Program-made: the position numbers and the translations under genes
Notes under the pieces: generated by a model
Told to the model about the DNA's origin: nothing
What the model saw: the letters and a program-made list of their open reading frames with translations, nothing else
Databases searched by the model: none
Shown here: in pieces, positions 1-64,000 of the stretch
How the letters are laid out: the number at the start of each line of letters is the position of its first letter
Numbering within the stretch: position 1 is the stretch's first letter
Virus genome (UHGV): UHGV-2113617
Source of the DNA: a virus
Reading direction: 5' to 3' (one strand)
Length of the DNA: 64,000 nucleotides

Positions 1-821
1 AATTTAACCTTGAAGCCAAACCCATGCTCACCACAAGCATCATCCCATGTAATGAAGCCTTTATCTTCAAGCTGGTCTAAGATTTTACTCACGTAAGTTT
101 CACGATCATACTTATATGGAATTTCAGTGATATGCATTTGGGTTCGTGAAATAAACTTGTACGTTCCACGAATTTCATATTGACCATCAATTTCAACGAC
201 TTCACCACGAAATTCTGGGAATTCTACCTTCGGTTTAGTTACTTTCTTTCCTTGAAGAGCTTGTAGTACAGCTTTCTTGACAGAAGAAACACTATGAGGA
301 AGAATGTAAGTTGCATAACCAGTTGCAATACCGGAAACACCATTAAGAAGAACGGTAGGAATAATAGGCAAATAGAAAGCAGGCGGAATGTGTTCTTTAT
401 CTTGATGTACCGGAGCATATTCAGTATCTTTATATACGCTATAGAAATTTTTACTTACACGAGCAAAAATATAACGACTTGCCGCTGCTTTTTGAACGGT
501 ACGAGAACCAAAGTTTCCTTGACCATCTAACAAAGGAAAGTTATTATTCCAAGTGTTAGCCATCAAAGCCCCTGCATCTTGCGCAGAGTTTTCACCATGA
601 TGATATCCAAGGTCAGCTACACCACCTGCAATAGAAGCAAGTTTGTGAAACTTATCTTTATTTCCTCGTGCTAAATCAAGGGCTCGAGCAATAACAAACC
701 GTTGAACTGGCTTAAATCCATCAATCATATTTGGAATAGCACGATTTTCAACCGTGTACATAGCATAAGCCAATGCTTCATTATCAATGATACTTTTTAA
801 ATCGCGATTATTCAGTTGCAT
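1..821 (-). CDS. 52: DNA topoisomerase II medium subunit (GyrA-like); 3' end runs off window start
   Basis: Minus ORF open to window edge; ATG at 819-821; N-term MQLNNRDLKSIIDNEALAYAMYTVENRAIPNMIDGFKPVQRF matches T4 gp52 as recalled; sits next to ndd as in T4. Confidence 0.85.
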   Translation of the reverse strand, partial: MQLNNRDLKSIIDNEALAYAMYTVENRAIPNMIDGFKPVQRFVIARALDLARGNKDKFHKLASIAGGVADLGYHHGENSAQDAGALMANTWNNNFPLLDGQGNFGSRTVQKAAASRYIFARVSKNFYSVYKDTEYAPVHQDKEHIPPAFYLPIIPTVLLNGVSGIATGYATYILPHSVSSVKKAVLQALQGKKVTKPKVEFPEFRGEVVEIDGQYEIRGTYKFISRTQMHITEIPYKYDRETYVSKILDQLEDKGFITWDDACGEHGFGFKVK

Positions 822-825
822 AAAT

Positions 826-966
826 TTACCATACTAGTGAATGTAGTGCCATAATAACATCAGAAATGAAAAGCACGACTTGAATTAATCCGAACATTAC
901 TCCATAATATAGTGCTACCAATAAAGTAGCAAGGGCTAATGAATAGCCCAAGATTTTCTTAATCAT
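826..966 (-). CDS. small hydrophobic peptide (46 aa), positional candidate for the T4 ac/stp region
   Basis: ATG 964-966, stop 826-828; MIKKILGYSLALATLLVALYYGVMFGLIQVVLF; below ORF-track size cutoff; found by manual translation. Confidence 0.35.
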   Translation of the reverse strand: MIKKILGYSLALATLLVALYYGVMFGLIQVVLFISDVIMALHSLVW

Positions 967-1117
967 TGGTAGATAACAACACAAATGTTAAATATGCACA
1001 CATACCCTGGGCTAAAGCTTGTGAAAACACACTGCTAGCATCGATACAGATAGTTAAAACACATGCTACTATCCAACAAATAAATGAAATAACTCCTAAT
1101 AGTTTTGCAATATTCAT
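959..1117 (-). CDS. small membrane peptide (52 aa), ac-like by size and position
   Basis: ATG 1115-1117 preceded by GAGGAAAAT SD; MNIAKLLGVISFICWIVACVLTICIDASS; below ORF-track cutoff. Confidence 0.4.
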   Translation of the reverse strand: MNIAKLLGVISFICWIVACVLTICIDASSVFSQALAQGMCAYLTFVLLSTND

Positions 1118-1204
1118 ATTTTCCTCACTGGCGTCCGAAGACGCCTTTAGTTTTAAGATTGTTACGATAGAACTGCATTACATGTTCGTTATGGAAATTA
1201 CTCA

Positions 1205-1660
1205 TTAGTATGCCTGCAAAACAAATTTAAAGTTATCAGCCAACATACGATTCATTTCTTCAAGCGTTTGATACTCAGAATGATGATTACGAGTAAACGC
1301 TAAAGCTAACTGACCTTTTCCAAATCCCGTCGTCAGAGGTTTCATCTTAGAAGCAGGTAGATAAAATACCGTGTATGGAACATTGTTATTTGCAATAGTA
1401 CACGCAAGCTGAGATCGACGCTGGCGAATATGACTTAGAACTGCACTGAATCCTTGCTTAGAACGCTGATTACCTACATAAAATCGTGCAGATACACACG
1501 GACTATCAAATGGACCACCAAATTTACTCACTAAAAAGTAAAATCCAGGGTTAGACAAAATGTCTTTATGTGGAGTTCCAAAAACCCATTCACCGCCTTT
1601 GATTGTACCAATAACAGTAGCGCCTGCATTATTCAAATCAGTAACAGTCATATATTTCAT
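1205..1660 (-). CDS. ndd: nucleoid disruption protein Ndd
   Basis: 151 aa as T4 Ndd; ATG 1658-1660 with GAGGAA SD; N-term [19 protein letters not shown]. Confidence 0.8.
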
Positions 1661-1719
1661 GTTATTTTCCTCTAATTATTTTCTACTCCAAGGCCGCATG
1701 AATACACACGGCCGATAAA

Positions 1720-1935
1720 TTAATCGTCGCAGTCGACGCTCAATTCCCAGAACTCTTCTACAGTATAAGTTTCAGTATCATTTTCAATACAGAAACGTTC
1801 ATTACTGTTATTTGCTAAAGTAGCGTTAACTGTCATTTTCTCGCTAGTGCTTTTAAGAGGTGAAATACGAATTAACTGATCACCATTATCTAAACAGAAA
1901 ATTTCACCGACCTTTACATCTTTAAAAATTTTCAT
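1720..1935 (-). CDS. hypothetical protein (ndd.x region)
   Basis: ORF track 71 aa; start not verified. Confidence 0.45.
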   Translation of the reverse strand: MKIFKDVKVGEIFCLDNGDQLIRISPLKSTSEKMTVNATLANNSNERFCIENDTETYTVEEFWELSVDCDD

Positions 1936-2050
1936 AATTCACCTCAAGGAGTATAAAATCCAAACGCAGTTGTTGACCATCCCATCCAGTATGGGAAATT
2001 TGCACCAATGTAAAACATAAGAATATAAAACCAACCACTCAGCAAATTCA

Positions 2051-2248
2051 TCATTTTACACCATTCCAAATTGTTTCAACCACAGATTTTAAGCCATTTT
2101 GATGAATGTCCATTCCGACAACCGCCATCAAATAGATTCCAACCACAACTGAACCCAAGGCGAAAATCAGCATGAAAATGAATAAAGCTGGAAAAATATT
2201 ATCGAAAAACCATTCCATAAATGTAAAAGCACTACGTTTACGCTTCAT
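2051..2248 (-). CDS. small membrane protein (65 aa)
   Basis: Internal ATG preceded by GAGGAAAAT SD chosen over track start; two hydrophobic segments. Confidence 0.45.
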   Translation of the reverse strand: MKRKRSAFTFMEWFFDNIFPALFIFMLIFALGSVVVGIYLMAVVGMDIHQNGLKSVVETIWNGVK

Positions 2249-2255
2249 ATTTTCC

Positions 2256-2369
2256 TCACATAAATCCAAAGTAAGCGTTTAATACATCAATCATTAAAAC
2301 GATTGGGAATATACTCAAAACTACTAGTATTATAACTACATTCCATATAGCTTTAACAATCTTTTTCAT
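2256..2369 (-). CDS. small membrane peptide (37 aa)
   Basis: ATG 2367-2369 preceded by GGAGGAACAGAAA; the longer track ORF (to 2504) overlaps the early promoter at 2394-2427, so the short form is preferred. Confidence 0.4.
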   Translation of the reverse strand: MKKIVKAIWNVVIILVVLSIFPIVLMIDVLNAYFGFM

Positions 2370-2393
2370 TTTCTGTTCCTCCGTAGTTGATAG

Positions 2394-2427
2394 GGTAATA
2401 ATACCACAGAGGAACAGTCTTGTAAAC
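2394..2427 (-). promoter_or_regulatory. early promoter (GTTTAC -35, TGGTAtTAT -10)
   Basis: Minus strand reads GTTTACAagactgttcctctgtggTATTAT followed by SD and ATG at 2369. Confidence 0.55.
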
Positions 2428-2612
2428 AACTTTTTTAAAAATATTCGTAATAAATGTGAATACCAATCACTACTGCCGAAACTTGTGCAACCCACCACGC
2501 ACAAGCAATAAGTACAGAATTCAAAATTTTCATAATAACCTCATCACAAAAGTAAATGTTAAACAAATTAATGGAATACTAATTAACCAAATAAAACACC
2601 ACCACAATGAAC

Positions 2613-2876
2613 TCATAGTTCAATCTCAGCGATTTTCATTTCATTACTATTAATAGCCGCTTTAAGACTATCTGAAAGAATTACATCCCAGTGGTCATTC
2701 ATATGACCATTAACTAAGCGTGTAATTTCTTCGGGAGTTGAAAAATAAGGTGTATCAGACTCCCAGTGCGATAGTCCCAAGCGAGTATAAATCATACCTT
2801 CATCATCGCTAGAATATTCAATTGACACAAACTCATCAGTTATTTTATGTTTAGCGTAATAAAATTTAAATTTCAT
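2613..2876 (-). CDS. hypothetical protein (87 aa)
   Basis: ATG 2874-2876 preceded by GGAGGAG SD; track ORF trimmed because its 5' part overlaps the promoter at 2901-2933. Confidence 0.5.
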   Translation of the reverse strand: MKFKFYYAKHKITDEFVSIEYSSDDEGMIYTRLGLSHWESDTPYFSTPEEITRLVNGHMNDHWDVILSDSLKAAINSNEMKIAEIEL

Positions 2877-2900
2877 TTTTACTCCTCCGTAGCTGATAGT

Positions 2901-2933
2901 TGTATAGTACCACAGTCCTTGTGGTATGTAAAC
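2901..2933 (-). promoter_or_regulatory. early promoter
   Basis: GTTTACAtaccacaaggactgtggTACTAT, then CGGAGGAG SD and ATG at 2876. Confidence 0.55.
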
Positions 2934-2950
2934 TGTTTTGTGAAAATTTT

Positions 2951-3508
2951 TTAAATGGAAAGATACCATCCGTCGTAGTTGCTTTTTCTTACAACCTTAC
3001 GAAGGTCTTCTCTATCACCGATGAACTTCGGAGTGTACTGGATGACACCTGGATGAATTTCTTTAGTGTTGAATATAATTATACAGTCAGCGACCTGATG
3101 ATTTAGAATGGGCCCTAGATTTATTCCAGAACCGTATGGATACTCTCCACTGCATCCGGTTGTTACCGAAATCCAACGTGAGTCAGTTTGATGTGTCTTA
3201 ACTTCTACACGAAGCCCGCAGTATTTTGGATGCGCCAGTACATCCCACGCATATGTATACGGGTCATTAACATCCTCTTGGCCTTTGTTAACATACCCGC
3301 TTAGCCAATCTGCTACAAAAAATTCTGCGTACACAGCGATACGGCATCTTTCAATAACTTCTGCTTTATCCTGGTTCGGGTTTTGTTTTAAAGAGTATCT
3401 TGCTGTATCAGCAATTTTGACCTTCATTTCACTAGTCAAATCATTGTTCGATAGGGTAAATGTCGGAATCTGAAATAGTCTCTGTAAACCCGGATTCGTT
3501 TTCTGCAT
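2951..3508 (-). CDS. denB: endonuclease IV (DenB)
   Basis: 185 aa as T4 DenB; ATG 3506-3508; position between ndd block and rIIB. Confidence 0.8.
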   Translation of the reverse strand: MQKTNPGLQRLFQIPTFTLSNNDLTSEMKVKIADTARYSLKQNPNQDKAEVIERCRIAVYAEFFVADWLSGYVNKGQEDVNDPYTYAWDVLAHPKYCGLRVEVKTHQTDSRWISVTTGCSGEYPYGSGINLGPILNHQVADCIIIFNTKEIHPGVIQYTPKFIGDREDLRKVVRKSNYDGWYLSI

Positions 3509-3770
3509 TTAGACTTTCCTTTTTACCGCTGAGATAAGCGTTATATACTTTAAGAGTACCATAATAAATTCTGTCATTTTCATCTAAAGACTCACGGTCG
3601 AGTTCATCGAGTTCCTTTTTATCCATGACTATAACATCATTACAGTAAAGAAACCCAAGTTTTTCGTGACCAAACTCAAATTTATTGCAGTACACAATAT
3701 TAGCGTGATGATTTCCGTGTAGATTAATCTCTTTTATGTCGGAATCACCGATATTCATACAATAAATCAT
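3441..3770 (-). CDS. hypothetical protein
   Basis: ORF track 109 aa; overlaps denB start so true start/extent uncertain. Confidence 0.4.
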   Translation of the reverse strand: MIYCMNIGDSDIKEINLHGNHHANIVYCNKFEFGHEKLGFLYCNDVIVMDKKELDELDRESLDENDRIYYGTLKVYNAYLSGKKESLNAENESGFTETISDSDIYPIEQ

Positions 3771-3787
3771 AATTTCCCTTAAAACAA

Positions 3788-3803
3788 AAGGGCCGAAGCC
3801 CTT
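3788..3803 (-). terminator. UUCG-tetraloop hairpin with U-tract
   Basis: AAGGGCCGAAGCCCTT preceded on plus strand by an A-run. Confidence 0.5.
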
Positions 3804-3806
3804 ATT

Positions 3807-4001
3807 TTATTTGAATTGTGCAATTCTTTTTTCTAAACAATCTGCATAAGATTTCATTGAGGTAAATTGTGAAAGCAGCAGTTCTTGCTCAACTTCATTA
3901 ATCGTTAGAAACTTTGTGCTTTCTAAAAATTTGCTCAGTGCATTAATTTTGAGCATTAATTGATCGTATTCTTCTTTTACTCGTGCTTGATAACCTAACA
4001 T
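3807..4001 (-). CDS. hypothetical protein (64 aa)
   Basis: ORF track; flanked by GGGCCGAAGCCC hairpins at 3790-3801 and 4008-4019. Confidence 0.45.
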   Translation of the reverse strand: MLGYQARVKEEYDQLMLKINALSKFLESTKFLTINEVEQELLLSQFTSMKSYADCLEKRIAQFK

Positions 4002-4004
4002 AAT

Positions 4005-4022
4005 TTTCCTTAGTTAAGGGCC
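4005..4022 (-). other. UUCG-tetraloop hairpin after rIIB (weak U-tract)
   Basis: TAAGGGCCGAAGCCCTTA. Confidence 0.45.
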
Positions 4023-4029
4023 GAAGCCC

Positions 4030-4968
4030 TTATTTAAATTGTTCAGTAACGTCTTCAACTACTTCGTATTGGCAGGTACGCATTTTAGCATCGTTGTAAT
4101 CAATCGGAATTGATACTACATCACGCGGATGCACTTTAACTTTTACAACTCGACTGGTTGAACTGCCAAAGTGACGAATATAAGATTTAGAACACACATG
4201 CAGACCACGAGAACAAGTTTGTGTATCATCGTCATTCACACGAGTACGTGGCATTTTAACTACTTTACCAGGGCTGTTATCAAAAGTATTTGAATGACAG
4301 TCAAAGTAATTGCTGCGAACTACTTTCCAAGCATAGAAGTAGCCGTCTTCTGTAATTTCAATATCGTTTGCTACCAAGAAATCAAAGAGTCGAGATACTG
4401 CTTTTTGGCTTGGGTTTTCCAGCAGATTTTCCAGGAATGGAAAATAAAATTCAAAGTTTTCACCTTTTTCCATCGAATCGAGAATACGATCAACTAAACC
4501 AGACCGCAATTCAATATTTTGATAGAACAGGCTTCCACCTTCAATTCGAACATCGCCGGAAATATATTTTTCAACAGCGCGACGAACATTAATTTTTTGT
4601 GCCGCTTCTTCCAATTTATCTGCAACAAGCAGATTAAGAATTTCCTGGAAGTTTGAATGAGTATTAGGAGTTGCGTTATAAGTTACGCCATCAACAGTAA
4701 TTGAAATGAATTTTTTAGATGCATTCCAAATAATGTCAGATTTAGCAACTGGAGCAATAACTGCATCACTCTTAACTTCAACTGTAATGTCACCGCTAAT
4801 GGTAACTTTGGAGCGCTCAGCTTCTTCAGCATTTTTCAAAACACGACGGATGGTATCAACCGATACACCTTGCCAATCAGCCAATTCCTGCTGAGTATAA
4901 TTACCACTTGAATACAGTTTGACAATTTCAGCTTGTTCGTTTTTGGTCAGGCATTTAATATTGTACAT
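4030..4968 (-). CDS. rIIB: rIIB membrane-associated protein
   Basis: 312 aa as T4 rIIB; ATG 4966-4968; N-term MYNIKCLTKNEQAEIVKLYSSGNYTQQELADWQG; adjacent to rIIA. Confidence 0.9.
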   Translation of the reverse strand: MYNIKCLTKNEQAEIVKLYSSGNYTQQELADWQGVSVDTIRRVLKNAEEAERSKVTISGDITVEVKSDAVIAPVAKSDIIWNASKKFISITVDGVTYNATPNTHSNFQEILNLLVADKLEEAAQKINVRRAVEKYISGDVRIEGGSLFYQNIELRSGLVDRILDSMEKGENFEFYFPFLENLLENPSQKAVSRLFDFLVANDIEITEDGYFYAWKVVRSNYFDCHSNTFDNSPGKVVKMPRTRVNDDDTQTCSRGLHVCSKSYIRHFGSSTSRVVKVKVHPRDVVSIPIDYNDAKMRTCQYEVVEDVTEQFK

Positions 4969-4979
4969 AATTTTCCTTA

Positions 4980-7157
4980 TTAGGCCGCAAGGGCCTTCAT
5001 AGTTTTAGCGATTTGGGAAACTTCATCATCACTTAAAGAATTGCGATAACCGATGAAGTCGGAAACAATACGGAATTTCTTGGTAAACTCAGCAACCATT
5101 TTATCACTGTTTTTTGAAGCATTATTTGATAATACATCAAAAAGATTAGTTACTGTCCAGATGTCATGACCGATGGTATCTTTTCCACCGTTGAAATATA
5201 CACCCTGTAATGAACTAACCATATTAGCGAGTCGTGTATATTCTTCAGAAACTTCATCTACACTGAAGTACTTCATCATAAAATCTAACTCAGGATACTT
5301 GATAATTTTATCAATATATCGTTTAGCTGAACTTGAATAACCTACATACTTATCATAATCTACATCATCAAAAGCATCTACATATAAATCACGCAAAGTT
5401 TCAAAAATACATTGGCACTGACCAAGTTCTTTTACCTTTTTCTGCAAAAGCGGACGAATAACATAAAATTCATTAATGCCAATAAGATTAGCCATACGAA
5501 TCAAAATATTCGTAGATGGATGACAAAGCGATGTAGTACCATCCATAGAGAAAATATCAGAACGATGCATGTATGCTACATAACCAGTAATTTCATCTGC
5601 TTCTGATGTGAGCGTAAACAATTCCTCTTTTTCCCAACGCCCGTCTTTAATTTCAAACTTAAATGCAGTGGCAGTTTTAGGACGAGGAGCTGTACTTTTT
5701 ACTGCCTTTGGAATATAACTTTTAACTAAAGCTTCAATTTCTGACAAATAATGAATGTTAACTTCATCACTTTCAAACATTGCCATAATATCAGGGAGTA
5801 AATCAATCTGTGATTCTACTTCCGGATTAATAAACAGAAGACGCTCATTGTGATGAATATTTAAGGTGTTATTAAATTCGCTATCATCTAATGCACGTGC
5901 TAATCCACGGACAATATTAACACGATTTTTAATATTATCAATAACAATATTAATTTTTGTCGTATTAATACCAAACAGACGATAACTTGATGCAACGGCT
6001 GAAGTTTCATGGCTTTGCTTAATGCGTTTCAGTCGAGGGTCAAGATTTACTTCATACACAACCCCTGCATTGCATAACTTACTGTCAGGTTCAAACATGC
6101 TCTGCATCTTCTTATATGACAGATTTTTAGTCGTGAATTTGACCGAATTACTAATCATATAATCTCGAGCAGAATATCCCATCTTCATCAATTCACGGTA
6201 TGTATGACGAGGAGATGTAGATTCTTTAAATCGTTTTACATCTTCATTAAATGCCTTCTCACTAAGCTCTTTAACACGCTCAATAATATTTTTACGAGTA
6301 CGATCATCTAGTGAAAGAGCTTCGCGTGATGGAGCAATATCAAGTGAACCCATTGGAAACTTAATGTAATTCACTTCATTGCGGATGCTTAACCAGTTAC
6401 GCTCTCTAATAACACCGTCAATAGGATAAACAATACCACCATAGATAGCGTACAATCCACCACGATCGGGCCAGTATCTTTCTGGATTTACGCCGTAATA
6501 GTCATCAAAATCAGGAAAATAATCAATTTCACGGTCAAGACCATTAATGATAGCCAAATCTTTGAATGGTCGCATGATATAAGAAACTTCATAAGCAAAG
6601 TTTCTAAAGTCTTTTTCTTCAACTGGAACTACGATTTCAATACCAGTTTTATCGTTTGGACCCATTTCTTTTACGAATGTAGGTTTAATCTGCGGACCGT
6701 CACCATCCATGTAAGCTACATAACCACGAATTTCACCTTTATGATATGAAGTAATACTAAATGTATCAGTATAACTAAACGGAGATTTAGAACCTAAACC
6801 AAATCCACCAATGAAATCGTTAGATTCAGCCTTAGATGAACTAAAGTATGAATTATACAACCCAGGAGAATTATCATCACCCTGAATATCAAAATCACTC
6901 ATACCTGGACCAAAATCTCGGCAAACAAATCGCGGATCTAATCGTCCTGGAACTTGTATGATAAATTTTTCAGGATTTCCATTAAGAGCATGGGCATCAA
7001 TCATGTTGGTAATCAATTCACGGACTACTGCGCGAATCTTGTTTGTATACAAATCAGATGACAGAATTTTAAATACTTTAGGAGATGCTGTGATGCTAAA
7101 TGCCTTTGATTTAGAACCGTTACCAAGAATAGTTTCTTTTTCAGTGGTGATAATCAT
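4980..7157 (-). CDS. rIIA: rIIA protein (GHKL ATPase-like N-terminal domain)
   Basis: 725 aa as T4 rIIA; ATG 7155-7157; N-term [29 protein letters not shown]. Confidence 0.9.
4982..4996 (-). other. hairpin at rIIA 3' end
   Basis: AGGCCGCAAGGGCCT. Confidence 0.4.
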
Positions 7158-7167
7158 AATTTCCTCA

Positions 7168-7371
7168 TTAATTCATATTGCGTTTAATAACTTCAGCAAC
7201 TTCTAGTAGTTCATCTTTAGTTGCAGTGTCGGATTGAATTTTATCTCTAATATCCTTAAAGCGGTTTTTAAACTCTTCAGCTTCTCCCATATCGAAAAAG
7301 CGTTGAATGATTCTATATTCTCGATGAACTGCTTTATCAAAAAGTTCTAAATTTACTCTATATGATTTCAT
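7168..7371 (-). CDS. hypothetical protein, rIIA.1 position
   Basis: 67 aa; ATG 7369-7371 with GAGGA SD; immediately downstream of the early promoter at 7395-7426. Confidence 0.55.
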
Positions 7372-7394
7372 TTCAATATCCTCATTTGCCCAAT

Positions 7395-7426
7395 TAATTA
7401 TACCACATCCTTGTGGTAAAGTAAAC
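7395..7426 (-). promoter_or_regulatory. early promoter upstream of rIIA.1 and rIIA
   Basis: GTTTACtttaccacaaggatgtggTATAAT; near-identical copy at 50919-50949. Confidence 0.6.
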
Positions 7427-9243
7427 TACTGGCTCATCCATTCTTTACGAAGGTCAGCATTATCTCCCATGAGCATTTCAAAAAGCTCTTTCCAGTTCTC
7501 AGGAAGTTTAACAACATCATATACTGGGTTTTGAATCATCTCACGATATTCAGATTTTTCCAAAGAGCCAAGTCCCTTAATATAACGGATGCTATGTTTA
7601 GGTAGAGCATCTTTGGCACTCTCATATTCAGCGACTGTATAAAACCATTCTTGTTTTTTACCGACCTGAGCGATGATTACAGGAGTTTTGACAAAGCGAA
7701 TTCTTCCTTGTTCAAACAATTCTGGCCAATTACTAAAAAATCCGAGCAGAGAAGGATAAATGCTTCCTAGACCATCATGGTCAGCATCAGTCATAATTGC
7801 AATATTATGATAATTCAAGTTTTCAGCTTTTTCACCAAGAACCAATCCAGTGATTGCGCAAATATCAAATAGTTCTTTGTTTTTAAGCATATCAGCATAT
7901 GACATACCCCAACTGTTAAGAACTTTACCACGCAATGGATAACCACCATGAAGTTCTTTATCACGAACATCAATAAGATATCCGATAGCAGAATCGCCCT
8001 CAGTCAAGAAAAGAGTAGTATCAGCATCTTTACCACAAAGATTCGCTTTAATATGTTTATGAACCTTAGCTTTAGAAGCCTTTTTAGCTGCTTTAGTTTC
8101 TGCTGCTTTTTCTGCCGCCAATTTACGAGCCAAGGCAGCTTCAATGATTGGCATTAAAATTGCTTCATTATTTAAAATAGCACGTGAAATCTTTTTAGCA
8201 TCAAGCTGAATATGACTACGGATTTCTCCAAATGGAGAAGTCAAACGCTCTTTAGTTTGAGAATCAAATCGCATGTTTTTCATATCACGAACAAACATAA
8301 CGATAGTCAAACATTCTTTGACACGTGCTTTAGTTACATCAATTTTGAATTTACGTTTGATTTGTGGAATAAGGTCTTCACAAATATCATCCATAACGCA
8401 GTCAATGTGATGGCCACCATTCTTAGTATGAATGTTATTGACGTATGTTAATTGACGAAAACCATCCGGTGAACGACCAACCGCAATAGAACAATTTTCT
8501 TGTTCTTGAACGATAGCATGTTCATCATATTGGCGTGCATATTTCTTAAAATTACCTTGAACCTTTTTACCATTAAAGGTAAATTGAATATCAGGATAAA
8601 CTACTGCAAGTGTCTGGAGACGATCCAGTGTAATATCAAGATAAACCTGAGATAGCTCATTAGTTTCAAATGACATAAAATCAGGTATGAAAGTAACGCG
8701 AGTTCCTTTCCATTTTCCAGGAATATCTTCCCATGATTTATTTTCCATGCCGTTTGAACAACGAACTACAATATTATTTTGACCGTCGCCAGTTTCACCG
8801 ACAAACATCACAGAAAAAATGTTGGTTAAACTAGAACCAACACCGTTCATACCACCAGTGACGCGTTCTTTATCATCACCAAAGTTACCACCTGCTTTTG
8901 GAATAGTCCATGCAGCAACTGGACCAGGAATTTCTTCACCAGTAGGTGTTTTAACCATAGCCTGTGGAATACCACGACCATTATCTTCAACTGTTACTTG
9001 ATTGTTTTTGATAGTAACATTAATTTTATTTGCGAATTTAAACTTAGTACGAATACCTTCATCTACTGAGTTATCGATAATTTCATCAATAAGCTTAACA
9101 AGACCAGGTACATACTGAACACTTTCCCATTTACCAAACAGAAAGCGCTCATGCATTTCATTAGCAGAAGAGCCAATATACATGCCACTACGCTTTTTGA
9201 TATGTTCAATATCGCTCAGAATTTTAATTTCATTCTTAATCAT
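7426..9243 (-). CDS. 39: DNA topoisomerase II large subunit, unsplit (GyrB-like ATPase plus TOPRIM)
   Basis: 605 aa from ATG 9241-9243 (MIKNEIKIL...); single ORF, with no separate gene 60 or bypass element. Confidence 0.9.
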   Translation of the reverse strand: MIKNEIKILSDIEHIKKRSGMYIGSSANEMHERFLFGKWESVQYVPGLVKLIDEIIDNSVDEGIRTKFKFANKINVTIKNNQVTVEDNGRGIPQAMVKTPTGEEIPGPVAAWTIPKAGGNFGDDKERVTGGMNGVGSSLTNIFSVMFVGETGDGQNNIVVRCSNGMENKSWEDIPGKWKGTRVTFIPDFMSFETNELSQVYLDITLDRLQTLAVVYPDIQFTFNGKKVQGNFKKYARQYDEHAIVQEQENCSIAVGRSPDGFRQLTYVNNIHTKNGGHHIDCVMDDICEDLIPQIKRKFKIDVTKARVKECLTIVMFVRDMKNMRFDSQTKERLTSPFGEIRSHIQLDAKKISRAILNNEAILMPIIEAALARKLAAEKAAETKAAKKASKAKVHKHIKANLCGKDADTTLFLTEGDSAIGYLIDVRDKELHGGYPLRGKVLNSWGMSYADMLKNKELFDICAITGLVLGEKAENLNYHNIAIMTDADHDGLGSIYPSLLGFFSNWPELFEQGRIRFVKTPVIIAQVGKKQEWFYTVAEYESAKDALPKHSIRYIKGLGSLEKSEYREMIQNPVYDVVKLPENWKELFEMLMGDNADLRKEWMSQ

Positions 9244-9264
9244 CACTTATCCTCGTTTGGTTTC

Positions 9265-9292
9265 GGGAATATTATACTCCGGTAATCATAAA
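9265..9292 (-). promoter_or_regulatory. possible middle promoter upstream of gene 39
   Basis: aGCTTTA box, 12-nt spacer, TATAAT (GGAGTATAAT) about 30 nt before gp39 ATG; one mismatch in MotA box. Confidence 0.35.
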
Positions 9293-9295
9293 GCT

Positions 9296-9314
9296 AAAGG
9301 CCCGAAGGCCTTTT
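9296..9314 (-). other. UUCG-tetraloop hairpin between 39.1 and gene 39
   Basis: AAAGGCCCGAAGGCCTTTT. Confidence 0.45.
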
Positions 9315-9585
9315 ATTTAAAACGGATAGTCGAATCCTTGAAGAATAGACCAGAACATACTGTTCCTTCTACTTTCTGCCCGGTAGGTCCAATAGCACGA
9401 AATCCAGTATGCTGGAAATCATTTTCAGAGCAACCGAACCAATTATATCCAGTGATTTCAATATTAGTAAAACCGCTTGAAGACAAAACTTTGGTTGCAT
9501 TATCAGCATCAGTACATCCTACTAAAGATACTGCTAATACTAATGCCGCGATAGAACGATTAACATATTTCATAATTTCACTCAA
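9313..9585 (-). CDS. putative lipoprotein (39.1 position)
   Basis: ORF track 90 aa; signal-like MKYVNRSIAALVLAVSLVGC (lipobox LVGC). Confidence 0.5.
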   Translation of the reverse strand: MSEIMKYVNRSIAALVLAVSLVGCTDADNATKVLSSSGFTNIEITGYNWFGCSENDFQHTGFRAIGPTGQKVEGTVCSGLFFKDSTIRFK

Positions 9586-9949
9586 ATTTAATGGCTTGAA
9601 GGAGACTAATAATTCTCAAGCGACTTCTTTCATCTTTAACTGTAAAAGAAAGAGGGTCACCAGATTTCATAGTGATAGTGCATTCAAAATCAAAATCTTC
9701 TGTAACTTCTTCGAAGAAGTCAAATTCTTCATCATAAATTAGAACATTACTCTGAAAACTATGAAGAATTTTTCCATCATTTCCAGATGCTGTACTAATC
9801 ATTGTAACATTATGGCCTTTCATATCTTCAACGATAAATTCGCTTGTAGATATTACAGTATTAATAGAACTATTCCTATAAATAGAAGAAAGTAGATATT
9901 TCTTTTCTTCACCTTCGCGAACACGATATTTCTTACCGATTTTAAACAT
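9578..9949 (-). CDS. hypothetical protein
   Basis: ORF track 123 aa; ATG 9947-9949. Confidence 0.5.
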   Translation of the reverse strand: MFKIGKKYRVREGEEKKYLLSSIYRNSSINTVISTSEFIVEDMKGHNVTMISTASGNDGKILHSFQSNVLIYDEEFDFFEEVTEDFDFECTITMKSGDPLSFTVKDERSRLRIISLLQAIKFE

Positions 9950-9951
9950 AA

Positions 9952-10128
9952 TTACCCTTTAAGTAAGTCGTAAAATCCACCATTCACATGCTTAGGAGCA
10001 GAAGGCCGACGAGTAGACAAACGATGACATTTAGGGCAAACATCATTTTCTCGTTCAGAAATCTTTTTAATTTTTTCATATTCATGCCCACAATCTTCGG
10101 ATTGGCATTTATAATCATACATTGGCAT
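9952..10128 (-). CDS. zinc-ribbon small protein (58 aa)
   Basis: Manual translation MPMYDYKCQSEDCGHEYEKIKKISERENDVCPKCHRL; two CxxC pairs; packed 3 nt from neighbours; below track cutoff. Confidence 0.4.
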   Translation of the reverse strand: MPMYDYKCQSEDCGHEYEKIKKISERENDVCPKCHRLSTRRPSAPKHVNGGFYDLLKG

Positions 10129-10130
10129 AA

Positions 10131-10550
10131 TTATTCCTTAAAATGTGCTTTCAACATCTGATACAAAGACCATGCCTGTTCATTATTTTCAATAGTAACT
10201 TTCATGACAGGGAATTCTGTGAAATCTTCTATTTGTTCTTGCTCTTCCTGCTCTTGCTCTTCAGATGCCTGATATGGATTTTCCACTTCATCAAAGAACT
10301 CAGCTTCGTTAGTAGAGAGCCAGATAAAGTTTTCGTCAATGACTGTACCACATGTTGAATATCCAATTGTGCCAGTAGATGTCACAATTTTAGTAGGACG
10401 CCCGTAATAGTCAACATCTAAAATTTTAAAAGGTTCTATACCTAAACGTCGTGCATAGATTCCGTTATCAGTATGGTCTTTAATAAAATTTTCTTGAGCT
10501 TGTTTATTTTTAAATTGATACCATTTATTAACTTCAAATTTAATAGCCAT
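10131..10550 (-). CDS. hypothetical protein with acidic [10 protein letters not shown] tract
   Basis: ORF track 139 aa. Confidence 0.5.
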
Positions 10551-10765
10551 TAATAAATTTCCTTCCAGTAAGTTGTGCCATCTTCAGTAATTTCACGAAA
10601 TACACCGTAAATTGGCTGTTTATCGCCGACTTTCTCATACACATAAACCGAAGTCAAGTGAGTAAACTTAACAGTATGTTCCTTTTGAACCACTACCAAA
10701 TCTGGATCGAATAATACATCTTCAAATTCGTCATTAGTGCATTTCTGGACAGTTTTACGTTTCAT
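10550..10765 (-). CDS. hypothetical protein
   Basis: ORF track 71 aa. Confidence 0.45.
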
Positions 10766-10778
10766 TACAATTTCCTCA

Positions 10779-11048
10779 TTAATTGAACAGTGGAGCGATG
10801 CGTTTCAGAAGAGTAGCAGCACCTTTGGCAAATTTTACATCATGAAAAACAGTTTCTTCTTCCGTTACAACACGAACTTTAATGTTTTCACAATCCCAAT
10901 TTTTGCGAACAATCTTCAAAAGCTGCAGTAAATCTTTACATTCAGCAATATCGATAACACATCCACGAGAATCTTCCATTATCGCACGATAACCGTAAGC
11001 CATACCATAATCGTTGAAAGACTGTTCGATGATAATTAAGTTTTCCAT
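10779..11048 (-). CDS. hypothetical protein (89 aa)
   Basis: ATG 11046-11048 preceded by GGAGAATAAA; track start at 11060 is TTG. Confidence 0.5.
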   Translation of the reverse strand: MENLIIIEQSFNDYGMAYGYRAIMEDSRGCVIDIAECKDLLQLLKIVRKNWDCENIKVRVVTEEETVFHDVKFAKGAATLLKRIAPLFN

Positions 11049-11145
11049 TTTATTCTCCAAGTTGTTTTCTGTATCAGTAGTTGATATTGATATAGTACCA
11101 TAATCAACTACTGATGTATATAGTTTTATGAAAAAATTTTAAACT

Positions 11146-11634
11146 TTATGCATAGAGCGCATTTCTATAGTGTTTAATCCAACTTTCAGGAATGACTTTG
11201 TATGTTCCTAAAAATACCACGTTGTACAACTTAACACCATCTTCTACCCATTGATCGGTAATGTATCCACACATAGCACGAGTATAAACAGCCTTTCCAT
11301 CATCTGGAATGAATTTAAATTCGCAAGGAGCAATGAACTTAATAGATTGACCGAGTTTCCACTTAAAGTCTACACCTACATGCGAAGTATCAATCGTCTC
11401 AATTCCTTTAGCGGGAACAGCTTTCAAAAACGCAGATTCAAGAAATTTCGCGCGAACATAACCAAACTGAGGTTTAGACTTTCCATCTTTAGGAATGATA
11501 CGAACTTTTACTTCAGAATCTTCATCTTTAACACCGTGTTTAAGCTGAATGCTTACAATTTCGACCAATTTTCCTGCTGCTTTAGAACGGGATTTATCAG
11601 ATACACGAGCAATTTCACCAATATTAATAATCAT
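11146..11634 (-). CDS. hypothetical protein, possibly MotB-like (size and position)
   Basis: 162 aa; C-terminal motif GYITDQWVEDGVKLYNVVF shared with the next ORF. Confidence 0.5.
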   Translation of the reverse strand: MIINIGEIARVSDKSRSKAAGKLVEIVSIQLKHGVKDEDSEVKVRIIPKDGKSKPQFGYVRAKFLESAFLKAVPAKGIETIDTSHVGVDFKWKLGQSIKFIAPCEFKFIPDDGKAVYTRAMCGYITDQWVEDGVKLYNVVFLGTYKVIPESWIKHYRNALYA

Positions 11635-11678
11635 AGTTATCTCTCACTTATTAAAAAGATTTTATACTCCGCGGGACC

Positions 11679-11708
11679 ATTATACTCCGGTCCCAAGAGT
11701 TTGTAAAC
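11679..11708 (-). promoter_or_regulatory. early promoter with -10 inside an inverted repeat
   Basis: GTTTACaaactcttgggaccggagTATAAT, with GGGACC/GGTCCC arms flanking the -10; second GGAGTATAAAAT copy follows. Confidence 0.5.
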
Positions 11709-11710
11709 TA

Positions 11711-12253
11711 TTAATTTAAAATAGCTACCACCGCACTACGAGGTACTACACTAAAATCACCTGCATGAACAACATTCAGAAGTTCAACACCATCTTCAAT
11801 CCACTGGTCTGTTACCCAACCACAGACCGAAATAAATGGGGTCTTAATAGCTACTGCACGAGTTAGAAGGTCGGTAGGGTCTTGTTCTTCAACTTCTTGG
11901 AACAGGATGAACTCTGCTTCATAAACCAGGATTTTCTCTATTTTGTTATTGTCTAAACGACGACCGTGGACAATATAAGATTTAGTAAACCATTTACTTT
12001 TTTCAAAGTCTTCAACGGTAAATTCGCCTTCGCCAAAAACATCAGTCAAAGTTTTATGGCCGGAAATTAAGGCATTAGTTTTAATTTCAGGTTCAACCAG
12101 TTTGTAGGTTTTGCCGATTTCAATAGCGGTAGTCATAGTAGGTTCCTTAATTTCCAGTGGTTTAACAGGGCATACATAAGTGCTTACAACATCAAAATCA
12201 ATCAGTTTAGCTACCGGATTTGGTGTATATTCGGGATTATAATTAAATTTCAT
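11711..12253 (-). CDS. hypothetical protein, paralog of 11146-11634
   Basis: 180 aa; C-terminal GWVTDQWIEDGVELLNVVHAG. Confidence 0.5.
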   Translation of the reverse strand: MKFNYNPEYTPNPVAKLIDFDVVSTYVCPVKPLEIKEPTMTTAIEIGKTYKLVEPEIKTNALISGHKTLTDVFGEGEFTVEDFEKSKWFTKSYIVHGRRLDNNKIEKILVYEAEFILFQEVEEQDPTDLLTRAVAIKTPFISVCGWVTDQWIEDGVELLNVVHAGDFSVVPRSAVVAILN

Positions 12254-12755
12254 AATATCTCATTTCAATAAAATCTACGAGTTCAGCATGGGATTTACGG
12301 AACATTACTTGGTGCCCGCCAATGATAACTTCATCTTCAGGAACTTCGTATACAGCGAGATAAAATCCTTTAGAAGATAATTCTTCCCGCTCTTCTCGTG
12401 TGAACCATCTCATCATATCATATTCACTAGCGAAAGCAAAATGATAAAGAGCTATAAACCATCCTGGAATATGATATTCTACTCCAACATAATCTTTCTT
12501 GAACTTAGTATTAATTACTATATTAGCGTTTTTAACTAATAGTTTATCTTCGTGTGGTAAAGGAATTCTTTTATTATTATCGCTATGATGCATAAAATTA
12601 GGTCTGTCATAACCTACGTGTAATAGCCACTCTTCGCTCCATGAATCTATTATACTCCTGTACGGCGTTATTTGAACACAAAGATTTCGACGTATTGTTA
12701 TAGCATCTTCATAATCAAGAATACTAAACGATGATTCAACACGATAAATTTTCAT
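12243..12755 (-). CDS. hypothetical protein (170 aa)
   Basis: ATG at 12755 preceded by GAGGA; track ORF trimmed because it overlaps the promoter at 12778-12812. Confidence 0.5.
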   Translation of the reverse strand: MKIYRVESSFSILDYEDAITIRRNLCVQITPYRSIIDSWSEEWLLHVGYDRPNFMHHSDNNKRIPLPHEDKLLVKNANIVINTKFKKDYVGVEYHIPGWFIALYHFAFASEYDMMRWFTREEREELSSKGFYLAVYEVPEDEVIIGGHQVMFRKSHAELVDFIEMRYYEI

Positions 12756-12777
12756 TTTATTATCCTCAGTAGCTATG

Positions 12778-12812
12778 GTGTTATAATACCACAACTAACC
12801 GAGGAAGTAAAC
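12778..12812 (-). promoter_or_regulatory. early promoter
   Basis: GTTTACttcctcggttagttgtggTATTAT, then GAGGA SD and ATG at 12755. Confidence 0.5.
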
Positions 12813-12818
12813 AACTTT

Positions 12819-13502
12819 TTATCGTTTTGTTGGAAGAGATAGAGGATCGCACTCTTCCTCTGACGGAGCATCTTCAAGACCCATAGCATATCGCAAAGCA
12901 TACTTCATCATCAGGATGTCTTTCGCACAGTCATGAATAGAATCATGTGCAACGAATCCATCTAAAGTTCCCTTTGGAAGAGGACACGTGGTCATATCAC
13001 GAACAAGCAGAAGTGCTTCAATTCTGGTACGAATATCACGCTGATTCCAGAATTTACACGGTTCTAACTTAAATGTGTCAAGTTCATTCTCAGAAACGCC
13101 ATTAAGACGTTGAATGTCGCGAATGAGATCGACTAAAATTGGAAAATCAAACGACATTCCACGGCACCAGCCTTGAGATTTCCAAGGATCGATATTATGT
13201 GCATTGATGTAATCATTAAATTTTACAATACCATCGATGGTGCTTACATCTTCATCTGATGGTGCAATATTTTTTCGAGCTTCAGGAGACTGATTTTTCC
13301 ACCATTCGATAGTGCTTTTAGTAAAAAGACGATGTCCTTTTTGGCTTTTTAAATCAAACTTGATTTTAATGCCGCGTGAAACTAATTCATCAAATGTTTC
13401 AACTACTTCTGGATTAGGGTCAAAGGCAATAACAGCCAAATCAATAACAGCTGCCTTTTCACCGCTTCCCATTGTTTCAAAATCTATAATAAAATCAAAC
13501 AT
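12819..13502 (-). CDS. dexA: exonuclease A (DnaQ-like 3'-5' exonuclease)
   Basis: 227 aa as T4 DexA; N-term MFDFIIDFETMG exonuclease motif. Confidence 0.8.
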   Translation of the reverse strand: MFDFIIDFETMGSGEKAAVIDLAVIAFDPNPEVVETFDELVSRGIKIKFDLKSQKGHRLFTKSTIEWWKNQSPEARKNIAPSDEDVSTIDGIVKFNDYINAHNIDPWKSQGWCRGMSFDFPILVDLIRDIQRLNGVSENELDTFKLEPCKFWNQRDIRTRIEALLLVRDMTTCPLPKGTLDGFVAHDSIHDCAKDILMMKYALRYAMGLEDAPSEEECDPLSLPTKR

Positions 13503-13744
13503 TAAATTTTCCTTGCTAAATCGCGAATTTGACCTACAGTATAATCTTGGATATAAACTTTATTAATGGGCTCATCAATAAATTTTGCCATAGATTCAAT
13601 ATCTTTTTGTATCTCTTCAAGACTGTATACTATCTTTAAAGCTTTTTCGCGAATAGTAACATTATCAGGTCCTGAATTTTCTTGAATGACAGCTTTAACA
13701 TTTGTCATAAGAGATTTAAACTGATGCAAACTTAATTCAATCAT
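13502..13744 (-). CDS. hypothetical protein (dexA.1 position)
   Basis: ORF track 80 aa; resembles the next ORF. Confidence 0.5.
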   Translation of the reverse strand: MIELSLHQFKSLMTNVKAVIQENSGPDNVTIREKALKIVYSLEEIQKDIESMAKFIDEPINKVYIQDYTVGQIRDLARKI

Positions 13745-13997
13745 TAATAATCGCCTTATAAAGATGGCTAATTTCGCCTAAAATATAATCACTGATTGTA
13801 ACAGTTTTCACTTCACCACAAAAGAATTCTAACGCAATCAAATCTCGTTCAATTTCTTCCAATTGAAGCATTAACTTGCCTGATTTAATTTTTACATTTG
13901 TACGATTTTTACTATAAGCTATTTCATAAATTTCGCTTACTTTATCTTGAAGTAAATAAAACTGGTCTTTAGTTATTTCCACGAATAGCTTCCTCAA
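13737..13997 (-). CDS. hypothetical protein (dexA.2 position)
   Basis: ORF track 86 aa. Confidence 0.5.
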   Translation of the reverse strand: MRKLFVEITKDQFYLLQDKVSEIYEIAYSKNRTNVKIKSGKLMLQLEEIERDLIALEFFCGEVKTVTISDYILGEISHLYKAIIND

Positions 13998-14003
13998 ATT
14001 TAA

Positions 14004-15323
14004 TCATACATAAAACACATCATAACGACCACGTGTTACACCAACATAAAGAAGCTGCTGCGCTAGTTCAGCATCTGCATAATGAATACAAGGCGTATAG
14101 ATAAAAGCACGGTCTACAGACATGCCCTGAGCTTTGTGGAATGTTGATGCAGGAAGTGCTTTCACTTTACTAAACTGTGATTTAGCATCCCAAAAATCAC
14201 TCCATGGAGCTTTTCCACCTTTATTCCAATTTTTATAAGTTTCTGCCGTTTTACCTAAAAATAAGTTAAACTTATACAGCTCTTCATCAGATGAAATTAT
14301 TTTAATCTTTTCACGATAATATTCATCATCGCCGTAAGTTTCTACTGTTAAATCCCAATGACGAATTAGATATTCTCCAGAAACACCACGAGCTTTAACA
14401 AATGTTGATGTATACTCTGCTTCTATAATACGAACTAATTGTCCGTTATTAAAAATAATTTCTGACACAGGCTTTCCATCAATTTTATATGTTTTAATTA
14501 ACGGTTCCTGCATTACAATAATTTCACCGACAATAAAATCTTTATCAGTTTCAAAAATCTTTTTACGAATAATGCTATTTAACTTATCAACAGATTTATT
14601 CGTAAATGCCATTACGCGATTTTCAAACAAATCATCTAGTGATTTGACGATTGAAAAATAATTTACCATAAAATCACGTAAAGCGGTATCACCGGTAAAT
14701 CCACGTACTCCATGCCCATCAATAATTTTATCATAAATCCACTTACCGTTACGAACATCAGTAGCTACATCAATAATAGGAGCATTACTGCGTTTAACTT
14801 CAGTGAGTTCACACTGATAAAAATCTTTATGTGTAAAGAATGGACTGATATAAGCAGTGTTTTCTCCTGGGTCAACAGGTCTAATTTGCTTATTATCGCC
14901 TATTCCAATTATAGTACACCATGGCGGGATAGTTGAAAGCAGAATTTTAAATAGCTTTCTATCATACATTGATACTTCGTCGCAGATTAATACTCTGCAT
15001 TTAGCCAAATCTGGCACTTCTTTTTGTTCAAAAAGAACGTTTTCTTCGTATGTTACTGGGTTAATTTTAAGAATACTGTGAATAGTACTCGCTTCTTTCC
15101 CTGATAGTTTTGAAAGAATCTTTTTAGCTGCATGTGTAGGAGCTGCTAAAATAATTCCAGTTTCGCCTGTAGATATTAAGGCTTCAATAATGAACTTAGT
15201 AAGAGTAGTCTTACCAGTACCAGCAGGTCCATTAATAGTTACATGATGTTTCTTTTCTTTAATAGCCCTCATAACGATGTTAAAGGCATTTTTCTGGCCT
15301 TCTGTCAAATCATCAAATGTCAT
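14004..15323 (-). CDS. dda: Dda DNA helicase (SF1)
   Basis: 439 aa as T4 Dda; Walker A GPAGTGKT. Confidence 0.9.
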   Translation of the reverse strand: MTFDDLTEGQKNAFNIVMRAIKEKKHHVTINGPAGTGKTTLTKFIIEALISTGETGIILAAPTHAAKKILSKLSGKEASTIHSILKINPVTYEENVLFEQKEVPDLAKCRVLICDEVSMYDRKLFKILLSTIPPWCTIIGIGDNKQIRPVDPGENTAYISPFFTHKDFYQCELTEVKRSNAPIIDVATDVRNGKWIYDKIIDGHGVRGFTGDTALRDFMVNYFSIVKSLDDLFENRVMAFTNKSVDKLNSIIRKKIFETDKDFIVGEIIVMQEPLIKTYKIDGKPVSEIIFNNGQLVRIIEAEYTSTFVKARGVSGEYLIRHWDLTVETYGDDEYYREKIKIISSDEELYKFNLFLGKTAETYKNWNKGGKAPWSDFWDAKSQFSKVKALPASTFHKAQGMSVDRAFIYTPCIHYADAELAQQLLYVGVTRGRYDVFYV

Positions 15324-15631
15324 CGTAAATTCCCTGCAATTGGTATACTAACAATACGCCCAGTATCTAAAATTCGCCGATATAATCTTTGCGTGTCTAC
15401 ATCAGGCTTAACATGTTTAACTTCTATTTTATTAAACCAAAACCTGCGTGGAGTCTCAACTAATCTCGGAATTCCCATACCTAAAGCTAGTCGATACTGC
15501 TCTTTAAGAGTAGTAAATACTTTATCAGCAATCTCCCTTTCAAAAAATACAGCAGGACGATGTTCATCAAGAGGAACAGGCACCGCAAATCCATCTTTAT
15601 CTCTATACACTATCGCATATACATAAAACAT
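15320..15631 (-). CDS. hypothetical protein (dda.1 position)
   Basis: ORF track 103 aa; ATGA-type overlap with dda stop. Confidence 0.5.
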   Translation of the reverse strand: MFYVYAIVYRDKDGFAVPVPLDEHRPAVFFEREIADKVFTTLKEQYRLALGMGIPRLVETPRRFWFNKIEVKHVKPDVDTQRLYRRILDTGRIVSIPIAGNLR

Positions 15632-15632
15632 A

Positions 15633-16010
15633 TTATCCTCGGATAAGTTTAAAAATTGAACAATTTAGCGGGTATCCTCTTTTCAGTTTAAGTTTATCAA
15701 TAAAAGACAAGTTTTGATACCGCTCTACACCTTGAATAATTTTATCACACATATCATATTGCATTTCTGCTTCTGACAGCTTTTTCACAGTTTTCCAATC
15801 CGAGCCTTTAAGAAGAACGTTCAATTTAACAACTTCAGCACCTTCTGCTATACGAGAACCATCAATACGAGCTTTAAGTGCTATAATCGTTAGCTTAACG
15901 TCAGAAGTTTGTTTTGATTTAGAAAGTGTGTTCAATTCGGTTTTCACGTTTTTTCTGTATAGCTTTAATTTGATTATAAGTCTTTTTGATTTTAGCCCAT
16001 TTCTTTTCAT
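15633..16010 (-). CDS. hypothetical protein; overlaps the next ORF by 92 nt
   Basis: ORF track 125 aa; in-frame stop immediately 5' of its ATG. Confidence 0.35.
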   Translation of the reverse strand: MKRNGLKSKRLIIKLKLYRKNVKTELNTLSKSKQTSDVKLTIIALKARIDGSRIAEGAEVVKLNVLLKGSDWKTVKKLSEAEMQYDMCDKIIQGVERYQNLSFIDKLKLKRGYPLNCSIFKLIRG

Positions 16011-16371
16011 CTAAATTTAGTTTATGAACTTTTTTCGCAGATGAACGACCAATTCGCAAAGCAAATAAATCACGCTTTTCAATCAACTCTTCTAAAGTAT
16101 AATCAGAACGAAATGTATTATACTTTTTCTTTACTGCAATAACATTCCCTTTAATGTATCCAACGTTATTATCAAAACGTTCTAATGATAATTTCTCTCC
16201 TTCAATACGATTATCAAAAGGTTCTCCCGAGTAAGCGCAAACTTTCTGATCTAAAATGTTCTTAATGTAATTGAAGTCTAAGTTAAAATCTTTAGAACGT
16301 CTTTTAGCAGATGCCTGAGTATGCTCTAGACGACGTGTAATTTTACGAATTTGATTTTTAGACAGTTTCAT
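15919..16371 (-). CDS. hypothetical protein with degenerate HNH-like segment (srd region by position)
   Basis: 150 aa; ATG 16369-16371 with GAGAAAAAT; CAYSGEPF...GNVIAV segment. Confidence 0.45.
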   Translation of the reverse strand: MKLSKNQIRKITRRLEHTQASAKRRSKDFNLDFNYIKNILDQKVCAYSGEPFDNRIEGEKLSLERFDNNVGYIKGNVIAVKKKYNTFRSDYTLEELIEKRDLFALRIGRSSAKKVHKLNLDEKKWAKIKKTYNQIKAIQKKRENRIEHTF

Positions 16372-16392
16372 ATTTTTCTCACGGACGGTTAA

Positions 16393-16430
16393 CTACTTAT
16401 ACTATAACATTTTTACTTCAGATTGTAAAC
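16393..16430 (-). promoter_or_regulatory. early promoter upstream of 15919-16371
   Basis: GTTTACA plus TATAGT-like -10; A/T-rich upstream. Confidence 0.45.
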
Positions 16431-16486
16431 AACTTTATGAAAAATGCTTTAAAACTTTCATGGTATAATGAATCTAAGTCCTTCCA

Positions 16487-17089
16487 TTATAGATTAAATC
16501 CTTCAAAGTCAAGAGTATAGATAGTGTATGTTGAATACTTTTTATACTCATATCTATCCGCAATTCTAAATACACTTCCAGCTGGTATCATTACTTCTTG
16601 TTCATCTGAAACTAATTCCATATTACGATAGCGATGGCTATCTGGAAACTTAAAACTTGGACTATATTCTTTACAACGTAGAGCTTTTATAGCATACTCC
16701 TGGAAATTAAATACCATAGGAGCTTTGAATTCAAAAATAACTTGCGTGTTGTATTCTAATCCAGAAGCAAAATGTAGAGCTATATTTTTATCATATGAAG
16801 CTGATACTACTTTATCAAATGTAATAATATCAATTCCTTGATTTAACACCTGCTTAGTCTCAACTGGAACACCTCTCCAAAGAGGTTTATCGTTTGGTTC
16901 CAAACGAGATTTGATTATTTCATTTAACCAAGAGTGGTCGTCTGGCTTATTAGTAATACAATGAATTAAAAGTTCAATTTCGGATAAATTAAATCCTTCA
17001 GAAAGTAATTCTTCACGAATAGAAGCACGCACCGATGCATCCATTGATTTGATTTTAAAATCTTTTAATTGCATTGCTGAATATTTCAT
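16487..17089 (-). CDS. modA: ADP-ribosyltransferase ModA
   Basis: 200 aa as T4 ModA; ATG 17087-17089; paralog of adjacent modB. Confidence 0.75.
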   Translation of the reverse strand: MKYSAMQLKDFKIKSMDASVRASIREELLSEGFNLSEIELLIHCITNKPDDHSWLNEIIKSRLEPNDKPLWRGVPVETKQVLNQGIDIITFDKVVSASYDKNIALHFASGLEYNTQVIFEFKAPMVFNFQEYAIKALRCKEYSPSFKFPDSHRYRNMELVSDEQEVMIPAGSVFRIADRYEYKKYSTYTIYTLDFEGFNL

Positions 17090-17709
17090 TCAACTACCTC
17101 AATATCATACACTTTAAATGTTCCAAATGAATCGTGTAATTTTTCTTTTGAAATAGAAGTTATTTTATACTTTCCAATTGGAATCATCCATTCTTGTTCA
17201 CGCACAATCATCATTAAGTTATCAGTACGTTCTGAATCTAATCCATCAGTATCTTCATATGTATACTTAAACTCAGTATTAGGAGAAGAAAGTATAATAT
17301 CGCTGATATGGTCAGAATAATTAAAAGCTTTATCAGTTTTTAAGCGAAATATTATTTCAGTGAAATATTCAGCATAAGAAAAAGAACACGCTGTGTGCAA
17401 ACTAGTAGTAAATGAATCTACCCTGTTCGTTGAAAACACTTCTCCAACTTGTAAATCTTTAATGAGCTCTTTTGTCGATTTTGATATACCACGATATAGC
17501 TGATAAGGTGATTTAGTTAAATGCTTTTTAACGATTTTATTCAACTGCCAGTGAAGAGCTTCATTCTTTTTGGCTTCCATACATTGCCAAAGAACTGACT
17601 GTTCAAAGTCAGTAAATTTTTCACAGACCTTTTTATACATATCATATTGAAAATCAACACTTTCAGCTTTTATAGATAACTGTTCAACATCTGCGAGATT
17701 AATAATCAT
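17086..17709 (-). CDS. modB: ADP-ribosyltransferase ModB
   Basis: 207 aa from ATG 17707-17709 preceded by GGAGG SD; track start at 17721 lacks an SD. Confidence 0.75.
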   Translation of the reverse strand: MIINLADVEQLSIKAESVDFQYDMYKKVCEKFTDFEQSVLWQCMEAKKNEALHWQLNKIVKKHLTKSPYQLYRGISKSTKELIKDLQVGEVFSTNRVDSFTTSLHTACSFSYAEYFTEIIFRLKTDKAFNYSDHISDIILSSPNTEFKYTYEDTDGLDSERTDNLMMIVREQEWMIPIGKYKITSISKEKLHDSFGTFKVYDIEVVE

Positions 17710-17729
17710 GATAGCCTCCATATACTTCA

Positions 17730-17765
17730 GAAGCTATCATATCATTGTTAGGAAGGAAAGTAAAC
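17730..17765 (-). promoter_or_regulatory. early promoter upstream of modB
   Basis: GTTTAC at 17760-17765 with TATGAT-like -10; SD GGAGG of modB follows. Confidence 0.45.
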
Positions 17766-17776
17766 AACTTTTTGAA

Positions 17777-17959
17777 TTATTTTGCCCAGGGAGCCCAGGG
17801 CGGAGGGTCAAGATGGTATGAAGCTAGTTCTTCTAGAAGAGCATCTGGGGCTTCAATTCCATAATTCTGTAATACTATACGGTACTCTTTCTTATAATCA
17901 CTAGAATCATTCTGGATATTCGTAGAATGATTATCTTCTAACATCTCAAATAAATCCAT
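17777..17959 (-). CDS. hypothetical protein
   Basis: ORF track 60 aa; C-terminal PPPWAPWA encoded by a GC-rich direct repeat. Confidence 0.4.
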   Translation of the reverse strand: MDLFEMLEDNHSTNIQNDSSDYKKEYRIVLQNYGIEAPDALLEELASYHLDPPPWAPWAK

Positions 17960-17967
17960 ATTAATTC

Positions 17968-18438
17968 CTAGCGATAAAAACCAAAATAACGATTAGCTTC
18001 AATAATTTTTCTTTCTTCTTCGGACATTCTCCAGCGTAGTCCAACATCAAAATGAGCCCAGACCATCTTAACAAATGCATTTATATCTTTAATATCTTCA
18101 ATAATGAATGTTTTACTTTTAAAAGGTTGACTCGCTAATTTAACTTTATCATCTTCAAACAGGTCAAAAAGACCATATTCATGAGCTCTTTTATATCCTT
18201 TAATAGTTAAAGCTTCAGAAGAAGAAAATGGTGAATCAGTATTCTGCAAAATATCTTCAGTATGTTTTATAATTAGAATAACATTTTCTGGATATTTTCT
18301 TTCTTTTATATCTTTAATTAAAATATCCGGATTTTCTGCTAAAGGAATAATTAATGAGCACTCTTTATCAAGTGTATTTACTGATTTGCCTTCTTTAGAC
18401 ATAAATTCTATTGAATATAGTTTTGCTACTTCAATCAT
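17968..18438 (-). CDS. hypothetical protein
   Basis: ORF track 156 aa. Confidence 0.5.
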
Positions 18439-18583
18439 GTGATTTCCTCTTGCCTACTAATGGGCCGTCAGGAATTTTGTTTTCCTGGATATATTTCTCA
18501 TTTTCTTCCATCATTTTACTGCCAATTTTAAGAAGCAAATCCAGTGCTTCATTTGCTTTAGCCTTGGCCTCTTCTAGCGTCAT
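18431..18583 (-). CDS. hypothetical small protein (50 aa)
   Basis: Manual translation [28 protein letters not shown]; fills the gap; overlaps downstream start by 8 nt. Confidence 0.3.
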
Positions 18584-18591
18584 ATCTCTGT

Positions 18592-18795
18592 TCACGATTT
18601 ATCCCCATAGATGTCTCTCATCAATTTAAGCGCTGAGCGTTCTAATTTCTTTTCTTTCTCAGCGCTAATCATTGATTTCATCCATTCTTCTGATTCGTTC
18701 TGCATTTCTTTATTTGCCTGTTCAACCCAACCATCATCAATGTACATTGAGTTTGGTCTATTGAACCATTCAAACATTTTCTTCAGAACTTTCAT
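18592..18795 (-). CDS. hypothetical protein
   Basis: ORF track 67 aa. Confidence 0.45.
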
Positions 18796-19255
18796 TTGTT
18801 TTACCTAAAACAACAGTAGGAGCATCATCAAATTTATGAATTTTTAGCAAATTTGGATTTAAACTATTCCATAAAGAGGTAATAAAATATGATAGCGCAT
18901 TTTCTTCCGTAATTATAAATTTATTTCCCTTATCTATTTTCCAGTCATATATTGAATCATATGAATATAATGGCAACGGTTTATTGTTATAATATGCTTC
19001 AGCAACATCAATATAGTTAGATTTAGTAAATGCTTGAATTGACATAAATGGAGAATTTCGTACAGTTTCAATAATTCCGATCTTTTTAAGCTTTATTTCA
19101 ACATCTTCTGGAACTGGCATTGAAATAAAATCTTCTACTAGATACATGTTATTATCATATCTTTTATCAATCATTACTGCTACGGTAATTGGAACGTCTT
19201 TAGCAAACGACATACTATTACTGCTAATATACATTTCAAACAAAATCGCTTCCAT
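18770..19255 (-). CDS. hypothetical protein (161 aa), mrh position
   Basis: ATG 19253-19255 preceded by GAGGAAAAT. Confidence 0.5.
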
Positions 19256-19263
19256 AATTTTCC

Positions 19264-19605
19264 TCAATCACAAGATGTAGATGAACAACTAGAATCACAA
19301 GAACTTCCACATGAATCACCTGCCCATACATAAACAGGAACATTAGTGTCATATAAATCAGAACTAGACTGTGTATTCTGTGCATTAGATGATGCAGTAG
19401 GTGTTGACCAGCGCCAAGGATTTTTATAATATTCTTGGGCTTCTTCATAAGTCATAGTAACTGCTTCTACTGTTCCATCTCCCATATAAACATATTCAAC
19501 TACAGTTAAAGGAAGGTAGTCATTTGAAATAGGAACTACACCTTCTCCGGGAGTTGTAGAGAAAAAATCCGTAAAGAAACTTTTAAACCAATTAAAGATA
19601 AACAT
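19264..19605 (-). CDS. hypothetical protein with Cys/Ser-rich C-terminus
   Basis: ORF track 113 aa; C-term [18 protein letters not shown]. Confidence 0.5.
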
Positions 19606-19811
19606 TACAAAAAGCCTCTTTTGAATTCGACTTGCTTTTCGCCATAATCATATCGAATCTCTGCATTAAATTCGACAGAACCATCTGCGTACATCATAAA
19701 TGAATGCACAACAACTTCTGTAGACCATGGCTGTAGTTCATATTTCTTCATTACATGCCGTGAAATGATAATATCTAAATCTTCATTTGGTTTAATCCAA
19801 CGATTTAACAT
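19605..19811 (-). CDS. hypothetical protein
   Basis: 68 aa; GAGGAGAG SD; downstream of the early promoter at 19838-19867. Confidence 0.5.
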   Translation of the reverse strand: MLNRWIKPNEDLDIIISRHVMKKYELQPWSTEVVVHSFMMYADGSVEFNAEIRYDYGEKQVEFKRGFL

Positions 19812-19837
19812 AGTGCTCTCCTCTATAAGATAATTCT

Positions 19838-19867
19838 ATTATACCATACTTGTTTTGGAAAGTAAAC
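19838..19867 (-). promoter_or_regulatory. early promoter just downstream of the soc terminator
   Basis: GTTTACtttccaaaacaagtaTGGTATAAT. Confidence 0.6.
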
Positions 19868-19873
19868 CGGTAA

Positions 19874-19903
19874 AATGAAAAAAGGACTCCCGAAGGAGTC
19901 CTT
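19874..19903 (-). terminator. intrinsic terminator after soc
   Basis: GGACTCC-CGAA-GGAGTCC stem-loop with U6 tract on minus transcript. Confidence 0.65.
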
Positions 19904-19909
19904 GAATTA

Positions 19910-20155
19910 TTAACCACCAGTTACTTTCCACAAATCTTCATTTGCAGTAATCCATGCAGCACGTTGATTTTCTTCATATACCGTAGAATATGCTGCTTTT
20001 TCTGAAGGGAATATCTGGTAATGAGCGCCAGAAATTTTGTGAACGTCAGAATAAAGAGGGAAAGCTACAGAAATTTCCTTTCCTTCAATTTTCTTATTTC
20101 CATCTAATTTCTGCTCAAATGTTTTAATATTAACATAACCGCGAGTACTAGCCAT
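19910..20155 (-). CDS. soc: small outer capsid protein Soc
   Basis: N-term MASTRGYVNIKTFEQKLDGNKKIEGKEISVAFPLYSDVHKISGAHYQ matches T4 Soc as recalled; late promoter 30 nt upstream. Confidence 0.9.
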   Translation of the reverse strand: MASTRGYVNIKTFEQKLDGNKKIEGKEISVAFPLYSDVHKISGAHYQIFPSEKAAYSTVYEENQRAAWITANEDLWKVTGG

Positions 20156-20185
20156 GTAATTCTCCTTTTATTTAAATTACATGAC

Positions 20186-20193
20186 TATTTATA
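20186..20193 (-). promoter_or_regulatory. late promoter TATAAATA upstream of soc
   Basis: Exact TATAAATA on minus strand about 30 nt before soc ATG; soc is a late gene in T4. Confidence 0.65.
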
Positions 20194-20237
20194 ATAAATT
20201 CTCACATCTTTTAAGTCATCGTTTAATAAACGAATTA

Positions 20238-20756
20238 TTAATAACCTCGGTCTTGACGAGCGAAGTTTTCAGCATTTTTTAGATAATAAAGTTTAAAGAT
20301 TTCTTCAGCCGTAAGACCGAGACCTTGGAACATGTTCAGAACGAAATGAAGAATATCAATCATTTCGAATTTAATTTCCAACTGGTCTTGCAGAGACAAA
20401 TCAGTAATTAGAGTTTCACGACGTTCACCATGCTGCGACTTCCAAGGCTTCCATACAGCAGATGCATCTTTTTCACCATTGCTCATACCACCAAGAGAAG
20501 TCAGAAGTTCGCGGAATTCATCATCAATATAATCTTTCTGATTACGCAACCAATCAACAACTTCACCTGCAGTAGCCAAATCATCAGGATGACGGTTATA
20601 TTCAGGTTTATCTTTAGCTAAACGAACCTGCAGAGATTTCTGCATGTCAAGCATAACTTGCAACGGGTCTTTTTCATCACCGAGAATATCCCAGTATTCA
20701 TTTTGAGCTTTATCAGCGCCTTCAATCAGTTGACTACATTCGTTGAAATGTGGCAT
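20238..20756 (-). CDS. 56: dCTP pyrophosphatase (dCTPase-dUTPase)
   Basis: 172 aa; ATG 20754-20756; MotA-box middle promoter upstream. Confidence 0.8.
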   Translation of the reverse strand: MPHFNECSQLIEGADKAQNEYWDILGDEKDPLQVMLDMQKSLQVRLAKDKPEYNRHPDDLATAGEVVDWLRNQKDYIDDEFRELLTSLGGMSNGEKDASAVWKPWKSQHGERRETLITDLSLQDQLEIKFEMIDILHFVLNMFQGLGLTAEEIFKLYYLKNAENFARQDRGY

Positions 20757-20792
20757 GTTATTTTTCCTTTCAATTCATGGGTTAGTAGATTA

Positions 20793-20817
20793 ATTATACA
20801 ATAAATATATAAAGCAA
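20793..20817 (-). promoter_or_regulatory. middle promoter (MotA box) upstream of gene 56
   Basis: Minus strand TTGCTTTA, 11-nt spacer, TATAAT. Confidence 0.55.
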
Positions 20818-20829
20818 TAAGGAGGATAT

Positions 20830-21030
20830 ATGGTACAAAAATTAATGGCACTTGTCGATGCCATAAAAGGTAATAAAAAACGTATAGCTTTTACTGTTTC
20901 TGCTATGGTAGGAATTTTACTCTGGAATTTTGTTTTATCACCAATTGCTATTGCTCATGGTGTTAATATTCCAGTAATTACTCTTGATACATTCGTAGAT
21001 TTAGCATTTGCTTTGGTTGGGTTAATTTAA
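20830..21030 (+). CDS. candidate plus-strand small membrane protein (66 aa)
   Basis: AAGGAGG SD 6 nt before ATG; two hydrophobic helices; lies in the only minus-ORF-free gap (56 to 61) but may be spurious. Confidence 0.3.
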   Translation: MVQKLMALVDAIKGNKKRIAFTVSAMVGILLWNFVLSPIAIAHGVNIPVITLDTFVDLAFALVGLI

Positions 21031-22055
21031 ATCTTAGCATATTTAGATAGCCGCATTTTAGCCATCAACCCTTGGGCAATATTATTTTTCATATATTCCA
21101 TAATTTGTTTAGGGGTTGCACCTTCCTTTCTAATCATATCATTAACATCTTTTGATTTCCAGGGAGATTTATCCCAAAACATAACCCTTTCTCCTGCATC
21201 AACTAATTTAGTCATTCGTTTAATAGTGTCAGGGTGACGAGGTTCATTATCTAAAACCCATACACGTCTATCTTTAAATGGAACAATTTCTAGGTCTAAT
21301 TGACCACCTGTAATAGCTATACCATTTTCAATAAAAAGTGAATCTATAGGTCCTTCTAGAACATATACATCACCATCTTTAACCCGTTCAACACCATAGA
21401 TTTTTGTTGCCTCAGGATAAGCCTTGATGGTGATATATTTTTGAGGAGCATCTTTCTTTAACGCACGTCCTTGAAAAGACTCAGCTTTTCCATTAGCATT
21501 ATAAATTGGAATAACAAGACGAGGCTCAGGTATTTCCTTTTTATATGTTCCTGGTGCTATACTATTAACTAATTTAGGCCATTCGGTTGTAAACCAAAGA
21601 TATTTCCATTTATCCTTTGGAATACAACGAGCTTTTACGTATTTTATAATTGGATGGTCTTCTGCCAGTTTATCTAATCTAATACATGACGGAAGAGATT
21701 TAATTATTTTCTTCTCAGGTTGTTTAGGAAGTTCTTTAGGTTTTTCTGCTGGACGACTTTTACCTTTTTCTTTTCTTATTTCAAAGATATACTCACGATA
21801 TAAATCGGGTTCAAACTCCTTTAAATATATTCCGATTGGTGCATGATAGTTACAGTTATAACAATGAATATTTCCTTCATTATTATCACCATAATACCAT
21901 CCACGAGCTTTATTTTGGTCGGTTTTTGAATCTCCACAAACAGGGCATCTAAACCGTAATTTAAAAGTTGAACTATTATTTACTTGTGTGAATTTAGGTA
22001 AATGAGCTAGCGCACGATATGCAAACTCATTATCAATCCAAGGTATTGATGACAT
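21027..22055 (-). CDS. 61: DNA primase (zinc ribbon plus TOPRIM)
   Basis: 342 aa as T4 gp61; ATG 22053-22055; CPVCGDSKTD...HCYNCNYH zinc finger. Confidence 0.9.
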   Translation of the reverse strand: MSSIPWIDNEFAYRALAHLPKFTQVNNSSTFKLRFRCPVCGDSKTDQNKARGWYYGDNNEGNIHCYNCNYHAPIGIYLKEFEPDLYREYIFEIRKEKGKSRPAEKPKELPKQPEKKIIKSLPSCIRLDKLAEDHPIIKYVKARCIPKDKWKYLWFTTEWPKLVNSIAPGTYKKEIPEPRLVIPIYNANGKAESFQGRALKKDAPQKYITIKAYPEATKIYGVERVKDGDVYVLEGPIDSLFIENGIAITGGQLDLEIVPFKDRRVWVLDNEPRHPDTIKRMTKLVDAGERVMFWDKSPWKSKDVNDMIRKEGATPKQIMEYMKNNIAQGLMAKMRLSKYAKI

Positions 22056-22058
22056 TTT

Positions 22059-22223
22059 TTACTCTTCTTTTTCTTTAGATTCCTCTTTTTTCTTTTTAGG
22101 AATCTGTTCAGGACCTTTATTTACTACAGCGCCTGACGTTGTTCCAGTAGAGATATTTTCAGGATTACCACCTGAATCTCCAGCTACCATATCTTCTTTA
22201 ATAAATTCTTTAAACGTTTTCAT
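22059..22223 (-). CDS. hypothetical small protein (54 aa), 61.1 position
   Basis: Manual translation MKTFKEFIKEDMVAGDSGGNPENISTG...KKKKEESKEKEE; GAGG SD; below track cutoff. Confidence 0.35.
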   Translation of the reverse strand: MKTFKEFIKEDMVAGDSGGNPENISTGTTSGAVVNKGPEQIPKKKKEESKEKEE

Positions 22224-22235
22224 ATTAGCCTCTAA

Positions 22236-22529
22236 TTATTCACCTACCACTTCAGCGATGATATTTTTATTATTGAAGTTTTTATCACAATACAGAACGT
22301 AATTATACTGCATTACACCACCAGACTTAAGTTGTTTTTGTACTTCAGCTTTCATTTCAGGGCGATCACGCTCAACGATATTCATAATATCTGCTTCAAT
22401 CTGAGTTTCAACCTCAGTCTGATCTGCAGTCATAGACCATTCACACAAATCTTTGTCATAACCCGCCATAGCAGGCTGGGCAGCACAAGAAGATAAAGCA
22501 AAAATTGCAGCAAAGATAAATTTTTTCAT
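22236..22529 (-). CDS. sp: periplasmic Spackle-like protein
   Basis: 97 aa as T4 Sp; signal peptide MKKFIFAAIFALSSCAAQPAMA; AGGAG SD. Confidence 0.7.
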   Translation of the reverse strand: MKKFIFAAIFALSSCAAQPAMAGYDKDLCEWSMTADQTEVETQIEADIMNIVERDRPEMKAEVQKQLKSGGVMQYNYVLYCDKNFNNKNIIAEVVGE

Positions 22530-22589
22530 GATAATCTCCTCAGTAGTTTATGTTTATATAGTATCTCAATTTCCAATAAAAGTAAACAA

Positions 22590-22889
22590 TTATTTTAAAA
22601 CTTCTGCATAATCACATGTTGCAAACTGTTTCTCTAACTTGGCGATTTTACGAAAGTATCTTTTGCATTGACGAATCTGTCGCTTCGTAGGGCGCACAGC
22701 AAACTTAATAAATTCCACTCGACCAAATGGAGGACTTTCTTCTGCCGGAATATCTAATACTAATTCCCACGTATCTGCAATAAGTGCTTTGAATTGAGTA
22801 TTTTTCCTGACGTTATGTGGAGTAGGTTTAAATAAAACAATATGCATATTATCCTCGGTAATCAACTTCACATACTTTCTTGTCATCAA
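22590..22889 (-). CDS. hypothetical protein (61.4 position)
   Basis: ORF track 99 aa; overlaps the next ORF by about 40 nt. Confidence 0.45.
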   Translation of the reverse strand: MMTRKYVKLITEDNMHIVLFKPTPHNVRKNTQFKALIADTWELVLDIPAEESPPFGRVEFIKFAVRPTKRQIRQCKRYFRKIAKLEKQFATCDYAEVLK

Positions 22890-23031
22890 TGAAAGCTTTA
22901 ACTAATGCTTTATTAACTTCAGCATATTGAGTAGTAGCCCATTGAACGTCATCTTTCATCATTGTGATTTCTTTAGTAAACATGCTTTCGTTCTTAAACC
23001 ACCCCATAAAAACTACCTTTACCAATTCCAT
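22849..23031 (-). CDS. dmd: Dmd-like antitoxin (inhibitor of RnlA/LsoA-type toxins), assigned by size and position
   Basis: 60 aa; ATG 23029-23031 with GAGGAG SD; directly downstream of the early promoter at 23061-23090. Confidence 0.5.
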   Translation of the reverse strand: MELVKVVFMGWFKNESMFTKEITMMKDDVQWATTQYAEVNKALVKAFIDDKKVCEVDYRG

Positions 23032-23060
23032 AACAATCTCCTCATTTAACCGACAAGACT

Positions 23061-23090
23061 ACTATACCATAGTCTTGTCAGCTTGTAAAC
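23061..23090 (-). promoter_or_regulatory. early promoter upstream of dmd-like ORF
   Basis: GTTTACaagctgacaagactatggTATAGT; 9-bp inverted repeat GACAAGACT/AGTCTTGTC flanks the -10. Confidence 0.55.
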
Positions 23091-24517
23091 TAAAATTTTA
23101 ATTCATTTGCCAAAGCATCTAACTGGGCTCGAGTAGATTCATTTCTTTGATAGCGATTCTGCTCAGCTTGTATCTGTTGTGAACCTGCTACTTCGTTCAC
23201 TTCAGTTGGAGTAGAATCTTGTTCAATTTCTACCCATTTCTGATTTCCTTTTTGAACACCCATTAAAAACTTATTCCATTTATTCTTATCACCATATCGT
23301 GATTTGATTTGCTTGATGAGTTGTTGTTCAGCAGCTGCTAACTCCTCGGTTTCAATGACCGCAAGCATAAAATCGGCTGTTGCTGGAAGACCGGCGGATT
23401 CTGCAATATCGCTCATGTTAACATCAGAAGAATCCCAAGCTTGTTTACCAACCTGTGCTGCAGTCCAAAGAACAGTTTCGGTTTCAACAGCCAGAGCACG
23501 CAATTCCTCTGCAATGGCTTTAACAGTTGTGTAACTATTTTCTGAGTAAACTCTGATGCGGCAAGATTTACAAATACCAAGATAGTCGACAATAATGATT
23601 GTTGGAACAAAATTCTTCTTGAGCTTTAATTCGTTTAAAAGAGATCGAAATGTATTAGCGTCTGCTCCACCAGTAGGATACTGTTTAACGATTAAACGGC
23701 CGAGAGTAGATTTCTCACGCCATTTTTCCATTTTTCCTTTATACTCAGCGTAAGAAATATGCCCATCATCAATGTCATCAAGAGAAACATCAAGCATATT
23801 AGCGTCAATACGTTTAGCACAGACTTCTTCTGCCATTTCCATGGAAATGTAAAGAACATTATGACCGAGCTGTAAATAATCTGCTGCCAATGAACACAGA
23901 CCTAATGACTTACCAACGTTAACGCCAGCCATTAAAACGTTCAGTGTTCCAGTCTCAGCTCCGCCTTTAGTAATTTTATTTAGAATTTTGAGTTTAAATG
24001 GAACCTTACGAGCTTTATTCATATAAGATAGCCAACGTGCTTCATAGTCATCCATCCAATCATGACCAACGTAACTATCAAATGAAATTGATAATGCTTG
24101 GCGCATGATGTCAGGAATAGCACCAACATCCGGCATTTTCTTATTTCGTTTTTCCGGAGGAAGCTCAGCATTAGTTTGAATTTCAATTATTTTAGACGTA
24201 GCATTAAACATCGCCCTTTGCTGAACATATTTTTCTGTTTCTTTTACTAACCAGCTGTGGTCTTCTGGAGAATCGGCTAGTTTTGAAATAAGTGTTTTTA
24301 CACCAGAATATTCTGTTTCAGTAAATGAACTATTTTCTAATGCAACATTTAACGCATTAATAGATGGAACGCTATGATACTCATTAACATGAGATTTAAT
24401 TAATTTGAATGTATTTTTAGCTGGACCACTTTCAAAATATTCTGAATCCATATATGGCCAAACTTTTGAAAAATAAGCTTGATCAAATATGAGATGAGAA
24501 AGAATAATTTCTACCAC
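23090..24517 (-). CDS. 41: replicative DNA helicase (DnaB-like)
   Basis: 475 aa as T4 gp41; apparent GTG start at 24515-24517 preceded by AAGGAG. Confidence 0.9.
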   Translation of the reverse strand: MVEIILSHLIFDQAYFSKVWPYMDSEYFESGPAKNTFKLIKSHVNEYHSVPSINALNVALENSSFTETEYSGVKTLISKLADSPEDHSWLVKETEKYVQQRAMFNATSKIIEIQTNAELPPEKRNKKMPDVGAIPDIMRQALSISFDSYVGHDWMDDYEARWLSYMNKARKVPFKLKILNKITKGGAETGTLNVLMAGVNVGKSLGLCSLAADYLQLGHNVLYISMEMAEEVCAKRIDANMLDVSLDDIDDGHISYAEYKGKMEKWREKSTLGRLIVKQYPTGGADANTFRSLLNELKLKKNFVPTIIIVDYLGICKSCRIRVYSENSYTTVKAIAEELRALAVETETVLWTAAQVGKQAWDSSDVNMSDIAESAGLPATADFMLAVIETEELAAAEQQLIKQIKSRYGDKNKWNKFLMGVQKGNQKWVEIEQDSTPTEVNEVAGSQQIQAEQNRYQRNESTRAQLDALANELKF

Positions 24518-24526
24518 ACTTACTCC

Positions 24527-24871
24527 TTAAAAGAATTTAAATTTTTTCTTTGACCTTTTATTAAATGCATCGTGTAGTTGCATTGTAATACATTTTTCTA
24601 CATGAGGAGCTAACTCAGCTTTTCTTTCTTGGTCAAGAACAGCAAAGTCCATTACGACTTTTCCATCAACCCAATCTAATTTTGTCACATACACAATGTG
24701 TGTAGAACCATCTTCTAGTTTAATGACAATCTCCTGGATAACATTTTCCATGGCAGATTTAATTATCTTAAGAGATTCATTAAAAAGACGTTCTTTTCTT
24801 TCTTCTTCCCCCTCCGAAGAGGGGGATTCGTCGATAATTTCTAGATCTAAATCTAAATCATCTTTATTCAT
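24527..24871 (-). CDS. 40: head vertex assembly chaperone gp40
   Basis: 114 aa from ATG 24869-24871 (track gives 120 aa from GTG); start choice uncertain. Confidence 0.55.
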   Translation of the reverse strand: MNKDDLDLDLEIIDESPSSEGEEERKERLFNESLKIIKSAMENVIQEIVIKLEDGSTHIVYVTKLDWVDGKVVMDFAVLDQERKAELAPHVEKCITMQLHDAFNKRSKKKFKFF

Positions 24872-26045
24872 TAAATTCTTCCATATCACTTAACTGATCT
24901 AGGTCAGTTTCTAAATCAGCTGCTGATTTACTTTTACTTTCTGGAGATTTAAATTTTTCAACCTTTGAGTTAATCAATTCATCAACTTCAGCTTCAACAA
25001 TTTCATTACTATCAATAGCACCTAATTGATAAGCACGTTTAATAGCATCTCGGAATGGCTGATGCTTAAATAAAGGACCCCAGAATGTAGTGCAATTGGT
25101 ATCTTTTGCACGCCAAGATTTTTCTTCGCGAATCATCTCGCCGGTTTCTTCATCAAGAAATTCACGAGCATACCAGCCATTTTTAGGTTTTACTACAAAT
25201 CCTAATTCAAGAGCCATGTCTAACAATCCAGAATAAGGATCGATACCACCGTCAAATTTAACATCAATAAAGAATTTACTTTTTTCTTTGACGGTACGAG
25301 ATTTTTCTACATTTAGAACAAATTGATACCCCTGAAGATCAGAACCATCTTTAATCTGACGCTTACCGATAATGAATACAGTATCAGCCGAATACATTAC
25401 GCCTGTACCACCTGTCATCACGGTTTTACTAAACATTTCAATTGTTTCAATTGTATGGTTAACCGCAACACATGGAATGTTTTTAATACTAAAATAAGGA
25501 GTAACAATACGGAATAATGACTTCAGTGATTTAGCACGAGTCATATCTGCCACAGATTTTTCATTCAAGGCATCTTCCGTTTCTTTCTTAGAAGCCATAT
25601 TACCGATTGAGTCGATGAATACAATAACTTTTTCACCGCGCTCAATAGCTTCAAGCTGATTCACCATATCAATTTTCAGTTGTTCAACTGACTGAATTGG
25701 CGTATGAATTACTCGTTCCGGGTCAACTCCCATGGATCGCAAATAAGCTGGAGTAATACCAAATTCGCTATCATAGAATAAACAAACCGCATCAGGATAT
25801 TTGTTCAAATACGCCGCAACCATAGTCAAAGACATATTTGATTTAAAGTGTTTAGAAGGACCTGCAAAAATGGTTAAACCAGACTGCATTCCACCATCAA
25901 TCGCACCGGAAATAGCAATATTAAGCATTGGAATTTTTGTACGGATTACATCCTTTTCATTAAAGAACTTAGATGTAGTCAGTTCAGCAGTCATTTTAGA
26001 AGTGGAAGCTTTAATCAAACGGGATTTTAAATCTGCAATAGACAT
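24864..26045 (-). CDS. uvsX: UvsX recombinase (RecA-like)
   Basis: 393 aa; ATG 26043-26045; N-term MSIADLKSRLIKASTSKMTAELTTSKFFNEK. Confidence 0.9.
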   Translation of the reverse strand: MSIADLKSRLIKASTSKMTAELTTSKFFNEKDVIRTKIPMLNIAISGAIDGGMQSGLTIFAGPSKHFKSNMSLTMVAAYLNKYPDAVCLFYDSEFGITPAYLRSMGVDPERVIHTPIQSVEQLKIDMVNQLEAIERGEKVIVFIDSIGNMASKKETEDALNEKSVADMTRAKSLKSLFRIVTPYFSIKNIPCVAVNHTIETIEMFSKTVMTGGTGVMYSADTVFIIGKRQIKDGSDLQGYQFVLNVEKSRTVKEKSKFFIDVKFDGGIDPYSGLLDMALELGFVVKPKNGWYAREFLDEETGEMIREEKSWRAKDTNCTTFWGPLFKHQPFRDAIKRAYQLGAIDSNEIVEAEVDELINSKVEKFKSPESKSKSAADLETDLDQLSDMEEFNE

Positions 26046-26122
26046 TCATTTTTTCCATAGGCATCATTATATTTTCCTCACTGGTTAAAGATAGGGTAAT
26101 TATAACACAATAAATTTAGGCA

Positions 26123-26968
26123 TTAATCAACTGCTATTGGATGAATAGCATTAAACTTATGAAACGCTTCTGATTTTTCTTTGCGCGAAACACACATGCG
26201 AAGAACCTTTAATGGCTCGTCTTCTTCACCCAACGATTTTCTCTTTTCAATATTCGATGTTTTCCAACGAGCTTGCTCTGGAAACTCTCTATTGATTTGC
26301 TCAAGCGCTCTATTATGTTTTGAATTACTACGAATTGAACTACATCCGCCTGGAGCTTGTGCTTTTCCAGATACAACCAGATATTTGAACAAGGCCAAAT
26401 GCGGATAACCTTGATTAATTAAATTGAGAAATGCATACATATCTTCGCATAAATCAATTTTTCCATACCCAATTTGTTCTGTTGTAAGTTTTCCTAAATC
26501 ATACCATGTATTCGTGAATCCATATGAATTTTCACGATAATTACCCCAAGATGAAGTAATTTTAAAAATTGGTAAACGGGCATGACCATGATAATACCCG
26601 CAATCCATGGCATCTTCAACGTATTGAATCAATTCATAGAACTGTTCACGAGTTAACTGATTAATTTTATCTACGCAGCGACGATCATCTTTCTTTCGCA
26701 TTGAACTCATACGAATAGTAGTATCATCGATCATCCAAATTCGTTGACCTGCATACATATCAGTAATTGCTTTACGAGTTCCAGCAATTCCATTTACATC
26801 ATCAGGAATAACTACAATTTTAGCTCTAGACCCATAAGCATCATAATAAGCTTTTTCTTCGTGTTCACGTACTACAATATGAGGTTCATAATCAGTCGGA
26901 AACATATCAAGGGCAGAAACTGCCCCTACGCGTTGATAGCTTGGAATTACGAATTGAATCATTTCCAC
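26123..26968 (-). CDS. putative glycosyltransferase at the beta-gt locus (possibly a T2/T6-type beta-alpha-glucosyltransferase)
   Basis: 281 aa; shorter than and unlike T4 beta-gt (351 aa) as recalled; contains IDDTT (DxD-like) motif; between uvsX and 42. Confidence 0.45.
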   Translation of the reverse strand: MEMIQFVIPSYQRVGAVSALDMFPTDYEPHIVVREHEEKAYYDAYGSRAKIVVIPDDVNGIAGTRKAITDMYAGQRIWMIDDTTIRMSSMRKKDDRRCVDKINQLTREQFYELIQYVEDAMDCGYYHGHARLPIFKITSSWGNYRENSYGFTNTWYDLGKLTTEQIGYGKIDLCEDMYAFLNLINQGYPHLALFKYLVVSGKAQAPGGCSSIRSNSKHNRALEQINREFPEQARWKTSNIEKRKSLGEEDEPLKVLRMCVSRKEKSEAFHKFNAIHPIAVD

Positions 26969-27699
26969 TCACCGTTATAATCTTTTTTCGCAATATGAGT
27001 TTCGCCAGTTTTCCACCAATGGTCAACCAAATAAAAATGACGAGAATACACATGAAGGCTTCCGACATTCCATATAATGGAACCTGCTTTATACTGACGA
27101 GTTGAATCACCTGCATTCAAATCAGATACTAATTTATCTAGTACGTATTTTTGCCATGCATAATCATTACGGAATCCGAAGACCACGTCATTTGAACGCA
27201 TGCTTACTACTGCATTGACTTTCTTATCACGAATCAGGTACTGTACTGTATTCGTACACATGAAATCTGACATACCATCTTTGTTGTAGTCAAACTGCAT
27301 GGATGGACGAGTATAAATCATGATACCACGTCGAGAATCAGGATTTTGACCAAGTTCAGCTAAACACATATCATACTGAGCATAGTTATCTTCTGACCAG
27401 ATGGCCCAACCATAATTTGAGTTAATTTCACCTTTAGAAGATGCCACCTGCTGCCAAATCTTTGGCGTTTCACCTGGAATATCTTTAACAAACAAACTTT
27501 TAGATTTATACCATTCAAGTTCACGCTGAATGTATTCATCATTAAGAGCGCCAAAAATAAAAGGTTCATCTGCTACAAATGATGCACCAATAATTTCAAT
27601 AGTTTTAACACCGGTTTTATCAATTACGAAATCTTTTTCCTTTAATGCAATTCCCAAATGAAGACGGATTTCTTCAACTGTCATAGAGTCATTAATCAT
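26959..27699 (-). CDS. 42: dCMP hydroxymethylase
   Basis: 246 aa as T4 gp42; ATG 27697-27699; N-term MINDSMTVEEIRLHLG. Confidence 0.9.
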   Translation of the reverse strand: MINDSMTVEEIRLHLGIALKEKDFVIDKTGVKTIEIIGASFVADEPFIFGALNDEYIQRELEWYKSKSLFVKDIPGETPKIWQQVASSKGEINSNYGWAIWSEDNYAQYDMCLAELGQNPDSRRGIMIYTRPSMQFDYNKDGMSDFMCTNTVQYLIRDKKVNAVVSMRSNDVVFGFRNDYAWQKYVLDKLVSDLNAGDSTRQYKAGSIIWNVGSLHVYSRHFYLVDHWWKTGETHIAKKDYNGEWK

Positions 27700-27852
27700 T
27701 TAAACCTCAATTGATGCATTCATATTTAACTTGTAACAGTAATAAACTCCACCCTATAATAAGTGTTGGAATCATACAAGGAACTGTTACGCTATAGTAT
27801 ATACTTATTATAATCATCAAGATTAAAAGCAATACTGCTAAAATTTTGCTTT

Positions 27853-28104
27853 TCATTCCTTCTCTCTGATGATAATTACTTGATTTTGCTGTACAGATTT
27901 TTTAGTTTCACCCGCAATTGACCAAATAAATGTAATAAACCAACCAATGATTGACCAGTTAAACAGTAAAGATGTGAAAAAGATTCCTACTGTCGATTTT
28001 GACCCACGCATCAAGGCGATGAACCATGGAAGCATGTATATAATAATAGCCAACACGCCTGAAACTAAAACCATAAAAATTGAACCTGCTACTAAAGTTT
28101 CCAT
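27853..28104 (-). CDS. imm: immunity (superinfection exclusion) membrane protein Imm
   Basis: 83 aa; two TM helices; ATG 28102-28104. Confidence 0.8.
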   Translation of the reverse strand: METLVAGSIFMVLVSGVLAIIIYMLPWFIALMRGSKSTVGIFFTSLLFNWSIIGWFITFIWSIAGETKKSVQQNQVIIIREKE

Positions 28105-28111
28105 ATTTTCC

Positions 28112-28492
28112 TCACTTAGTCAAATTTTTTACGCATGAATTATAAGAATTCACTACATACTCCATCGGAGCATTTTTACCTGTACGCCATTGGTAATTAT
28201 TAGCCCAATTAGCCCAAAGCTCAGCGCAGTAGTTTTCAATTTTTTCTTCGCGTGTAATTACATCTGAATTACGATATGCTTGAGCAGATTCATCTGGGCG
28301 AATAGCTTCGTCAAAATTCGCCTGCATCTGTTCTACTGTCTGTTTTGGAGCTTCTTTATAACACTTGACGTTAGGATTATAAAATTTGCTTGAACAGTTT
28401 ACAATTTTTCCTACATCAGACTGATTTACTACCGGTCCTTGAGCTACACATCCAGTAAGACCCAATGCAATAACCAAAATAGCGATTTTCAT
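28112..28492 (-). CDS. putative lipoprotein (imm.1 position)
   Basis: 126 aa; MKIAILVIALGLTGC lipobox. Confidence 0.55.
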   Translation of the reverse strand: MKIAILVIALGLTGCVAQGPVVNQSDVGKIVNCSSKFYNPNVKCYKEAPKQTVEQMQANFDEAIRPDESAQAYRNSDVITREEKIENYCAELWANWANNYQWRTGKNAPMEYVVNSYNSCVKNLTK

Positions 28493-28502
28493 AATAATTT
28501 CC

Positions 28503-28760
28503 TCAAATACAAGTAGTAATTACTCCAGTAGTGCTTACACAGGTATTACCTAATTGAACACCCAACGTTCCATTAGTATTCATATGAAGATTATCATCAA
28601 TTTTTGTTGATACTTTACCATTCATGTGAATAATAGTATTAGATTCAATCACATTCTGAGTGTCATTTTCAATATCAATAAATGGAACAGTTGCTAATGC
28701 AACTAAACACGCTGCTAATGCAACTAAACACACTGCTAAACAACCATAAACAATTTTCAT
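28503..28760 (-). CDS. secreted or membrane small protein (85 aa)
   Basis: ATG 28758-28760 after GGAGAATAAA; signal region contains the tandem 7-aa repeat CLVALAA/CLVALAT. Confidence 0.5.
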   Translation of the reverse strand: MKIVYGCLAVCLVALAACLVALATVPFIDIENDTQNVIESNTIIHMNGKVSTKIDDNLHMNTNGTLGVQLGNTCVSTTGVITTCI

Positions 28761-28790
28761 TTTATTCTCCAAATCCGTATCAGTTGATAG

Positions 28791-28824
28791 TTGTATAGTA
28801 CCATGGAAGAACGGGAATGTAAAC
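28791..28824 (-). promoter_or_regulatory. early promoter
   Basis: GTTTACAttcccgttcttccatggTACTAT with A/T-rich UP-like tract. Confidence 0.55.
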
Positions 28825-28911
28825 AGTTTTGTGAAAAAAAATTTTTAATGAATTTACAGGACCTAGAATCATCTATTTTTCCTAAGTATAGATTTATATT
28901 ACTTGTATGAA

Positions 28912-28931
28912 AAGGGACCCGGAGGTCCCTA
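28912..28931 (-). terminator. hairpin terminator after gene 43
   Basis: GGGACC-CGGA-GGTCCC followed by UUUUCAU. Confidence 0.55.
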
Positions 28932-28942
28932 GATTTATTCTA

Positions 28943-31639
28943 TCAGCCAAACAGGAAGTCTAACGAAGCTTTTTCTTCATAGTCCATACCCGCCGATTCA
29001 CACATACCCGCAAGCGGTTTAACAAACGATTTTTGGAACAAAGTTGAGTAGTCAATCCAAGATAGTACGTCAGAACGAATTTCTTTTGGAAGTTCCGTAC
29101 CCGATGGCCAAGCAATGCACTTGTCACCAAATGGATTTCCTTCACGTAATGGAAGAACCATTACCTTATTTCCATCCAAAATTGGAGCTACACCTAAACC
29201 ACTAACAGCTCGACGATAAGTTAACACACCACGAATATGGAACGGGCATTTAAATCCTGGCCAACCCTTATCGTCATATTTTGCTATATCGTTCGCGGTT
29301 TTTACTTCAGCAATAACTTTATAGTCAAGTTGACGGTATTCTTTCTCAAAGTTCTTATAGTATTCTTGGACAGACTCTTCACCTTCCTGAAGAATACGAC
29401 GAATACTTTCTTCGAGAGCTTCTTGCACTGCTTTTGGTGTTGAACTCTGTTGAGTTTCCATACCCATGATTTTTAGATGTGGTTCAGCAAATCGCTTATC
29501 TTCCATATCATAAACGTTCAGAGCATAACGTTTTTTCGCTTTCCAAAATCCACCAACACCCTTTGAACCGAGTGGAGGGCAAGAAATAGCTTCACGGTCC
29601 ATATGCATCAGATGCTCGCGGTTATTCATATAATCACATAACTCACGATATGCAACATCAATCATAGGTTCCATCTTTTTCTTACCAAACTGATTCATGA
29701 ATTCAACTAAATCATTTTGTTCTTTAAAGCGGTCAAGACCTACTTTTTCAATTACTTTATCTACACAAACATATACCGAATCAGTATCACCTGCTGCGAT
29801 GAAATCTTCACCATCAGTTCCACACACTTTATTCAGATATTCATTAATTTTACGAGCAATCCACTGAATACCAACTTGACCAAAAATTGTGATAGCAGTA
29901 GCATTTCGCAAATCATAGTAACGGAAATGAATATTACCAAGAGCACCATAAAGACTGTTGATAAGAATTTTACGGTTCAGCTGATTTGTGTTAGCAAGTG
30001 TAGCTGCTTTTTCACATTCTTCGATCAGACTATTAAGAACAGATTCAGTGTAATTCGATAATTCGTTTAAGAAATCATCACTGAACTTAACATATCGTTC
30101 AACTTCTGGTTTAGTTGAGCAAGACCCTGCACCTTTCATAATAATCTTTTTAATAGCTTCGGCATTCATTTCTTCAGCGAACATTTTCTTTTTCCAATCT
30201 TTACGCTGGAAAAATACTTTAGCGATTTCCTTTGGAATGATACCTTCTTGGTGCTTATCATACATCCATCCATTCGGAGAGCAAGAATATTCATCACTTG
30301 GCTTAGGAGCTGTTCCTGCGATATATTCATGAATTGGATGAACTTTAAACTGTCCACGAATAGTCTCAGGACTAATGTTAACCTGACGAATAATGCTAGG
30401 ATACAGAGATGTCAAGTCAAAACTCATAATGTATCGACGGGCAATCGGTTTAGGTTCAAACACAAATGCGCCTGGAAAACTCTGCTTAACGTGCGAACCT
30501 TGTTGAGGAATAACCTTATGTTCACTTTTCAGTGAGTTAAAAATAATAGCATCCCAAGTTTTAATAGGACTCATTACACCAGAAAAAGGCATTTTAGCAT
30601 AATAAGACATACTTAAAACTAGATCGATAAACCCACGAATTTTATCAATTGCTTGAACTGATTCTACGTCAATAATGTTATAACTAATGTATCGTTGATG
30701 ATTAGTCTCACGAAGTTTATTAATAGGACCATCGTACGGCAATTTACCTTTTTTGGTTTCATGTTGAGCAACTGATTCCAAAGAGAATGATGGCAAATTA
30801 GTAAATGCGAATTTCTTGTACAAATCTAAATAATCAAGAATAGATACGCCATCAATAGAATAAATTTCTTTGCTACCGTACATATTTTGAATTAGTTTAG
30901 ATTTTACTCGACCGATTGGAGAGAAGCGTTTCATACTACGTTCACCAAGAACCATTTTAACGCGATTCATGATATACGGAACGTCAAATCCCTCAATATT
31001 CCAACCAGTAAAAATAGCAGGTCGTTTCTGTTCCCAGAGATTAATATATTCCATGAGCATATCACGCTCATTATCAAATGGCATATAAATTACTCGGTCA
31101 AGAATTTCTTGAGGAACTTCATCACCACCTTCACAGTCAAGTTTAGCAGCTAACTTTGCATCCCATTTTGATACTGAACCGTACATTGAATTCAACAAAT
31201 CAAAGACGTAAAAACGGTCGTCAATTGAATCATAATGAGTGATAGCATCAATTTCATATTCTGCTTTCATTGGGTCAGGAAATTTATCGCCAGTAACCTC
31301 AATGTCACAGTTAGCTACACGAACAAATTTTCGGTCATAAACAATTTCTGAACCATATGTATCACTGATATAAGCGAGTTTAAAATCGTTCATACCAAGA
31401 GCTTCGAGACCGATGTCTTCCATTCGCTTCATCCAGTCTCGTGCATCTTTCATTGATGGAAATTTTTGAGGAGCGCAATTTTTACCGTAAATGTCTTTGT
31501 ACTTTGACTCTTCCTTACAATGCCTAAACATAGTCGGAAGATATTCTACTTCACGAGTACGTTCCTTTCCGTTTTCATCAATATAACGCTCAACAATATT
31601 ATTTCCGACTGTTTCGATAGAGATATAAAATTCTTTCAT
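28943..31639 (-). CDS. 43: DNA polymerase (family B)
   Basis: 898 aa as T4 gp43; ATG 31637-31639; translational operator hairpin upstream. Confidence 0.95.
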   Translation of the reverse strand: MKEFYISIETVGNNIVERYIDENGKERTREVEYLPTMFRHCKEESKYKDIYGKNCAPQKFPSMKDARDWMKRMEDIGLEALGMNDFKLAYISDTYGSEIVYDRKFVRVANCDIEVTGDKFPDPMKAEYEIDAITHYDSIDDRFYVFDLLNSMYGSVSKWDAKLAAKLDCEGGDEVPQEILDRVIYMPFDNERDMLMEYINLWEQKRPAIFTGWNIEGFDVPYIMNRVKMVLGERSMKRFSPIGRVKSKLIQNMYGSKEIYSIDGVSILDYLDLYKKFAFTNLPSFSLESVAQHETKKGKLPYDGPINKLRETNHQRYISYNIIDVESVQAIDKIRGFIDLVLSMSYYAKMPFSGVMSPIKTWDAIIFNSLKSEHKVIPQQGSHVKQSFPGAFVFEPKPIARRYIMSFDLTSLYPSIIRQVNISPETIRGQFKVHPIHEYIAGTAPKPSDEYSCSPNGWMYDKHQEGIIPKEIAKVFFQRKDWKKKMFAEEMNAEAIKKIIMKGAGSCSTKPEVERYVKFSDDFLNELSNYTESVLNSLIEECEKAATLANTNQLNRKILINSLYGALGNIHFRYYDLRNATAITIFGQVGIQWIARKINEYLNKVCGTDGEDFIAAGDTDSVYVCVDKVIEKVGLDRFKEQNDLVEFMNQFGKKKMEPMIDVAYRELCDYMNNREHLMHMDREAISCPPLGSKGVGGFWKAKKRYALNVYDMEDKRFAEPHLKIMGMETQQSSTPKAVQEALEESIRRILQEGEESVQEYYKNFEKEYRQLDYKVIAEVKTANDIAKYDDKGWPGFKCPFHIRGVLTYRRAVSGLGVAPILDGNKVMVLPLREGNPFGDKCIAWPSGTELPKEIRSDVLSWIDYSTLFQKSFVKPLAGMCESAGMDYEEKASLDFLFG

Positions 31640-31658
31640 AGATATTCCTTAGTTTATA

Positions 31659-31677
31659 GCCCGAGTTATTAGGCTCT
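31659..31677 (-). promoter_or_regulatory. gene 43 translational operator hairpin (loop AAUAACUC)
   Basis: Minus-strand RNA reads GAGCCUAAUAACUCGGGCU about 20 nt upstream of the gp43 SD; matches the gp43 autoregulatory operator as recalled. Confidence 0.7.
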
Positions 31678-31699
31678 TGATATATTATACTCCAAATAA

Positions 31700-31713
31700 G
31701 GGGCCGAAGCCCC
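31700..31713 (-). other. UUCG-tetraloop hairpin upstream of gene 43 operator
   Basis: GGGGCCGAAGCCCC. Confidence 0.45.
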
Positions 31714-31717
31714 TTGC

Positions 31718-31939
31718 TTAAATTAATACCATTTGTCGGTGAAAAATTGTCAATCCATCTGCATTAATTGACTTAACCACTGCGGTAAAGTGTTTTTGTT
31801 CTGGGTGAACTAATTTTTGAAATTCTACCTGAAATTTTAGTTGGAGATTTTCTGGTAAATCAAAAAGTGTTTCTGTTGCAGAAAGATTATATTTTTCTTT
31901 AAGAGACGCCATGTATTCTTGCGGGGTTATAGCAGTCAT
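31718..31939 (-). CDS. hypothetical protein (73 aa) between regA and gene 43
   Basis: ATG overlaps regA stop (TAATATG); MTAITPQEYMASLKEKYNLSATETLF. Confidence 0.4.
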   Translation of the reverse strand: MTAITPQEYMASLKEKYNLSATETLFDLPENLQLKFQVEFQKLVHPEQKHFTAVVKSINADGLTIFHRQMVLI

Positions 31940-31940
31940 A

Positions 31941-32309
31941 TTAATTACCAATCGTATATTTTGGAACGAGTTTCCATTCATGTTTTTGTTTAAAAGAAAT
32001 AACTCGGAAGTTATTGGTTAAATCTTTCATAAAAGTTCTTTGACCAGGAACGATTTCAATCAGCCCCCAATCTTCTAACAGCCATGCAATCGAATCACGA
32101 CGAACTTCATCTTCTTCTGTCATTTCAACCTGGCGACCATCCATACGAAGCATTTCTTTAAAATGAACGATATAGTATAGTCCTTTTTTCTGAAGAATAT
32201 GACAGGACTGATACAGAACTTTATCTTTATTATTAGCAATTCCCATGCGAGTCAAAGTTTCTTTTACTTTCAGAAAATCTTCAGGTTTTTTAAGAGTAAT
32301 TTCAATCAT
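31941..32309 (-). CDS. regA: translational repressor RegA
   Basis: 122 aa as T4 RegA; ATG 32307-32309. Confidence 0.85.
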   Translation of the reverse strand: MIEITLKKPEDFLKVKETLTRMGIANNKDKVLYQSCHILQKKGLYYIVHFKEMLRMDGRQVEMTEEDEVRRDSIAWLLEDWGLIEIVPGQRTFMKDLTNNFRVISFKQKHEWKLVPKYTIGN

Positions 32310-32310
32310 T

Positions 32311-32874
32311 TTACCATTCCAATGCTAGTTTTTTGAGTTGTTTCTGTTCTTTTACGTTCTTAGTCACTTCTTTCAAAAAATCATCCGTGACTAAACCTTT
32401 TAGTTCTTTTAATACTAAAGGAAGTTTTCCATTTTTAGTAAGAATTGATTTATAGTTAATTGCATCATTTGTATTAACTTGATACCGCTTAGCAAGTAAC
32501 TTAATAATCAATACTTCAGTAGAATCTTCGACCAGTTTTGCCCATTTACCATATCTTTTACCCCGAGGAACAGCAGCCATCAGGTAATTAAAATGGGCTT
32601 CATCGCTTAAACCTGATCCAATTAAATTCATAGCATATACAGCTGGCATGCATTCAGGAAATTGTGATAATGCATTCTCAACCATGTATTTTGAATAATC
32701 TTTTTGAGCAATAGAGCATTTAGTTTTATTATTGATAGCCCCAATTATTTCAAAAAATTCATTTTCAGCTTTTTCCTTGAAAGAATCAGCAGCAGATTGG
32801 ACAGCTGTCCAATCTTTTGAATACCAAGCAACTTGATGCTCGTTTAATTGAATATCATCTTCAAATAAGCTCAT
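32311..32874 (-). CDS. 62: clamp loader small subunit
   Basis: 187 aa as T4 gp62; ATG 32872-32874. Confidence 0.85.
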
Positions 32875-32875
32875 A

Positions 32876-33835
32876 TCACTTCCACTGCATTTCGCATGCT
32901 AATTGAATGAAAAGATATGCTAAATGTAATTCCGTATTAGCCGCAATTCCATGATACTGGTTATTTTCACCAACAATTTCATACATACGAATAATACTTT
33001 GCGGAGTTACACGTGTATAGATTTCTTCGGCAAGTTTACCAACGAACCACGAATAATCAGCTGCATATTTTGGTGCTAAAGCTCTGAGCTGTTTAACATC
33101 TTTATTTTTGAGAGACTCAAGAACATCATCAATAGCACCACGATCGTTAGTAACCAGTGATAAAATACCAGCATCCAAAACACCTTTAGATGAATAACTA
33201 TCGAGCTCACCAATAGTTTTACGAAAATCAGGAAAATTCTTTTTAACCAAAGCTGCTACAACTTTCATATCAGCTATAGCAATTCCTTCATGCTTACAGA
33301 TTTCAGTCAATCGACGAATCATCTGCTTCATCATTTCAATTTTATCTTCATCGGTCGGTTGACCGAACGTAATAACTCGGCAGCGTGACTGAAGCGGTTT
33401 AATAATACCATCAATATTGTTAGCAGTAATAATAATACTACAGTTTGAACTATAAGCTTCCATAAAGGAACGAAGATGTCGCTGAGACTCTGCTAACCCT
33501 GAACGGTCAAATTCATCAATAACAATTACTTTTTGACGACCATCAAATGAAGCTGCACTAGCAAAATTAGTCAAAGGACCACGAACGAAATCAATTTTAC
33601 AATCTGACCCATTCACAAACATCATATCAGCATTTACATCATGACACAATGCTTTTGCTACAGTTGTTTTACCTGTTCCTGGAGAAGGAGAATGAAGAAT
33701 AATATGTGGAATCTTACCTTTACTTGTAATAGATTTAAAGGTTTCTTTATCAAAGGCGGGAAGAATACATTCATCGATAGTAGATGGACGATATTTCTGT
33801 TCAAGAATGTGTTCTTTTTCATTTACAGTAATCAT
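32876..33835 (-). CDS. 44: clamp loader large subunit (AAA+)
   Basis: 319 aa from ATG 33833-33835 with GAGGA SD (track start at 33850 is TTG); Walker A GTGKTT. Confidence 0.9.
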
Positions 33836-33870
33836 AATTTCCTCATTCAAGTTTTAGTGTAAATTATAAA

Positions 33871-33882
33871 GGGCCGAAGCCC
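33871..33882 (-). other. UUCG-tetraloop hairpin between genes 45 and 44
   Basis: GGGCCGAAGCCC. Confidence 0.45.
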
Positions 33883-33886
33883 TCTA

Positions 33887-34573
33887 TTAAAAATCGTGGG
33901 TAGAATCAGCTTCAAGAGCTACTACATAATTCGCATGTTCACCTTCAAATTTAGCAGCGCCTTGTTTACCTTTTGCCCAGAGAAGAAGTTTATAATTTCC
34001 TGGTTGCATTTTCATATTTGCCATATTGATAATGAAATTAAATGTATTTTCACCATCATAATCACCAAGAGTCAAAGAATATTTAACACGGGTCAAAGCA
34101 GAATCTTCTACTTTGTTAAAACCGTTAATTACAATTTTACCTTCTTTTACTGTGATAGCAATTGTATCAATCTGCAGACCGCGAGATACACGCAACAGCT
34201 GTTGAAGGTCTTCAGCTTTAATTTCAGTAACAACAGATGCTACCGGGAATGGAATTGGTTTATTAGGAGCAACTACTGTACTCGGATCGGCTGCTGGCCA
34301 AAAAATTGTTGAACGGGCATCAGCAATTTTAATATTTCCATCTTCTGACTGGGAAATTTCTGCATCGTCATTAACTAGAGACAGAATACCGAGAAAACCG
34401 TTCAAATCGTAAATCGCTACATCAAAATCAATAGTGTCAGAAATATTTGCTTCTGCATAAGTTGTACCATTAACCGCGCGAGTCATAATAAATTGACCGG
34501 ATTTAAGCATAATACCGGAGTTAATAGTAGCGAAATTTTTAAGCAGAGCAGTAGTATCTTTAGACAGTTTCAT
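33887..34573 (-). CDS. 45: sliding clamp
   Basis: 228 aa as T4 gp45; ATG 34571-34573. Confidence 0.9.
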   Translation of the reverse strand: MKLSKDTTALLKNFATINSGIMLKSGQFIMTRAVNGTTYAEANISDTIDFDVAIYDLNGFLGILSLVNDDAEISQSEDGNIKIADARSTIFWPAADPSTVVAPNKPIPFPVASVVTEIKAEDLQQLLRVSRGLQIDTIAITVKEGKIVINGFNKVEDSALTRVKYSLTLGDYDGENTFNFIINMANMKMQPGNYKLLLWAKGKQGAAKFEGEHANYVVALEADSTHDF

Positions 34574-34628
34574 GTAATTTCCTTCAATTCAAATGAGATT
34601 TAATTTTATAACTAATTTAATAAAGCAA

Positions 34629-35018
34629 TTAACGATTAAAATCAGCAGCAATTGTTTCCGCAACAATTTGAGCAGCAACAATTAGACGTTCATCTGCATT
34701 ACCGCAATAATCATCTTCAAGGCGTTCACCGCATGAAGTCATAATAAATTTAGCACCAGCATTTAGAGATTCTGTCGTATGTTTGCGCATTAGTTCAATC
34801 CATTTATCACTCACTTCACGATCGATAGCTTCATAATACGCATGACGAGCAGGTGCAGATTTAATTTTATTCTGAATAACTTCCATTGCGTTATCAGAAA
34901 GAGACAAAACCCATGCTCGACGAATTTTATTTTGGTTTTGCGGATTTGATTCAGAACGCACGTGTTTTGGCTGAATATCTTTTACATCAACAGTATAATT
35001 CACAGTAATTTTAGTCAT
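34629..35018 (-). CDS. rpbA: RNA polymerase binding protein RpbA
   Basis: 129 aa as T4 RpbA; ATG 35016-35018. Confidence 0.75.
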
Positions 35019-35027
35019 AATACACCT

Positions 35028-35228
35028 TTAGTCATAATAATCAGTAACAGTCCAAGCTTCATTCCTGTTGGACATTATTTTCGTATATTCTGATTTAAAT
35101 GCATTCTTAAGCATAGATTCAGTAACTATATGCTCTTCATTAGAAAAATTATTTCTCAGAATATATCGTTTTATTTCAGGAATAGTTAATAGATGCTGTC
35201 CAGTTGAATATTCCATGTTTTCCTCCAT
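35028..35228 (-). CDS. hypothetical protein (45.2 position)
   Basis: ORF track 66 aa; middle promoter upstream. Confidence 0.5.
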   Translation of the reverse strand: MEENMEYSTGQHLLTIPEIKRYILRNNFSNEEHIVTESMLKNAFKSEYTKIMSNRNEAWTVTDYYD

Positions 35229-35232
35229 AGAG

Positions 35233-35257
35233 ATTATACTCTAATAAATTAAAGCAT
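35233..35257 (-). promoter_or_regulatory. middle promoter (MotA box) upstream of 45.2/rpbA/45
   Basis: aTGCTTTA, 11-nt spacer, TATAAT on minus strand. Confidence 0.5.
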
Positions 35258-35270
35258 AATCTCTTATAAA

Positions 35271-36953
35271 TTAAACCATTACAGTAAACCGACCAACTTT
35301 CTTCATTTGGAGATGCTGACCATATGTTTGTGGGTCATGGTCTCTATGCGAAATAACAAAAACGTTAGTATTTTTTAAACTATCTAAAATAGTTGAAATA
35401 GCTTTTACACCTTCAACATCAGTTGCTGAATCAAAAACTTCATCGAGAATTAGTGTGTTTATTTTAACACCTGAAACTTTTTCAGCAATATCACGCCAAG
35501 TAAATAAAAGAGCAATATCAATTCGTGCTTTTTCACCTTGACTAAATGAAGCATAACTAAAATCTTCACGACCACGGGATTTAATTGTTTCATTAAATTC
35601 TTCATCTAATGTAAACACATAATCCGCTTCCATTATTTTAAGATAATGGTTAATCTGCTTATTAAATAATGGAATGTACTTTTTAATAATAGCACCTTTA
35701 ATACCAGAATCTTTGAGCATATCAGTCAAAATTCCTCTGTGGTATTTTTCCATTACTAAATTAGTTTTTGTCTTAACAATTTTATCAAGTTCTTCTTGAA
35801 GCAGTGCTATTTCATCAGCATGGTCAATAAACTCAGATGATGCTTTTTCTATAGCTGCTTTAACTTTTTTAGCTTTATCTACAGTCGTGATTAGAGATTG
35901 CTTTTTATTGCGAATATCATTTGCCAACGTCTGCTGGGTTTTAATATTATCTCGGTATTCATCAACAAGAACTTTTAAATTATCACGATGTGTTGAAAGC
36001 TGTTCAAACGAATGCGTGCATTCAGAAACTTTATCTTTAATTTTAGAAACAACTTTATCACCGGAACTTAATTGTGACAAACAGGTTGGACATAATCCAC
36101 CTTCGTGATACATATTAATGACTTTATTATACGAGTCAATTTTTGATTTAATTAAAAATGCTTCTTGACCGATTTTATTAAATGCATCAGTCGGGTCTTC
36201 ATCCAAAACAATATTAACTAATCTTTCATTAGCTTCTTCTATTTCCGATTTTAGCGTTCTAGCTTCTTTTGCCAAATCATCATACATATTCTGCAGACGA
36301 GTAAGGTTATCACCAGTTAATTTTTTCTGGCGTTCAACGTTATCATTATATATTTTAATTTGTTGGATAATACTATCTTTTTTAACATCAAGCACTTGGT
36401 TTTGTGAATTTAATTCACGTATTAGTGCTTTATTAAGCTTATCCATTTCAGCTAATGTTCCTACCTCAAGCAGGTCTTCCACAAGCTTTCTTCGCGCAGG
36501 GGTCGACAAACCCATGAAAGGGGTATACCCTGCTGTACCAAGGACAACAATCTGCTTGAAACTGGCATATGACATTCCGATAAGCTGTTCAAATTCTGCT
36601 TGGAAATCTTTACTGCTGGCAGATTCATTAAGACGTGTACCGTTAACGGTGATTTCGAAAACGTTTGGTTTTTGTCCTCTTTTGATATAGTACTTTTTCT
36701 CATCATATTCCATCCACAGTTCAACTAAAAGTTCTTTCTTATTTGTGCTGTTTATTAATTGACCTTTCTTTACATCACGAAATGGCTTGCCAAAAAGCCC
36801 AAATGTGATGGCTTCTAACATAGTAGACTTACCACCGCCATTTCGTCCAGTAATAAGAGTTTTTTGAACCTTATCTAGTTGAATGTCAATAGGATTTCCA
36901 CCTACTGACATTATATTTTGATACCTAACTCGATTTAGTTTAAAATTCTTCAC
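35271..36953 (-). CDS. 46: recombination nuclease subunit (SbcC/Rad50-like ATPase)
   Basis: 560 aa as T4 gp46; Walker A GRNGGGKST; apparent GTG start. Confidence 0.85.
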   Translation of the reverse strand: MKNFKLNRVRYQNIMSVGGNPIDIQLDKVQKTLITGRNGGGKSTMLEAITFGLFGKPFRDVKKGQLINSTNKKELLVELWMEYDEKKYYIKRGQKPNVFEITVNGTRLNESASSKDFQAEFEQLIGMSYASFKQIVVLGTAGYTPFMGLSTPARRKLVEDLLEVGTLAEMDKLNKALIRELNSQNQVLDVKKDSIIQQIKIYNDNVERQKKLTGDNLTRLQNMYDDLAKEARTLKSEIEEANERLVNIVLDEDPTDAFNKIGQEAFLIKSKIDSYNKVINMYHEGGLCPTCLSQLSSGDKVVSKIKDKVSECTHSFEQLSTHRDNLKVLVDEYRDNIKTQQTLANDIRNKKQSLITTVDKAKKVKAAIEKASSEFIDHADEIALLQEELDKIVKTKTNLVMEKYHRGILTDMLKDSGIKGAIIKKYIPLFNKQINHYLKIMEADYVFTLDEEFNETIKSRGREDFSYASFSQGEKARIDIALLFTWRDIAEKVSGVKINTLILDEVFDSATDVEGVKAISTILDSLKNTNVFVISHRDHDPQTYGQHLQMKKVGRFTVMV

Positions 36954-37213
36954 AAAAGATTCCTTTTAATGTATCTTTTAGACCATTCTATCATATCATC
37001 ATAATCTAAAAAGTATTCATCAAATTCAGCCATACAAACAACACCTTGTGCTGCTTTTGATGTGATATAAATTATTCCAACATATCTAGAATCTTCTTCG
37101 GTGTAATCAATATTTGCTATGAATTCATCGTTAATGTCAAATGTCGAAAACTTCACAGTATGCATCCTTAATACAAGATACAGCCATATCTTGTAATGAT
37201 TTAGGTGTGTCAT
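36950..37213 (-). CDS. hypothetical protein (46.1 position)
   Basis: ORF track 87 aa. Confidence 0.45.
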   Translation of the reverse strand: MTHLNHYKIWLYLVLRMHTVKFSTFDINDEFIANIDYTEEDSRYVGIIYITSKAAQGVVCMAEFDEYFLDYDDMIEWSKRYIKRNLL

Positions 37214-37400
37214 TATCTAAAATGTTGAAGTTAAAAGATACAGCCCAGTCAGTGCAGACCGTGACCTTTTTAATACAATTATCTTCAACCTCTAGCGGTT
37301 CAAACCAATATTCAATAATTTCTTTATGCCCAATATCATCTTTTACTTCGCATTCAAAATGCTGACTCATCATAACATTTTTAAATTCATCAAAAGTCAT
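37137..37400 (-). CDS. hypothetical protein (46.2 position)
   Basis: ORF track 87 aa; 5' overlap with previous ORF, so start uncertain. Confidence 0.45.
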   Translation of the reverse strand: MTFDEFKNVMMSQHFECEVKDDIGHKEIIEYWFEPLEVEDNCIKKVTVCTDWAVSFNFNILDNDTPKSLQDMAVSCIKDAYCEVFDI

Positions 37401-38416
37401 TGTGTTGCCTCTACATATAACTGATTTGCATATTGAATAAGTGCTTCGCGATCAGAATCAGTGATGTCTGGAATTGCATTAATGTATTCTTCCATCAATG
37501 TCTGAAGAGATTGAACTTCAACTTCTTCACTATCATCTGACTCAACAGAGTTATCAATCTTTGACACAACTCGTAATGAATGCACAACTTTTTCTAGTTC
37601 AGATTCGAACTTCGTCAGATTTTTGTCTACCTCAGTTACTATAACACGTACTGATAGATTTGTAAAATCTTTATAGTCAATTTTTCCCTTAAATGGATAT
37701 TGAATTCGACGATGCCAGGTGGTGTTGTTTGGAATAAATTCCATTCGTTCTGTTTCTGTATCAAACATCCAGAACCCACGAGGGTCATTCTCGTCACCTG
37801 CAGTTAGTGTCCATGGTGTCCCAATATATCTGACGTTAGCAGCCTCAGAAATAGTATGGAAGTGACCAGACCACACTTCTTTATAAGTCTTAAGGAAATC
37901 AGGTTCAAGACCGTGAGATTTCATTCCTTTATAAAAATAAAATCCATTCAGTTCCCAGTGACCGACACAAAAAGAAGCAGATGAAGTTTTGATGTGTTCA
38001 AGAATTTCACCGGTATTTTCTTCACACATCCAAGGAATTAAATCAATCAAACATCCGTCAAAATCTACTGTAGTAGGCTTATCATATACTTTAACATTAG
38101 GATATTTAGCCAAAAGCTCAGTAGAAGCATTTGGAGTTAAAGTATTTTTAAAGTGCATATCATGGTTTCCTACAACAGTATGCAGGGTAATACCAGCATC
38201 ATCAAGCATTTGAACTATTTCACGGGCGAACTCCATAGTTTTATGCGTGATTGCTTTTCGCACATCAAAAATATCACCATATTGAATCCATGTAGTAATT
38301 CCGTTTTTCTTAGAATATTCTATCGCTTGCTTAATTCCATCCAACTGGATTGATTGAATCCACTCATCATCAGCTTTAACGCCTAAATGCCAATCACCTA
38401 AATTTAAAATTTTCAT
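37397..38416 (-). CDS. 47: recombination nuclease subunit (SbcD/Mre11-like phosphoesterase)
   Basis: 339 aa as T4 gp47; ATG 38414-38416; GDWH and GNHD phosphoesterase motifs. Confidence 0.85.
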   Translation of the reverse strand: MKILNLGDWHLGVKADDEWIQSIQLDGIKQAIEYSKKNGITTWIQYGDIFDVRKAITHKTMEFAREIVQMLDDAGITLHTVVGNHDMHFKNTLTPNASTELLAKYPNVKVYDKPTTVDFDGCLIDLIPWMCEENTGEILEHIKTSSASFCVGHWELNGFYFYKGMKSHGLEPDFLKTYKEVWSGHFHTISEAANVRYIGTPWTLTAGDENDPRGFWMFDTETERMEFIPNNTTWHRRIQYPFKGKIDYKDFTNLSVRVIVTEVDKNLTKFESELEKVVHSLRVVSKIDNSVESDDSEEVEVQSLQTLMEEYINAIPDITDSDREALIQYANQLYVEATQ

Positions 38417-38553
38417 ATATCAAGAACCGTCATTGAAATGCAAAATAAAATTATTGAAATAAATCCATCTGGAGTGCTAAAGAACCCAATCCAACATGCT
38501 CTAGCAAATAGATAAAATGCAAGAAAAAGTATCACATATCCAAGAAATATCAT
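38413..38553 (-). CDS. small membrane peptide (46 aa), 47.1 position
   Basis: Manual translation MIFLGYVILFLAFYLFARACWIGFF; GGAG SD; below track cutoff. Confidence 0.35.
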   Translation of the reverse strand: MIFLGYVILFLAFYLFARACWIGFFSTPDGFISIILFCISMTVLDI

Positions 38554-38577
38554 TATATCAAACTCCGTATAAAGCTA

Positions 38578-38593
38578 AAGGGCCGAAGCCCTT
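38578..38593 (-). other. UUCG-tetraloop hairpin after a-gt
   Basis: AAAGGGCCGAAGCCCTTT. Confidence 0.45.
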
Positions 38594-39795
38594 TATTTTG
38601 TAATAATGTCAAACTGTTCTTTAAAGCAGAAGCTTGAATCTTGATGCTGATACAAAAATTCATAAGCTTTTTCGCGTTCACGGTCATAAAGAGCTCGGTC
38701 AGATGACAGTTCTTTAATACGTTCAAATGTTGATTCCATGTCGTTTTCATCAAACCAAACGATACCGCTATCATGTGAAATTAATGGAGTGTTATCAACA
38801 CGGAATTTTAAATTTTCGCCAGTAGATTTCCAAAATACCGGAATTGTTCCACATGCACCAAGCTCGAGATGAGTGTATTCTAAAGAACGCTGTAGATATT
38901 TTTTGTCCAACTTACTCAACTGATAACCAAATCCGGATTTACTCATGCGTTCAAGCATTTCGCTATTTACATAACGGTCGAGAATTTGCGTCGGCAAATT
39001 AGGAGCAATTTTAATTTGGTCTACTTGATGAAGACGATAATACTCGTATGGAATTCCTTTTTCTTTAATAGGAATGAACGCTGGAGAACGTTCCAGACCT
39101 TCCATAATAGTACTTAGTCCTGCAGGTTTAAGATGTTTTTCGTGAAAATCAAACATCTGATAAAAGCCTTTCCATGTAGTAGTACGACCAATCCAACGGT
39201 TGATATTCATGTTAATTTCAGAAACATCTTTCCAGTAAGTTGATCGAACCTTCGCAATATCCATAGGAGGCTGAAAGTTATATACGGTCGGTGCTTCTTC
39301 AATATCATCAAACAGAGAAACAGTTTCCGGATACCATTCTTTCATTAAAACTTTATTAAAATCACCATTATCAGAATGGCTAAAAATAACATCAGCTCGA
39401 CGAACAGTTTCTTCTAATCCCAAATTTCGGCGTAAAGAAAGAGAAGAATGGTCATGCTGATAAACTACAACACGAACCGAAGGTTTAATGTTATCAATAA
39501 TTTTTTTATAGTTATTAATGGTGTCTTCTTCGACTGAAGTAGCAGGAACTGAATTGATAACTAGAATATCACAATCATTTACCAGCTTAAGCGTTTTATC
39601 GTATTCTTTTGCCAATAAAACTGGAATTGAAAATGACTTATAATCATGCGCGCAATTACGAGTAAATGATTTATCTTTAGCATAAACCAAAGTTACTTCA
39701 TGGCCATTTTTAGTAAACCAATCACGCTGCTCAAGAGAAAATTTAGTTACACCACAACCTTCAAGACCTCGAGCCATAAAAATGCATACTTTCAT
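38593..39795 (-). CDS. a-gt: DNA alpha-glucosyltransferase
   Basis: 400 aa as T4 a-gt; N-term MKVCIFMARGLEGCGVTKFSLEQRDWF. Confidence 0.85.
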   Translation of the reverse strand: MKVCIFMARGLEGCGVTKFSLEQRDWFTKNGHEVTLVYAKDKSFTRNCAHDYKSFSIPVLLAKEYDKTLKLVNDCDILVINSVPATSVEEDTINNYKKIIDNIKPSVRVVVYQHDHSSLSLRRNLGLEETVRRADVIFSHSDNGDFNKVLMKEWYPETVSLFDDIEEAPTVYNFQPPMDIAKVRSTYWKDVSEINMNINRWIGRTTTWKGFYQMFDFHEKHLKPAGLSTIMEGLERSPAFIPIKEKGIPYEYYRLHQVDQIKIAPNLPTQILDRYVNSEMLERMSKSGFGYQLSKLDKKYLQRSLEYTHLELGACGTIPVFWKSTGENLKFRVDNTPLISHDSGIVWFDENDMESTFERIKELSSDRALYDREREKAYEFLYQHQDSSFCFKEQFDIITK

Positions 39796-39819
39796 TTAAT
39801 ATCCTCATTGTTTTGGTTT

Positions 39820-39844
39820 ATTTTACCAAAAATTTATAAAGCAA
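39820..39844 (-). promoter_or_regulatory. middle promoter (MotA box) upstream of a-gt
   Basis: TTGCTTTA, 11-nt spacer, TAAAAT. Confidence 0.45.
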
Positions 39845-39861
39845 TATAGGAGCCTCGGCTC

Positions 39862-40035
39862 CTATCCGCATAATACGCCATACAGAGGCTCATTAGAGCT
39901 TCTAAATTTTATGCGCTTATATGTTATAGTTCCTTCTGCTTTAGCTTTATCGTGAGCCTCTTTAAAGCGTCTCATCATTTCTACTTTAGAGGAACGAATT
40001 TTGTTATAATCTATTTCAGAAGTCTGGGTGTTCAT
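39862..40035 (-). CDS. hypothetical small protein (57 aa)
   Basis: Manual translation MNTQTSEIDYNKIRSSKVEMMRRFKEAHDK; stop overlaps hairpin GGAGCCTCGGCTCC. Confidence 0.3.
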   Translation of the reverse strand: MNTQTSEIDYNKIRSSKVEMMRRFKEAHDKAKAEGTITYKRIKFRSSNEPLYGVLCG

Positions 40036-40038
40036 CTT

Positions 40039-40245
40039 TCACAGTTGCCACCATTTTTTGACTTGATAAGAATCAACCCACACTTTCATATTAGGGTCTG
40101 CTCTTACAATAGGAGGATTAACTTCTTTAATTGAACTATCATGGTATTCTTTTTCAGAAATTTTCACACAAAGATGACCGTTCAAAGATTCAGTAAATCC
40201 TGCATTAATTTTAAGACGCTTGAATTTTACGTGTGTAAGCATCAA
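40039..40245 (-). CDS. hypothetical protein
   Basis: ORF track 68 aa. Confidence 0.45.
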   Translation of the reverse strand: MMLTHVKFKRLKINAGFTESLNGHLCVKISEKEYHDSSIKEVNPPIVRADPNMKVWVDSYQVKKWWQL

Positions 40246-40528
40246 TCATATCCTCAATCTGTGATCTAGTAGTCTTCCAAAGAATACTAATGAGTTCATC
40301 GTTATATGGCTGTTTTAGAATATCCCGACTTTTCTTGATAGCATATTCGTATTGAGCAAAATTATTGTTTTCAGCTGCAATCTGAGCGTGCTTATAAAGA
40401 CGGTTCAGTTCGCGTTTATTTTTAGACAATAACTTATTTGCTTTTCTTTCTGCTTCAAGACGGTTCTTTTCTTCAATAGAAGAAATAAGCTTTTCCACTT
40501 CATCATTAATTTCGGGTTTATCAGTCAT
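40211..40528 (-). CDS. hypothetical protein
   Basis: ORF track 105 aa. Confidence 0.5.
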   Translation of the reverse strand: MTDKPEINDEVEKLISSIEEKNRLEAERKANKLLSKNKRELNRLYKHAQIAAENNNFAQYEYAIKKSRDILKQPYNDELISILWKTTRSQIEDMIDAYTRKIQAS

Positions 40529-40529
40529 A

Positions 40530-40748
40530 TTATTTCTCTAATATAAAATAAAAATCATCATCTGTTAAATGATACCGATAGTTTAATTCTACACCATTAG
40601 ATTTAAAAGCGGTATCATACGGATTTTCTGGATCAATATCAATGTCAAGAGCTAAAACTTCCCTGAGATACATTTTAAGTAAATAGGGAATAGCTTCAAC
40701 TTCAGGTATTTCTTCCAAGAATCCGGAGAGGTTAATCGTTAGCCTCAT
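40530..40748 (-). CDS. hypothetical protein
   Basis: ORF track 72 aa. Confidence 0.45.
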
Positions 40749-41289
40749 ATAAAAAATCCAAACTAGGAGAATCGTCTACAACACTTTTCTTTTCAGCCCC
40801 CGGTGTTCTATAGGTTGATTCTTCGTAATGCGTCATTTTATCGTAGATGTCTTGAATAAAAGTTTCATCTACTAACGCAACCATATCGTCGTCACGACTG
40901 TCATAGACATTGTGAACGAAGTAACTGTATTTCTTTGCAACTTCCTTACGTTCTTTTTTAATACGTTGGACGAATGCATTAAAACAAGCTTGAGTTATAT
41001 ATGCATGTGGGTTTTTATATTTCGTTTCATCAAAATTATGAAGTCCTTTAATAGAAGCTTCTATACCATCTGCAATCATTTCTTGTTTCCAAGACTGGGT
41101 GTATCCTGAAAAGTTGAAACGTTTAGATAAGCCTTCTGCAATAAGCATAATGGCTAATCCGATAGTATCATTCTGACGAACTACTTTATTTGGGTCTTTA
41201 TTATTTGCTAATTCTGTTTTCCAATCAATAATAGCTTGTAAAAGCTCTTTATTGTTTACGTAATTATATTTAGGCTTAGTTTCTGACAT
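40732..41289 (-). CDS. 55: late-transcription sigma factor gp55
   Basis: 185 aa from ATG 41287-41289 ([24 protein letters not shown]); GAGGTGA SD. Confidence 0.85.
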
Positions 41290-41369
41290 TTTCACCTCTT
41301 AGCTCAATTCATAGATCTATTATATCATAATATTTGAAGATCTATCTTAAAGCATAGAGGATGAATCAG

Positions 41370-41639
41370 TTATCTAAGTAAACAGTATGCTTGGAACACT
41401 TTCTCCATCATCTTTTTAAATTCATGAATATCTATATAATGATCATTAATATCAGCACGATATAAAAAGTCTAAAAACTTTTTATGGGTGTTAGAATATT
41501 TACTTTCATTTAATTCAGAAACATGGCTTTCCCAATATCCAACACCAGTCTTATTTGGGAAAAATGAAATTTTCATGTATTGGTCAACATAGAAAATACC
41601 AAAATTTTCAATAGCAATAGAAATATTAATAAATTTCAT
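41370..41639 (-). CDS. hypothetical protein
   Basis: ORF track 89 aa. Confidence 0.45.
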   Translation of the reverse strand: MKFINISIAIENFGIFYVDQYMKISFFPNKTGVGYWESHVSELNESKYSNTHKKFLDFLYRADINDHYIDIHEFKKMMEKVFQAYCLLR

Positions 41640-41857
41640 ACATTCATCAACTTAGCCGCTTCAAGAGCTGCATCTAGTGAATCAAATTGATCGACATATT
41701 CAATCAATTCGCCGTAATTAGCATATAACCACCATTGGCTAAATTCATACTCAAGGATGAATCCATTTCCTTCAATTTGAGTTAAACCAATGCCGTTTGT
41801 ATTTACTTCATATCCGGCAAGACGCAAATCGTTAATAAGAGCTTCGTTCATATTCAT
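41636..41857 (-). CDS. hypothetical protein
   Basis: ORF track 73 aa. Confidence 0.45.
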   Translation of the reverse strand: MNMNEALINDLRLAGYEVNTNGIGLTQIEGNGFILEYEFSQWWLYANYGELIEYVDQFDSLDAALEAAKLMNV

Positions 41858-42180
41858 ACCTTAGCAATTTTCAGGTCAGCAAATTTTTTCTTGCGTTGAT
41901 TTTTCATACGACGAATAGTTTTATCAGAAATTTCATGCTTTTGATAAGCTTTAGATTCTACGCCAAAAGCTTTAACATCAAATTCTGACAAGATATATTG
42001 AACCAACAATTCACGGATAGTATTTCGTCCAATTTTCTGATCATTCTGTTTCATCGTCTGATGAAGCTCTTTTTCCCATTTATCCAAAATTTGAGGAGTT
42101 ACAATATCGCCTTTTTCTAGCAAAGAAACTACTTTATCATATGCATAAGAATTGATGGCGTTTTTAATTTGAATAGTCAT
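41854..42180 (-). CDS. hypothetical protein
   Basis: ORF track 108 aa. Confidence 0.5.
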   Translation of the reverse strand: MTIQIKNAINSYAYDKVVSLLEKGDIVTPQILDKWEKELHQTMKQNDQKIGRNTIRELLVQYILSEFDVKAFGVESKAYQKHEISDKTIRRMKNQRKKKFADLKIAKV

Positions 42181-42219
42181 ACATTATCCTCAATTGCGTT
42201 AAAATTTTATTATCCAAAA

Positions 42220-42235
42220 AAGGGCCGAAGCCCTT
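42220..42235 (-). terminator. UUCG-tetraloop hairpin with U-tract
   Basis: GGGCCGAAGCCC preceded on plus strand by A7. Confidence 0.5.
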
Positions 42236-42434
42236 AGCTAAACCGTTTTGCACCCTTCCAGCCTTCATACATCATTGCGACTGACAATGACAAAGCTCCT
42301 TCACATGCTGCATACTTATTATTCCAAAACCAGTTTAGAAAAACTTCATCCTCAATACCATTGTGTTTCATGTTCTGGAAAAATTTGGCACGTTCTTCAG
42401 CAATTCGTTGTGATAATTTAGATTCAGGATTCAT
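42234..42434 (-). CDS. hypothetical protein
   Basis: ORF track 66 aa. Confidence 0.45.
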   Translation of the reverse strand: MNPESKLSQRIAEERAKFFQNMKHNGIEDEVFLNWFWNNKYAACEGALSLSVAMMYEGWKGAKRFS

Positions 42435-42650
42435 TTAAATTTTCCAGTTACCGTTTTCATCAATGAATTTAATCCAGTCATTTACTGACCACTTGGTCAT
42501 ATCGCCTTTTGGAGCAACATTTAAAGTGTATAATCCTTGTTTAAAAAGCATGCGTTTGATATTCATATTTTCCTCAGCTGTAACGATAGCACTCGTTTGA
42601 TTTACGCTTAGCAACTCGTTGAGAAGTATTATAATCAAAATCGTCATCAA
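42435..42650 (-). CDS. hypothetical protein
   Basis: ORF track 71 aa. Confidence 0.4.
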   Translation of the reverse strand: MMTILIIILLNELLSVNQTSAIVTAEENMNIKRMLFKQGLYTLNVAPKGDMTKWSVNDWIKFIDENGNWKI

Positions 42651-42867
42651 TGTAAACTGATTTTTTCAACTTTCTTACTTCACTACGTAATTGACGATTT
42701 AACTCATCTTTAACTTCTGAATCAATGCCTTTCATTCTACGCCATTTATCAGAGCGAAAAATGTTTTCAACCATATCTTTATGACTTACGCCATCAGGAG
42801 CTTTACGCTTTCCGAAATAGTCATAATCACGTACTTTTAAATCTTTACGACGATACGTTTTACCCAT
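42574..42867 (-). CDS. hypothetical basic protein (97 aa)
   Basis: ATG 42865-42867 preceded by AAGGAA; longer track form overlaps upstream ORF. Confidence 0.45.
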   Translation of the reverse strand: MGKTYRRKDLKVRDYDYFGKRKAPDGVSHKDMVENIFRSDKWRRMKGIDSEVKDELNRQLRSEVRKLKKSVYIDDDFDYNTSQRVAKRKSNECYRYS

Positions 42868-43042
42868 GGAGTTTAATTTCCTTAGCAACTGAACTAAATA
42901 CAGCACGATCACAAATCATCTGTTTATGTAACTTGAGTATAAGATAATAAACTTCAAAACCGTTTACATAAGTAACACGAACAACATTACCATTAATAAA
43001 ATAATATTGTCCCTTTTTAATTTCTTTATCAACCACAACCAT
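42860..43042 (-). CDS. hypothetical protein
   Basis: 60 aa; ATG 43040-43042 with GAGGA SD; downstream of early promoter 43069-43102. Confidence 0.45.
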   Translation of the reverse strand: MVVVDKEIKKGQYYFINGNVVRVTYVNGFEVYYLILKLHKQMICDRAVFSSVAKEIKLHG

Positions 43043-43068
43043 ATCAAATCCTCAAAGGCAATTCATAT

Positions 43069-43102
43069 GTTAATAATACCACAGTTTGAACTTCTTGTAA
43101 AC
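43069..43102 (-). promoter_or_regulatory. early promoter
   Basis: GTTTACAagaagttcaaactgtggTATTAT. Confidence 0.55.
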
Positions 43103-43183
43103 AACTTTGTGAAAATTATTTTAGGGAACGATAAGAAGGGAACGATAGCTTAGAATGGTAATATACAGAATGCGAGAAAGAAA

Positions 43184-43196
43184 GGCCCAGAGGGCC
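43184..43196 (-). other. hairpin after nrdH
   Basis: GGCCC-AGA-GGGCC. Confidence 0.4.
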
Positions 43197-43200
43197 CGTC

Positions 43201-43509
43201 TTAGTCTTCTATGATATCTCTATCATATCCAAGTGAAATGAGAGTTTCTTTGAAGTGTTTAATGTTCTTTTGTCTAGAATCATTGATGAAAATGACTGGA
43301 TAACGAATGTTAAGAGATGTGAATCCAGCTCGTTTAGCAAGAGATACAATCAGTGGACGATCATACTCAATCTTACCATTATTTGTAAGAACTTTATAGA
43401 AAGTAAAAGGAGCATTGAGCTCCTTTAGAAGTTTTGTAACTGATTGACATCCAGGACAACGACCTACTTCATCTGGAATTCCATAGACTTCAATCTTGTT
43501 TTGTTTCAC
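43201..43509 (-). CDS. nrdH: glutaredoxin-like protein NrdH
   Basis: 102 aa; CPGC redox motif; apparent GTG start after AAGGAA. Confidence 0.7.
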   Translation of the reverse strand: MKQNKIEVYGIPDEVGRCPGCQSVTKLLKELNAPFTFYKVLTNNGKIEYDRPLIVSLAKRAGFTSLNIRYPVIFINDSRQKNIKHFKETLISLGYDRDIIED

Positions 43510-43511
43510 AA

Positions 43512-43748
43512 CTATTCCTTACTAAGAGCAGCATTCAGCTTGTTAGTAATTTTATCCAGACGCTCATTGAACTCGCTAGAAGATAGTCCTTTTTCTGGAG
43601 AAATTAAGCTAATCACGAAAAATATAGCAATAAAAGGAATAAGAAAAATAGCTCCAACTGCCATAAACAAAAAGAATGTTACGGTTGTAAGAAAATCAGC
43701 TAAACCTTTACGAAATTTATACATATTTACCCTTAATTGATTAACCAA
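43512..43748 (-). CDS. small membrane protein
   Basis: ORF track 78 aa; hydrophobic core. Confidence 0.5.
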   Translation of the reverse strand: MVNQLRVNMYKFRKGLADFLTTVTFFLFMAVGAIFLIPFIAIFFVISLISPEKGLSSSEFNERLDKITNKLNAALSKE

Positions 43749-43838
43749 GCATTGATAAGTACTAAACTATACTGCGAATAAAATTCTGGACCAAAATGAA
43801 AAATCATATCATTTATAGTATCAATAATATAATTCAAT

Positions 43839-44309
43839 TTAATCATGTTTCCACACCCCATCGGTATTTGACCAAAGTCGCTGATTATCTGATCCTCGCC
43901 ACAGCTTTTTGGTCGGAAGATTTTTCTCATACTTCCCATCAATAATAACATCAACATATTTAAGCATTTCTAGTTGTTTAATATCTTCAAATTTATATCC
44001 TGTCCACAACCAAATGCTTTTATTTGGATAAAGATTTTTTACCGTTTGAACAATGCAATGAACAACATCTCGGTTATCAGGATAAAGAGGGTCTCCTCCA
44101 GTTATAGTTAATCCTTCTATATAATCATTATTCAAACATTCAATTAATTGTTCTAGTGTTTCACCAGTGAATGGAACGCCATTTCTAGCATTCCATGTTG
44201 ATTTATTATAACACCCTTCACATTTATGCAAACACCCCGTAACGAAAAGAACGACCCTGCATCCAGGGCCATTCACAAAATCACAGGGATAAAATCTATC
44301 GTAATTCAT
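43839..44309 (-). CDS. nrdG: anaerobic ribonucleotide reductase activating protein (radical SAM)
   Basis: 156 aa; CxxxCxxC in FVNGPGCRVVLFVTGCLHKCEGCYN. Confidence 0.85.
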   Translation of the reverse strand: MNYDRFYPCDFVNGPGCRVVLFVTGCLHKCEGCYNKSTWNARNGVPFTGETLEQLIECLNNDYIEGLTITGGDPLYPDNRDVVHCIVQTVKNLYPNKSIWLWTGYKFEDIKQLEMLKYVDVIIDGKYEKNLPTKKLWRGSDNQRLWSNTDGVWKHD

Positions 44310-46123
44310 TGGTGTTTAACCCTATGCATGATTTCTTTATTTTTGCCAAGATTAAATCCGCGTTCGTTCGGATTTCCCAAATAACCACAAGTTCTTCTTA
44401 TTGTGTTCATCTTTTTAGGATCAGTTTCTCCACAAATAGAACAAACAAATCCGTTTTCAGTAGGAGTCATTTCATGGGTACTTCCACATGTAAAACATTT
44501 ATCTACTGGCATATTAACACCAAAATAATCTAAATGTTGTGCAGCATAATCCCATACAGCCTCAAGACCTTTTAGGTTATTTTTCATATCAGGAAGTTCA
44601 ACATAAGAAATGTGACCACCTGTCGCAATGAAATGATATGGGGCTTCGCGAGAAATCTTTTCAAACGGAGTAATATTTTCTTCTACTGAAACGTGGAAAC
44701 TGTTAGTGTACCAGCCTTTATCGGTAACATCTTTTACACTTCCATATTTTTCGGTATCAAGTTTACAGAAGCGATAGCACAGGTTTTCTGCAGGAGTAGA
44801 ATACAAACTAAAAGCAAATCCGGTTCTTTCAGTCCATTGTTTAAGATGAGTATTCATTTTAGTTAAAATTTCTTGTCCAATATCACGACCGACAAGAATA
44901 TTCAATTCGTGAATACCAATGTATCCTAGAGACACTGAACTTCTACCGTTTTTAAATAACTCAATTATATCGTCATCAGGTTTAAGACGAACCCCGAATG
45001 CACCTTCTTGGTAAAGAATAGGAGCAACAGTAGCTTTAACTCCTTTTAAGGAACTAATTCTACACATCAATGCTTCAAAACATAAATCCATTCGTTCGTT
45101 GAACAATTCGGCAAATTTCTGTTCATTGAACTGTGTTCCAATATAAGAATCTAACGCAATACGAGGAAGATTCAGTGTTACAACACCAAGATTATTACGT
45201 CCATCAAGAATTTCATTACCAGTCGAATCTTTCCATACGCCCAAGAAACTACGACAACCCATTGGAGAAACAGGAATAGATGAACCAGTGATAGCTTTAT
45301 TGTTCTTAGCCGAAATGATGTCAGGATACATTCTTTTACTTGCACACTCTAGAGCAAGCTGTTTAATATCATAGTTCGGATCGTCTTTATAAAGATTAAC
45401 ACCTTCTTCAACGAACATAACAAGTTTAGGGAAAATAGGAGTTATCCCATCACGACCGAGACCTTTAATACGATTTTTCAGAATTGCTTTCTGAATCATT
45501 CGTTCAGTCCAGTCAGTTCCCGTACCAAATGTAATTGTTACAAAAGGCGTCTGTCCGTTTGAACTAAAGAGAGTATTTACTTCATATTCATAAGCTTGGA
45601 ACGCATCGTATACGTCTTTTTCTGTTTTAGATTGGGCATAATTCAATGCATCTGCGATTTGCCATTTTTCCGCGTCCTCAATATGTTTCGCATAGGTGCG
45701 TTTAACATAAGGAGAAAGTACTTTATCTACATTCGCAAAAGTCGTTCCGCCATATTGATGAGAAGCAACCTGTGCAGTAATTTGTGCCATAATTGCAGTA
45801 GCAACGCCGATTGATTTAGGGGTTTCAATCTGTGCATTACCGAGCTTAAATCCGTTCTCAAGCATTCCTTTTAAATCTACTAAACAACAATTAGTAAATG
45901 GAAGAGCAGGGGAATAATCAATATCGTGGAAATGGATAATTCCGCTTTCATGTGCTTTCATAATAAAAGACGGGACCATATTTTTGGCAATGTGTTTAGA
46001 CACAATACCAGCCATAAGGTCCCGTTGAGTTGGAAAAACACGAGAATCTTTATTAGCATTCTCGTTTAAAAGGTCTTTATTAGTTTTATGAATTAATCCT
46101 TCAATTTCTTTTTCAATTGTCAT
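44306..46123 (-). CDS. nrdD: anaerobic ribonucleoside-triphosphate reductase, intron-free
   Basis: 605 aa continuous ORF; C-terminal glycyl-radical motif RTCGYLG. Confidence 0.9.
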   Translation of the reverse strand: MTIEKEIEGLIHKTNKDLLNENANKDSRVFPTQRDLMAGIVSKHIAKNMVPSFIMKAHESGIIHFHDIDYSPALPFTNCCLVDLKGMLENGFKLGNAQIETPKSIGVATAIMAQITAQVASHQYGGTTFANVDKVLSPYVKRTYAKHIEDAEKWQIADALNYAQSKTEKDVYDAFQAYEYEVNTLFSSNGQTPFVTITFGTGTDWTERMIQKAILKNRIKGLGRDGITPIFPKLVMFVEEGVNLYKDDPNYDIKQLALECASKRMYPDIISAKNNKAITGSSIPVSPMGCRSFLGVWKDSTGNEILDGRNNLGVVTLNLPRIALDSYIGTQFNEQKFAELFNERMDLCFEALMCRISSLKGVKATVAPILYQEGAFGVRLKPDDDIIELFKNGRSSVSLGYIGIHELNILVGRDIGQEILTKMNTHLKQWTERTGFAFSLYSTPAENLCYRFCKLDTEKYGSVKDVTDKGWYTNSFHVSVEENITPFEKISREAPYHFIATGGHISYVELPDMKNNLKGLEAVWDYAAQHLDYFGVNMPVDKCFTCGSTHEMTPTENGFVCSICGETDPKKMNTIRRTCGYLGNPNERGFNLGKNKEIMHRVKHQ

Positions 46124-46593
46124 TTTAAACTCTTTCTAAGCTGCTTCTTAAATGAAGCTATTAATTGTGTTTTAGTGTCAGATTCATTATATTCAAATCC
46201 TCTTTGAAGCATCTCAGCCATCATTTCCTCTTTTCCTAAACGAGAAAATTCCTTTGATTTATCTCCAACAAAGTTAGGGTGAATATTATTTTGGGTGTAA
46301 TCGGATTTTAAATAAGTAAGTAAATTTTCTAACCATTCAAGATAATCAACACCTTGTCCCTTTAAGCCAGAACGATTGAATTTATGCTTCATTTGACCTT
46401 CTGCAGCATTACAGAGATTACATAGCAACCCACGTACCTTTCCTGCTTTTGGTCCATTTAATTCATGGTCATGGTCAAGGTGATTAGCTTGAACATCAGG
46501 ATTTAGTTCTCGTTGGCAAATTAAGCATTTACCGTTTTGTGCATTATAAAATTTTTGTTTTTCTTCTTTGTATAATTTGCCAGTCAATAACAT
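46120..46593 (-). CDS. 49: endonuclease VII (Holliday junction resolvase)
   Basis: 157 aa; N-term MLLTGKLYKEEKQKFYNAQNGKCLICQRELNPDVQANHLDHDH matches T4 endo VII as recalled. Confidence 0.9.
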   Translation of the reverse strand: MLLTGKLYKEEKQKFYNAQNGKCLICQRELNPDVQANHLDHDHELNGPKAGKVRGLLCNLCNAAEGQMKHKFNRSGLKGQGVDYLEWLENLLTYLKSDYTQNNIHPNFVGDKSKEFSRLGKEEMMAEMLQRGFEYNESDTKTQLIASFKKQLRKSLK

Positions 46594-46635
46594 AATAAAA
46601 CCCTTACCTTGAATAGATAAGGGTATTTATTATTT

Positions 46636-46812
46636 TCAAGTATTGTAAAACATTCGATGCAATCGCTTATATTGTCGAATCATCTTTTTAGTAGGACGAG
46701 AATAAGTTCCTACACAAGTGGTCATATTAGGATCAGTAGGACTTCCTTTAATAAAAAGTTTCCAGACTTTACCACCATTTAGCTTTTCAGTATAAACCAA
46801 TTCAGTTTTCAT
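46636..46812 (-). CDS. hypothetical small protein (58 aa)
   Basis: Manual translation MKTELVYTEKLNGGKVWKLFIKGSPTDPNM; TAATG coupling to upstream ORF. Confidence 0.3.
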   Translation of the reverse strand: MKTELVYTEKLNGGKVWKLFIKGSPTDPNMTTCVGTYSRPTKKMIRQYKRLHRMFYNT

Positions 46813-47276
46813 TAAAATGCTCGGTCAGAAAAAGAAATTTGAGTTTCAAGCCATTCAATATATTCTGCCGCAGCTTGCATCAAATTTCCTTCATAACCAT
46901 CGTTGTTTTCTTGCGCAGCTAATTTAGCTAATGCATATGAAATGCGTTCACCTTGAAAAGCGGCTTTAGGTTTATGAATAGCTTGATCAACTCGTTCTAC
47001 GACTTCTTCAATTTCGCCATTTTCTACTGATTCAGTATTCCACAAGCACCAATACGTAATTGGCTTATCGTAAATGTTAATAATCTTTCCATCAGAAAGT
47101 TCAATTTCAATAATTCCAGTATCAGGTTCTATATCATCTTCACATTCTTTTACAAGTTCACGAACTTTAAAGACAATACCTGCACTAAGTTCAGGCCAGT
47201 AATTACACAGCCCTTTATCAGCACGATTAATTCTAAACCACTTATCTACTGTAATCATGTCCCATCTCCATATCAA
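46812..47276 (-). CDS. hypothetical protein (49.x / pin region)
   Basis: ORF track 154 aa. Confidence 0.5.
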   Translation of the reverse strand: MIWRWDMITVDKWFRINRADKGLCNYWPELSAGIVFKVRELVKECEDDIEPDTGIIEIELSDGKIINIYDKPITYWCLWNTESVENGEIEEVVERVDQAIHKPKAAFQGERISYALAKLAAQENNDGYEGNLMQAAAEYIEWLETQISFSDRAF

Positions 47277-47381
47277 TTATGTCATTTATTGTAGGTTCAT
47301 TATATACTGTTTCTTCATCAGTGTAAACCGGTTCTTCCGGCTCTGGCTCTACTGTTTCCCATCTAGCCGCCCACCAGGGTT

Positions 47382-47702
47382 TTATAGCGTAATCCATTCT
47401 CGTATTGTCTGAGTTACTACACGTTCACGGGGCTCGACTAGTTCAACAGTCGGAACTGCATAATACCAGTCAGAATGATAAGAACCTGAACGGCATTCAT
47501 TTACGGAAACATGTACATTATGTTTTGGACTAAAATAAACACACTGACGATATTGACATTTACCGTCTTGCACCCAGTCTTCTATTTCGACAGGTTTAAG
47601 ATAATCGGAAAAATCGAAATCATAGTTTTCTGAAAATGCATCATGGTCTTCAATGATTTCACTCAGAACTGCATCAACATCTAATTTATTTTCAATAGTC
47701 AT
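47382..47702 (-). CDS. hypothetical protein
   Basis: ORF track 106 aa. Confidence 0.5.
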   Translation of the reverse strand: MTIENKLDVDAVLSEIIEDHDAFSENYDFDFSDYLKPVEIEDWVQDGKCQYRQCVYFSPKHNVHVSVNECRSGSYHSDWYYAVPTVELVEPRERVVTQTIREWITL

Positions 47703-47712
47703 TTGTCACCAC

Positions 47713-47922
47713 TTAATTTCGCAATTTATTAAGTTCTTCATAATCAATCCAGGATTCTAATCCTGATGGCAAATCAGATTCAATTTCCCAAAGAAGCTCT
47801 TCAATTTTCTGAAGACGATCTAATTCTTCAGCTGGAATAGTAACCATTGACGGAGTTCTTGATACACTAATATCGTAAATCATATTTACCCCAGTTTGAC
47901 CATACAATCGCCATATTTCCAT
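47713..47922 (-). CDS. hypothetical protein
   Basis: ORF track 69 aa. Confidence 0.45.
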   Translation of the reverse strand: MEIWRLYGQTGVNMIYDISVSRTPSMVTIPAEELDRLQKIEELLWEIESDLPSGLESWIDYEELNKLRN

Positions 47923-48101
47923 TTAGAAATAGACTTTTCACCGTTAGAATAATAAACTTCGAGTTTAGCACGATTATTTTTAATTTGAATAACCTTTGCT
48001 GTCATCAAAGTTCCATATCCATAATAAACTGCAACCTCATCACCTACATATACCGCGCTTCCGCGGTAGTCATGGATATAATCAGTTCCTTCAAGCATCA
48101 T
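47886..48101 (-). CDS. hypothetical protein
   Basis: ORF track 71 aa. Confidence 0.45.
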   Translation of the reverse strand: MMLEGTDYIHDYRGSAVYVGDEVAVYYGYGTLMTAKVIQIKNNRAKLEVYYSNGEKSISKWKYGDCMVKLG

Positions 48102-48361
48102 TTAAAGTATTCCCGCAATTGGTCAAATCCACCAATATGACTTCCGTCAGGAGCAAATACCTGAGGCATCGTCAATCCGATTTGAGTATCACGACCCAGT
48201 TTAGTCAGAAGCTCAGCGATTTTCTCATCATCAAAAACACCTTTTTCCGGCATAATGTTGATAAATTCAAACGGCTGTTTCTTCACAGTCAAAAGACGTT
48301 TTGCATTATCGCAATACACACATTTGTGGATGTTGCTATCATAACCATATACTTTAAACAT
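48098..48361 (-). CDS. nrdC: thioredoxin/glutaredoxin NrdC
   Basis: 87 aa; CVYC redox motif; ATG 48359-48361. Confidence 0.85.
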   Translation of the reverse strand: MFKVYGYDSNIHKCVYCDNAKRLLTVKKQPFEFINIMPEKGVFDDEKIAELLTKLGRDTQIGLTMPQVFAPDGSHIGGFDQLREYFK

Positions 48362-48362
48362 A

Positions 48363-48584
48363 TTATTCCTTAATTCCTAGTACTTGTTTAAAAGTCTCGT
48401 CGTAATCAAGACTTTGGCCCGTTTGTTCTTTATGTTTGTATATAATATCACTTACTTCTGATAGCATATTTTTATATGAACGAGTTAAAGCAGATTTAAG
48501 CACGCTGTATCTATCAGGAAATTTACCATGTTCATTATAATAAGCTATTGCTAATTCACGGACTGCCTTTTCAGCAGTCTCCAT
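48363..48584 (-). CDS. hypothetical protein (nrdC.1 position)
   Basis: ORF track 73 aa. Confidence 0.5.
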
Positions 48585-48593
48585 ATATATTCT

Positions 48594-48911
48594 TTACGCT
48601 TGGTCATTTTCTTCTCGGTTAAATCGGTGTTTGCAATGACGACATTTATATTCAAGCTCTGGTTTACGCCAGTTAATCAATTGGACCTGTTCAGTACCAC
48701 ATTTTGGGCAGTTCGGAACATTCTTAGAAGCCCTTTCGCGGCGTTCAACCATAACCATAATGGCATCCCAAGCAGGAGGTTTAAAGTCTAGATCGTCACA
48801 GCCATGAATCTTTCCACGCATTTCCAGATCGTCTTCTTCACCAGCCATAATGATTTTAATTAGACTGGAATTACTTGAAGCTGCAATATCTTCTAATAGA
48901 CGCTTTTTCAT
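48594..48911 (-). CDS. zinc-ribbon protein
   Basis: 105 aa; CPKCGTEQ...CRHCKH. Confidence 0.5.
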   Translation of the reverse strand: MKKRLLEDIAASSNSSLIKIIMAGEEDDLEMRGKIHGCDDLDFKPPAWDAIMVMVERRERASKNVPNCPKCGTEQVQLINWRKPELEYKCRHCKHRFNREENDQA

Positions 48912-49837
48912 TTCAATACCTCAATAGCATTACGTAAACCATTTGCTTTTGCATTAAGAGCTTTTAACAATTTGGTATGTTCGGCAATCTGGACTTCAAC
49001 TTCAATCAAACGAGCATTGAGATATTCACGTTCTTCGCTCAAGTTATCAATCTTTTCTACTTTAGGTTCTTTTACAACTGGCTTATATGTATTAGGGTTC
49101 TTCAGTTTAATTAGAATGCGTGAACTGTATAACATTGAACCATTATCTTCGGTTTCGTCATACATTTCCACTACGTCCATCATCTCCACCATCGTGCAGA
49201 GTTTATAAGACAACGAACGAATAGTTTTGTTGTGCTTATTAATTTCTCTAGCTGTCATGGTGCCGAGATTACGTGAGTAATAATAAGGAACCTGGATATT
49301 AATTAATACTGATGAACCACCTGGCTTGTGTGTTACTTCATCAGCAATAACCCAGTCCTTAACATGAACTGTATTTGTACGGTCATCGCCGGCGGTAAAT
49401 AGTTTACGAGCATGCTTAAAAAGCATATTCACTTGGTCATTGAATTGACAAGTGAATTTATCAGCAAATTTAGTTTCAGGAATGGTAGATAACCAATCAG
49501 CCAAATGGGTCTTTTTAACATCGTTAACAATAGTAAATTCAACCAAATCGGTTATAGATGTCGCAGATTTAATGAAGCTCGGCTTCATAAAGTTTTTAAT
49601 GTTATCACTAGCTACAGTAGAAGATAACAGACGAGAACGTTTAAACCATTGAAGCAAATTGCCTAACGAATGAGAATAAGCGTTTTGAGTATCTTTACAG
49701 ATATGATTTTCCTGGCCAACATATTGAAAGAAATCACGAAGAATATTATTGATTACTGCTCTGTGCCCAATCTGATAATTACGGTGTTTAGTAATAAGAC
49801 TATCAAAATAATCAATATAATGTTTACGAGTTTTCAT
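48908..49837 (-). CDS. hypothetical protein, paralog family member 1 (C-terminal coiled coil)
   Basis: 309 aa; ATG 49835-49837; N-term MKTRKHY; C-term LNARLIEVEVQIAEHTKLLKALNAKANGLRNAIEVLK. Confidence 0.6.
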   Translation of the reverse strand: MKTRKHYIDYFDSLITKHRNYQIGHRAVINNILRDFFQYVGQENHICKDTQNAYSHSLGNLLQWFKRSRLLSSTVASDNIKNFMKPSFIKSATSITDLVEFTIVNDVKKTHLADWLSTIPETKFADKFTCQFNDQVNMLFKHARKLFTAGDDRTNTVHVKDWVIADEVTHKPGGSSVLINIQVPYYYSRNLGTMTAREINKHNKTIRSLSYKLCTMVEMMDVVEMYDETEDNGSMLYSSRILIKLKNPNTYKPVVKEPKVEKIDNLSEEREYLNARLIEVEVQIAEHTKLLKALNAKANGLRNAIEVLK

Positions 49838-49889
49838 GTTCTTCTCACTTGGTTAATGATTTATACTCCGAGCCATCCTTGGCTTTAAA

Positions 49890-50891
49890 TTACTTAATTA
49901 ACTGTAAAGCTTGTTCAAGACGATCCAGGCGATTAACAGATTCTTCCCAAATCCTTTTAGCCTGTTCATATTCTTTCTGCGCTTTATTAGAAATTTCTAG
50001 AGCTTCTTTATAAGCTTTTTCTAATGCAATAACTTCTGGACGAATTTCTACCGATTCAGGTGAATCATCAAGATTATCCATTAGTTCCTCAAGGGTAGTT
50101 TCTTCTTTAGGAGTATTCACAATTTCTTCGCATTTTTGTTGGTAAATTTCTTTATCAGTTAGTGAATAAGCACACTTTACTTCACGAAGACTAACTACAA
50201 TTTTGTATCCTTCCCAACCGCACACATTCTTAAAAGGATAAGTATGAATATTTTCTACTGTTTCCATACAAAGTAGTGCAGTCTCTAATTGACGAGTTAT
50301 ATCACTAGCAATTGAGAAAAATTTATTAATGTTCTTTTGATTAGCTTCTGGTGTAAAAAATTCATAATTCACAAAAATAGCTGCTTTATTTTTATCAAGC
50401 TCATATTCTTTTATGATAATCATATCAGAAGCCCAAGGATGAATTTGACGATAATCGCCATAGCATAATTTAGAAGCTGATTTTAGAATTTGCTTTTTGA
50501 AAAGTCTGAAATTACTAATCCAACGACGAGTAAAAATATTCTCAGGGTCTTCTTTATTATTAAGATGATAAGAATTAACATCACCGAACCAATTATATCC
50601 TACTACATCTTTAGTTCGTTTAATTTCTTTCCCAAATTTACCAAGAATATCCTGATTAACTAAATATGAAAGAAGACGAGAACCTTTAAAGGTTTCCTTA
50701 ATATCATCTTTATCTTCGCGACTAGAAATTTTATGAACTTCATGAATAAATTTGCTGGAAGAAACAATGCTTACATCAATATTATTTAGCCATTGATTGA
50801 TAATGGAAATAACGCTATTCTGACTAGACATAAGTTTAACTTTATCATCAATAACACTATTGAATGATTTGATATATTCGTTACGAGTCAT
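49890..50891 (-). CDS. hypothetical protein, paralog family member 2
   Basis: 333 aa from ATG 50889-50891 with GAGGAG SD (track start lies inside the promoter); C-terminal coiled coil. Confidence 0.6.
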   Translation of the reverse strand: MTRNEYIKSFNSVIDDKVKLMSSQNSVISIINQWLNNIDVSIVSSSKFIHEVHKISSREDKDDIKETFKGSRLLSYLVNQDILGKFGKEIKRTKDVVGYNWFGDVNSYHLNNKEDPENIFTRRWISNFRLFKKQILKSASKLCYGDYRQIHPWASDMIIIKEYELDKNKAAIFVNYEFFTPEANQKNINKFFSIASDITRQLETALLCMETVENIHTYPFKNVCGWEGYKIVVSLREVKCAYSLTDKEIYQQKCEEIVNTPKEETTLEELMDNLDDSPESVEIRPEVIALEKAYKEALEISNKAQKEYEQAKRIWEESVNRLDRLEQALQLIK

Positions 50892-50918
50892 ATTAATCTC
50901 CTCAGTAAAAAGTAAGAA

Positions 50919-50949
50919 CATTATACCACATCCTTGTGGTAAAGTAAAC
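50919..50949 (-). promoter_or_regulatory. early promoter inside the paralog array
   Basis: GTTTACtttaccacaaggatgtggTATAAT; duplicate of the 7395-7426 promoter. Confidence 0.6.
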
Positions 50950-51980
50950 TAGTTCAGTGCATTTAGTGCATTGTTCAGTTTAGAACGTTGCTTCGTGAGA
51001 TTTTTGACTTTTTCTTGAGCTTTTTCTAGCGTCTTTTCAGCTTCTAGCACTTCATTAGTTGCTTTAACGAGTTCATCATCTACTGCCTTGATAGACTTCT
51101 CAATCGCATCTGCATGCCATTTTTCAACAGGTTTAAGACTCGGATTTTCAATAGGAAGAAAATTCACTTTATTGAATTTCCATGCATCCTTATTACCTGA
51201 ACTATACATCCAAAATTTAGGATCGTTTGATGAGTAATTGGATAAATTTAAATTTAAGTTATCTTGCACTTCCTGCTTTTTCTCTTGTGTGACTTCGTCC
51301 TTTCTCAAAAAATCGTATTTAAATGAAACGATCATATCAAGTTCATATGTTGTTGTATGTTCCCAATTTCGCTCAAAATGAGGTAAAATCTTAGACTGAA
51401 CAGCGGCAACAACATCCATATACTTAAATGCTTCTGTCAACTGCGATTTAAGGCATTCACAAATTGAAAGAGAATTTTTTGTATTAGGTTTAAAGCTAAT
51501 TCGTGCAGTTCTATTATTTTCTTTTAATGGTCTTACTTCCATCTGAAGAGTATAACCATCAAATTTCAGATTCTTTAAGTTAATATCAGAACCTTTTAAT
51601 CGACTCGCAGTTGATAAAATTTGCTTTAATTGTCTACGGAACAGAGCAATAAATCTCCATTCAATACGATAATGATTTGGATTGAAAAATCCAGATGATA
51701 AATCGACCTTACTTTGACCAACGCCTTGAACAAATAGAGGATTTTTATAATCAATAGTTTTACAGAAATCGGTGAGCTGCTCACGAGCCGTCATTTGTGT
51801 AATATACCCTGCTTTACTAAAATTACGCACCCATTCACTACTGCTATTCTTATACTTAAAGTGATGAATAGCATGATTAACTTTATCAGGGTCTAAATTA
51901 TTTTCACACAAAAATGTCATAACATCACGAGTATAGCTGGCTCTACGAACTATATCTTCAATTTGAGAACGAGTTTTCAT
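50949..51980 (-). CDS. hypothetical protein, paralog family member 3
   Basis: 343 aa; ATG 51978-51980; N-term MKTRSQIEDI; C-terminal coiled coil. Confidence 0.6.
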   Translation of the reverse strand: MKTRSQIEDIVRRASYTRDVMTFLCENNLDPDKVNHAIHHFKYKNSSSEWVRNFSKAGYITQMTAREQLTDFCKTIDYKNPLFVQGVGQSKVDLSSGFFNPNHYRIEWRFIALFRRQLKQILSTASRLKGSDINLKNLKFDGYTLQMEVRPLKENNRTARISFKPNTKNSLSICECLKSQLTEAFKYMDVVAAVQSKILPHFERNWEHTTTYELDMIVSFKYDFLRKDEVTQEKKQEVQDNLNLNLSNYSSNDPKFWMYSSGNKDAWKFNKVNFLPIENPSLKPVEKWHADAIEKSIKAVDDELVKATNEVLEAEKTLEKAQEKVKNLTKQRSKLNNALNALN

Positions 51981-51988
51981 GGTATTCC

Positions 51989-52921
51989 TTAAGATTTAAG
52001 TAAATCAACAATTTTAATTAACTTTTCACGCTCAGATTTAGCTTTACTACTCAATCCAGATAGTCTGAAAATTTCATCGTCATACTGTTGAATAGAAATA
52101 TTCAGCTCTTCAATCTGCTTATTAAAATAATCAATTTGTTCAGAATGTTTTTCGTTACTACGAACCAGTACAGGTTTTGTAGGCAATTTAGTTGAACTGG
52201 ATTCATCCGGGCGATAAATTAAAATACAACTTGAACCAATAGGGCATTTAGCACCAGATGAATATTCTAGTGTTCCAGCTTCTTTTAAAACTTCAAAAGC
52301 TAAACAGAGATGATGACCCATATTGACATAATCTGTAGAGCGAGCTCTGATGTAATAATCATCTCCACGAATACTAAATTTAAAGCATTTAAGGTCTTCT
52401 GTATTATTGGTCTTAAAAATCATTTGTTTATCTAGACCTTTAGCTAATCGAGCGCCCAATGCTAATAATCGTCGTTGATTTTCCCACAAATCCGCAATCA
52501 TTTGGTCAAATGATAATTTCGGCATTAATCGACCATAAAGGTCATATCCTTTATTATAATTACGAAGGATTTCACTCGCATTAATGCGAGACAACGCTCC
52601 AATTTTATTAAGGGCTTTCATAATGCGATTAGATAAACTCATTCCAGACCCATTTGTTCGCTGTAGATGTTTTTCTAATCCAAACCCAATATCAACTTTA
52701 AATTTATCTAAAATTTCGGCATGAACATCTCTGTCAATAACGTTCAAATTCAGAGTTGGGTTAAATCTATGAAAAAATTTATCTGGCTCTCCACGACGAA
52801 ATACAGTCCATTCATTCATCATTTTTTTATTAACTAAAGATTTAATTACTGTATTGACATTATTAATTACTACTGACATATTTTCCTCACTCAATTTCAA
52901 TTTTAATTTTACTAAATACAC
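51989..52921 (-). CDS. hypothetical protein, paralog family member 4
   Basis: ORF track 310 aa; C-terminal coiled coil IEELNISIQQYDDEIFRL... Confidence 0.55.
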   Translation of the reverse strand: MYLVKLKLKLSEENMSVVINNVNTVIKSLVNKKMMNEWTVFRRGEPDKFFHRFNPTLNLNVIDRDVHAEILDKFKVDIGFGLEKHLQRTNGSGMSLSNRIMKALNKIGALSRINASEILRNYNKGYDLYGRLMPKLSFDQMIADLWENQRRLLALGARLAKGLDKQMIFKTNNTEDLKCFKFSIRGDDYYIRARSTDYVNMGHHLCLAFEVLKEAGTLEYSSGAKCPIGSSCILIYRPDESSSTKLPTKPVLVRSNEKHSEQIDYFNKQIEELNISIQQYDDEIFRLSGLSSKAKSEREKLIKIVDLLKS

Positions 52922-53300
52922 AGAATATGATGGAAAAGACTATATAAGCACCACACACAGATTGAACTAATACCATTCCAAAGAACCAAACAATATTATC
53001 AAACAATGTCTGTTTTACGTCGAAAGGACGTAAACTTACAGTAATATTATCACCTTTTTCTATTGAAGAATACATCTCTGGGGAAATATATTCACTAAAT
53101 CTATAACCGTCTTCGAGTTCATATACGGCAATAAACGATAAACTAGACCCCTTTCCTTGAGTTCCTGTAAAGGTATTAACTACAGTAACATCATAATCTT
53201 TATAATGCATATAATCATTAATTGCGTAATAACCATATGCAACTACTATACATAAACAACATATCAATAAATTCAATCTTTTAATTATCAACCGTTTCAT
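52887..53300 (-). CDS. membrane protein
   Basis: ORF track 137 aa; N- and C-terminal hydrophobic helices. Confidence 0.5.
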   Translation of the reverse strand: MKRLIIKRLNLLICCLCIVVAYGYYAINDYMHYKDYDVTVVNTFTGTQGKGSSLSFIAVYELEDGYRFSEYISPEMYSSIEKGDNITVSLRPFDVKQTLFDNIVWFFGMVLVQSVCGAYIVFSIIFCVFSKIKIEIE

Positions 53301-53355
53301 AATAATCTCAATTAAAAGGGCTTAGAACCATTATACCATCCTTGGTATAAAGCGG

Positions 53356-53883
53356 TTATGCGAGTACCGTCTTTAACCGTTCTTCAAACTTCCGAAGAGT
53401 ATTTTGGCGTTCAGCTCTTTGCTTTTTGTAAGTTTCAATACGCTCTGAAATGAGAGAGTATCGTTCATTTACTGATTCTTTCATAAAATCAGGAATTTCA
53501 CGAGAAGCTTTAATCTCGTCAAATTTATCAATAACAGCTTGCTCTTCAGCAATTAAGTTATCATACATTAAAATATCTTTCTTGATGAACTCAATATCTT
53601 CTTGAGTTACACGAGACATTTTAGATGCTTTATCATTTTTGTACTGTTCGTTAGTATCACGAGACCAGTGTAATGTACGATTTTTATTCGTATTCTTGTA
53701 AATTTCTACAATACCGATCTCATCAATAATAACGATCCAATTCCAACGGGATTTGTAAATTTGTCCTCCATCAACAGTGATTTCACCTCCGATTGAGATG
53801 TCGTTAAAGAACTTGCTTTGCGCTTCAGATTTAAATTTGCCATCGTTGTAATTTACCAAGTTGAAAATATCTTTAGCGTTCAT
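53356..53883 (-). CDS. hypothetical protein
   Basis: 175 aa; ATG 53881-53883 after CGGAGGAACAGAAA; early promoter upstream. Confidence 0.55.
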   Translation of the reverse strand: MNAKDIFNLVNYNDGKFKSEAQSKFFNDISIGGEITVDGGQIYKSRWNWIVIIDEIGIVEIYKNTNKNRTLHWSRDTNEQYKNDKASKMSRVTQEDIEFIKKDILMYDNLIAEEQAVIDKFDEIKASREIPDFMKESVNERYSLISERIETYKKQRAERQNTLRKFEERLKTVLA

Positions 53884-53909
53884 TTTCTGTTCCTCCGTAG
53901 TTGATAGTT

Positions 53910-53941
53910 GTATAGTACCACAGAGGAACAGTCTTGTAAAC
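53910..53941 (-). promoter_or_regulatory. early promoter
   Basis: GTTTACAagactgttcctctgtggTACTAT; same cassette as 2394-2427. Confidence 0.55.
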
Positions 53942-53943
53942 CA

Positions 53944-54258
53944 CTAAAAGAAACTTCTTTCACAATTTTTTCCACTGAACCATGCGCTTACTGCTTTCTT
54001 AGTCTCAGGAGCAGTGTTATCCATAAACCATTCAAAGGCAGCCTTTTTATGATTCTGGAGGGCTTCTCGGGCTTTAATCTGCTCACGGTCTATTAACACT
54101 AACATATGAGCCTTTCTTGTCACCATGGGCTTCTTATGATTTTTTGAATACTCCCAGTCATTTGTCCATCGCATTGTCGTTGCGAACTGAAATACTGCTT
54201 CTTTAATTTTAGTTTCGTAAATTTCACGAGCCTTTGAGTATAACATCACTACCTCCAT
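53944..54258 (-). CDS. hypothetical protein
   Basis: ORF track 104 aa. Confidence 0.5.
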   Translation of the reverse strand: MEVVMLYSKAREIYETKIKEAVFQFATTMRWTNDWEYSKNHKKPMVTRKAHMLVLIDREQIKAREALQNHKKAAFEWFMDNTAPETKKAVSAWFSGKNCERSFF

Positions 54259-54347
54259 TCACCAGTTTAATTCTAGTCATCTTTTTAATGGCAGTCCATA
54301 TAATCTATTTCTGAACTGCCTTTTTGTCATAGAAGTCCTCTTATGAA

Positions 54348-55334
54348 TTATTTCAGAAGAGTAACCTCAGCAATTTCTTCCCAACCGTTTTTGTCGGTCA
54401 TAATAAAGTCAGCAAGATAAAGAGCAGTACGCAGTGAAACATTGCGTAAACGATTAACATTAACTTTCATCCATGATAATGCTTTATAAGTTTCTTCATC
54501 AGAAAGACCGCGCTTTTGCATCATGTCAGTTGAAAGAATAACATCTTCAACCCTGACCATAATTTCTTCATTAGTGTGAACACCCAAATCTAAATAAACT
54601 GAGCGGGACACTAATGCTTGTAAATGTGGAGCAAGTTTAGTACCACGGTCTAATTCGCGGTCAATGTCAACGTTTGTGATAAAAACAATCGTTCCTTTAA
54701 ATTCAAACTCACGGTCAATGCCTTTTTCTTCTAAGTAAGAAGATGCAGTGCTCCAGCAGACTTTACGGGTCTCTCCAGTGTCCAGAGCAGCTTTTAGAAG
54801 ATTAAGAATGTCCATATCAGAGAAAACATCCACATCATCAATCAAAAGGACAGAATTCTCTTCACGATTATTCCAAAGCTGTTCATAAAGACCAATACCA
54901 GAGATTTTACCGTTAATGCTTTTATATTCAATGTATCCATTATCATTTGCTTTATTTAAAGCTTTATCTAAAGAATACGTTTTACCAATACCTGCTGCGC
55001 CAGAGATAATCAATGAACGAATATTTCCATTAATAATACCATTCGTCATCATTCCCATAACATTAAATCTTTTATTAATGCGGGTTTTCATATCTTCATA
55101 TGATTCTTTAACTTCTTCAACTTTTACACCATCATATGAAATATCTGATTTGTAAACCCAAACACCGCGACGTTTACCGTCAATTTCAACAAAAACTTTA
55201 CCATCTCCTTGTGCATCTACCGGAGCATTATCTGGGAACCATTCGCCTAAGAGCTCAAAAGTTCCAGAGATTTCTTTACCGAAGTAGATACCCTTATTGA
55301 TAGTTACAGTTTTCATTTTATTCTCCAATTTCAC
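54348..55334 (-). CDS. P-loop ATPase (AAA-like)
   Basis: 328 aa; Walker A GAAGIGKTYS, Walker B-like VLLIDDVD. Confidence 0.65.
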   Translation of the reverse strand: MKLENKMKTVTINKGIYFGKEISGTFELLGEWFPDNAPVDAQGDGKVFVEIDGKRRGVWVYKSDISYDGVKVEEVKESYEDMKTRINKRFNVMGMMTNGIINGNIRSLIISGAAGIGKTYSLDKALNKANDNGYIEYKSINGKISGIGLYEQLWNNREENSVLLIDDVDVFSDMDILNLLKAALDTGETRKVCWSTASSYLEEKGIDREFEFKGTIVFITNVDIDRELDRGTKLAPHLQALVSRSVYLDLGVHTNEEIMVRVEDVILSTDMMQKRGLSDEETYKALSWMKVNVNRLRNVSLRTALYLADFIMTDKNGWEEIAEVTLLK

Positions 55335-55385
55335 ATTTGTTTTGATAGGGTAATAGTATCACACTACTACCCTACTGTAAACAAT

Positions 55386-55649
55386 TTATTTTAATGTTCG
55401 CCAAATTTTTACTGCTTCGCGACGAGATACTTCTACAGCTCCAAGTTCTACGGCTTTTTGGCGGTGGCGCGCGTGTAAGTCATAATGTTTAATGCGTTTA
55501 TCTTGAAACCAAGAGCGTTTCATTCCTATTGCTTCTGCCATTTCATGAAGCTCTTCAATATCTCCATCAGTGAACATATGACAATTTTTAGTTGGATGAC
55601 CGCGAAGTTTCCATCCATGATTCATTAAAACATCTACGTAAACTGTCAT
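55386..55649 (-). CDS. hypothetical protein
   Basis: ORF track 87 aa. Confidence 0.5.
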   Translation of the reverse strand: MTVYVDVLMNHGWKLRGHPTKNCHMFTDGDIEELHEMAEAIGMKRSWFQDKRIKHYDLHARHRQKAVELGAVEVSRREAVKIWRTLK

Positions 55650-55795
55650 TGATTCTGCTCCAAATATGTTTCTATAATTTTCTGAGCGAGATAAACTGCG
55701 TTATCTTCAGTTGCATCTTCTAAGAAATTTTCAAAACAAGCTGAAATCTCTTCTGTGTCAATCAACTTTTTTACTTCAATTAACGTAGTTTTCAT
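55646..55795 (-). CDS. hypothetical small protein (49 aa)
   Basis: Internal ATG after GGGGGAATAAA; track start overlaps promoter -10. Confidence 0.35.
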   Translation of the reverse strand: MKTTLIEVKKLIDTEEISACFENFLEDATEDNAVYLAQKIIETYLEQNQ

Positions 55796-55828
55796 TTTAT
55801 TCCCCCAAATCCACATCAGTTGATAGTT

Positions 55829-55860
55829 GTATAGTACCATAAAGCTTTATGCTTGTAAAC
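55829..55860 (-). promoter_or_regulatory. early promoter
   Basis: GTTTACAagcataaagctttatggTACTAT. Confidence 0.5.
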
Positions 55861-55888
55861 AACTTTGTGACGTCATTTTAAACAAAAA

Positions 55889-55907
55889 GGGAGACCGAAG
55901 GCTCCCT
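55889..55907 (-). terminator. hairpin with U-tract after nucleotidyltransferase ORF
   Basis: GGGAGACCGAAGGCTCCC preceded on plus strand by AACAAAAA. Confidence 0.45.
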
Positions 55908-55908
55908 A

Positions 55909-56922
55909 TCATTTATAATAACTTCGGTGGTTTTCAAGATATACCTCTTCAACGAACTTGTCCCAGAACTTCATGTCTACCTTATCAGGCATACCGTTCT
56001 TAGCTGCCTGGATGGCTAGGACTTCAACCAAATCAACAGTATCTTCAAGAAGTTCTTGAACTTCTTTAAATGGTAATTCACCGGCTTTAATCAGCTTAAT
56101 GATAGAGGCTTCGCGCAATGGGAACGCCAAATCACCTGTTTGGTAGATTTCCATCAATTGATACCCTGCGCGATAAGCATGACTCAGAGCTTTCCAGTCA
56201 ATACCTTCATTAGCTTCAGCCTTACGAGCACGTTCACCATATTCCGCATCGAGCTTATTCAGAGATTGCTTGAGCTCGATTAAAGACAAGGTGGTTTGGT
56301 ACTTACGTCCAAGAACAGTATAGAACGTTTGAGGACCTGTTTTCTCGTGGTTATGGAATACCCATTCACAGAACTCGTTTTCAGGAAGCCGATGTTTAAT
56401 ATCTACAATTTTAGTACGACGTTGTCCTTGTGTTCCATCTTCTCGGTAATCAACCCACTGATCGGGGATTTGATTAACTACTTTCAATACATTACGCAAT
56501 GCAGCCAAACGAGAACCCTTAACACCATATTTAGAAGCTTGCTTGCGCACATATCCTAAATAGGCTTTCATGTTAGTTGTATAAAACCGTGAACGATTGT
56601 CTTGGATAAATTTCCATACATCAGGCAAATCAGATTTAACTACTAGTTCAGGCGGAGTGTGAAGCATATCCAATGCTACAGTTTCACCGTCTGCTGCTAA
56701 TTTAAAGAAATACTTAAGACTGTATAGTTCATGGTCAATATCATCTTTAGTGTTTTTAGATGATGTGTTGTTAGTGTTTTTACTCATATGCTCTTTAACA
56801 TTTCCGATAAGAATATCGCGAGCAGGAGGAACAAAGATTTCTTTAAAATCTACATCAGATTCTGGAGTAGAAGTTCCATAAAGATGACTACCAAAATAGC
56901 TTTTCATTACTGTTTTCATCAT
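55909..56922 (-). CDS. nucleotidyltransferase-fold protein (Pol-beta-like GS...DxD motif)
   Basis: 337 aa; N-term FGSHLYGTSTPESDVDF. Confidence 0.6.
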   Translation of the reverse strand: MMKTVMKSYFGSHLYGTSTPESDVDFKEIFVPPARDILIGNVKEHMSKNTNNTSSKNTKDDIDHELYSLKYFFKLAADGETVALDMLHTPPELVVKSDLPDVWKFIQDNRSRFYTTNMKAYLGYVRKQASKYGVKGSRLAALRNVLKVVNQIPDQWVDYREDGTQGQRRTKIVDIKHRLPENEFCEWVFHNHEKTGPQTFYTVLGRKYQTTLSLIELKQSLNKLDAEYGERARKAEANEGIDWKALSHAYRAGYQLMEIYQTGDLAFPLREASIIKLIKAGELPFKEVQELLEDTVDLVEVLAIQAAKNGMPDKVDMKFWDKFVEEVYLENHRSYYK

Positions 56923-57380
56923 TCAGCCTTATATTCAATAACAGGACATACTTTAGCTTTACGAGCTTTTAAAAATTCGACGATAATAGATTTCTTGGGT
57001 TGAATAGGAGGTAAACCTTTATACGCCCTATCAATATTTTCTACATGTAAAGCATAATCCTTTTTCCATTTATAATCTTTATATTTTTCATGCAGTTGTG
57101 CAGGAATAACAAATGAACCAATAATAAGTAAAACAAGCAAAATGGCAAGTACAAATGCTGATGGAATAAGAGTCCATAAACTACCAAAAATAAGCCATTT
57201 CTGTATGATTTCTGCACAGATGATAGTTAGACCTGCGAGTATAGTACATCCGAAAAAAGAAACGAAAAATGTAGGAATAACAATAGACCAAAAATACGCG
57301 CATAGTGTCTTAGGCCGTTTCCATTCATCATTAAACATTTTGAATAATTTATAGTGCCAAGAGCTTTCATTAATAATCAT
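56919..57380 (-). CDS. membrane protein
   Basis: ORF track 153 aa; three hydrophobic helices. Confidence 0.5.
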   Translation of the reverse strand: MIINESSWHYKLFKMFNDEWKRPKTLCAYFWSIVIPTFFVSFFGCTILAGLTIICAEIIQKWLIFGSLWTLIPSAFVLAILLVLLIIGSFVIPAQLHEKYKDYKWKKDYALHVENIDRAYKGLPPIQPKKSIIVEFLKARKAKVCPVIEYKAE

Positions 57381-57382
57381 AA

Positions 57383-57904
57383 TTATCCTTTCATTGAAGG
57401 TGTAACAGTTGTTAAATACTTAATCATAGCTTCAGATTCTGATTTTGATAATGAAATTTCTTCATTGTTTTGACGAATAGAAATAAAATCCGGATGACGG
57501 TCACGGCCAGCTTTCAAAACACACATATAAGTATCAGTTTCATCTTCAATATTTGAAATGATTGAAGCAGTTCCACATGAATGCGGTTTTTGATAAATCA
57601 ATACGGCTTTTCTTCCACCGTTTGACTGTTCATAAACTTTTAACACATCAAACAAATCACTTCTTTTATCAATAGCTAAGATGTTGTTTTCATCTTCAAT
57701 GTTAAATCCTTCGGATACTTCATAAAGTGTCACCCATAAATCGCCTATATCGATAGTAGCATTTACTTTTCCATGACTTTCAAGAGCATGACAAATTTTC
57801 TTAATTTCGTCATAACTCATTTTAATATTATCATCTCCTTGAATAAGGAAGATGTCATTTTTAAATTCAACACGAATTAAACCACTTTCACTTGAAATAA
57901 ACAT
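57383..57904 (-). CDS. hypothetical protein, paralog of next ORF
   Basis: 173 aa; shares GFNIEDENNILAI and C-terminal YLTTVTPSM with 57911-58462. Confidence 0.5.
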   Translation of the reverse strand: MFISSESGLIRVEFKNDIFLIQGDDNIKMSYDEIKKICHALESHGKVNATIDIGDLWVTLYEVSEGFNIEDENNILAIDKRSDLFDVLKVYEQSNGGRKAVLIYQKPHSCGTASIISNIEDETDTYMCVLKAGRDRHPDFISIRQNNEEISLSKSESEAMIKYLTTVTPSMKG

Positions 57905-57910
57905 ATTTCC

Positions 57911-58462
57911 TCACTTTGAAATCATAGTTGGAATGACAGAATCAAGATAAGTCTTTAATAAAACAGCTTCTTCTTTGTTTAATACAACAACATTAACATC
58001 ATTTACCGATTGACGAATAGTTAAGACATCTCCCTCTTCATAGCATTTTGATACATTTAAAACAGTTTCATAATTTTGATTACAAGCGTTAGTAATAATA
58101 GCATTGCAATTTTTAAACCATTTTAAACCATGTTTTCTTTCATTAGAATAATAGAAATATTTAATCTTAGCTATAAAATTATCCCAATTATTAATTGATA
58201 AGCATATTGACTCGCTTTCAATATTAAATCCTGGGCATAAAGAATAAAAATGAATTTTATGCTCATCATTAATGCTTACAATTTTATCAGTGTATGGTTT
58301 TTCAATTTGGGTTAAATGAATAATTTCGCTAGGCGTAAAATATAGCATATCGTCTTCTTGCGTCAAACGATACATATTATTTACTTTTTCTATAGCCAAT
58401 TCACCAAAAAGTGAACTAACTTCTAGTACTAATCGTTTCATATTAATCCTTTTTATTGGCAT
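57911..58462 (-). CDS. hypothetical protein, paralog of previous ORF
   Basis: 183 aa; GFNIESESICLSI and C-terminal YLDSVIPTM. Confidence 0.5.
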   Translation of the reverse strand: MPIKRINMKRLVLEVSSLFGELAIEKVNNMYRLTQEDDMLYFTPSEIIHLTQIEKPYTDKIVSINDEHKIHFYSLCPGFNIESESICLSINNWDNFIAKIKYFYYSNERKHGLKWFKNCNAIITNACNQNYETVLNVSKCYEEGDVLTIRQSVNDVNVVVLNKEEAVLLKTYLDSVIPTMISK

Positions 58463-58721
58463 GAATTTGTTCTAAAATTTTAGAGTATTCCTTTGTATCA
58501 GATTTACGTACAATCGATACACTATAAGGCATACTATCGGTGTCTTTTATAAAGCGTTCCAAATGACACTCTAACAAAATTTCTGGGTTATAAATCGTGT
58601 ACATCAAATTACCTGTTGCTCCACGATATTGACAGATTTCTACTGATTGAGCATCATTCCACAATTTTGTTAAGACTAAATCGCCTACTTCTAATTTAGG
58701 AAAGCTCATGTTATTCACCAA
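58443..58721 (-). CDS. hypothetical protein
   Basis: ORF track 92 aa. Confidence 0.45.
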   Translation of the reverse strand: MVNNMSFPKLEVGDLVLTKLWNDAQSVEICQYRGATGNLMYTIYNPEILLECHLERFIKDTDSMPYSVSIVRKSDTKEYSKILEQIHANKKD

Positions 58722-58896
58722 TTAAAGTTTCAATATAAGAATCAAGATTTACTTTAGCTTCTTCCATAAGAGTTTTGTATTTAATCTTATTAGCATGTCC
58801 GGAGAAAGCTGATTCATCAATAACTGTTGATGCATGAACAGCTTTACTATACATCTCAATTAATTCTCTTAATTTAAAAGCCTGCTCACTTGTCAT
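58711..58896 (-). CDS. hypothetical protein
   Basis: ORF track 61 aa. Confidence 0.4.
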   Translation of the reverse strand: MTSEQAFKLRELIEMYSKAVHASTVIDESAFSGHANKIKYKTLMEEAKVNLDSYIETLIGE

Positions 58897-59026
58897 TACA
58901 TGCTCCTTTGAATAATATCAATAATGTTGTTCACCAGATTATAAGTAAACATTGGGTAATTATATTGAATCATCACATACACAACAAACAAAACTTTCAT
59001 TCTCTTCTCCTTGGCAGTTGGCAAGA

Positions 59027-59058
59027 TTACTATACCATAACCTTGCCAACTTGTAAAC
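59027..59058 (-). promoter_or_regulatory. early promoter
   Basis: GTTTACAagttggcaaggttatggTATAGT; TTGGCAAG/CTTGCCAA inverted repeat flanks the -10. Confidence 0.5.
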
Positions 59059-59223
59059 CATTAAATGACGTTTTCAATAAAATTCTGGAGTTTTGTGTGA
59101 GCATCAACCATGATTTTCATTTCTTCCTTTGCAAAAGCTATGCCTCTTTCCCTAGAAGAACACTCATAGTCAGAAACTGCATTAGCATATTCTTCAATTA
59201 GCTTCATTAAAAACATCTGCTTT

Positions 59224-59418
59224 TCAGTTTTCATTATTCCACCTAATCATTTCAAGATATTGAACTAACTTAGCTTTAGATTTATCCAAATCTCTTTTAG
59301 CTGCTGCTATACCTTCGTATGAATATCCTTCACAATGCTCAACTGCTAATTGATATGAATCTATTTCAACATCACGTGCTAATTTAATGATTTTTTCAAA
59401 CTGTTCGTGTGTCAGCAT
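59224..59418 (-). CDS. hypothetical protein
   Basis: ORF track 64 aa. Confidence 0.4.
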   Translation of the reverse strand: MLTHEQFEKIIKLARDVEIDSYQLAVEHCEGYSYEGIAAAKRDLDKSKAKLVQYLEMIRWNNEN

Positions 59419-59420
59419 AC

Positions 59421-59660
59421 TTAAACTCTCGTATTGTGATCGATAATTTCATCAAGAAACATATCTAAAGCTTCTACAGCATTATCAACTTTAGCTTCAA
59501 ATTCTTCAATACCTTTATTTGCAATGCCTGCCGAAAACCAAGCAAAGTCACTAAGTTCCTCATCTGCTTTGCGAATTAAAGCTACCAATTCTTTAATTTT
59601 ATCTGCTTGTTCAATACTAATCATTATTCCACCACATATGAAAGAGAGAATATTGCACAC
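59421..59660 (-). CDS. hypothetical protein
   Basis: ORF track 79 aa; start uncertain. Confidence 0.4.
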
Positions 59661-59812
59661 GCCATATGAGTTGCAGCTTCATCACACATATCATAACGTT
59701 TCTTAAGAAGTTCTTCAAGTTCTTCACTAGTAACATCATCCATGTTGACGAAAAAATCACCATTAATGATGACGTAGATATTTCCTTCTTGATTAAGTGC
59801 TTCAATTTTCAT
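59624..59812 (-). CDS. hypothetical protein (62 aa)
   Basis: Internal ATG after AGAGGAGAA; track start overlaps the promoter at 59837-59869. Confidence 0.4.
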
Positions 59813-59836
59813 GATGTTCTCCTCTTTATCCGATAG

Positions 59837-59869
59837 TTGTATAGTATCACAGCTCAAATGGAAAGTAAA
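59837..59869 (-). promoter_or_regulatory. early promoter just downstream of terminator copy 2
   Basis: GTTTACtttccatttgagctgtgaTACTAT. Confidence 0.55.
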
Positions 59870-59878
59870 CCGGTAAAA

Positions 59879-59902
59879 TGAAAAAAGTCTCCCGAAGGAG
59901 AC
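59879..59902 (-). terminator. intrinsic terminator, copy 2 of the soc-type module
   Basis: AGTCTCC-CGAA-GGAGACT with U6 tract; promoter immediately downstream. Confidence 0.6.
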
Positions 59903-59907
59903 TAATG

Positions 59908-60294
59908 CTATTCGAGGGAAAGAAGATACTTACTTTGGTAAAACATTCCAGTAATATCATCTATCGTGCTTTGAATGGCTGGAGGCATTTCTTTGTAAAT
60001 GCTGTTAGATTGGTCTAGTATACGATCAATCATTTTAATTGTGTCGGTAGGAAGTTTACTAGCATCTGGAATTGAAGGTGTGTATTTTCTACCAGAATAC
60101 CCCAAATATTGCTCACCAAATTTATCAATCAAATCTGGCAACTCAGAGAAAATAAAATCGTATGCTTTGTGTCTAGCATAACTTTTAGTTTCAAAATGCG
60201 CAGAATGAAAATAAGCTTGTGCAGCCATTAATAAACCTAAGTATTCATCTGCCTTTGAAGGTTTTCCACTTTGTGAAAAGTCGCTGAATTTCAT
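59908..60294 (-). CDS. hypothetical protein (rI.-1 position)
   Basis: ORF track 128 aa. Confidence 0.5.
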
Positions 60295-60584
60295 TCAGTC
60301 TCCAATTTAATGTTCATAATTCTAGCGTATGATTGTGCCATCTCCGCGCCTCGTTCTATACATTCAAAATCGGAAGAGCACGGGTCATTTTTATAGGTCG
60401 TTCGCATAAAACTATAGAACTGTTCAGATGATTCTACGCTTTTATTTTCAAAAAGCATATAAACATGTCTAATACCAGATTCCATAAATTTATCAAAATG
60501 AGGATCGACATTCGCTTCAATTGGTGGAGATAAAGCAAACGCTAATCCTAGCATGGCAAATAATGCCGTTGCTTTTAAGGCCAT
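60291..60584 (-). CDS. rI: lysis inhibition regulator RI
   Basis: 97 aa; signal-anchor MALKATALFAMLGLAF; ATG 60582-60584. Confidence 0.85.
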   Translation of the reverse strand: MALKATALFAMLGLAFALSPPIEANVDPHFDKFMESGIRHVYMLFENKSVESSEQFYSFMRTTYKNDPCSSDFECIERGAEMAQSYARIMNIKLETE

Positions 60585-60596
60585 AAAGGCCTCCTA

Positions 60597-60809
60597 TCAT
60601 TTTTGTCCTGTATTTACTTTATGCCGATGCACGGCCTTAACTTTATCAAGGCATTTTTCAAAATTTCGCAATCTAGTATAGTCTGCCGGAGATTGGTTGA
60701 GTGATACTTCTCGACGCAAAGCTGAAATGATATTTCCAACTTCCCTACGAATTTCATCTAATTGAAGAACAGTAAGATTGCGAAGTTGCTTTTCAGTTAA
60801 TTGTAGCAT
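60597..60809 (-). CDS. hypothetical protein (rI.1 position)
   Basis: ORF track 70 aa. Confidence 0.5.
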
Positions 60810-60851
60810 ATATACCCCTTTAGTTAGATAAACCTATTTATAACTTTTGCA

Positions 60852-61433
60852 CTAACCGAGCTTTTTAGTTAATTCATTCCAATGTTTTCTACACAAAGAA
60901 ACATAAATTTCATCACCAATACAGATTTGATTACCTTCTTTAACTGGCGTTCCATCTTCCATTAATCGAGCTGTCATAATCGCTTTTTTACCGCAATGAC
61001 AAACTGCCTTTAGTTCAATAAGTTTATCTGCAATCGCCAAAAGTTCTTTAGAACCTTCAAATAATTTTCCAGCGAAATCAGTCCTTAGACCATAAGCCAT
61101 AACAGGAACATTATATGCATCGACAATTCGGCTTAATTGATGTACCTGTTCAGTTTTTAAAAACTGAGCTTCATCTACAAATACGCAATGAATATCTTTT
61201 TGTGCTTCAGCCCATTTATAGAACTCAAAAATATCCATATCATCCGTAATAATATTCGCTTCCTGCTTAATTCCAATGCGAGAAACGACTTCACAGACAG
61301 AATCGCGAGTATCAATAGCAGGCTTAAGAACTAATACACTCATTCCACGTTCTTTATAATTATGCGCAGCAGTCAAAAGAGAAGCAGATTTTCCAGCATT
61401 CATTGCTGCATAAGTAAAAATTAAACTCGCCAT
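60852..61433 (-). CDS. tk: thymidine kinase
   Basis: 193 aa; P-loop AAMNAGKS; ATG 61431-61433. Confidence 0.9.
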   Translation of the reverse strand: MASLIFTYAAMNAGKSASLLTAAHNYKERGMSVLVLKPAIDTRDSVCEVVSRIGIKQEANIITDDMDIFEFYKWAEAQKDIHCVFVDEAQFLKTEQVHQLSRIVDAYNVPVMAYGLRTDFAGKLFEGSKELLAIADKLIELKAVCHCGKKAIMTARLMEDGTPVKEGNQICIGDEIYVSLCRKHWNELTKKLG

Positions 61434-61442
61434 ATCACCTTC

Positions 61443-61628
61443 TTAAAGCGTATTCACATAAGCTATTAATTCGTTTTCTTTCTTATCAAACCGATCAGCA
61501 AATTCTTCCTGGTGTTCGGGAGATAGCGGGCCGTATTCATCATAAAAGGTGTTTGCTTCTGTATGCTCATCTAGAAGTTCATGGATAAGCTCAAACAATT
61601 TATCTTTTTGTTCTTTACTCAGACTCAT
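61443..61628 (-). CDS. hypothetical protein
   Basis: ORF track 61 aa. Confidence 0.45.
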   Translation of the reverse strand: MSLSKEQKDKLFELIHELLDEHTEANTFYDEYGPLSPEHQEEFADRFDKKENELIAYVNTL

Positions 61629-61798
61629 ATATTAATTTCCAGAAGTTTTAAAATAATTCGCTTTTGCTTAAATATTTCCATAGTTAAATGATCAGTATCT
61701 TTTTGACCAATTCCAATGGCAAAACCTTTATTAACAGCGAGTTCAATTAAATTATCAAGTTCACGTAACACTTCATATTGTAACTCAAAACTATTCAT
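61625..61798 (-). CDS. hypothetical small protein (57 aa)
   Basis: Manual translation MNSFELQYEVLRELDNLIELAVNKGFAIG; ATGA overlaps at both ends. Confidence 0.35.
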   Translation of the reverse strand: MNSFELQYEVLRELDNLIELAVNKGFAIGIGQKDTDHLTMEIFKQKRIILKLLEINI

Positions 61799-62001
61799 TT
61801 TGGTTTACCTTCTTTAACGAAATCAGGATAAGGATAAAATCCTGAATAAAATCCTTCGCCTTTATGATTGATGCATCCTTTATTAGAGCAATAGCACCAA
61901 TAATCGAAATCACAAGCCATTTCATCATTGCATAAAGCAAAAACAACTGGCCATTTACACTTTTCACAATGTGCATTTTTAAGAATGCTAGTTTGGCTCA
62001 T
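61795..62001 (-). CDS. Cys-rich small protein (probable zinc-binding)
   Basis: 68 aa from ATG 61999-62001; CEKCKW...CNDEMACDFDYWCYCSNKGC. Confidence 0.45.
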   Translation of the reverse strand: MSQTSILKNAHCEKCKWPVVFALCNDEMACDFDYWCYCSNKGCINHKGEGFYSGFYPYPDFVKEGKPK

Positions 62002-62210
62002 AACCATGTAACCTTTAAGCAATATTCTTCTACATGCTGTTTACGACCTTTCTTATCAATAAAGGTATATTCAACGAATGTTCCAATATAGTCTTTATCT
62101 ACATCATGTGGACTATTAATTGGGCATTTAGTACGGCAAATGCGTTCCCATTGACGAATAATTTCCACTTTGTTTTTAGGATCAAACGGATGCGGGTAAT
62201 GTGCTTTCAT
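61998..62210 (-). CDS. hypothetical protein
   Basis: ORF track 70 aa. Confidence 0.45.
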   Translation of the reverse strand: MKAHYPHPFDPKNKVEIIRQWERICRTKCPINSPHDVDKDYIGTFVEYTFIDKKGRKQHVEEYCLKVTWL

Positions 62211-62661
62211 AATCCACCACTATTAAATCAATATCAGGAGTAAACATGTCGATTAATTTAGAAACCTTATCCCAATCACCGCCAGCAATACCACAACCTA
62301 TGCGTGGAATGTAAATTACTGGTTTAAACAAAAGGGTTTCTGCCTGTAGATTTAATTCTATCATGCAGTTTACTAAAGCACCATAATCAAGATTAGGACC
62401 CGGTTCGTATTGTGTATACAGGTTATAGCATATACCAAATCCCGTAGGATTATGTTTAAAAACAATAGACATATCGCCTAGTTTATCACGAGAACCGTAC
62501 TCAGTAGTGGTTTTATCTATTTCTAAAATTTTAGGATAGGCCCTTGCTAATTGACCTGCTACACCTGAACCCATAGTATGAAAACAATTGCATCCGTGCG
62601 CAATAATATTACCTTGAAGAAATAGGGCGACAATATCGCCCTTGATATATTTTACAATCAT
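62182..62661 (-). CDS. macro-domain protein (putative ADP-ribose binding or hydrolase)
   Basis: 159 aa; GDIVA...IAHGCNC...GSGVAGQL and RIGCGIAGGDW motifs. Confidence 0.6.
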   Translation of the reverse strand: MIVKYIKGDIVALFLQGNIIAHGCNCFHTMGSGVAGQLARAYPKILEIDKTTTEYGSRDKLGDMSIVFKHNPTGFGICYNLYTQYEPGPNLDYGALVNCMIELNLQAETLLFKPVIYIPRIGCGIAGGDWDKVSKLIDMFTPDIDLIVVDYESTLPASV

Positions 62662-62999
62662 CTAGTACTCAATCCTCGATTATAAGAATCTACCAAACGG
62701 TCAACCATTGAATGACAAGCGGCTTTATCTTTCTCCTCCGCAACTGAACATTCTAAGGTATTCCACTTTTTAGCATATCGTTTTAATAAAGTATCATTTT
62801 TGTATCTGCTTGATTTATCTCTTTCTCCGTCTTTATATGCATATATTAATTTCTGCGCAAATTCAGCTTGACATGCTTTATTTTTCCCACAATAATCTGC
62901 GGCAGTACGGTTTACATACTCTCTAATTTCAGTGTATGATGTATTTGCTAACGCAGAAAATGAAATTAATCCTACACATAAAACCAAAATTTTAGTCAT
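62658..62999 (-). CDS. secreted protein (vs position)
   Basis: 113 aa; signal peptide MTKILVLCVGLISFSALA. Confidence 0.5.
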   Translation of the reverse strand: MTKILVLCVGLISFSALANTSYTEIREYVNRTAADYCGKNKACQAEFAQKLIYAYKDGERDKSSRYKNDTLLKRYAKKWNTLECSVAEEKDKAACHSMVDRLVDSYNRGLSTR

Positions 63000-63537
63000 T
63001 TACTATTTCCAACAGTTTATTATTTTTAAGGTAGTTAGCCTTTTCTAGGACTTCAGAAGCATATTTAGAACCTGCTTTAACATTCCATCCCGAATTATAA
63101 GAGGATATTGCCTTTCTTATATCGCCCTTATGTATATTTAACCAATAAGAAAGTTCAATGTACGCCCAGGAAGCTGAATTGGACCGTTTATTCAACATTC
63201 TTTTTATTTCAGCATCGGTCATATTATAACCAAGTTCCTTAACTCTTGCTCGCATGGTCGGCAAATAATTTTGGAACATTCCATAGGCATGATGCTTTGG
63301 TTTAGATTTTAAATTAACTCCGGCAGAGCTTTCTTGCCATAAAATAGCAGCCATTATATGACCTAATCCACTCTTGTGGATATTTTTGTGTGTTTTATAT
63401 TTTCCATCCTTAGAAAATTGTTCCCCGAATTGATATGCGTAACGCATGTTATCGAGTTGGACATTACTGAAAGTATGCTCGGAGCTATGTGCCATCATTG
63501 AAATGGCCAATAGACCAGCGAGTAGTGCTTTTCTCAT
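62992..63537 (-). CDS. periplasmic lytic transglycosylase-like protein (SLT domain; vs.1 position)
   Basis: 181 aa; signal peptide; AAILWQESS catalytic-Glu motif. Confidence 0.6.
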   Translation of the reverse strand: MRKALLAGLLAISMMAHSSEHTFSNVQLDNMRYAYQFGEQFSKDGKYKTHKNIHKSGLGHIMAAILWQESSAGVNLKSKPKHHAYGMFQNYLPTMRARVKELGYNMTDAEIKRMLNKRSNSASWAYIELSYWLNIHKGDIRKAISSYNSGWNVKAGSKYASEVLEKANYLKNNKLLEIVND

Positions 63538-63544
63538 GCTTACC

Positions 63545-64000
63545 TCATTGAGTTTTAATTACTGCTTTAGAAGCCTTTCCTGGTAAACGACGACTGTTGA
63601 TAATTGCCATCCTGCACTGAAGTGACGGGTCTTTGAACTTCTCGTTAGGTTTACAAACTGTAAATCCAAGCCAAAGATTTCCATCTGTGATTTCTAAACG
63701 CCCAGGACGATATTCAACCCCATCAATAAAATCCTCATTAATGTCAGGACGCGGAGGCATACTCAGGAATTCATTAACTTCTAAAACATGGTCTTTTATT
63801 TTGTGGAATAATTCAAAAACATATGTCTCATCAATCTCCCGTTGAATTGCACGATCAAGAAGATGCTGAGAATATTTTAGATGAAACGATGAGACCCCTG
63901 CTGCTTTTGATGCCTCACGAATCTCATTGTTAATTTGACGAAACTCCGACTCAAAGTGACGACGGAGCTTATTTCGACGGATAAAAACTTCTGTGTTGAT
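63545..64000 (-). CDS. regB: endoribonuclease RegB; 5' end runs about 2 codons beyond window end
   Basis: Frame open from 63545 to window edge; INTEVFIRRNKLRRHFESEFRQ...KTQ; the 71-aa track ORF is its C-terminal part. Confidence 0.75.
   Translation of the reverse strand: MNTEVFIRRNKLRRHFESEFRQINNEIREASKAAGVSSFHLKYSQHLLDRAIQREIDETYVFELFHKIKDHVLEVNEFLSMPPRPDINEDFIDGVEYRPGRLEITDGNLWLGFTVCKPNEKFKDPSLQCRMAIINSRRLPGKASKAVIKTQ

Follow-up and report, generated by a model that had tools for sequence, protein, structure and literature searches.

The locus between uvsX and gene 42

The DNA that was analysed is a stretch of 64 kb from a virus and is referred to below as the window. Between uvsX and gene 42, where T4 has the 351-aa b-gt, the window carries on the minus strand an ORF (26123..26968) that is given in the ORF list as 281 aa with a GTG start. 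The downstream flank is uvsX (24864..26045, minus strand), with 90% identity to T4 UvsX, and the upstream flank is gene 42 for dCMP hydroxymethylase (26959..27699, minus strand), with 96% identity to T4 gp42; gene 42 also matched thymidylate synthase family models, but weakly and below the cut-off. The preliminary description of this DNA had placed the ORF between these two genes and had called the alpha-gt conserved, and both statements are correct: the alpha-glucosyltransferase gene, a-gt, lies at 38593..39795 on the minus strand and its product is 91% identical to the T4 protein over 400 aa. The dCTPase gene, gene 56 (20238..20756, minus strand), was located by tblastn with T6 gp56 (71% identity, E=2e-81). 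Its flanking DNA is about 90-95% identical to T6, and gene 56 is best described as a putative mosaic patch in a gene of the hydroxymethylcytosine (hmC) pathway. Over its 64 kb the window runs collinear with T6, the identity being about 95%, and, judged from its sequence, it belongs to a wild T2/T6-like Tequatrovirus.

The 281-aa ORF exists as described but the length of its product has most likely to be corrected to 279 aa. Two codons inside this ORF there is an ATG at 26962, and the annotated orthologs in T2, T6 (AP018814), HP3.1, and HP3.2 all start with MIQF, as does the protein read from 26962. This ATG is also part of an ATGA in which the stop codon of gene 42 overlaps the start (26959..26962, minus strand), and the sequence GGTGAG precedes it. 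Because of the shared MIQF start and the ATG within this ATGA, the true start is most likely at 26962 and the coding sequence, which we call ba-gt (βα-gt, g-gt, and TAGT are other names in use), would run from there to the stop codon TAA at 26123-26125 (26123..26962, minus strand). The overlap suggests that gene 42 and ba-gt are translationally coupled. In the T6 record MH550421 ba-gt is annotated from a later start because codon 10 is an amber codon. That the ORF is not a chance one is shown by its match to PHROG 842 and by tblastn, in which 686 of 690 matching phage records cover at least 80% of it. Other small ORFs in 26123-26980, antisense or overlapping, had no support and were treated as spurious.

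A scan for promoters and terminators from 25900 to 28300 gave counts equal to the shuffled expectation. The sole terminator-like match in this region, a GC-rich hairpin of 9 bp with a T-rich stretch after it (26908-26928, minus strand), is at chance expectation, lies within codons 12-18 of ba-gt, and may just reflect the coding sequence.

Several neighboring features were recorded along with the locus. Imm and gene 42 are separated by a "gap" of 153 nt, which is filled by a hydrophobic ORF of 49 aa (MKSKILAVLLLILMIIISIYY..., 27707-27856, minus strand) whose ATG overlaps the imm stop codon as ATGA. It is intact in T2, T6, T4, and HP3.2 at 88-92% identity with conservative substitutions, and there are many stops in the other frames. 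This ORF is unannotated in NC_000866, AP018813, AP018814, MH550421, and OP978391 and has been called in an ENA scaffold; it probably codes for a real small membrane protein adjoining the superinfection-immunity gene. The homing-endonuclease genes of T4 or T6 (segA, mobB, and segH) are absent at the junctions at 26046-26122, about 36940, 39800-40200, and 44310-44370 of the window, and so is T6ORF054. Small ORFs of 87-106 aa at 31718-31981, 28503-28772, 41370-41639, and 47382-47702, all on the minus strand, are mostly in segments that have no T6 counterpart and look like typical T-even variable genes; for the 89-aa ORF after imm.1 a similarly placed ORF was found in T2.

Identity of the enzyme encoded by ba-gt

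The ba-gt protein is 98% identical to the same-locus protein of T2 (AP018813) and 97% identical to that of T6 (AP018814), and in both phages the gene has the same place between gene 42 and uvsX. It matched PHROG 842, "beta-glucosyl-HMC-alpha-glucosyltransferase", with E=6.6e-86 and the Pfam family TAGT (PF20691) with E=1.6e-9 and 38.5 bits against a cut-off of 27.5, the latter match being full-length (residues 3-206 against model positions 2-205). The preliminary description had proposed a T2/T6-type beta-alpha-glucosyltransferase and a comparison with the T2 and T6 enzymes, and the near-identity found in that comparison bears the proposal out. About 470 phage records, nearly all of Tequatrovirus, have the gene at 95% protein identity or more, and about 200 more records from Klebsiella, Enterobacter, Salmonella, and Citrobacter phages have it at 60-80%. 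Even the exact 279-aa protein is already public in an ENA metagenome scaffold (167,620 bp) and in Logan ERR1190852, and the ba-gt DNA in these assemblies is identical to that of the window. Since the gene, its place, its function, and the exact protein are all public, these have to be regarded as already known.

A search of the PDB by sequence gave no match to ba-gt at E<=1, and no NCBIfam model matches ba-gt or a-gt. The AlphaFold model of ba-gt (pLDDT 88.7) is a single domain with a predicted GT-A fold, and its best PDB neighbors by Foldseek are the inverting GT2 GT-A enzymes RmlT, TarS, TarP, and K4CP. In every feature that was tested for membership in the T2/T6 βα-gt family the window protein agrees with the family, except for the three-residue acidic turn that is dealt with below. 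Taking identity and mechanism jointly, we are nearly certain that ba-gt is orthologous to the gene for the beta-glucosyl-HMC-alpha-glucosyltransferase of T2 and T6. The best explanation overall, which we hold with high confidence, is that it codes for a GT-A-fold, GT2-like TAGT enzyme of the T2/T6 βα-gt type that would make gentiobiosyl-hmC and that this copy lacks one Asp.

Two other identities were weighed against this one. As ba-gt occupies the genomic position of T4 b-gt, it could be a diverged beta-glucosyltransferase of the T4 type with a GT-B fold, and homology to the T4 enzyme had been named beforehand as the finding that would overturn the proposal. No such homology was seen: the best BLASTP match to T4 b-gt had E=3.4, tblastn with T4 b-gt, segA, and mobB gave no matches in the 64-kb window, and the predicted fold is GT-A and not GT-B. 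This candidate was rejected, and we consider it next to impossible. The preliminary description had also left room for another DNA sugar transferase, that is, an enzyme for some other sugar or linkage that merely sits at the beta-gt locus, such as an arabinosyltransferase of the RB69/Mosigvirus type. The TAGT family is indeed broad and many of its members occur without alpha-gt or beta-gt (PMC13216743), which means that specificity differs across the family. However, the window has an alpha-gt gene, and in Tequatroviruses with the same two genes the DNA has gentiobiosyl-hmC but lacks arabinose (PMC13390438). Above all, the option falls because of the 97-98% identity to the T2/T6 enzyme, and we regard it as very improbable.

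Comparison with related glycosyltransferases

With the T2/T6 βα-GT (ba-gt, g-gt, ggt) the window enzyme shares, besides 97-98% identity, the gene 42-uvsX locus, the ATGA coupling, and the alpha-gt partner. It differs in that one Asp of the DDD turn is missing whereas T2 and nearly all Tequatrovirus orthologs have three; T6 AP018814 shares this loss. It also keeps Arg11, while the T2 enzyme has His at this position. In the family, Arg11 is found in 145 of 149 sequences, including the window (codon at 26930-26932) and T6, and the T2 protein with His11 (4283-5125, minus strand, of the T2 segment) was found under four GenBank accessions. Gentiobiosyl-hmC makes up about 5% in T2 and about 72% in T6, and His11 could explain this low value in T2 compared to T6.

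The positions that are most conserved in the TAGT family (PF20691; GT-A, sister to GT2) are shared by the window enzyme, namely, R11, R63, D79, D80, D174, G205, G206, and R211. TAGT stands for TET-associated glycosyltransferase; the connection of this name with TET-containing phages reportedly goes back to Iyer et al. (2013) and to Burke et al. (2021). The window enzyme, in contrast, is partnered with alpha-gt and the hmC pathway and not with a TET/JBP oxygenase. With T4 b-gt it has in common the chromosomal position, the UDP-glucose donor, the beta linkage, and the protection of hmC DNA, but sequence and fold are unrelated, T4 b-gt being GT-B, and the acceptor of the T4 enzyme is bare hmC rather than alpha-glucosyl-hmC. 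In addition, T4 has the homing endonuclease gene segA beside b-gt and there is none between uvsX and ba-gt in the window. The window ba-gt is an analogue of T4 b-gt by position only; T4 b-gt belongs to Pfam PF09198, and the two T4 enzymes are CAZy GT63/GT72 (PMC13216743). The wall teichoic acid GT2 enzymes TarS, TarP, and RmlT have the GT-A Rossmann-like core of the ba-gt model, and their strand beta-4 is likewise followed by an acidic motif; Foldseek gave E values of about 1e-5 to 1e-6 and a TM of about 0.5, and the identity is only 10-16%. They differ in that their acceptor is a polyol phosphate polymer and not DNA and in having extra oligomerisation domains.

One Asp codon is missing from the acidic motif

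The IDDTT string pointed out in the preliminary description is present at residues 78-82 of ba-gt, in the context I-W-M-I-D-D-T. It is not simply a DxD-like motif, as had been thought, but the DDD motif of the family minus one Asp codon: where T2 has ATT GAC GAT GAT the window has ATC GAT GAT, with the two remaining Asp codons, GAT GAT for D79-D80, at 26723..26728 on the minus strand and one in-frame GAT missing. In the homologs from the first search four hydrophobic residues were followed by DDD in 12 out of 12. For a wider comparison the window protein was aligned with 148 full-length representatives of the family (<=50% mutual identity) from an exhaustive HMMER search. About 138 of the 148 representatives (about 93%) have DDD, one has EDD, and nine have DD followed by N, L, R, Q, or M. 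The length of the turn is constant in all 148; the window is the only one of the 149 sequences with a gap in the three-column motif, and the column missing from it is occupied in 148 of 149. By column, Asp stands at position 79 in all 149 sequences and at position 80 in 140 of them. The three-residue acidic turn of the βα-gt family is thus not found in the window protein, which apart from the deletion is identical to the protein of phage IME340.

Among 479 phage records with the gene, three codons are kept in 476, and the codon is absent by blastn in three, namely, AP018814, NC_054907 (the same T6 genome), and HP3.2. The DD pattern gave no matches in IMG/VR and JGI metagenome contigs, as against 5 and 4 for DDD. 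With a 40-mer that spans the deletion, megablast gave no match; SNPs in the other DD alleles break the 28-nt word. In the cited literature on these glucosyltransferases we found no mention of the Asp-deleted allele. The missing turn residue lowers confidence in normal activity of the enzyme but not in its ancestry.

Independent origins of the deletion

In HP3.2, a line with the label "in vitro directed evolution", ba-gt is distinguished from that of HP3.1 by the loss of 3 nt and nothing else. In the 50 kb around ba-gt the two differ further by a single SNP, an N, and a recombinant patch; the deletion is one of about three events. The patch, at 33399-33600 of HP3.2 against 33413-34034 of HP3.1 in the compared segments, has dense substitutions at the start of gene 46, and relative to HP3.1 about 430 nt covering 46.1 and 46.2 are missing from HP3.2. 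It looks like the result of recombination with another phage during the directed evolution.

The two T6 records, AP018814 and MH550421, differ in ba-gt by nothing but the 3-nt loss and C28T, a change that turns Q10 into the amber codon in MH550421. In the first 50 kb they differ at four loci and three of these are in glucosyltransferase genes: the Asp deletion in ba-gt (AP018814, 22733) and, in MH550421, the ba-gt Q10 amber and a-gt V320A (22952 and 35233). The V320A change is derived in MH550421.

The window ba-gt allele differs from each of the other DD alleles by 45-52 nt, including SNPs beside the motif, and therefore the deletion in the window represents a third origin. The loss of the Asp codon has thus occurred independently in the window phage, in one T6 stock, and in HP3.2, that is, at least three times. 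It is conceivable, although we think it unlikely, that the (GAT)3 run is prone to slippage and that its recurrent contraction to (GAT)2 is selected as a reversible turn-down or retuning of the second glucosylation. If this were true, T-even phages could go from gentiobiosyl-rich to alpha-glucosyl-rich DNA and back in response to changing host defences.

Does the deleted allele retain activity?

The predicted DDD and DD models do not differ in fold, the turn being shortened from residues 79-81 to 79-80. We lean slightly to the reading that the DD allele keeps useful activity, probably in attenuated form. Somewhat less probable, but to be taken seriously, is that the deletion makes a strong hypomorph or a null and that ba-gt is a recently disabled gene in this phage, in which case the DNA would have mainly alpha-glucosyl-hmC and about 25% bare hmC, as in T6 Δba-gt or T2. 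The motif is the metal/nucleotide-sugar site in GT-A enzymes. Since the spacing of the motif is constant in the 148 representatives and three codons are kept in 476 of 479 records, the deletion can be argued to carry a functional cost, and the complete lack of the DD pattern in IMG/VR and JGI metagenome contigs, where DDD was found 5 and 4 times, speaks for loss of function as well. The origin of the other copies fits this too. HP3.2 from in vitro directed evolution is distinguished from HP3.1 in ba-gt by the deletion alone, and three of the four differences between the T6 records are in glucosyltransferase genes, including the amber at codon 10 in MH550421; a deletion in cultured lines, namely, HP3.2 and one T6 stock, together with an amber in the sister stock is what one would expect if loss of the enzyme is tolerated or favoured in culture.

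Against a null allele is, however, that the invariant D79 and the nearly invariant D80 are kept in register with strand beta-4, while the third position of the motif is not Asp in nine of the 148 representatives. In GT2 enzymes of the SpsA type it is the first and second acidic residues behind the strand that are used, and this would speak for retained activity. Selection for loss should also have produced varied lesions and not the same in-frame codon loss three times, and the window ORF is otherwise undamaged, being identical to the IME340 protein. Moreover, the T6 of AP018814 (RefSeq) carries the allele and T6 is the classic phage with 72% gentiobiosyl-hmC, a figure that is not tied to that particular stock. 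The texts of the Brig1 and Brig3 studies give no accession numbers for the T6 allele that was used.

The DNA-sugar pathway and implications

It is established T-even biochemistry that genes 42 and 56 give hmC DNA, which is then glucosylated by alpha-gt, about three quarters of the hmC being modified. In the window phage the product of gene 42 would supply the hmC precursor and that of gene 56 would remove dCTP, so that hydroxymethylcytosine is put into DNA in place of C. The alpha-gt enzyme would then attach glucose in alpha linkage to about three quarters of these bases and thereby create the acceptor for ba-gt, which would add a second glucose from UDP-glucose in beta-1,6 linkage to give gentiobiosyl-hmC. 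All three partner genes for the acceptor (alpha-gt and genes 42 and 56) were located in the 64-kb window. We infer the last step for the window enzyme from the genetics of T6 deletions and from the 97-98% identity.

The sugar on hmC determines which host defences see T-even DNA. Gentiobiosyl-hmC protects DNA against enzymes directed at alpha-glucosyl-hmC; examples are the glycosylase Brig1 and the glucosidase BapA, neither of which acts on the gentiobiosyl form. GmrSD/BrxU enzymes, on the other hand, cut DNA with either alpha-glucosyl-hmC or gentiobiosyl-hmC. In T6 Δba-gt the DNA becomes degradable by Brig1 and the phage is more Brig1-sensitive (PMC11078745), and BapA frees glucose from T6 Δg-gt DNA but not from wild-type T6 DNA (bioRxiv 10.64898/2026.02.25.707755). 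Ten new Tequatroviruses with alpha-gt and TAGT had alpha-5-gentiobiosylmethyl-dC by HPLC/MS and no beta-glucosyl form (PMC13390438). The contrast with T4 at this locus drawn in the preliminary description holds, but its framing has to be inverted: in a survey of 753 genomes the pairing of alpha-gt or beta-gt with TAGT was the rule and the alpha/beta pair of T4 a rarity present in 6 (PMC13216743). Therefore, the arrangement in the window is ordinary and that of T4 exceptional, alpha-gt with TAGT being the majority arrangement in T4-like phages.

The pair of alpha-gt and βα-gt predicts T6-like DNA for the window phage, or T2-like DNA if the allele is weak; further transferases may be encoded in the genome outside these 64 kb. 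Knowledge of this pair is of use in annotation and in the choice of phages for host-range work and brings no new biology. Further work could pay off only for the Asp-deleted allele, which is relevant to users of T6 or HP3-derived stocks and which sits in the T6 of AP018814 (RefSeq), the TAGT query for T6 in a recent survey. If the allele alters activity, the DNA sugars may vary among some of the T6 stocks that laboratories treat as "wild-type", and this could explain discordant results between laboratories.

Follow-up and report, generated by a model that had tools for sequence, protein, structure and literature searches.

Diverged tandem paralogues nrdC.3–nrdC.6 of a T4-like phage are candidate inhibitors of bacterial defence

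T4 nrdC.5, described as an early gene, counteracts Dsr1, a SIR2 defence protein (PMC9391042, eLife 2022): supplied alone in trans, it lets a deletion mutant plate again on MG1655 carrying dsr1 (PMC9391042). The functional evidence for T4 nrdC.5 is this genetic complementation; direct binding to Dsr1 would be its probable mode of action. Dsr1 carries an Avs7-type TPR sensor, and a co-expression screen singled out the major capsid protein as the one trigger of EcDsr1 toxicity (PMC12803255). The phage protein DSAD1, which acts against the SIR2 defence protein DSR2 (PMC10981675, PMC11087589), resembles NrdC.5 in neutralizing a defence-associated sirtuin whose sensor recognizes a phage structural protein, and it is, in terms of mechanism, the best precedent for inhibition by binding. 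T4 Ip1, Ip2 and Ip3 each inhibit a different variant of the type IV restriction system GmrSD (PMC12373910). NrdC.1 inhibits Septu (bioRxiv 10.1101/2025.11.20.689424) and T6-type Gp49.2 inhibits OLD (PMC13096335). Tail terminator and tail completion proteins (lambda gpU-like, DUF3168) and the RNA polymerase alpha N-terminal or Rpb11-like fold are also named among the closest systems.

The window analysed here, a stretch of 64,000 nucleotides (UHGV-2113617), is the genome of a Tequatrovirus (T4/T2/T6-like). The original prediction described four consecutive minus-strand open reading frames and proposed a comparison with the T4 nrdC.x proteins; the open reading frames are there, and they are nrdC.3, nrdC.4, nrdC.5 and nrdC.6 of a T-even phage, sharing gene order and 60–98% protein identity with T2, T4 and T6 by synteny and protein comparison. 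nrdC.3 (48908–49837, minus strand, 309 amino acids; phrog_1435, E = 1.5e-114) is a paralogue of the nrdC.4 type and is syntenic with the annotated nrdC.3 of T2 and RB69. nrdC.4 (49890–50891, minus strand, 333 amino acids; phrog_1435, E = 1.3e-164) starts at an ATG at 50891 preceded by GAGGAG, and its homologues carry PF26897; a 343-amino-acid reading of it was rejected, as such a start falls inside the −10 box of a promoter. nrdC.5 (50949–51980, minus strand, 343 amino acids) is the orthologue of the T4 anti-Dsr1 gene, in the same position and 92.8% identical to NrdC.5 of T4 strain 147 over residues 1–334, and it matches Pfam DUF7235 (PF23882) at E = 3.6e-124, scoring 414.6 bits where the cut-off is 30; the Dsr1 assay used the T4 allele, not the allele of the window. 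nrdC.6 (51989–52879, minus strand, 296 amino acids; phrog_2257, E = 2.5e-150) begins at the ATG at 52879, a start methionine common to its homologues, which carry PF26899. A 310-amino-acid reading from GTG 52921, as originally predicted, was rejected because that GTG overlaps nrdC.7 and the homologues all begin MSVVINN, so that the array ends at 52879. The other three predicted lengths (309, 333 and 343) hold, as do the predicted N termini MKTRKHY, MTRNEYI and MKTRSQI for three of the four proteins, nrdC.6 starting with MSVVINN instead.

Downstream of the nrdC.5 stop codon and ahead of the nrdC.4 start codon is a putative T4-early-type sigma-70 promoter (50920–50948, minus strand; GTTTACT-17-TGgTATAAT), which matches 10 of 12 consensus positions and has an extended −10 element, and both of its hexamers are intact in T2, T4, T6 and Pinarejo. 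An early promoter had been predicted within the array, and this conserved consensus match is the whole of the evidence that members may be transcribed separately. The four genes belong to a leftward early region that holds several T4-early-type promoter matches, including this one within the array.

nrdC.3–nrdC.6 are ancient, highly diverged tandem duplicates of one family confined to T4-like phages (Straboviridae). That they are diverged tandem paralogues agrees with the original prediction and is supported by profiles for nrdC.3, nrdC.4 and nrdC.5 and by predicted structures for nrdC.6. Pairwise and profile alignment found similarity beyond chance for two pairs: nrdC.3 and nrdC.4 match by BLASTP (E = 6e-6) and by HHalign (98.3%, E = 2e-14), in a profile match that stops at residue ~220, outside the coiled coil, and nrdC.4 and nrdC.5 match by HHalign (93.3%, E = 3e-7, 248 columns) from residue 64 into the tail. 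The predicted central basic segment is part of this second alignment, which sets RRWISNFRLFKKQILKSASKL (nrdC.4, residues 121–141) against EWRFIALFRRQLKQILSTASRL (nrdC.5, residues 107–128). Three motifs are collinear in all four families, namely A-x-[KR]-L-x(1-3)-G-x-D, L-x-x-x-L-x-x-A-x-x-x-M/L-x-x-V and, ahead of the tail, P-x5-E-K-x-[HY]. nrdC.6 has no significant sequence match to the other three (best HHalign 27%, P = 7e-4) and appears to join the family mainly through predicted structure, by its element order, a direct Foldseek match and common matches. The AlphaFold2 (AF2) model of nrdC.4 (pLDDT 83) consists of a helical N-terminal domain (residues 1–84), an alpha/beta core (88–235) and a long helix (285–332), and the elements of the nrdC.6 model (pLDDT 76) follow in the same order. 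Each protein falls into three parts, with helices at the N terminus, then an alpha/beta core whose elements run helix-break-helix, two strands, helix and two strands, and, at the very C terminus, 7–8 heptads of amphipathic helix joined on by a flexible linker. In Foldseek searches, the nrdC.4 model matches nrdC.6 of JS10 (E = 3e-5) and nrdC.3 of fPS-65 (E = 1e-8), and the nrdC.4 and nrdC.6 models match the same five uncharacterized Straboviridae proteins, from T4-like phages of Enterobacter, Pectobacterium and Acinetobacter, at E values of 1e-4 to 1e-7; the TM-scores behind the membership of nrdC.6, taken between predicted structures, are only 0.4–0.5.

nrdC.3, nrdC.4 and nrdC.6 are distant paralogues of T4 NrdC.5 that, unlike it, belong to other families (PF26897 and PF26899; phrog_1435 and phrog_2257), with bodies diverged beyond pairwise recognition. 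Because their paralogue counters Dsr1, each is a good candidate to inhibit some other defence, an activity that we infer for these three. The anti-defence locus that was predicted holds for nrdC.5, whose T4 orthologue restores infection in the presence of Dsr1 (PMC9391042), and extends to its paralogues by presumption. Homologues of NrdC.1 and T6 Gp49.2 lie 0.3–1.2 kb downstream of the array in the window, and these close neighbours, inhibitors of Septu and OLD, place it in an anti-defence island. The segment nrdC.1–nrdC.6 is dispensable and can be deleted in T4 (PMC9825161), in keeping with the accessory region originally proposed; laboratory hosts support growth without these genes. The four proteins are most likely early, dispensable, binding-type inhibitors, and we put at roughly 55% the fuller reading, in which ancient paralogues act as stoichiometric, non-enzymatic inhibitors of defence, each with a variable recognition body and a coiled-coil oligomerizing tail. 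The fast-evolving body would recognize one particular defence protein, and the conserved C-terminal helix would form a coiled-coil oligomer with avidity for oligomeric immune proteins. NrdC.5 neutralizes Dsr1, in which a SIR2 NADase is joined to a TPR sensor of the phage major capsid protein, and most likely binds Dsr1 ahead of the appearance of the late capsid protein; nrdC.3, nrdC.4 and nrdC.6 would act likewise on different defence proteins or on further Dsr1/Avs7-type sensor variants.

As with T4 Ip1–3, a single phage would carry a set of dispensable inhibitors, each adapted to its own variant of host immunity and encoded in loci that are hypervariable among T-even phages. Ip1–3 are apparently non-homologous (PMC12373910), whereas nrdC.3–nrdC.6 are homologous to each other, and Ip1–3 are packaged and injected via an N-terminal capsid-targeting sequence, whereas nrdC.3–nrdC.6 would be expressed early from the genome and have a coiled coil at the C terminus in place of that sequence. 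NrdC.1, T6 Gp49.2 and the dmd–tifA–adfA anti-toxin island are likewise made up of small early accessory genes that cluster in islands, vary between phages and address one defence system each, but their products are unrelated in sequence to nrdC.3–nrdC.6, are much smaller (64–80 amino acids), are not mutual paralogues and lack the coiled-coil tail.

Deletions, in-frame hybrids and cassette-like alleles show that the array is plastic. nrdC.3, found in 654 phage records, falls into allele classes of ~95%, 75% and 60% identity, with near-identical ends (the last 30 amino acids are 100% identical between classes) and centres only 37–57% identical, and the allele of the window resembles that of RB69 more than those of T4, T2 or T6. 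Phages carry from 1 to 4 array members in different combinations, and in Salmonella phage Manna an nrdC.6 body is fused in frame to an nrdC.4 tail; together with the allele centres, these are counted as signatures of an arms race. In the T2 record nrdC.4 and nrdC.6 are annotated as split open reading frames, nrdC.4 lying in three pieces by tblastn; in T4 strain 147 the nrdC.4 match is spread over two reading frames, and remnants of array members persist in ACG-C40 and Pinarejo. Such frequent loss and breakage could also mean that array members do little or nothing on many hosts. It would suit an alternative that we consider unlikely, in which nrdC.5 is the sole anti-defence protein and the others are duplicates with an unrelated role or none at present, such as host take-over accessories or decaying copies; the whole block can be deleted, and literature searches found no functional data on nrdC.3, nrdC.4 or nrdC.6. 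This alternative fits poorly, however, with the full-length open reading frames kept in most records (nrdC.3 in 652 of 654, nrdC.4 in 550 of 554 and nrdC.6 in 696 of 742), with family-specific motifs and tails conserved across genera, with the same gene order in Dhakavirus and Mosigvirus, and with the proven anti-defence genes adjoining the array.

All four proteins end in 7–8 uninterrupted heptads in the same register counted from the C terminus, closing on L-x-x-A/I-[ILV]-x-x-L-K, which bears out the charged heptad-like stretch predicted for each. The helix occupies the last ~50 amino acids of nrdC.3 (48908–49060, minus strand; continuous a/d register, score reached by 1 of 2,000 shuffles), residues 285–333 of nrdC.4 (49890–50039, minus strand; a single 48-residue AF2 helix, 7 of 2,000), the last ~56 amino acids of nrdC.5 (50949–51119, minus strand; the top heptad score of 157 window open reading frames, 0 of 2,000) and residues 242–296 of nrdC.6 (51989–52156, minus strand; 1 of 2,000), where AF2 helices 242–272 and 278–295 flank an LSGLS kink. 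The neighbour nrdC.8 has a similar tail (8 of 2,000 shuffles), and it and the four proteins take ranks 1, 3, 4, 5 and 7 among the 157. In every family the tail is more conserved than the body, at identities of 0.63 versus 0.44 among distant members of the nrdC.4 family and 0.65 versus 0.38 among 89 distant members of the nrdC.6 family, and this may partly reflect recombination rather than selection; the final 90 nt of nrdC.3 are 100% identical in DNA between divergent alleles. Oligomerization would proceed through this helix, a single chain in the monomer AF2 models. Tails so alike in register and ending, on adjacent, co-oriented genes and again on nrdC.8, could also make the four proteins subunits of one hetero-oligomeric complex, a single machine rather than four inhibitors. 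We regard this as improbable, given that the Dsr1 phenotype is rescued by nrdC.5 supplied in trans on its own, that natural phages have 1, 2 or 3 members in varied combinations, that the putative internal promoter would uncouple nrdC.4 and nrdC.3 from nrdC.6 and nrdC.5, and that tail sequences are family-specific.

The stoichiometric, binding-type reading is also in line with the original observation that no catalytic motif is visible: Pfam, NCBIfam, PADLOC and the PDB gave no catalytic family for the four proteins, and no Pfam function, PDB sequence relative or solved relative was found for them. nrdC.6 has strongly conserved polar motifs, NKGYDLYGR and NQRRLLALGARLA-G-DKQM-FKTN, which could just as well belong to an active site or a site of ligand binding. 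Dsr1 depletes NAD+, and phages are known to counter such systems metabolically through NARP pathways, so enzymes or binders of small molecules (for example, NAD+ or its products) might do the same here. The invariant polar clusters of nrdC.6 would suit such a role, which nonetheless seems doubtful for the array: no enzyme family is matched by sequence or fold, the polar residues conserved across the four families amount to a K/R and a D at the end of a helix, and the bodies evolve fast, unlike metabolic enzymes. It is scarcely credible that the four are not true paralogues and owe their likeness to coiled-coil composition and chance, as mostly non-significant pairwise BLASTP comparisons, the failure of nrdC.6 against the others in HHalign and the lack of DNA-level repeats between the genes might suggest, because the profile matches of 93–98% cover, wholly or for the most part, residues other than the coiled coil, the weak alignments of nrdC.6 run in the same order as the structural equivalences, and the Foldseek matches are reciprocal and common to both models.

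The window is from a T-even phage genome of the genus Tequatrovirus, and the 4-kb segment that holds the array matches 660 phage records at 80–97% DNA identity, with at least 80% coverage in 463 of them. Synteny with annotated T2, T6, T4 and RB69 identifies the four consecutive minus-strand ORFs as nrdC.3 (48908–49837, 309 aa), nrdC.4 (49890–50891, 333 aa), nrdC.5 (50949–51980, 343 aa) and nrdC.6 (51989–52879, 296 aa). One flank of the array carries endonuclease VII, pin, 49.1, 49.2, nrdC, nrdC.1 and nrdC.2, and the other nrdC.7, nrdC.8, nrdC.9 and nrdC.10. The original prediction placed the start of the fourth ORF at GTG 52921, which would overlap nrdC.7; nrdC.6 begins instead at ATG 52879, and its homologues, 280–296 aa in length, all start with MSVVINN or MSQAIN. 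The nrdC.5 protein spans the whole of Pfam DUF7235 (PF23882, profile 1–307 of 307, E 3.6e-124), scoring 414.6 bits where the cut-off is 30. Its identity is 92.8% to the T4 strain 147 protein over residues 1–334 and 90% to the T2 and T6 proteins, and its gene sits between nrdC.6 and nrdC.4, the gene order of T4, T2 and T6. No match to the DUF7235 model came from nrdC.3, nrdC.4 or nrdC.6. Both nrdC.3 (E 1.5e-114) and nrdC.4 (E 1.3e-164) match the full-length profile phrog_1435, with a precomputed PF26897 hit on all nrdC.4 homologues, and nrdC.6 matches the full-length profile phrog_2257 (E 2.5e-150), with PF26899 on its homologues.

We conclude that the four proteins are true, deeply diverged paralogs, as first proposed, with HHalign linking nrdC.3, nrdC.4 and nrdC.5 and with nrdC.6 joined to them mainly by predicted structure. 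Pairwise BLASTP detects a single pair, nrdC.3–nrdC.4 (25% identity over 226 aa, E 6e-6). Family profiles were built from 225 database homologues plus three distant nrdC.5 relatives, the only full-length distant homologues returned when the nrdC.5 profile was run with HMMER against 1.84 billion representatives, a search that yielded no cellular relatives. With these profiles, HHalign connects nrdC.3 to nrdC.4 (98.3%, E 2e-14) and nrdC.4 to nrdC.5 (93.3%, E 3e-7, over 248 columns that lie mostly outside the coiled coil), and it pairs the basic helices of nrdC.4 (121–141) and nrdC.5 (107–128), in agreement with the central basic segment of the original prediction. The related N-termini that it described are found in part of the array: M(K)TR-x-x-[YI] is present in nrdC.3, nrdC.4 and nrdC.5 and absent in nrdC.6. 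Against a merged nrdC.3/nrdC.4/nrdC.5 profile, nrdC.6 does not reach significance (27%, P 7e-4), its weak alignments to the other families are collinear, and a 16-sequence alignment reveals the same series of motifs in all four families: a helix ending in A-x-[KR]-L-x(1-3)-G-x-D, a later helix L-x-x-x-L-x-x-A-x-x-x-[ML]-x-x-V and the sequence P-x5-E-K-x-[HY], which leads into the C-terminal heptad helix, hereafter the tail.

Comparison of folds covers the predicted models of nrdC.4 and nrdC.6. The two AF2 models (pLDDT 83 and 76, respectively) have the same order of elements, namely a helical N-terminal region, helix-break-helix, two strands, a helix and two further strands, and both end with a low-confidence linker followed by a long C-terminal helix. 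Among predicted viral structures, the nrdC.4 model matches nrdC.3 of Yersinia phage fPS-65 (E 1e-8) and nrdC.6 of JS10 (E 3e-5, probability 1.0), and the nrdC.4 and nrdC.6 models have hits in common (A0A7G3KGN9, A0A0A0PZG4, A0A345AUV5, E5E4A2 and E5EPQ6), all uncharacterised proteins of 300–335 aa from T4-like phages of Enterobacter, Pectobacterium and Acinetobacter, at E 1e-4 to 1e-7. That the resemblance is due to chance is rejected for three of the four proteins by the profile links and is unlikely for nrdC.6. Two consecutive accessions of Acinetobacter phage Acj61 in BFVD, E5E4A1 and E5E4A2, both match the nrdC.4 model, which suggests that tandem arrays of this family may also occur far outside the coliphages. 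The four genes share no DNA repeat of more than 26 nt, which argues against recent gene conversion between them and indicates that the duplications are old. Dhakavirus C6 keeps this gene order, with genes of nrdC.6, nrdC.5 and nrdC.4 type, and RB69 carries nrdC.6, a decayed nrdC.5-like gene and nrdC.3. The nrdC.3–6 genes are long-annotated T-even ORFs, one of them with a published anti-defence role; what appears to be new is the grouping of all four in one superfamily, as opposed to three families in current PHROG and Pfam, and the span of that superfamily across T4-like phages of many hosts.

As predicted, each protein ends in a heptad tail, with 7–8 uninterrupted heptads, and these tails form the long helices in the nrdC.4 and nrdC.6 models. 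A coiled coil was called on uninterrupted a/d hydrophobic periodicity over at least 4 heptads together with a predicted helix. For any of the four tails, the observed heptad score was reached in at most 7 of 2,000 shuffles, and all four share one register when the heptads are counted back from the C-terminal ...L-x-x-[AI]-[ILV]-x-x-L-K. When distant members are compared, conservation is higher in the tail than in the rest of the protein, here called the body, in every family (tail/body 0.63/0.44 for nrdC.4, 0.65/0.38 for nrdC.6 and 0.64/0.34 for nrdC.5). Ranked by C-terminal heptad score among the 157 window ORFs of at least 60 aa, nrdC.3–6 and nrdC.8 between them take places 1, 3, 4, 5 and 7. 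The nrdC.8 protein (53356–53883, minus strand, 175 aa) likewise terminates in a heptad helix of this type (...LRKFEERLKTVLA). Its score, the 4th highest, is reached in 8 of 2,000 shuffles, and the protein is conserved at 97–98% in T2, T4 and T6 and 82% in RB69. Its body has no detectable relation to nrdC.3–6 (HHalign at most 1.2%), and we therefore do not count it as a fifth paralog, the tail being the one feature in common.

The early promoter proposed within the array is a conserved consensus match, GTTTACT-17 nt-TGgTATAAT, at 50948–50920 on the coding strand (TATAAT at 50925–50920). It lies immediately behind the nrdC.5 stop codon and approximately 30 nt before the nrdC.4 ribosome-binding site, with both hexamers intact in T2, T4, T6 and Pinarejo. 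Its spacer is filled by a 7-bp inverted repeat, TACCACA-AGGA-TGTGGTA (50924–50941, minus strand), also located after the nrdC.5 stop, that a scan listed as terminator-like, although its T-run is poor, and that could affect read-through or promoter use.

Many phage GenBank records label nrdC.2 through nrdC.11 as 'thioredoxin'. A thioredoxin or glutaredoxin identity finds no support here, as the four sequences give no thioredoxin hit in Pfam or NCBIfam and contain no CxxC, and the predicted models of nrdC.4 and nrdC.6 are not thioredoxin folds. The label appears to be a carry-over from the neighbouring nrdC gene, a widespread mis-annotation that is thereby corrected. One T6 record names these nrdC.x genes as tail and baseplate; these names, too, are annotation carry-overs, unsupported by sequence or predicted fold.

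The absence of a visible catalytic motif, noted at the outset, is upheld: Pfam, NCBIfam and PADLOC assign none of the four proteins to a functional family, the returns being DUF7235 and weak coiled-coil noise, with a single PADLOC match of nrdC.4 to BrxC (weak coiled-coil, E 0.002, 14 bits). Profile searches of all PDB sequences for relatives likewise gave noise only (APC6 TPR at E > 0.2 and designed helical repeats). Functional data in the open-access literature searched concern nrdC.5 alone, and nothing beyond the papers cited here turned up on anti-Dsr1 activity, DUF7235 or the remaining nrdC.x genes. A T4 deletion mutant no longer plates on ECOR17, deletion of dsr1 in ECOR17 restores plating, and cloned dsr1 protects MG1655 against the mutant (PMC9391042). 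Dsr1 is a SIR2-domain defence protein, and expression of T4 nrdC.5 alone restores infection, genetic evidence obtained with the T4 protein (PMC9391042). The TPR sensor of Dsr1 is reported to be common to Avs7 and to be triggered by the phage major capsid protein (2026 preprint, PMC12803255).

The genes around nrdC.3–6 make up an anti-defence island. One neighbour, the ORF at 48363–48584 (minus strand), is 100% identical to T4 NrdC.1, an inhibitor of Septu (bioRxiv 10.1101/2025.11.20.689424); another, the ORF at 47713–47922 (minus strand), is 97% identical to T6 EcT6_00080. The place of EcT6_00080 among the T6 genes identifies it as Gp49.2, reported to inhibit OLD (PMC13096335). An unrelated T4-type 49.2 is also in the window (47382–47702); two different T-even genes bear the name '49.2', and this phage has both. 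Loss of the nrdC.1–6 block leaves T4 viable (PMC9825161). The array of the original prediction is real, and its reading as diverged paralogs in a probable host-interaction or anti-defence locus was correct.

The array is plastic. Between allele classes of nrdC.3, the first 30 and last 30–60 residues are 87–100% identical and the central 180 residues 37–57%; at the DNA level, the alleles, among them the window gene and that of T6 (record L003, 6001–6927), are 96–100% identical at the ends (first and last 90 nt) and 51–60% in the centre. The window nrdC.3 is nearer that of RB69 (Mosigvirus, 75% aa identity) than those of T4, T2 and T6 (60%). This mosaic pattern of sequence identity suggests cassette-like exchange. 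Salmonella phage Manna, in which nrdC.5 and most of nrdC.4 are deleted, encodes an intact 345-aa natural hybrid with an nrdC.6 body and an nrdC.4 tail (Manna_094, record L005, 4215–5252), in which residues 1 to approximately 262 come from nrdC.6 and the final 83 from nrdC.4, the two parts meeting at a microhomology, (D/E)EI. Other arrays retain deletion remnants: in ACG-C40 (record L007, 4805–5216), where nrdC.6 is the sole intact member, the nrdC.5 N-terminus is fused out of frame to the nrdC.3 tail, and in Pinarejo (record L006, 5001–5141) the last 47 codons of nrdC.6 are left, unannotated. In the T2 record, nrdC.4 and nrdC.6 are annotated as split ORFs; by tblastn, nrdC.4 is broken into three pieces in T2, and its match in T4 strain 147 spans two reading frames. 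Shigella phage Sf25 nrdC.6 (P0121, 378 aa) contains an internal tandem duplication of approximately 83 residues (IRAHSTDYVNMGHH...KQIEEL, repeated). Genes under fluctuating, host-dependent selection are expected to turn over in this way. The modular architecture, a variable body and a conserved coiled-coil tail with natural hybrids, also appears to be new. A 173-aa protein with a foreign N-domain and an exact nrdC.5 tail (P0231) was considered as a domain swap and set aside; it is probably an assembly chimera, because its source is a single 803-bp ENA metagenome contig (L009) whose first ~480 nt are, by eye, more G+C-rich, a genuine insertion being the less likely reading. On that contig, the nrdC.4 promoter and start follow the ORF.

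Beyond the gene identities, paralogy, tails, promoter and plasticity established here, we propose that the nrdC.3–6 proteins act as early, dispensable, non-enzymatic inhibitors, in which the body would bind one particular defence protein and oligomerisation would come from the C-terminal coiled coil. The target of nrdC.5 would be Dsr1, probably blocked before the late capsid protein can trigger it, and nrdC.3, nrdC.4 and nrdC.6 would probably be directed at other defence proteins or at variant sensors. T4 Ip1–3, which act on different GmrSD variants, offer a precedent (PMC12373910). Of the alternatives, that nrdC.5 is the one member functional in defence evasion is less likely than this proposal. 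Paralogy to the sole known Dsr1 inhibitor makes the three orphan genes specific and testable anti-defence candidates. A single hetero-oligomer of all four proteins is disfavoured, as nrdC.5 works alone and natural arrays differ in composition. Enzymatic action, or action on NAD+ metabolism, is likewise unlikely, as no signature supports it.

A more speculative extension, to which we assign a probability of roughly one in five, is that nrdC.3–6 and their relatives in T4-like phages of Acinetobacter, Erwinia, Serratia, Klebsiella and other hosts form a modular anti-defence platform. The conserved coiled coil would be the shared handle for oligomerisation or docking, and each exchangeable body would recognise a different immune sensor, for example capsid-detecting TPR sensors of the Dsr1/Avs7 type. 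Recombination inside the array would create new specificities, given the Manna hybrid and the cassette-like nrdC.3 alleles. Such a platform would be a phage counterpart of domain shuffling in bacterial immune receptors. Since the Dsr1 sensor is reported to recognise capsid and is common to Avs7, the family, defined by a recognisable architecture across T4-like phages of many hosts, could show how phages blind capsid-sensing immunity, and it could help to anticipate which hosts therapeutic T4-like phages can infect. To our knowledge, about half of the genes of T4, the best-studied phage, are still without a function.

Further along the same strand, nrdC.10 (54348–55334, minus strand) carries a Walker A motif, GAAGIGKT, and is probably a P-loop/AAA-type ATPase. 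After it lies an 87-aa ORF (55386–55649, minus strand) in the position of an ACG-C40 'DUF4031 domain-containing protein' of the same length.

Follow-up and report, generated by a model that had tools for sequence, protein, structure and literature searches.

The stretch of DNA analysed here, 64,000 nucleotides of the virus genome UHGV-2113617 and referred to below as the window, contains a segment (60800–63800) that is 98–99% identical at the DNA level to many Tequatrovirus (T4-like) genomes. The genes are arranged as in T4, in the order rI.-1, rI, rI.1, tk, small ORFs, tk.3, the ORF under study, vs, vs.1 and regB, and this T4-like gene order identifies the ORF, which is flanked by homologues of vs and tk.3 and lies four small genes upstream of tk, as the counterpart of T4 tk.4. 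An earlier note on this DNA had described a 159-residue ORF at this place; the ORF listing gives the same bounds on the minus strand, and the motifs quoted in the note (GDIVA, HGCNCFHTMGSGVAGQL and RIGCGIAGGDW) are all found in its translation. The features of the locus are collected in Table 1.

Table 1. Features of the tk.4 locus, its neighbours and the modA/modB genes in the window
Feature	Position	Strand	Basis
tk.4/adfM orthologue, 159 aa, stand-alone macrodomain protein, ALC1-like class	62182..62661	-	ATG start (ORF listing)
First ADP-ribose-binding (catalytic) loop, codons 22-37, HGCNCFHTMGSGVAGQ	62551..62598	-	Translation, family conservation, alignment, mutational data (PMC9411070, PMC13309987)
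NLYTQ, codons 80-84; N80, Y82 and Q84 invariant	62410..62424	-	Conservation, profile alignment to TARG1, PMC9411070
Glycine-rich phosphate-binding loop, codons 119-130, PRIGCGIAGGDW; T4 counterpart PRIGAGIGKGNW	62272..62307	-	Alignments, translation
ATGA overlap of tk.4 start codon and vs stop codon	62658..62661	-	AGATGA in sequence, ORF coordinates
29-nt overlap of tk.4 3' end and tk.3 start	62182..62210	-	ORF coordinates; compared with T4 and JS98
Perfect 8-bp GC-rich hairpin AGGGCGATATTGTCGCCCT, inside tk.4 codons 7-13, with a T-rich tract after it	62624..62642	-	Terminator-like scan
vs homologue	62658..62999
tk.3 homologue	61998..62210
tk	60852..61433
modA and modB ADP-ribosyltransferase genes	16487..17709	-	tblastn with T4 ModA/ModB; translations

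The overlap between the vs stop codon and the tk.4 start codon suggests that the two genes are translationally coupled and belong to one transcription unit. A sigma-70 scan for promoters of tk.4 gave 12 sites, no more than the 14.2 expected from shuffled sequence. At the other end of the gene, the overlap with tk.3, here an ORF of 70 aa, is the same in the Dhakavirus JS98, whereas in T4 it is only 4 nt. The hairpin near the 5′ end of the gene (about -13 kcal/mol) is identical in T4 and has one loop change in JS98; in record OL631480.1 it carries the label 'rho-independent terminator'. Some GenBank records begin the gene at Met30 and so give a product of 130 residues, a reading that we reject because the protein would then lack strand 1 together with the catalytic loop H22-C26, which is invariant.

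The ORF is real and encodes a macrodomain protein, the match to Pfam Macro (PF01661) being far above chance: it scores 33.1 bits (gathering cut-off 22; E=5.8e-8) and spans profile positions 2–117 of 118 (116/118), with the ADP-ribose-binding loops intact by sequence, which bears out the macrodomain call made in the earlier note. PHROG 335 ('phosphatase') matches with E=1.6e-71, database searching yields 779 homologues (top E=5e-102), and 2778 phage records contain a homologue of the macrodomain, among them 184 from phages of Pseudomonas, 137 of Vibrio, 93 of Acinetobacter and 86 of Aeromonas. The protein has the three-layer alpha/beta/alpha macro fold with two glycine-rich ADP-ribose-binding loops, and an AlphaFold2 model made with 60 homologues has a pLDDT of 93.6 and a pTM of 0.88. 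Fold comparison gives figures of 18.3 for BT1257, 17.8 for the M. tuberculosis DarG macrodomain, 17.3 for Poa1p, 16.9 for TARG1 and 16.8 for T. africanus DarTG, the next match after this ALC1-like set standing at 13.7 (coronavirus and other macrodomains). Foldseek searches with the model recover the same relatives, with the best E-value for TARG1 (8e-10), and the family profile searched against PDB sequences finds BT1257 (1e-18), TARG1 (3e-17), SCO6735 (7e-15), Poa1p (3e-14) and DarG (8e-12 and 8e-10). The nearest class by both sequence and structure is thus the ALC1-like one, which comprises TARG1, DarG, SCO6735 and Poa1p, with MacroD, PARG and macroH2A set apart; the tk.4 product is a minimal stand-alone macrodomain of this class.

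Conservation within the family is concentrated on a small number of positions. Across 119 homologues, extending to about 40% identity, residues H22, G23, N25, C26, G33, A35, D49, N80, Y82, Q84, P119 and W130 are invariant, and G122 and G124 are kept in 118 of them and show no variation in a set of 61 sequences; all 14 of these family-invariant residues are common to the window protein and T4 Tk.4. We aligned the protein with BT1257, SCO6735, TARG1, two DarG macrodomains and PhiKZ gp104 using MAFFT, and also by profile alignment to TARG1. Both alignments place Q84 at the position of TARG1 K84, DarG K80 and SCO6735 Q85, and A126 at that of TARG1 D125, and N25 aligns with N27 of SCO6735 and N23 of PhiKZ AdfM. 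Neither alignment contains a counterpart of the TARG1 Lys84/Asp125 dyad in the tk.4 protein (Q84 is present in 119/119 homologues), and the catalytic Lys of DarG (K80, within an FPTK motif) is likewise replaced in alignment by the Gln of NLYTQ, so that this protein cannot use the lysine-based chemistry of TARG1 and DarG.

The essential Gln/Asn pair of SCO6735 (Q85 and N27) is, in contrast, matched by Q84 and N25, both of which are family-invariant. SCO6735 loses its ability to take ADP-ribose off thymidine in DNA completely with the Q85A substitution and almost completely with N27S; the wild-type enzyme clears this adduct faster than either DarG or TARG1, is inactive on guanine adducts, can rescue E. 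coli cells from DarT and also inhibits DarT through binding (PMC9411070). For PhiKZ AdfM, the N23A substitution lowers DNA de-ADP-ribosylation (PMC13309987). The Gln alone is no proof of catalysis in the tk.4 protein, since the ALC1 reader macrodomain has it too (PMC9411070). The earlier note had named missing catalytic residues as the finding that would count against a macrodomain enzyme; the set used by TARG1 and DarG is indeed missing, but the Gln and Asn essential to SCO6735 are present, and because of these we retain the assignment.

The closest mechanistic parallels are SCO6735 and BT1257 (PDB 5E3B and 2FG1/2AFC), which have a Gln at the TARG1 K84 position together with the catalytic-loop Asn and are stand-alone proteins like the tk.4 product, although they share only about 26–29% identity with it. 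There are differences, however. The tk.4 protein has Gly23 where SCO6735 has Val25, and it has invariant residues of its own (C26, D49, N80 and Y82). It also does not have the longer mobile loop of these proteins, the alignment gap being six residues relative to BT1257 and five relative to SCO6735, and its loop equals those of TARG1 and DarG in length in the MAFFT alignment. The SCO6735 authors tie the longer loop, which exceeds those of DarG and TARG1 by five residues, to efficient handling of DNA, and without it the tk.4 protein is no plain member of the SCO6735 subclass. Human TARG1/OARD1, which removes ADP-ribose from thymine and uracil too, resembles it in being a minimal macrodomain of comparable length, in which the loop that follows the catalytic position is short, but has Ser at the position of Asn25 and Lys84/Asp125 in place of Gln84/Ala126. 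Yeast Poa1p (PDB 6LFQ) aligns poorly by sequence in its C-terminal half, and is a eukaryotic metabolic enzyme with another documented substrate, as an ADP-ribose-1''-phosphate phosphatase.

We considered whether tk.4 could be a captured DarG, in effect an orphan antitoxin, and reject this. On the NCBIfam DarG equivalog, which has a cut-off of 250, the protein reaches only 27.8 bits, its match being confined to the macrodomain part of the model (positions 2–142 of 338), and no C-terminal DarT-binding domain is present in the 159-residue protein. The PADLOC DarG scores are 27.7 bits for the window protein, 36 bits for T4 Tk.4 and 133 bits for PhiKZ gp104, and the match to M. tuberculosis DarG is correspondingly better for PhiKZ gp104 (E=9e-25) than for the window protein (E=4.8e-5). 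The DarG references (M. tuberculosis 5M3I and T. aquaticus 5M31) have the FPTK Lys, which the DarG-like PhiKZ gp104 keeps and where tk.4 has Gln, and in the profile search of PDB sequences BT1257 and TARG1 are closer to tk.4 than DarG is. There is no darT adjacent to tk.4, whose neighbours are vs and tk.3 in the phage early region. The idea of an orphan antitoxin is further weakened by a homologue in Pelagimonas, the one bacterial locus considered, which is a gene on its own amid housekeeping genes and has no darT in its vicinity; this one case speaks against the family having arisen recently out of a DarTG operon.

Comparison with T4 itself shows that the window carries a strongly diverged version of the gene. 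BLASTP aligns the window protein with T4 Tk.4 (NP_049723) at 58% identity over 155 aa, gap-free (E=1e-70), so that 42% of residues differ; the T4 protein is 155 aa long and that of the window has four additional C-terminal residues. Both genes lie between vs and tk.3 and both have the 5′ hairpin, but the glycine-rich loop reads GCGIAGGDW in the window and GAGIGKGNW in T4. With one further residue, the window loop (IGCGIAGGDW) is the family consensus, from which that of T4 (IGAGIGKGNW) departs, and on sequence grounds the window allele is at least as likely to be active as the T4 allele. Tk.4 of Dhakavirus JS98 (YP_001595233), by comparison, is 93% identical to the window protein and has the same 159-aa length, even though JS98 belongs to another genus and the genes flanking its tk.4 are only 44–76% identical to those of the window. 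The protein identities to T4 and JS98 respectively are 99% and 70% for tk, 93% and 76% for tk.3, 96% and 44% for vs, 99% and 68% for vs.1, and 99% and 59% for regB, but 58% and 93% for tk.4, and 54% and 89% for tk.2. With tk.4 nearer to JS98 and the flanking genes nearer to T4, the gene looks like a JS98-type allele that was exchanged as a cassette between genera. Within tk.4, the first 135 nt match T4 at 80–91% nucleotide identity and the remainder at 27–71%, suggesting a junction within the gene. Neither allele is rare, since copies at least 90% identical to the window allele are found in 313 records of the phage collection and the T4 allele (at least 90% identity) in 224. T4-like phages in nature thus have at least two strongly diverged tk.4 alleles, which appear to be swapped between genera.

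The gene, its macrodomain and the role of T4 tk.4 against DarTG2 are already known. A 2006 paper (PMC1524935) had described the A1pp/macro domain in tk.4 orthologues, and the RefSeq name of both the T4 and the JS98 protein is 'phosphatase; contains A1pp phosphatase motif'. T2 Tk.4, which is identical to that of T4, has been found in infected-cell proteomes. T4 lacking adfA and adfN is still resistant to DarTG2 (PMC11825919), which led to the expectation of a further anti-DarTG2 factor, and tk.4 filled this gap: in the HIDEN-SEQ preprint of November 2025 (bioRxiv 10.1101/2025.11.20.689424) it was the only significant hit when a T4 transposon library was propagated on a DarTG2 host, being depleted specifically there and non-essential on plain K-12. 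A clean knock-out made T4 sensitive to DarTG2, and the gene was named adfM, for anti-DarT factor macrodomain; enzymatic removal of ADP-ribose from DNA was proposed as something that 'seems likely' (10.1101/2025.11.20.689424). The suggestion in the earlier note that the protein might counter a host ADP-ribosylating defence, with DarTG named as an example, fits these published genetics, which concern the T4 orthologue only.

We favor the interpretation, with a probability of roughly 65%, that the window gene is the orthologue of T4 tk.4 in a divergent, JS98-type allele, and that its product removes DarT2-made ADP-ribose from phage DNA. The resistance to DarTG2 would carry over from the 58%-identical T4 protein, and it is likely that the window allele shares the T4 function, hydrolyses DNA adducts and does so by the Gln-type mechanism. 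Upon infection of a DarTG2 host, DarT2 would place ADP-ribose on thymidines within TNTC motifs of single-stranded DNA and block phage replication. The tk.4 protein, made from a vs-tk.4-tk.3 unit of the early region, would grip the ADP-ribose by means of its two glycine-rich loops and cut the thymine–ribose bond, restoring clean DNA. Catalysis would most likely be Lys-independent and of the SCO6735 type, with Asn25 holding Gln84, Gln84 positioning the distal ribose, and a water held by the backbone making the attack, unlike the lysine chemistry of DarG and TARG1.

The same phenotype could arise if the protein neutralised DarT2 chiefly by binding the toxin, as a stoichiometric inhibitor or decoy that perhaps also cleans DNA. 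The catalytically dead mutants SCO6735 Q85A, DarG K80A and TARG1 K84A still act as inhibitors of DarT in vitro, that of SCO6735 being the strongest (PMC9411070); AdfA and AdfB, the anti-DarT factors of phages known besides this one, act by binding (PMC11825919); and the phenotype of the T4 knock-out (10.1101/2025.11.20.689424) cannot separate binding of the toxin from cleaning of the DNA. The pattern of conservation, however, is enzyme-like, with H22, N25, G33 and Q84 invariant throughout the 119 homologues (118/119 for G122 and G124), and the C-terminal DarT-binding domain of DarG is missing from this protein of 159 aa, which reaches 27.8 bits where the DarG model has a cut-off of 250. Binding as the principal mode of action accordingly seems quite unlikely to us.

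A different possibility is that the substrates are small ADP-ribose derivatives, such as ADP-ribose-1''-phosphate, O-acetyl-ADP-ribose or the NAD-derived signals of Thoeris type, and that the DarTG2 phenotype reflects a side activity. The GenBank names ('phosphatase; A1pp motif' or 'Poa1p-like') point this way, as does the similarity of residues 3–79 to yeast Poa1p (E=1.5e-9), with a common motif H-x-C-N-C...G-x-G-[IV]-A-x-Q-L-A. A comparative-genomics survey made the case for low-molecular-weight ADP-ribose derivatives as the targets of most phage macrodomains. The housekeeping context of the bacterial homologue is also in keeping with such substrates, and the occurrence of stand-alone bacterial members without darT implies that the ancestral substrate may differ from DarT adducts. 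On the other side, phosphatase activity is backed by an assay for no Tk.4 protein. RNA repair in T4 (Pnkp/Rnl1) is not known to leave a 2'-phosphate that could yield Appr1p. The only functional data on tk.4 point to DarTG2 (10.1101/2025.11.20.689424), and we regard a primary role on small molecules as improbable.

It may also be that tk.4 is directed mainly against other toxins that ADP-ribosylate thymine or uracil, against RNA adducts (U-ADP-ribose) or against other variants of DarT2, and that the two allele classes in Tequatrovirus differ in specificity. TARG1, DarG and SCO6735 all strip ADP-ribose from uracil in RNA, and genes under arms-race selection typically show the kind of cassette swapping between genera that this allele seems to have undergone. 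In the literature consulted, however, no bacterial defence based on an RNA-uracil ADP-ribosyltransferase is documented. CmdTAC, which ADP-ribosylates mRNA, is reported to remain a robust defence against T-even phages that carry tk.4, so that this modification is evidently not countered by tk.4. We view this as a highly doubtful account of the main function of the gene.

The headline idea of the earlier note was that the macrodomain reverses or regulates the protein modifications made by ModA and ModB. Its premise is correct, in that both genes are present in the window: tblastn places modA at about 16487–17089 and modB at about 17086–17709, both on the minus strand and each sharing 97% identity with its T4 counterpart. 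Alt, ModA and ModB make arginine N-glycosidic ADP-ribose linkages. The characterised eraser of arginine-ADP-ribose is the ARH family (ARH1); a review of the subject assigns to macrodomains of the tk.4 kind Glu/Asp esters, O-acetyl-ADP-ribose and phosphate esters, with no reported arginine cleavage in the ALC1-like class. The nearest characterised relatives of tk.4 act on thymine/uracil-, Glu/Asp- or phosphate-linked ADP-ribose, SCO6735 and TARG1 being able to free it from protein Glu/Asp. At least one arginine-specific macrodomain is known, Legionella MavL, but MavL is not among the matches of the tk.4 protein in the sequence, PDB-profile, Foldseek or fold searches. We also compared distributions, and find ModB-like transferases in 1011 phage records, almost all of them enterobacterial T-evens (tblastn, E<=1e-5, a threshold that very distant transferases could escape), against 2778 for the macrodomain; the macrodomain is thus not linked to transferases of the ModB type, and we reject a coupling based on co-occurrence. 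With tk.4 also dispensable on plain K-12 and depleted specifically on the DarTG2 host, reversal or tuning of the phage's own Alt/ModA/ModB ADP-ribosylation or RNAylation is a very remote prospect, and of the earlier interpretation it is the macrodomain and, via the T4 orthologue, the anti-DarTG role that stand, and the ModA/ModB link that lacks support.

Since the gene, its macrodomain and the role of the T4 protein had been described, these findings add little to the outline of what tk.4 is, and the further points (a Gln-type active site, a lineage separate from DarG and the exchange of a cassette with Dhakavirus) are of specialist interest only. We offer, as a speculation that we think unlikely, that the Tk.4 family constitutes a third mechanistic subtype of ALC1-like hydrolase, in which an SCO6735-like Gln site occurs together with a loop as short as in TARG1 and DarG and with the family's own C26, D49, N80 and Y82, and that the T4-type and JS98-type alleles match different DarT2 variants or different thymine/uracil ADP-ribosylating toxins. 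If so, the locus would be a counter-defence module that switches specificity, rather than one with a single fixed function. N25A and Q84A mutants and allele swaps provide concrete handles on these matters for work on DarTG counter-defence and phage host range.

A further point concerns nomenclature. A Cell Reports paper of 2026 (PMC13309987) independently gave the name AdfM to PhiKZ gp104, and on the comparisons made here that name spans two different macrodomain lineages, represented by T4 Tk.4 and PhiKZ gp104. The label 'DarG homologue' applied to T4 AdfM similarly obscures its missing DarG lysine and its SCO6735-like Gln type.

The short segment behind tk is a hot spot of mosaicism. When window positions 61446-62661 are compared with the corresponding loci of T4 (L002) and Dhakavirus JS98 (L007), the macrodomain gene tk.4 and tk.2 are JS98-like (93% and 89% at the amino acid level, respectively) and are surrounded by a T4-like backbone with flanks at 93-100% to T4; a counterpart of T4 tk.1 is absent from this interval. 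An apparent junction lies within tk.4 itself, about 135 nt into the gene. Between tk.2 and tk.3 are two small ORFs. One, of about 70 residues, has a cysteine-rich product (CEKC...C..C...C.C...C) that shares 70% identity with JS98 orf102, and the other encodes 57 aa; their automatic names in public records conflict ('rI antiholin', 'terminase small subunit', 'tail assembly protein').

Features of the tk region and of the modA/modB pair
Feature	Window position	Strand	Details
Small ORF between tk.2 and tk.3	61795-62022	-	
Small ORF between tk.2 and tk.3	61625-61798	-	
Hairpin, perfect 8-bp, GC-rich	62624-62642	-	AGGGCGATATTGTCGCCCT then ATTTCTTCAA; inside tk.4 codons 7-13
modA and modB, adjacent paralogues	16487-17709	-	tblastn cross-hits

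The hairpin near the tk.4 start is identical in T4 and is retained in JS98 with one loop change; the codons around it vary between the phages, yet the hairpin is kept. It is built from G/C-ending codons (GGC, GTC, GCC) in AT-rich genomes. In one GenBank record it is labelled as a rho-independent terminator. A role in attenuation or in transcript stability between vs and tk.4 is possible.

Several GenBank records give the Tk.4 protein as 130 aa starting at Met30 (PV390659.2, L001 4383-4775; homologue entry P0002). A protein beginning there would lack both strand 1 and the catalytic loop H22-C26, which is invariant, so the start in the shorter annotation is probably misassigned. Two proteins, T4 Tk.4 (10.1101/2025.11.20.689424) and PhiKZ gp104 (PMC13309987), were independently named AdfM. 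Their sequences place them in different macrodomain lineages, Tk.4 being Gln-type and BT1257/TARG1-like, whereas gp104 is Lys-type and DarG-like.

The search for a counterpart of T4 gene 61.2 (adfA), which encodes the anti-DarT1 factor, found none at about 22055-22530 of the window. There the match to gene 61.1 spans just 42 of 54 residues, with sp almost immediately after it. The dam gene of T4, used as query, gave no match in the window, and gene 56 shares just 73% identity with that of T4. The ADP-ribosyltransferase genes modA and modB are 27-29% identical to each other in tblastn cross-hits. From their coordinates, the stop of one should overlap the start of the next, as in T4, where a 4-nt overlap is annotated.
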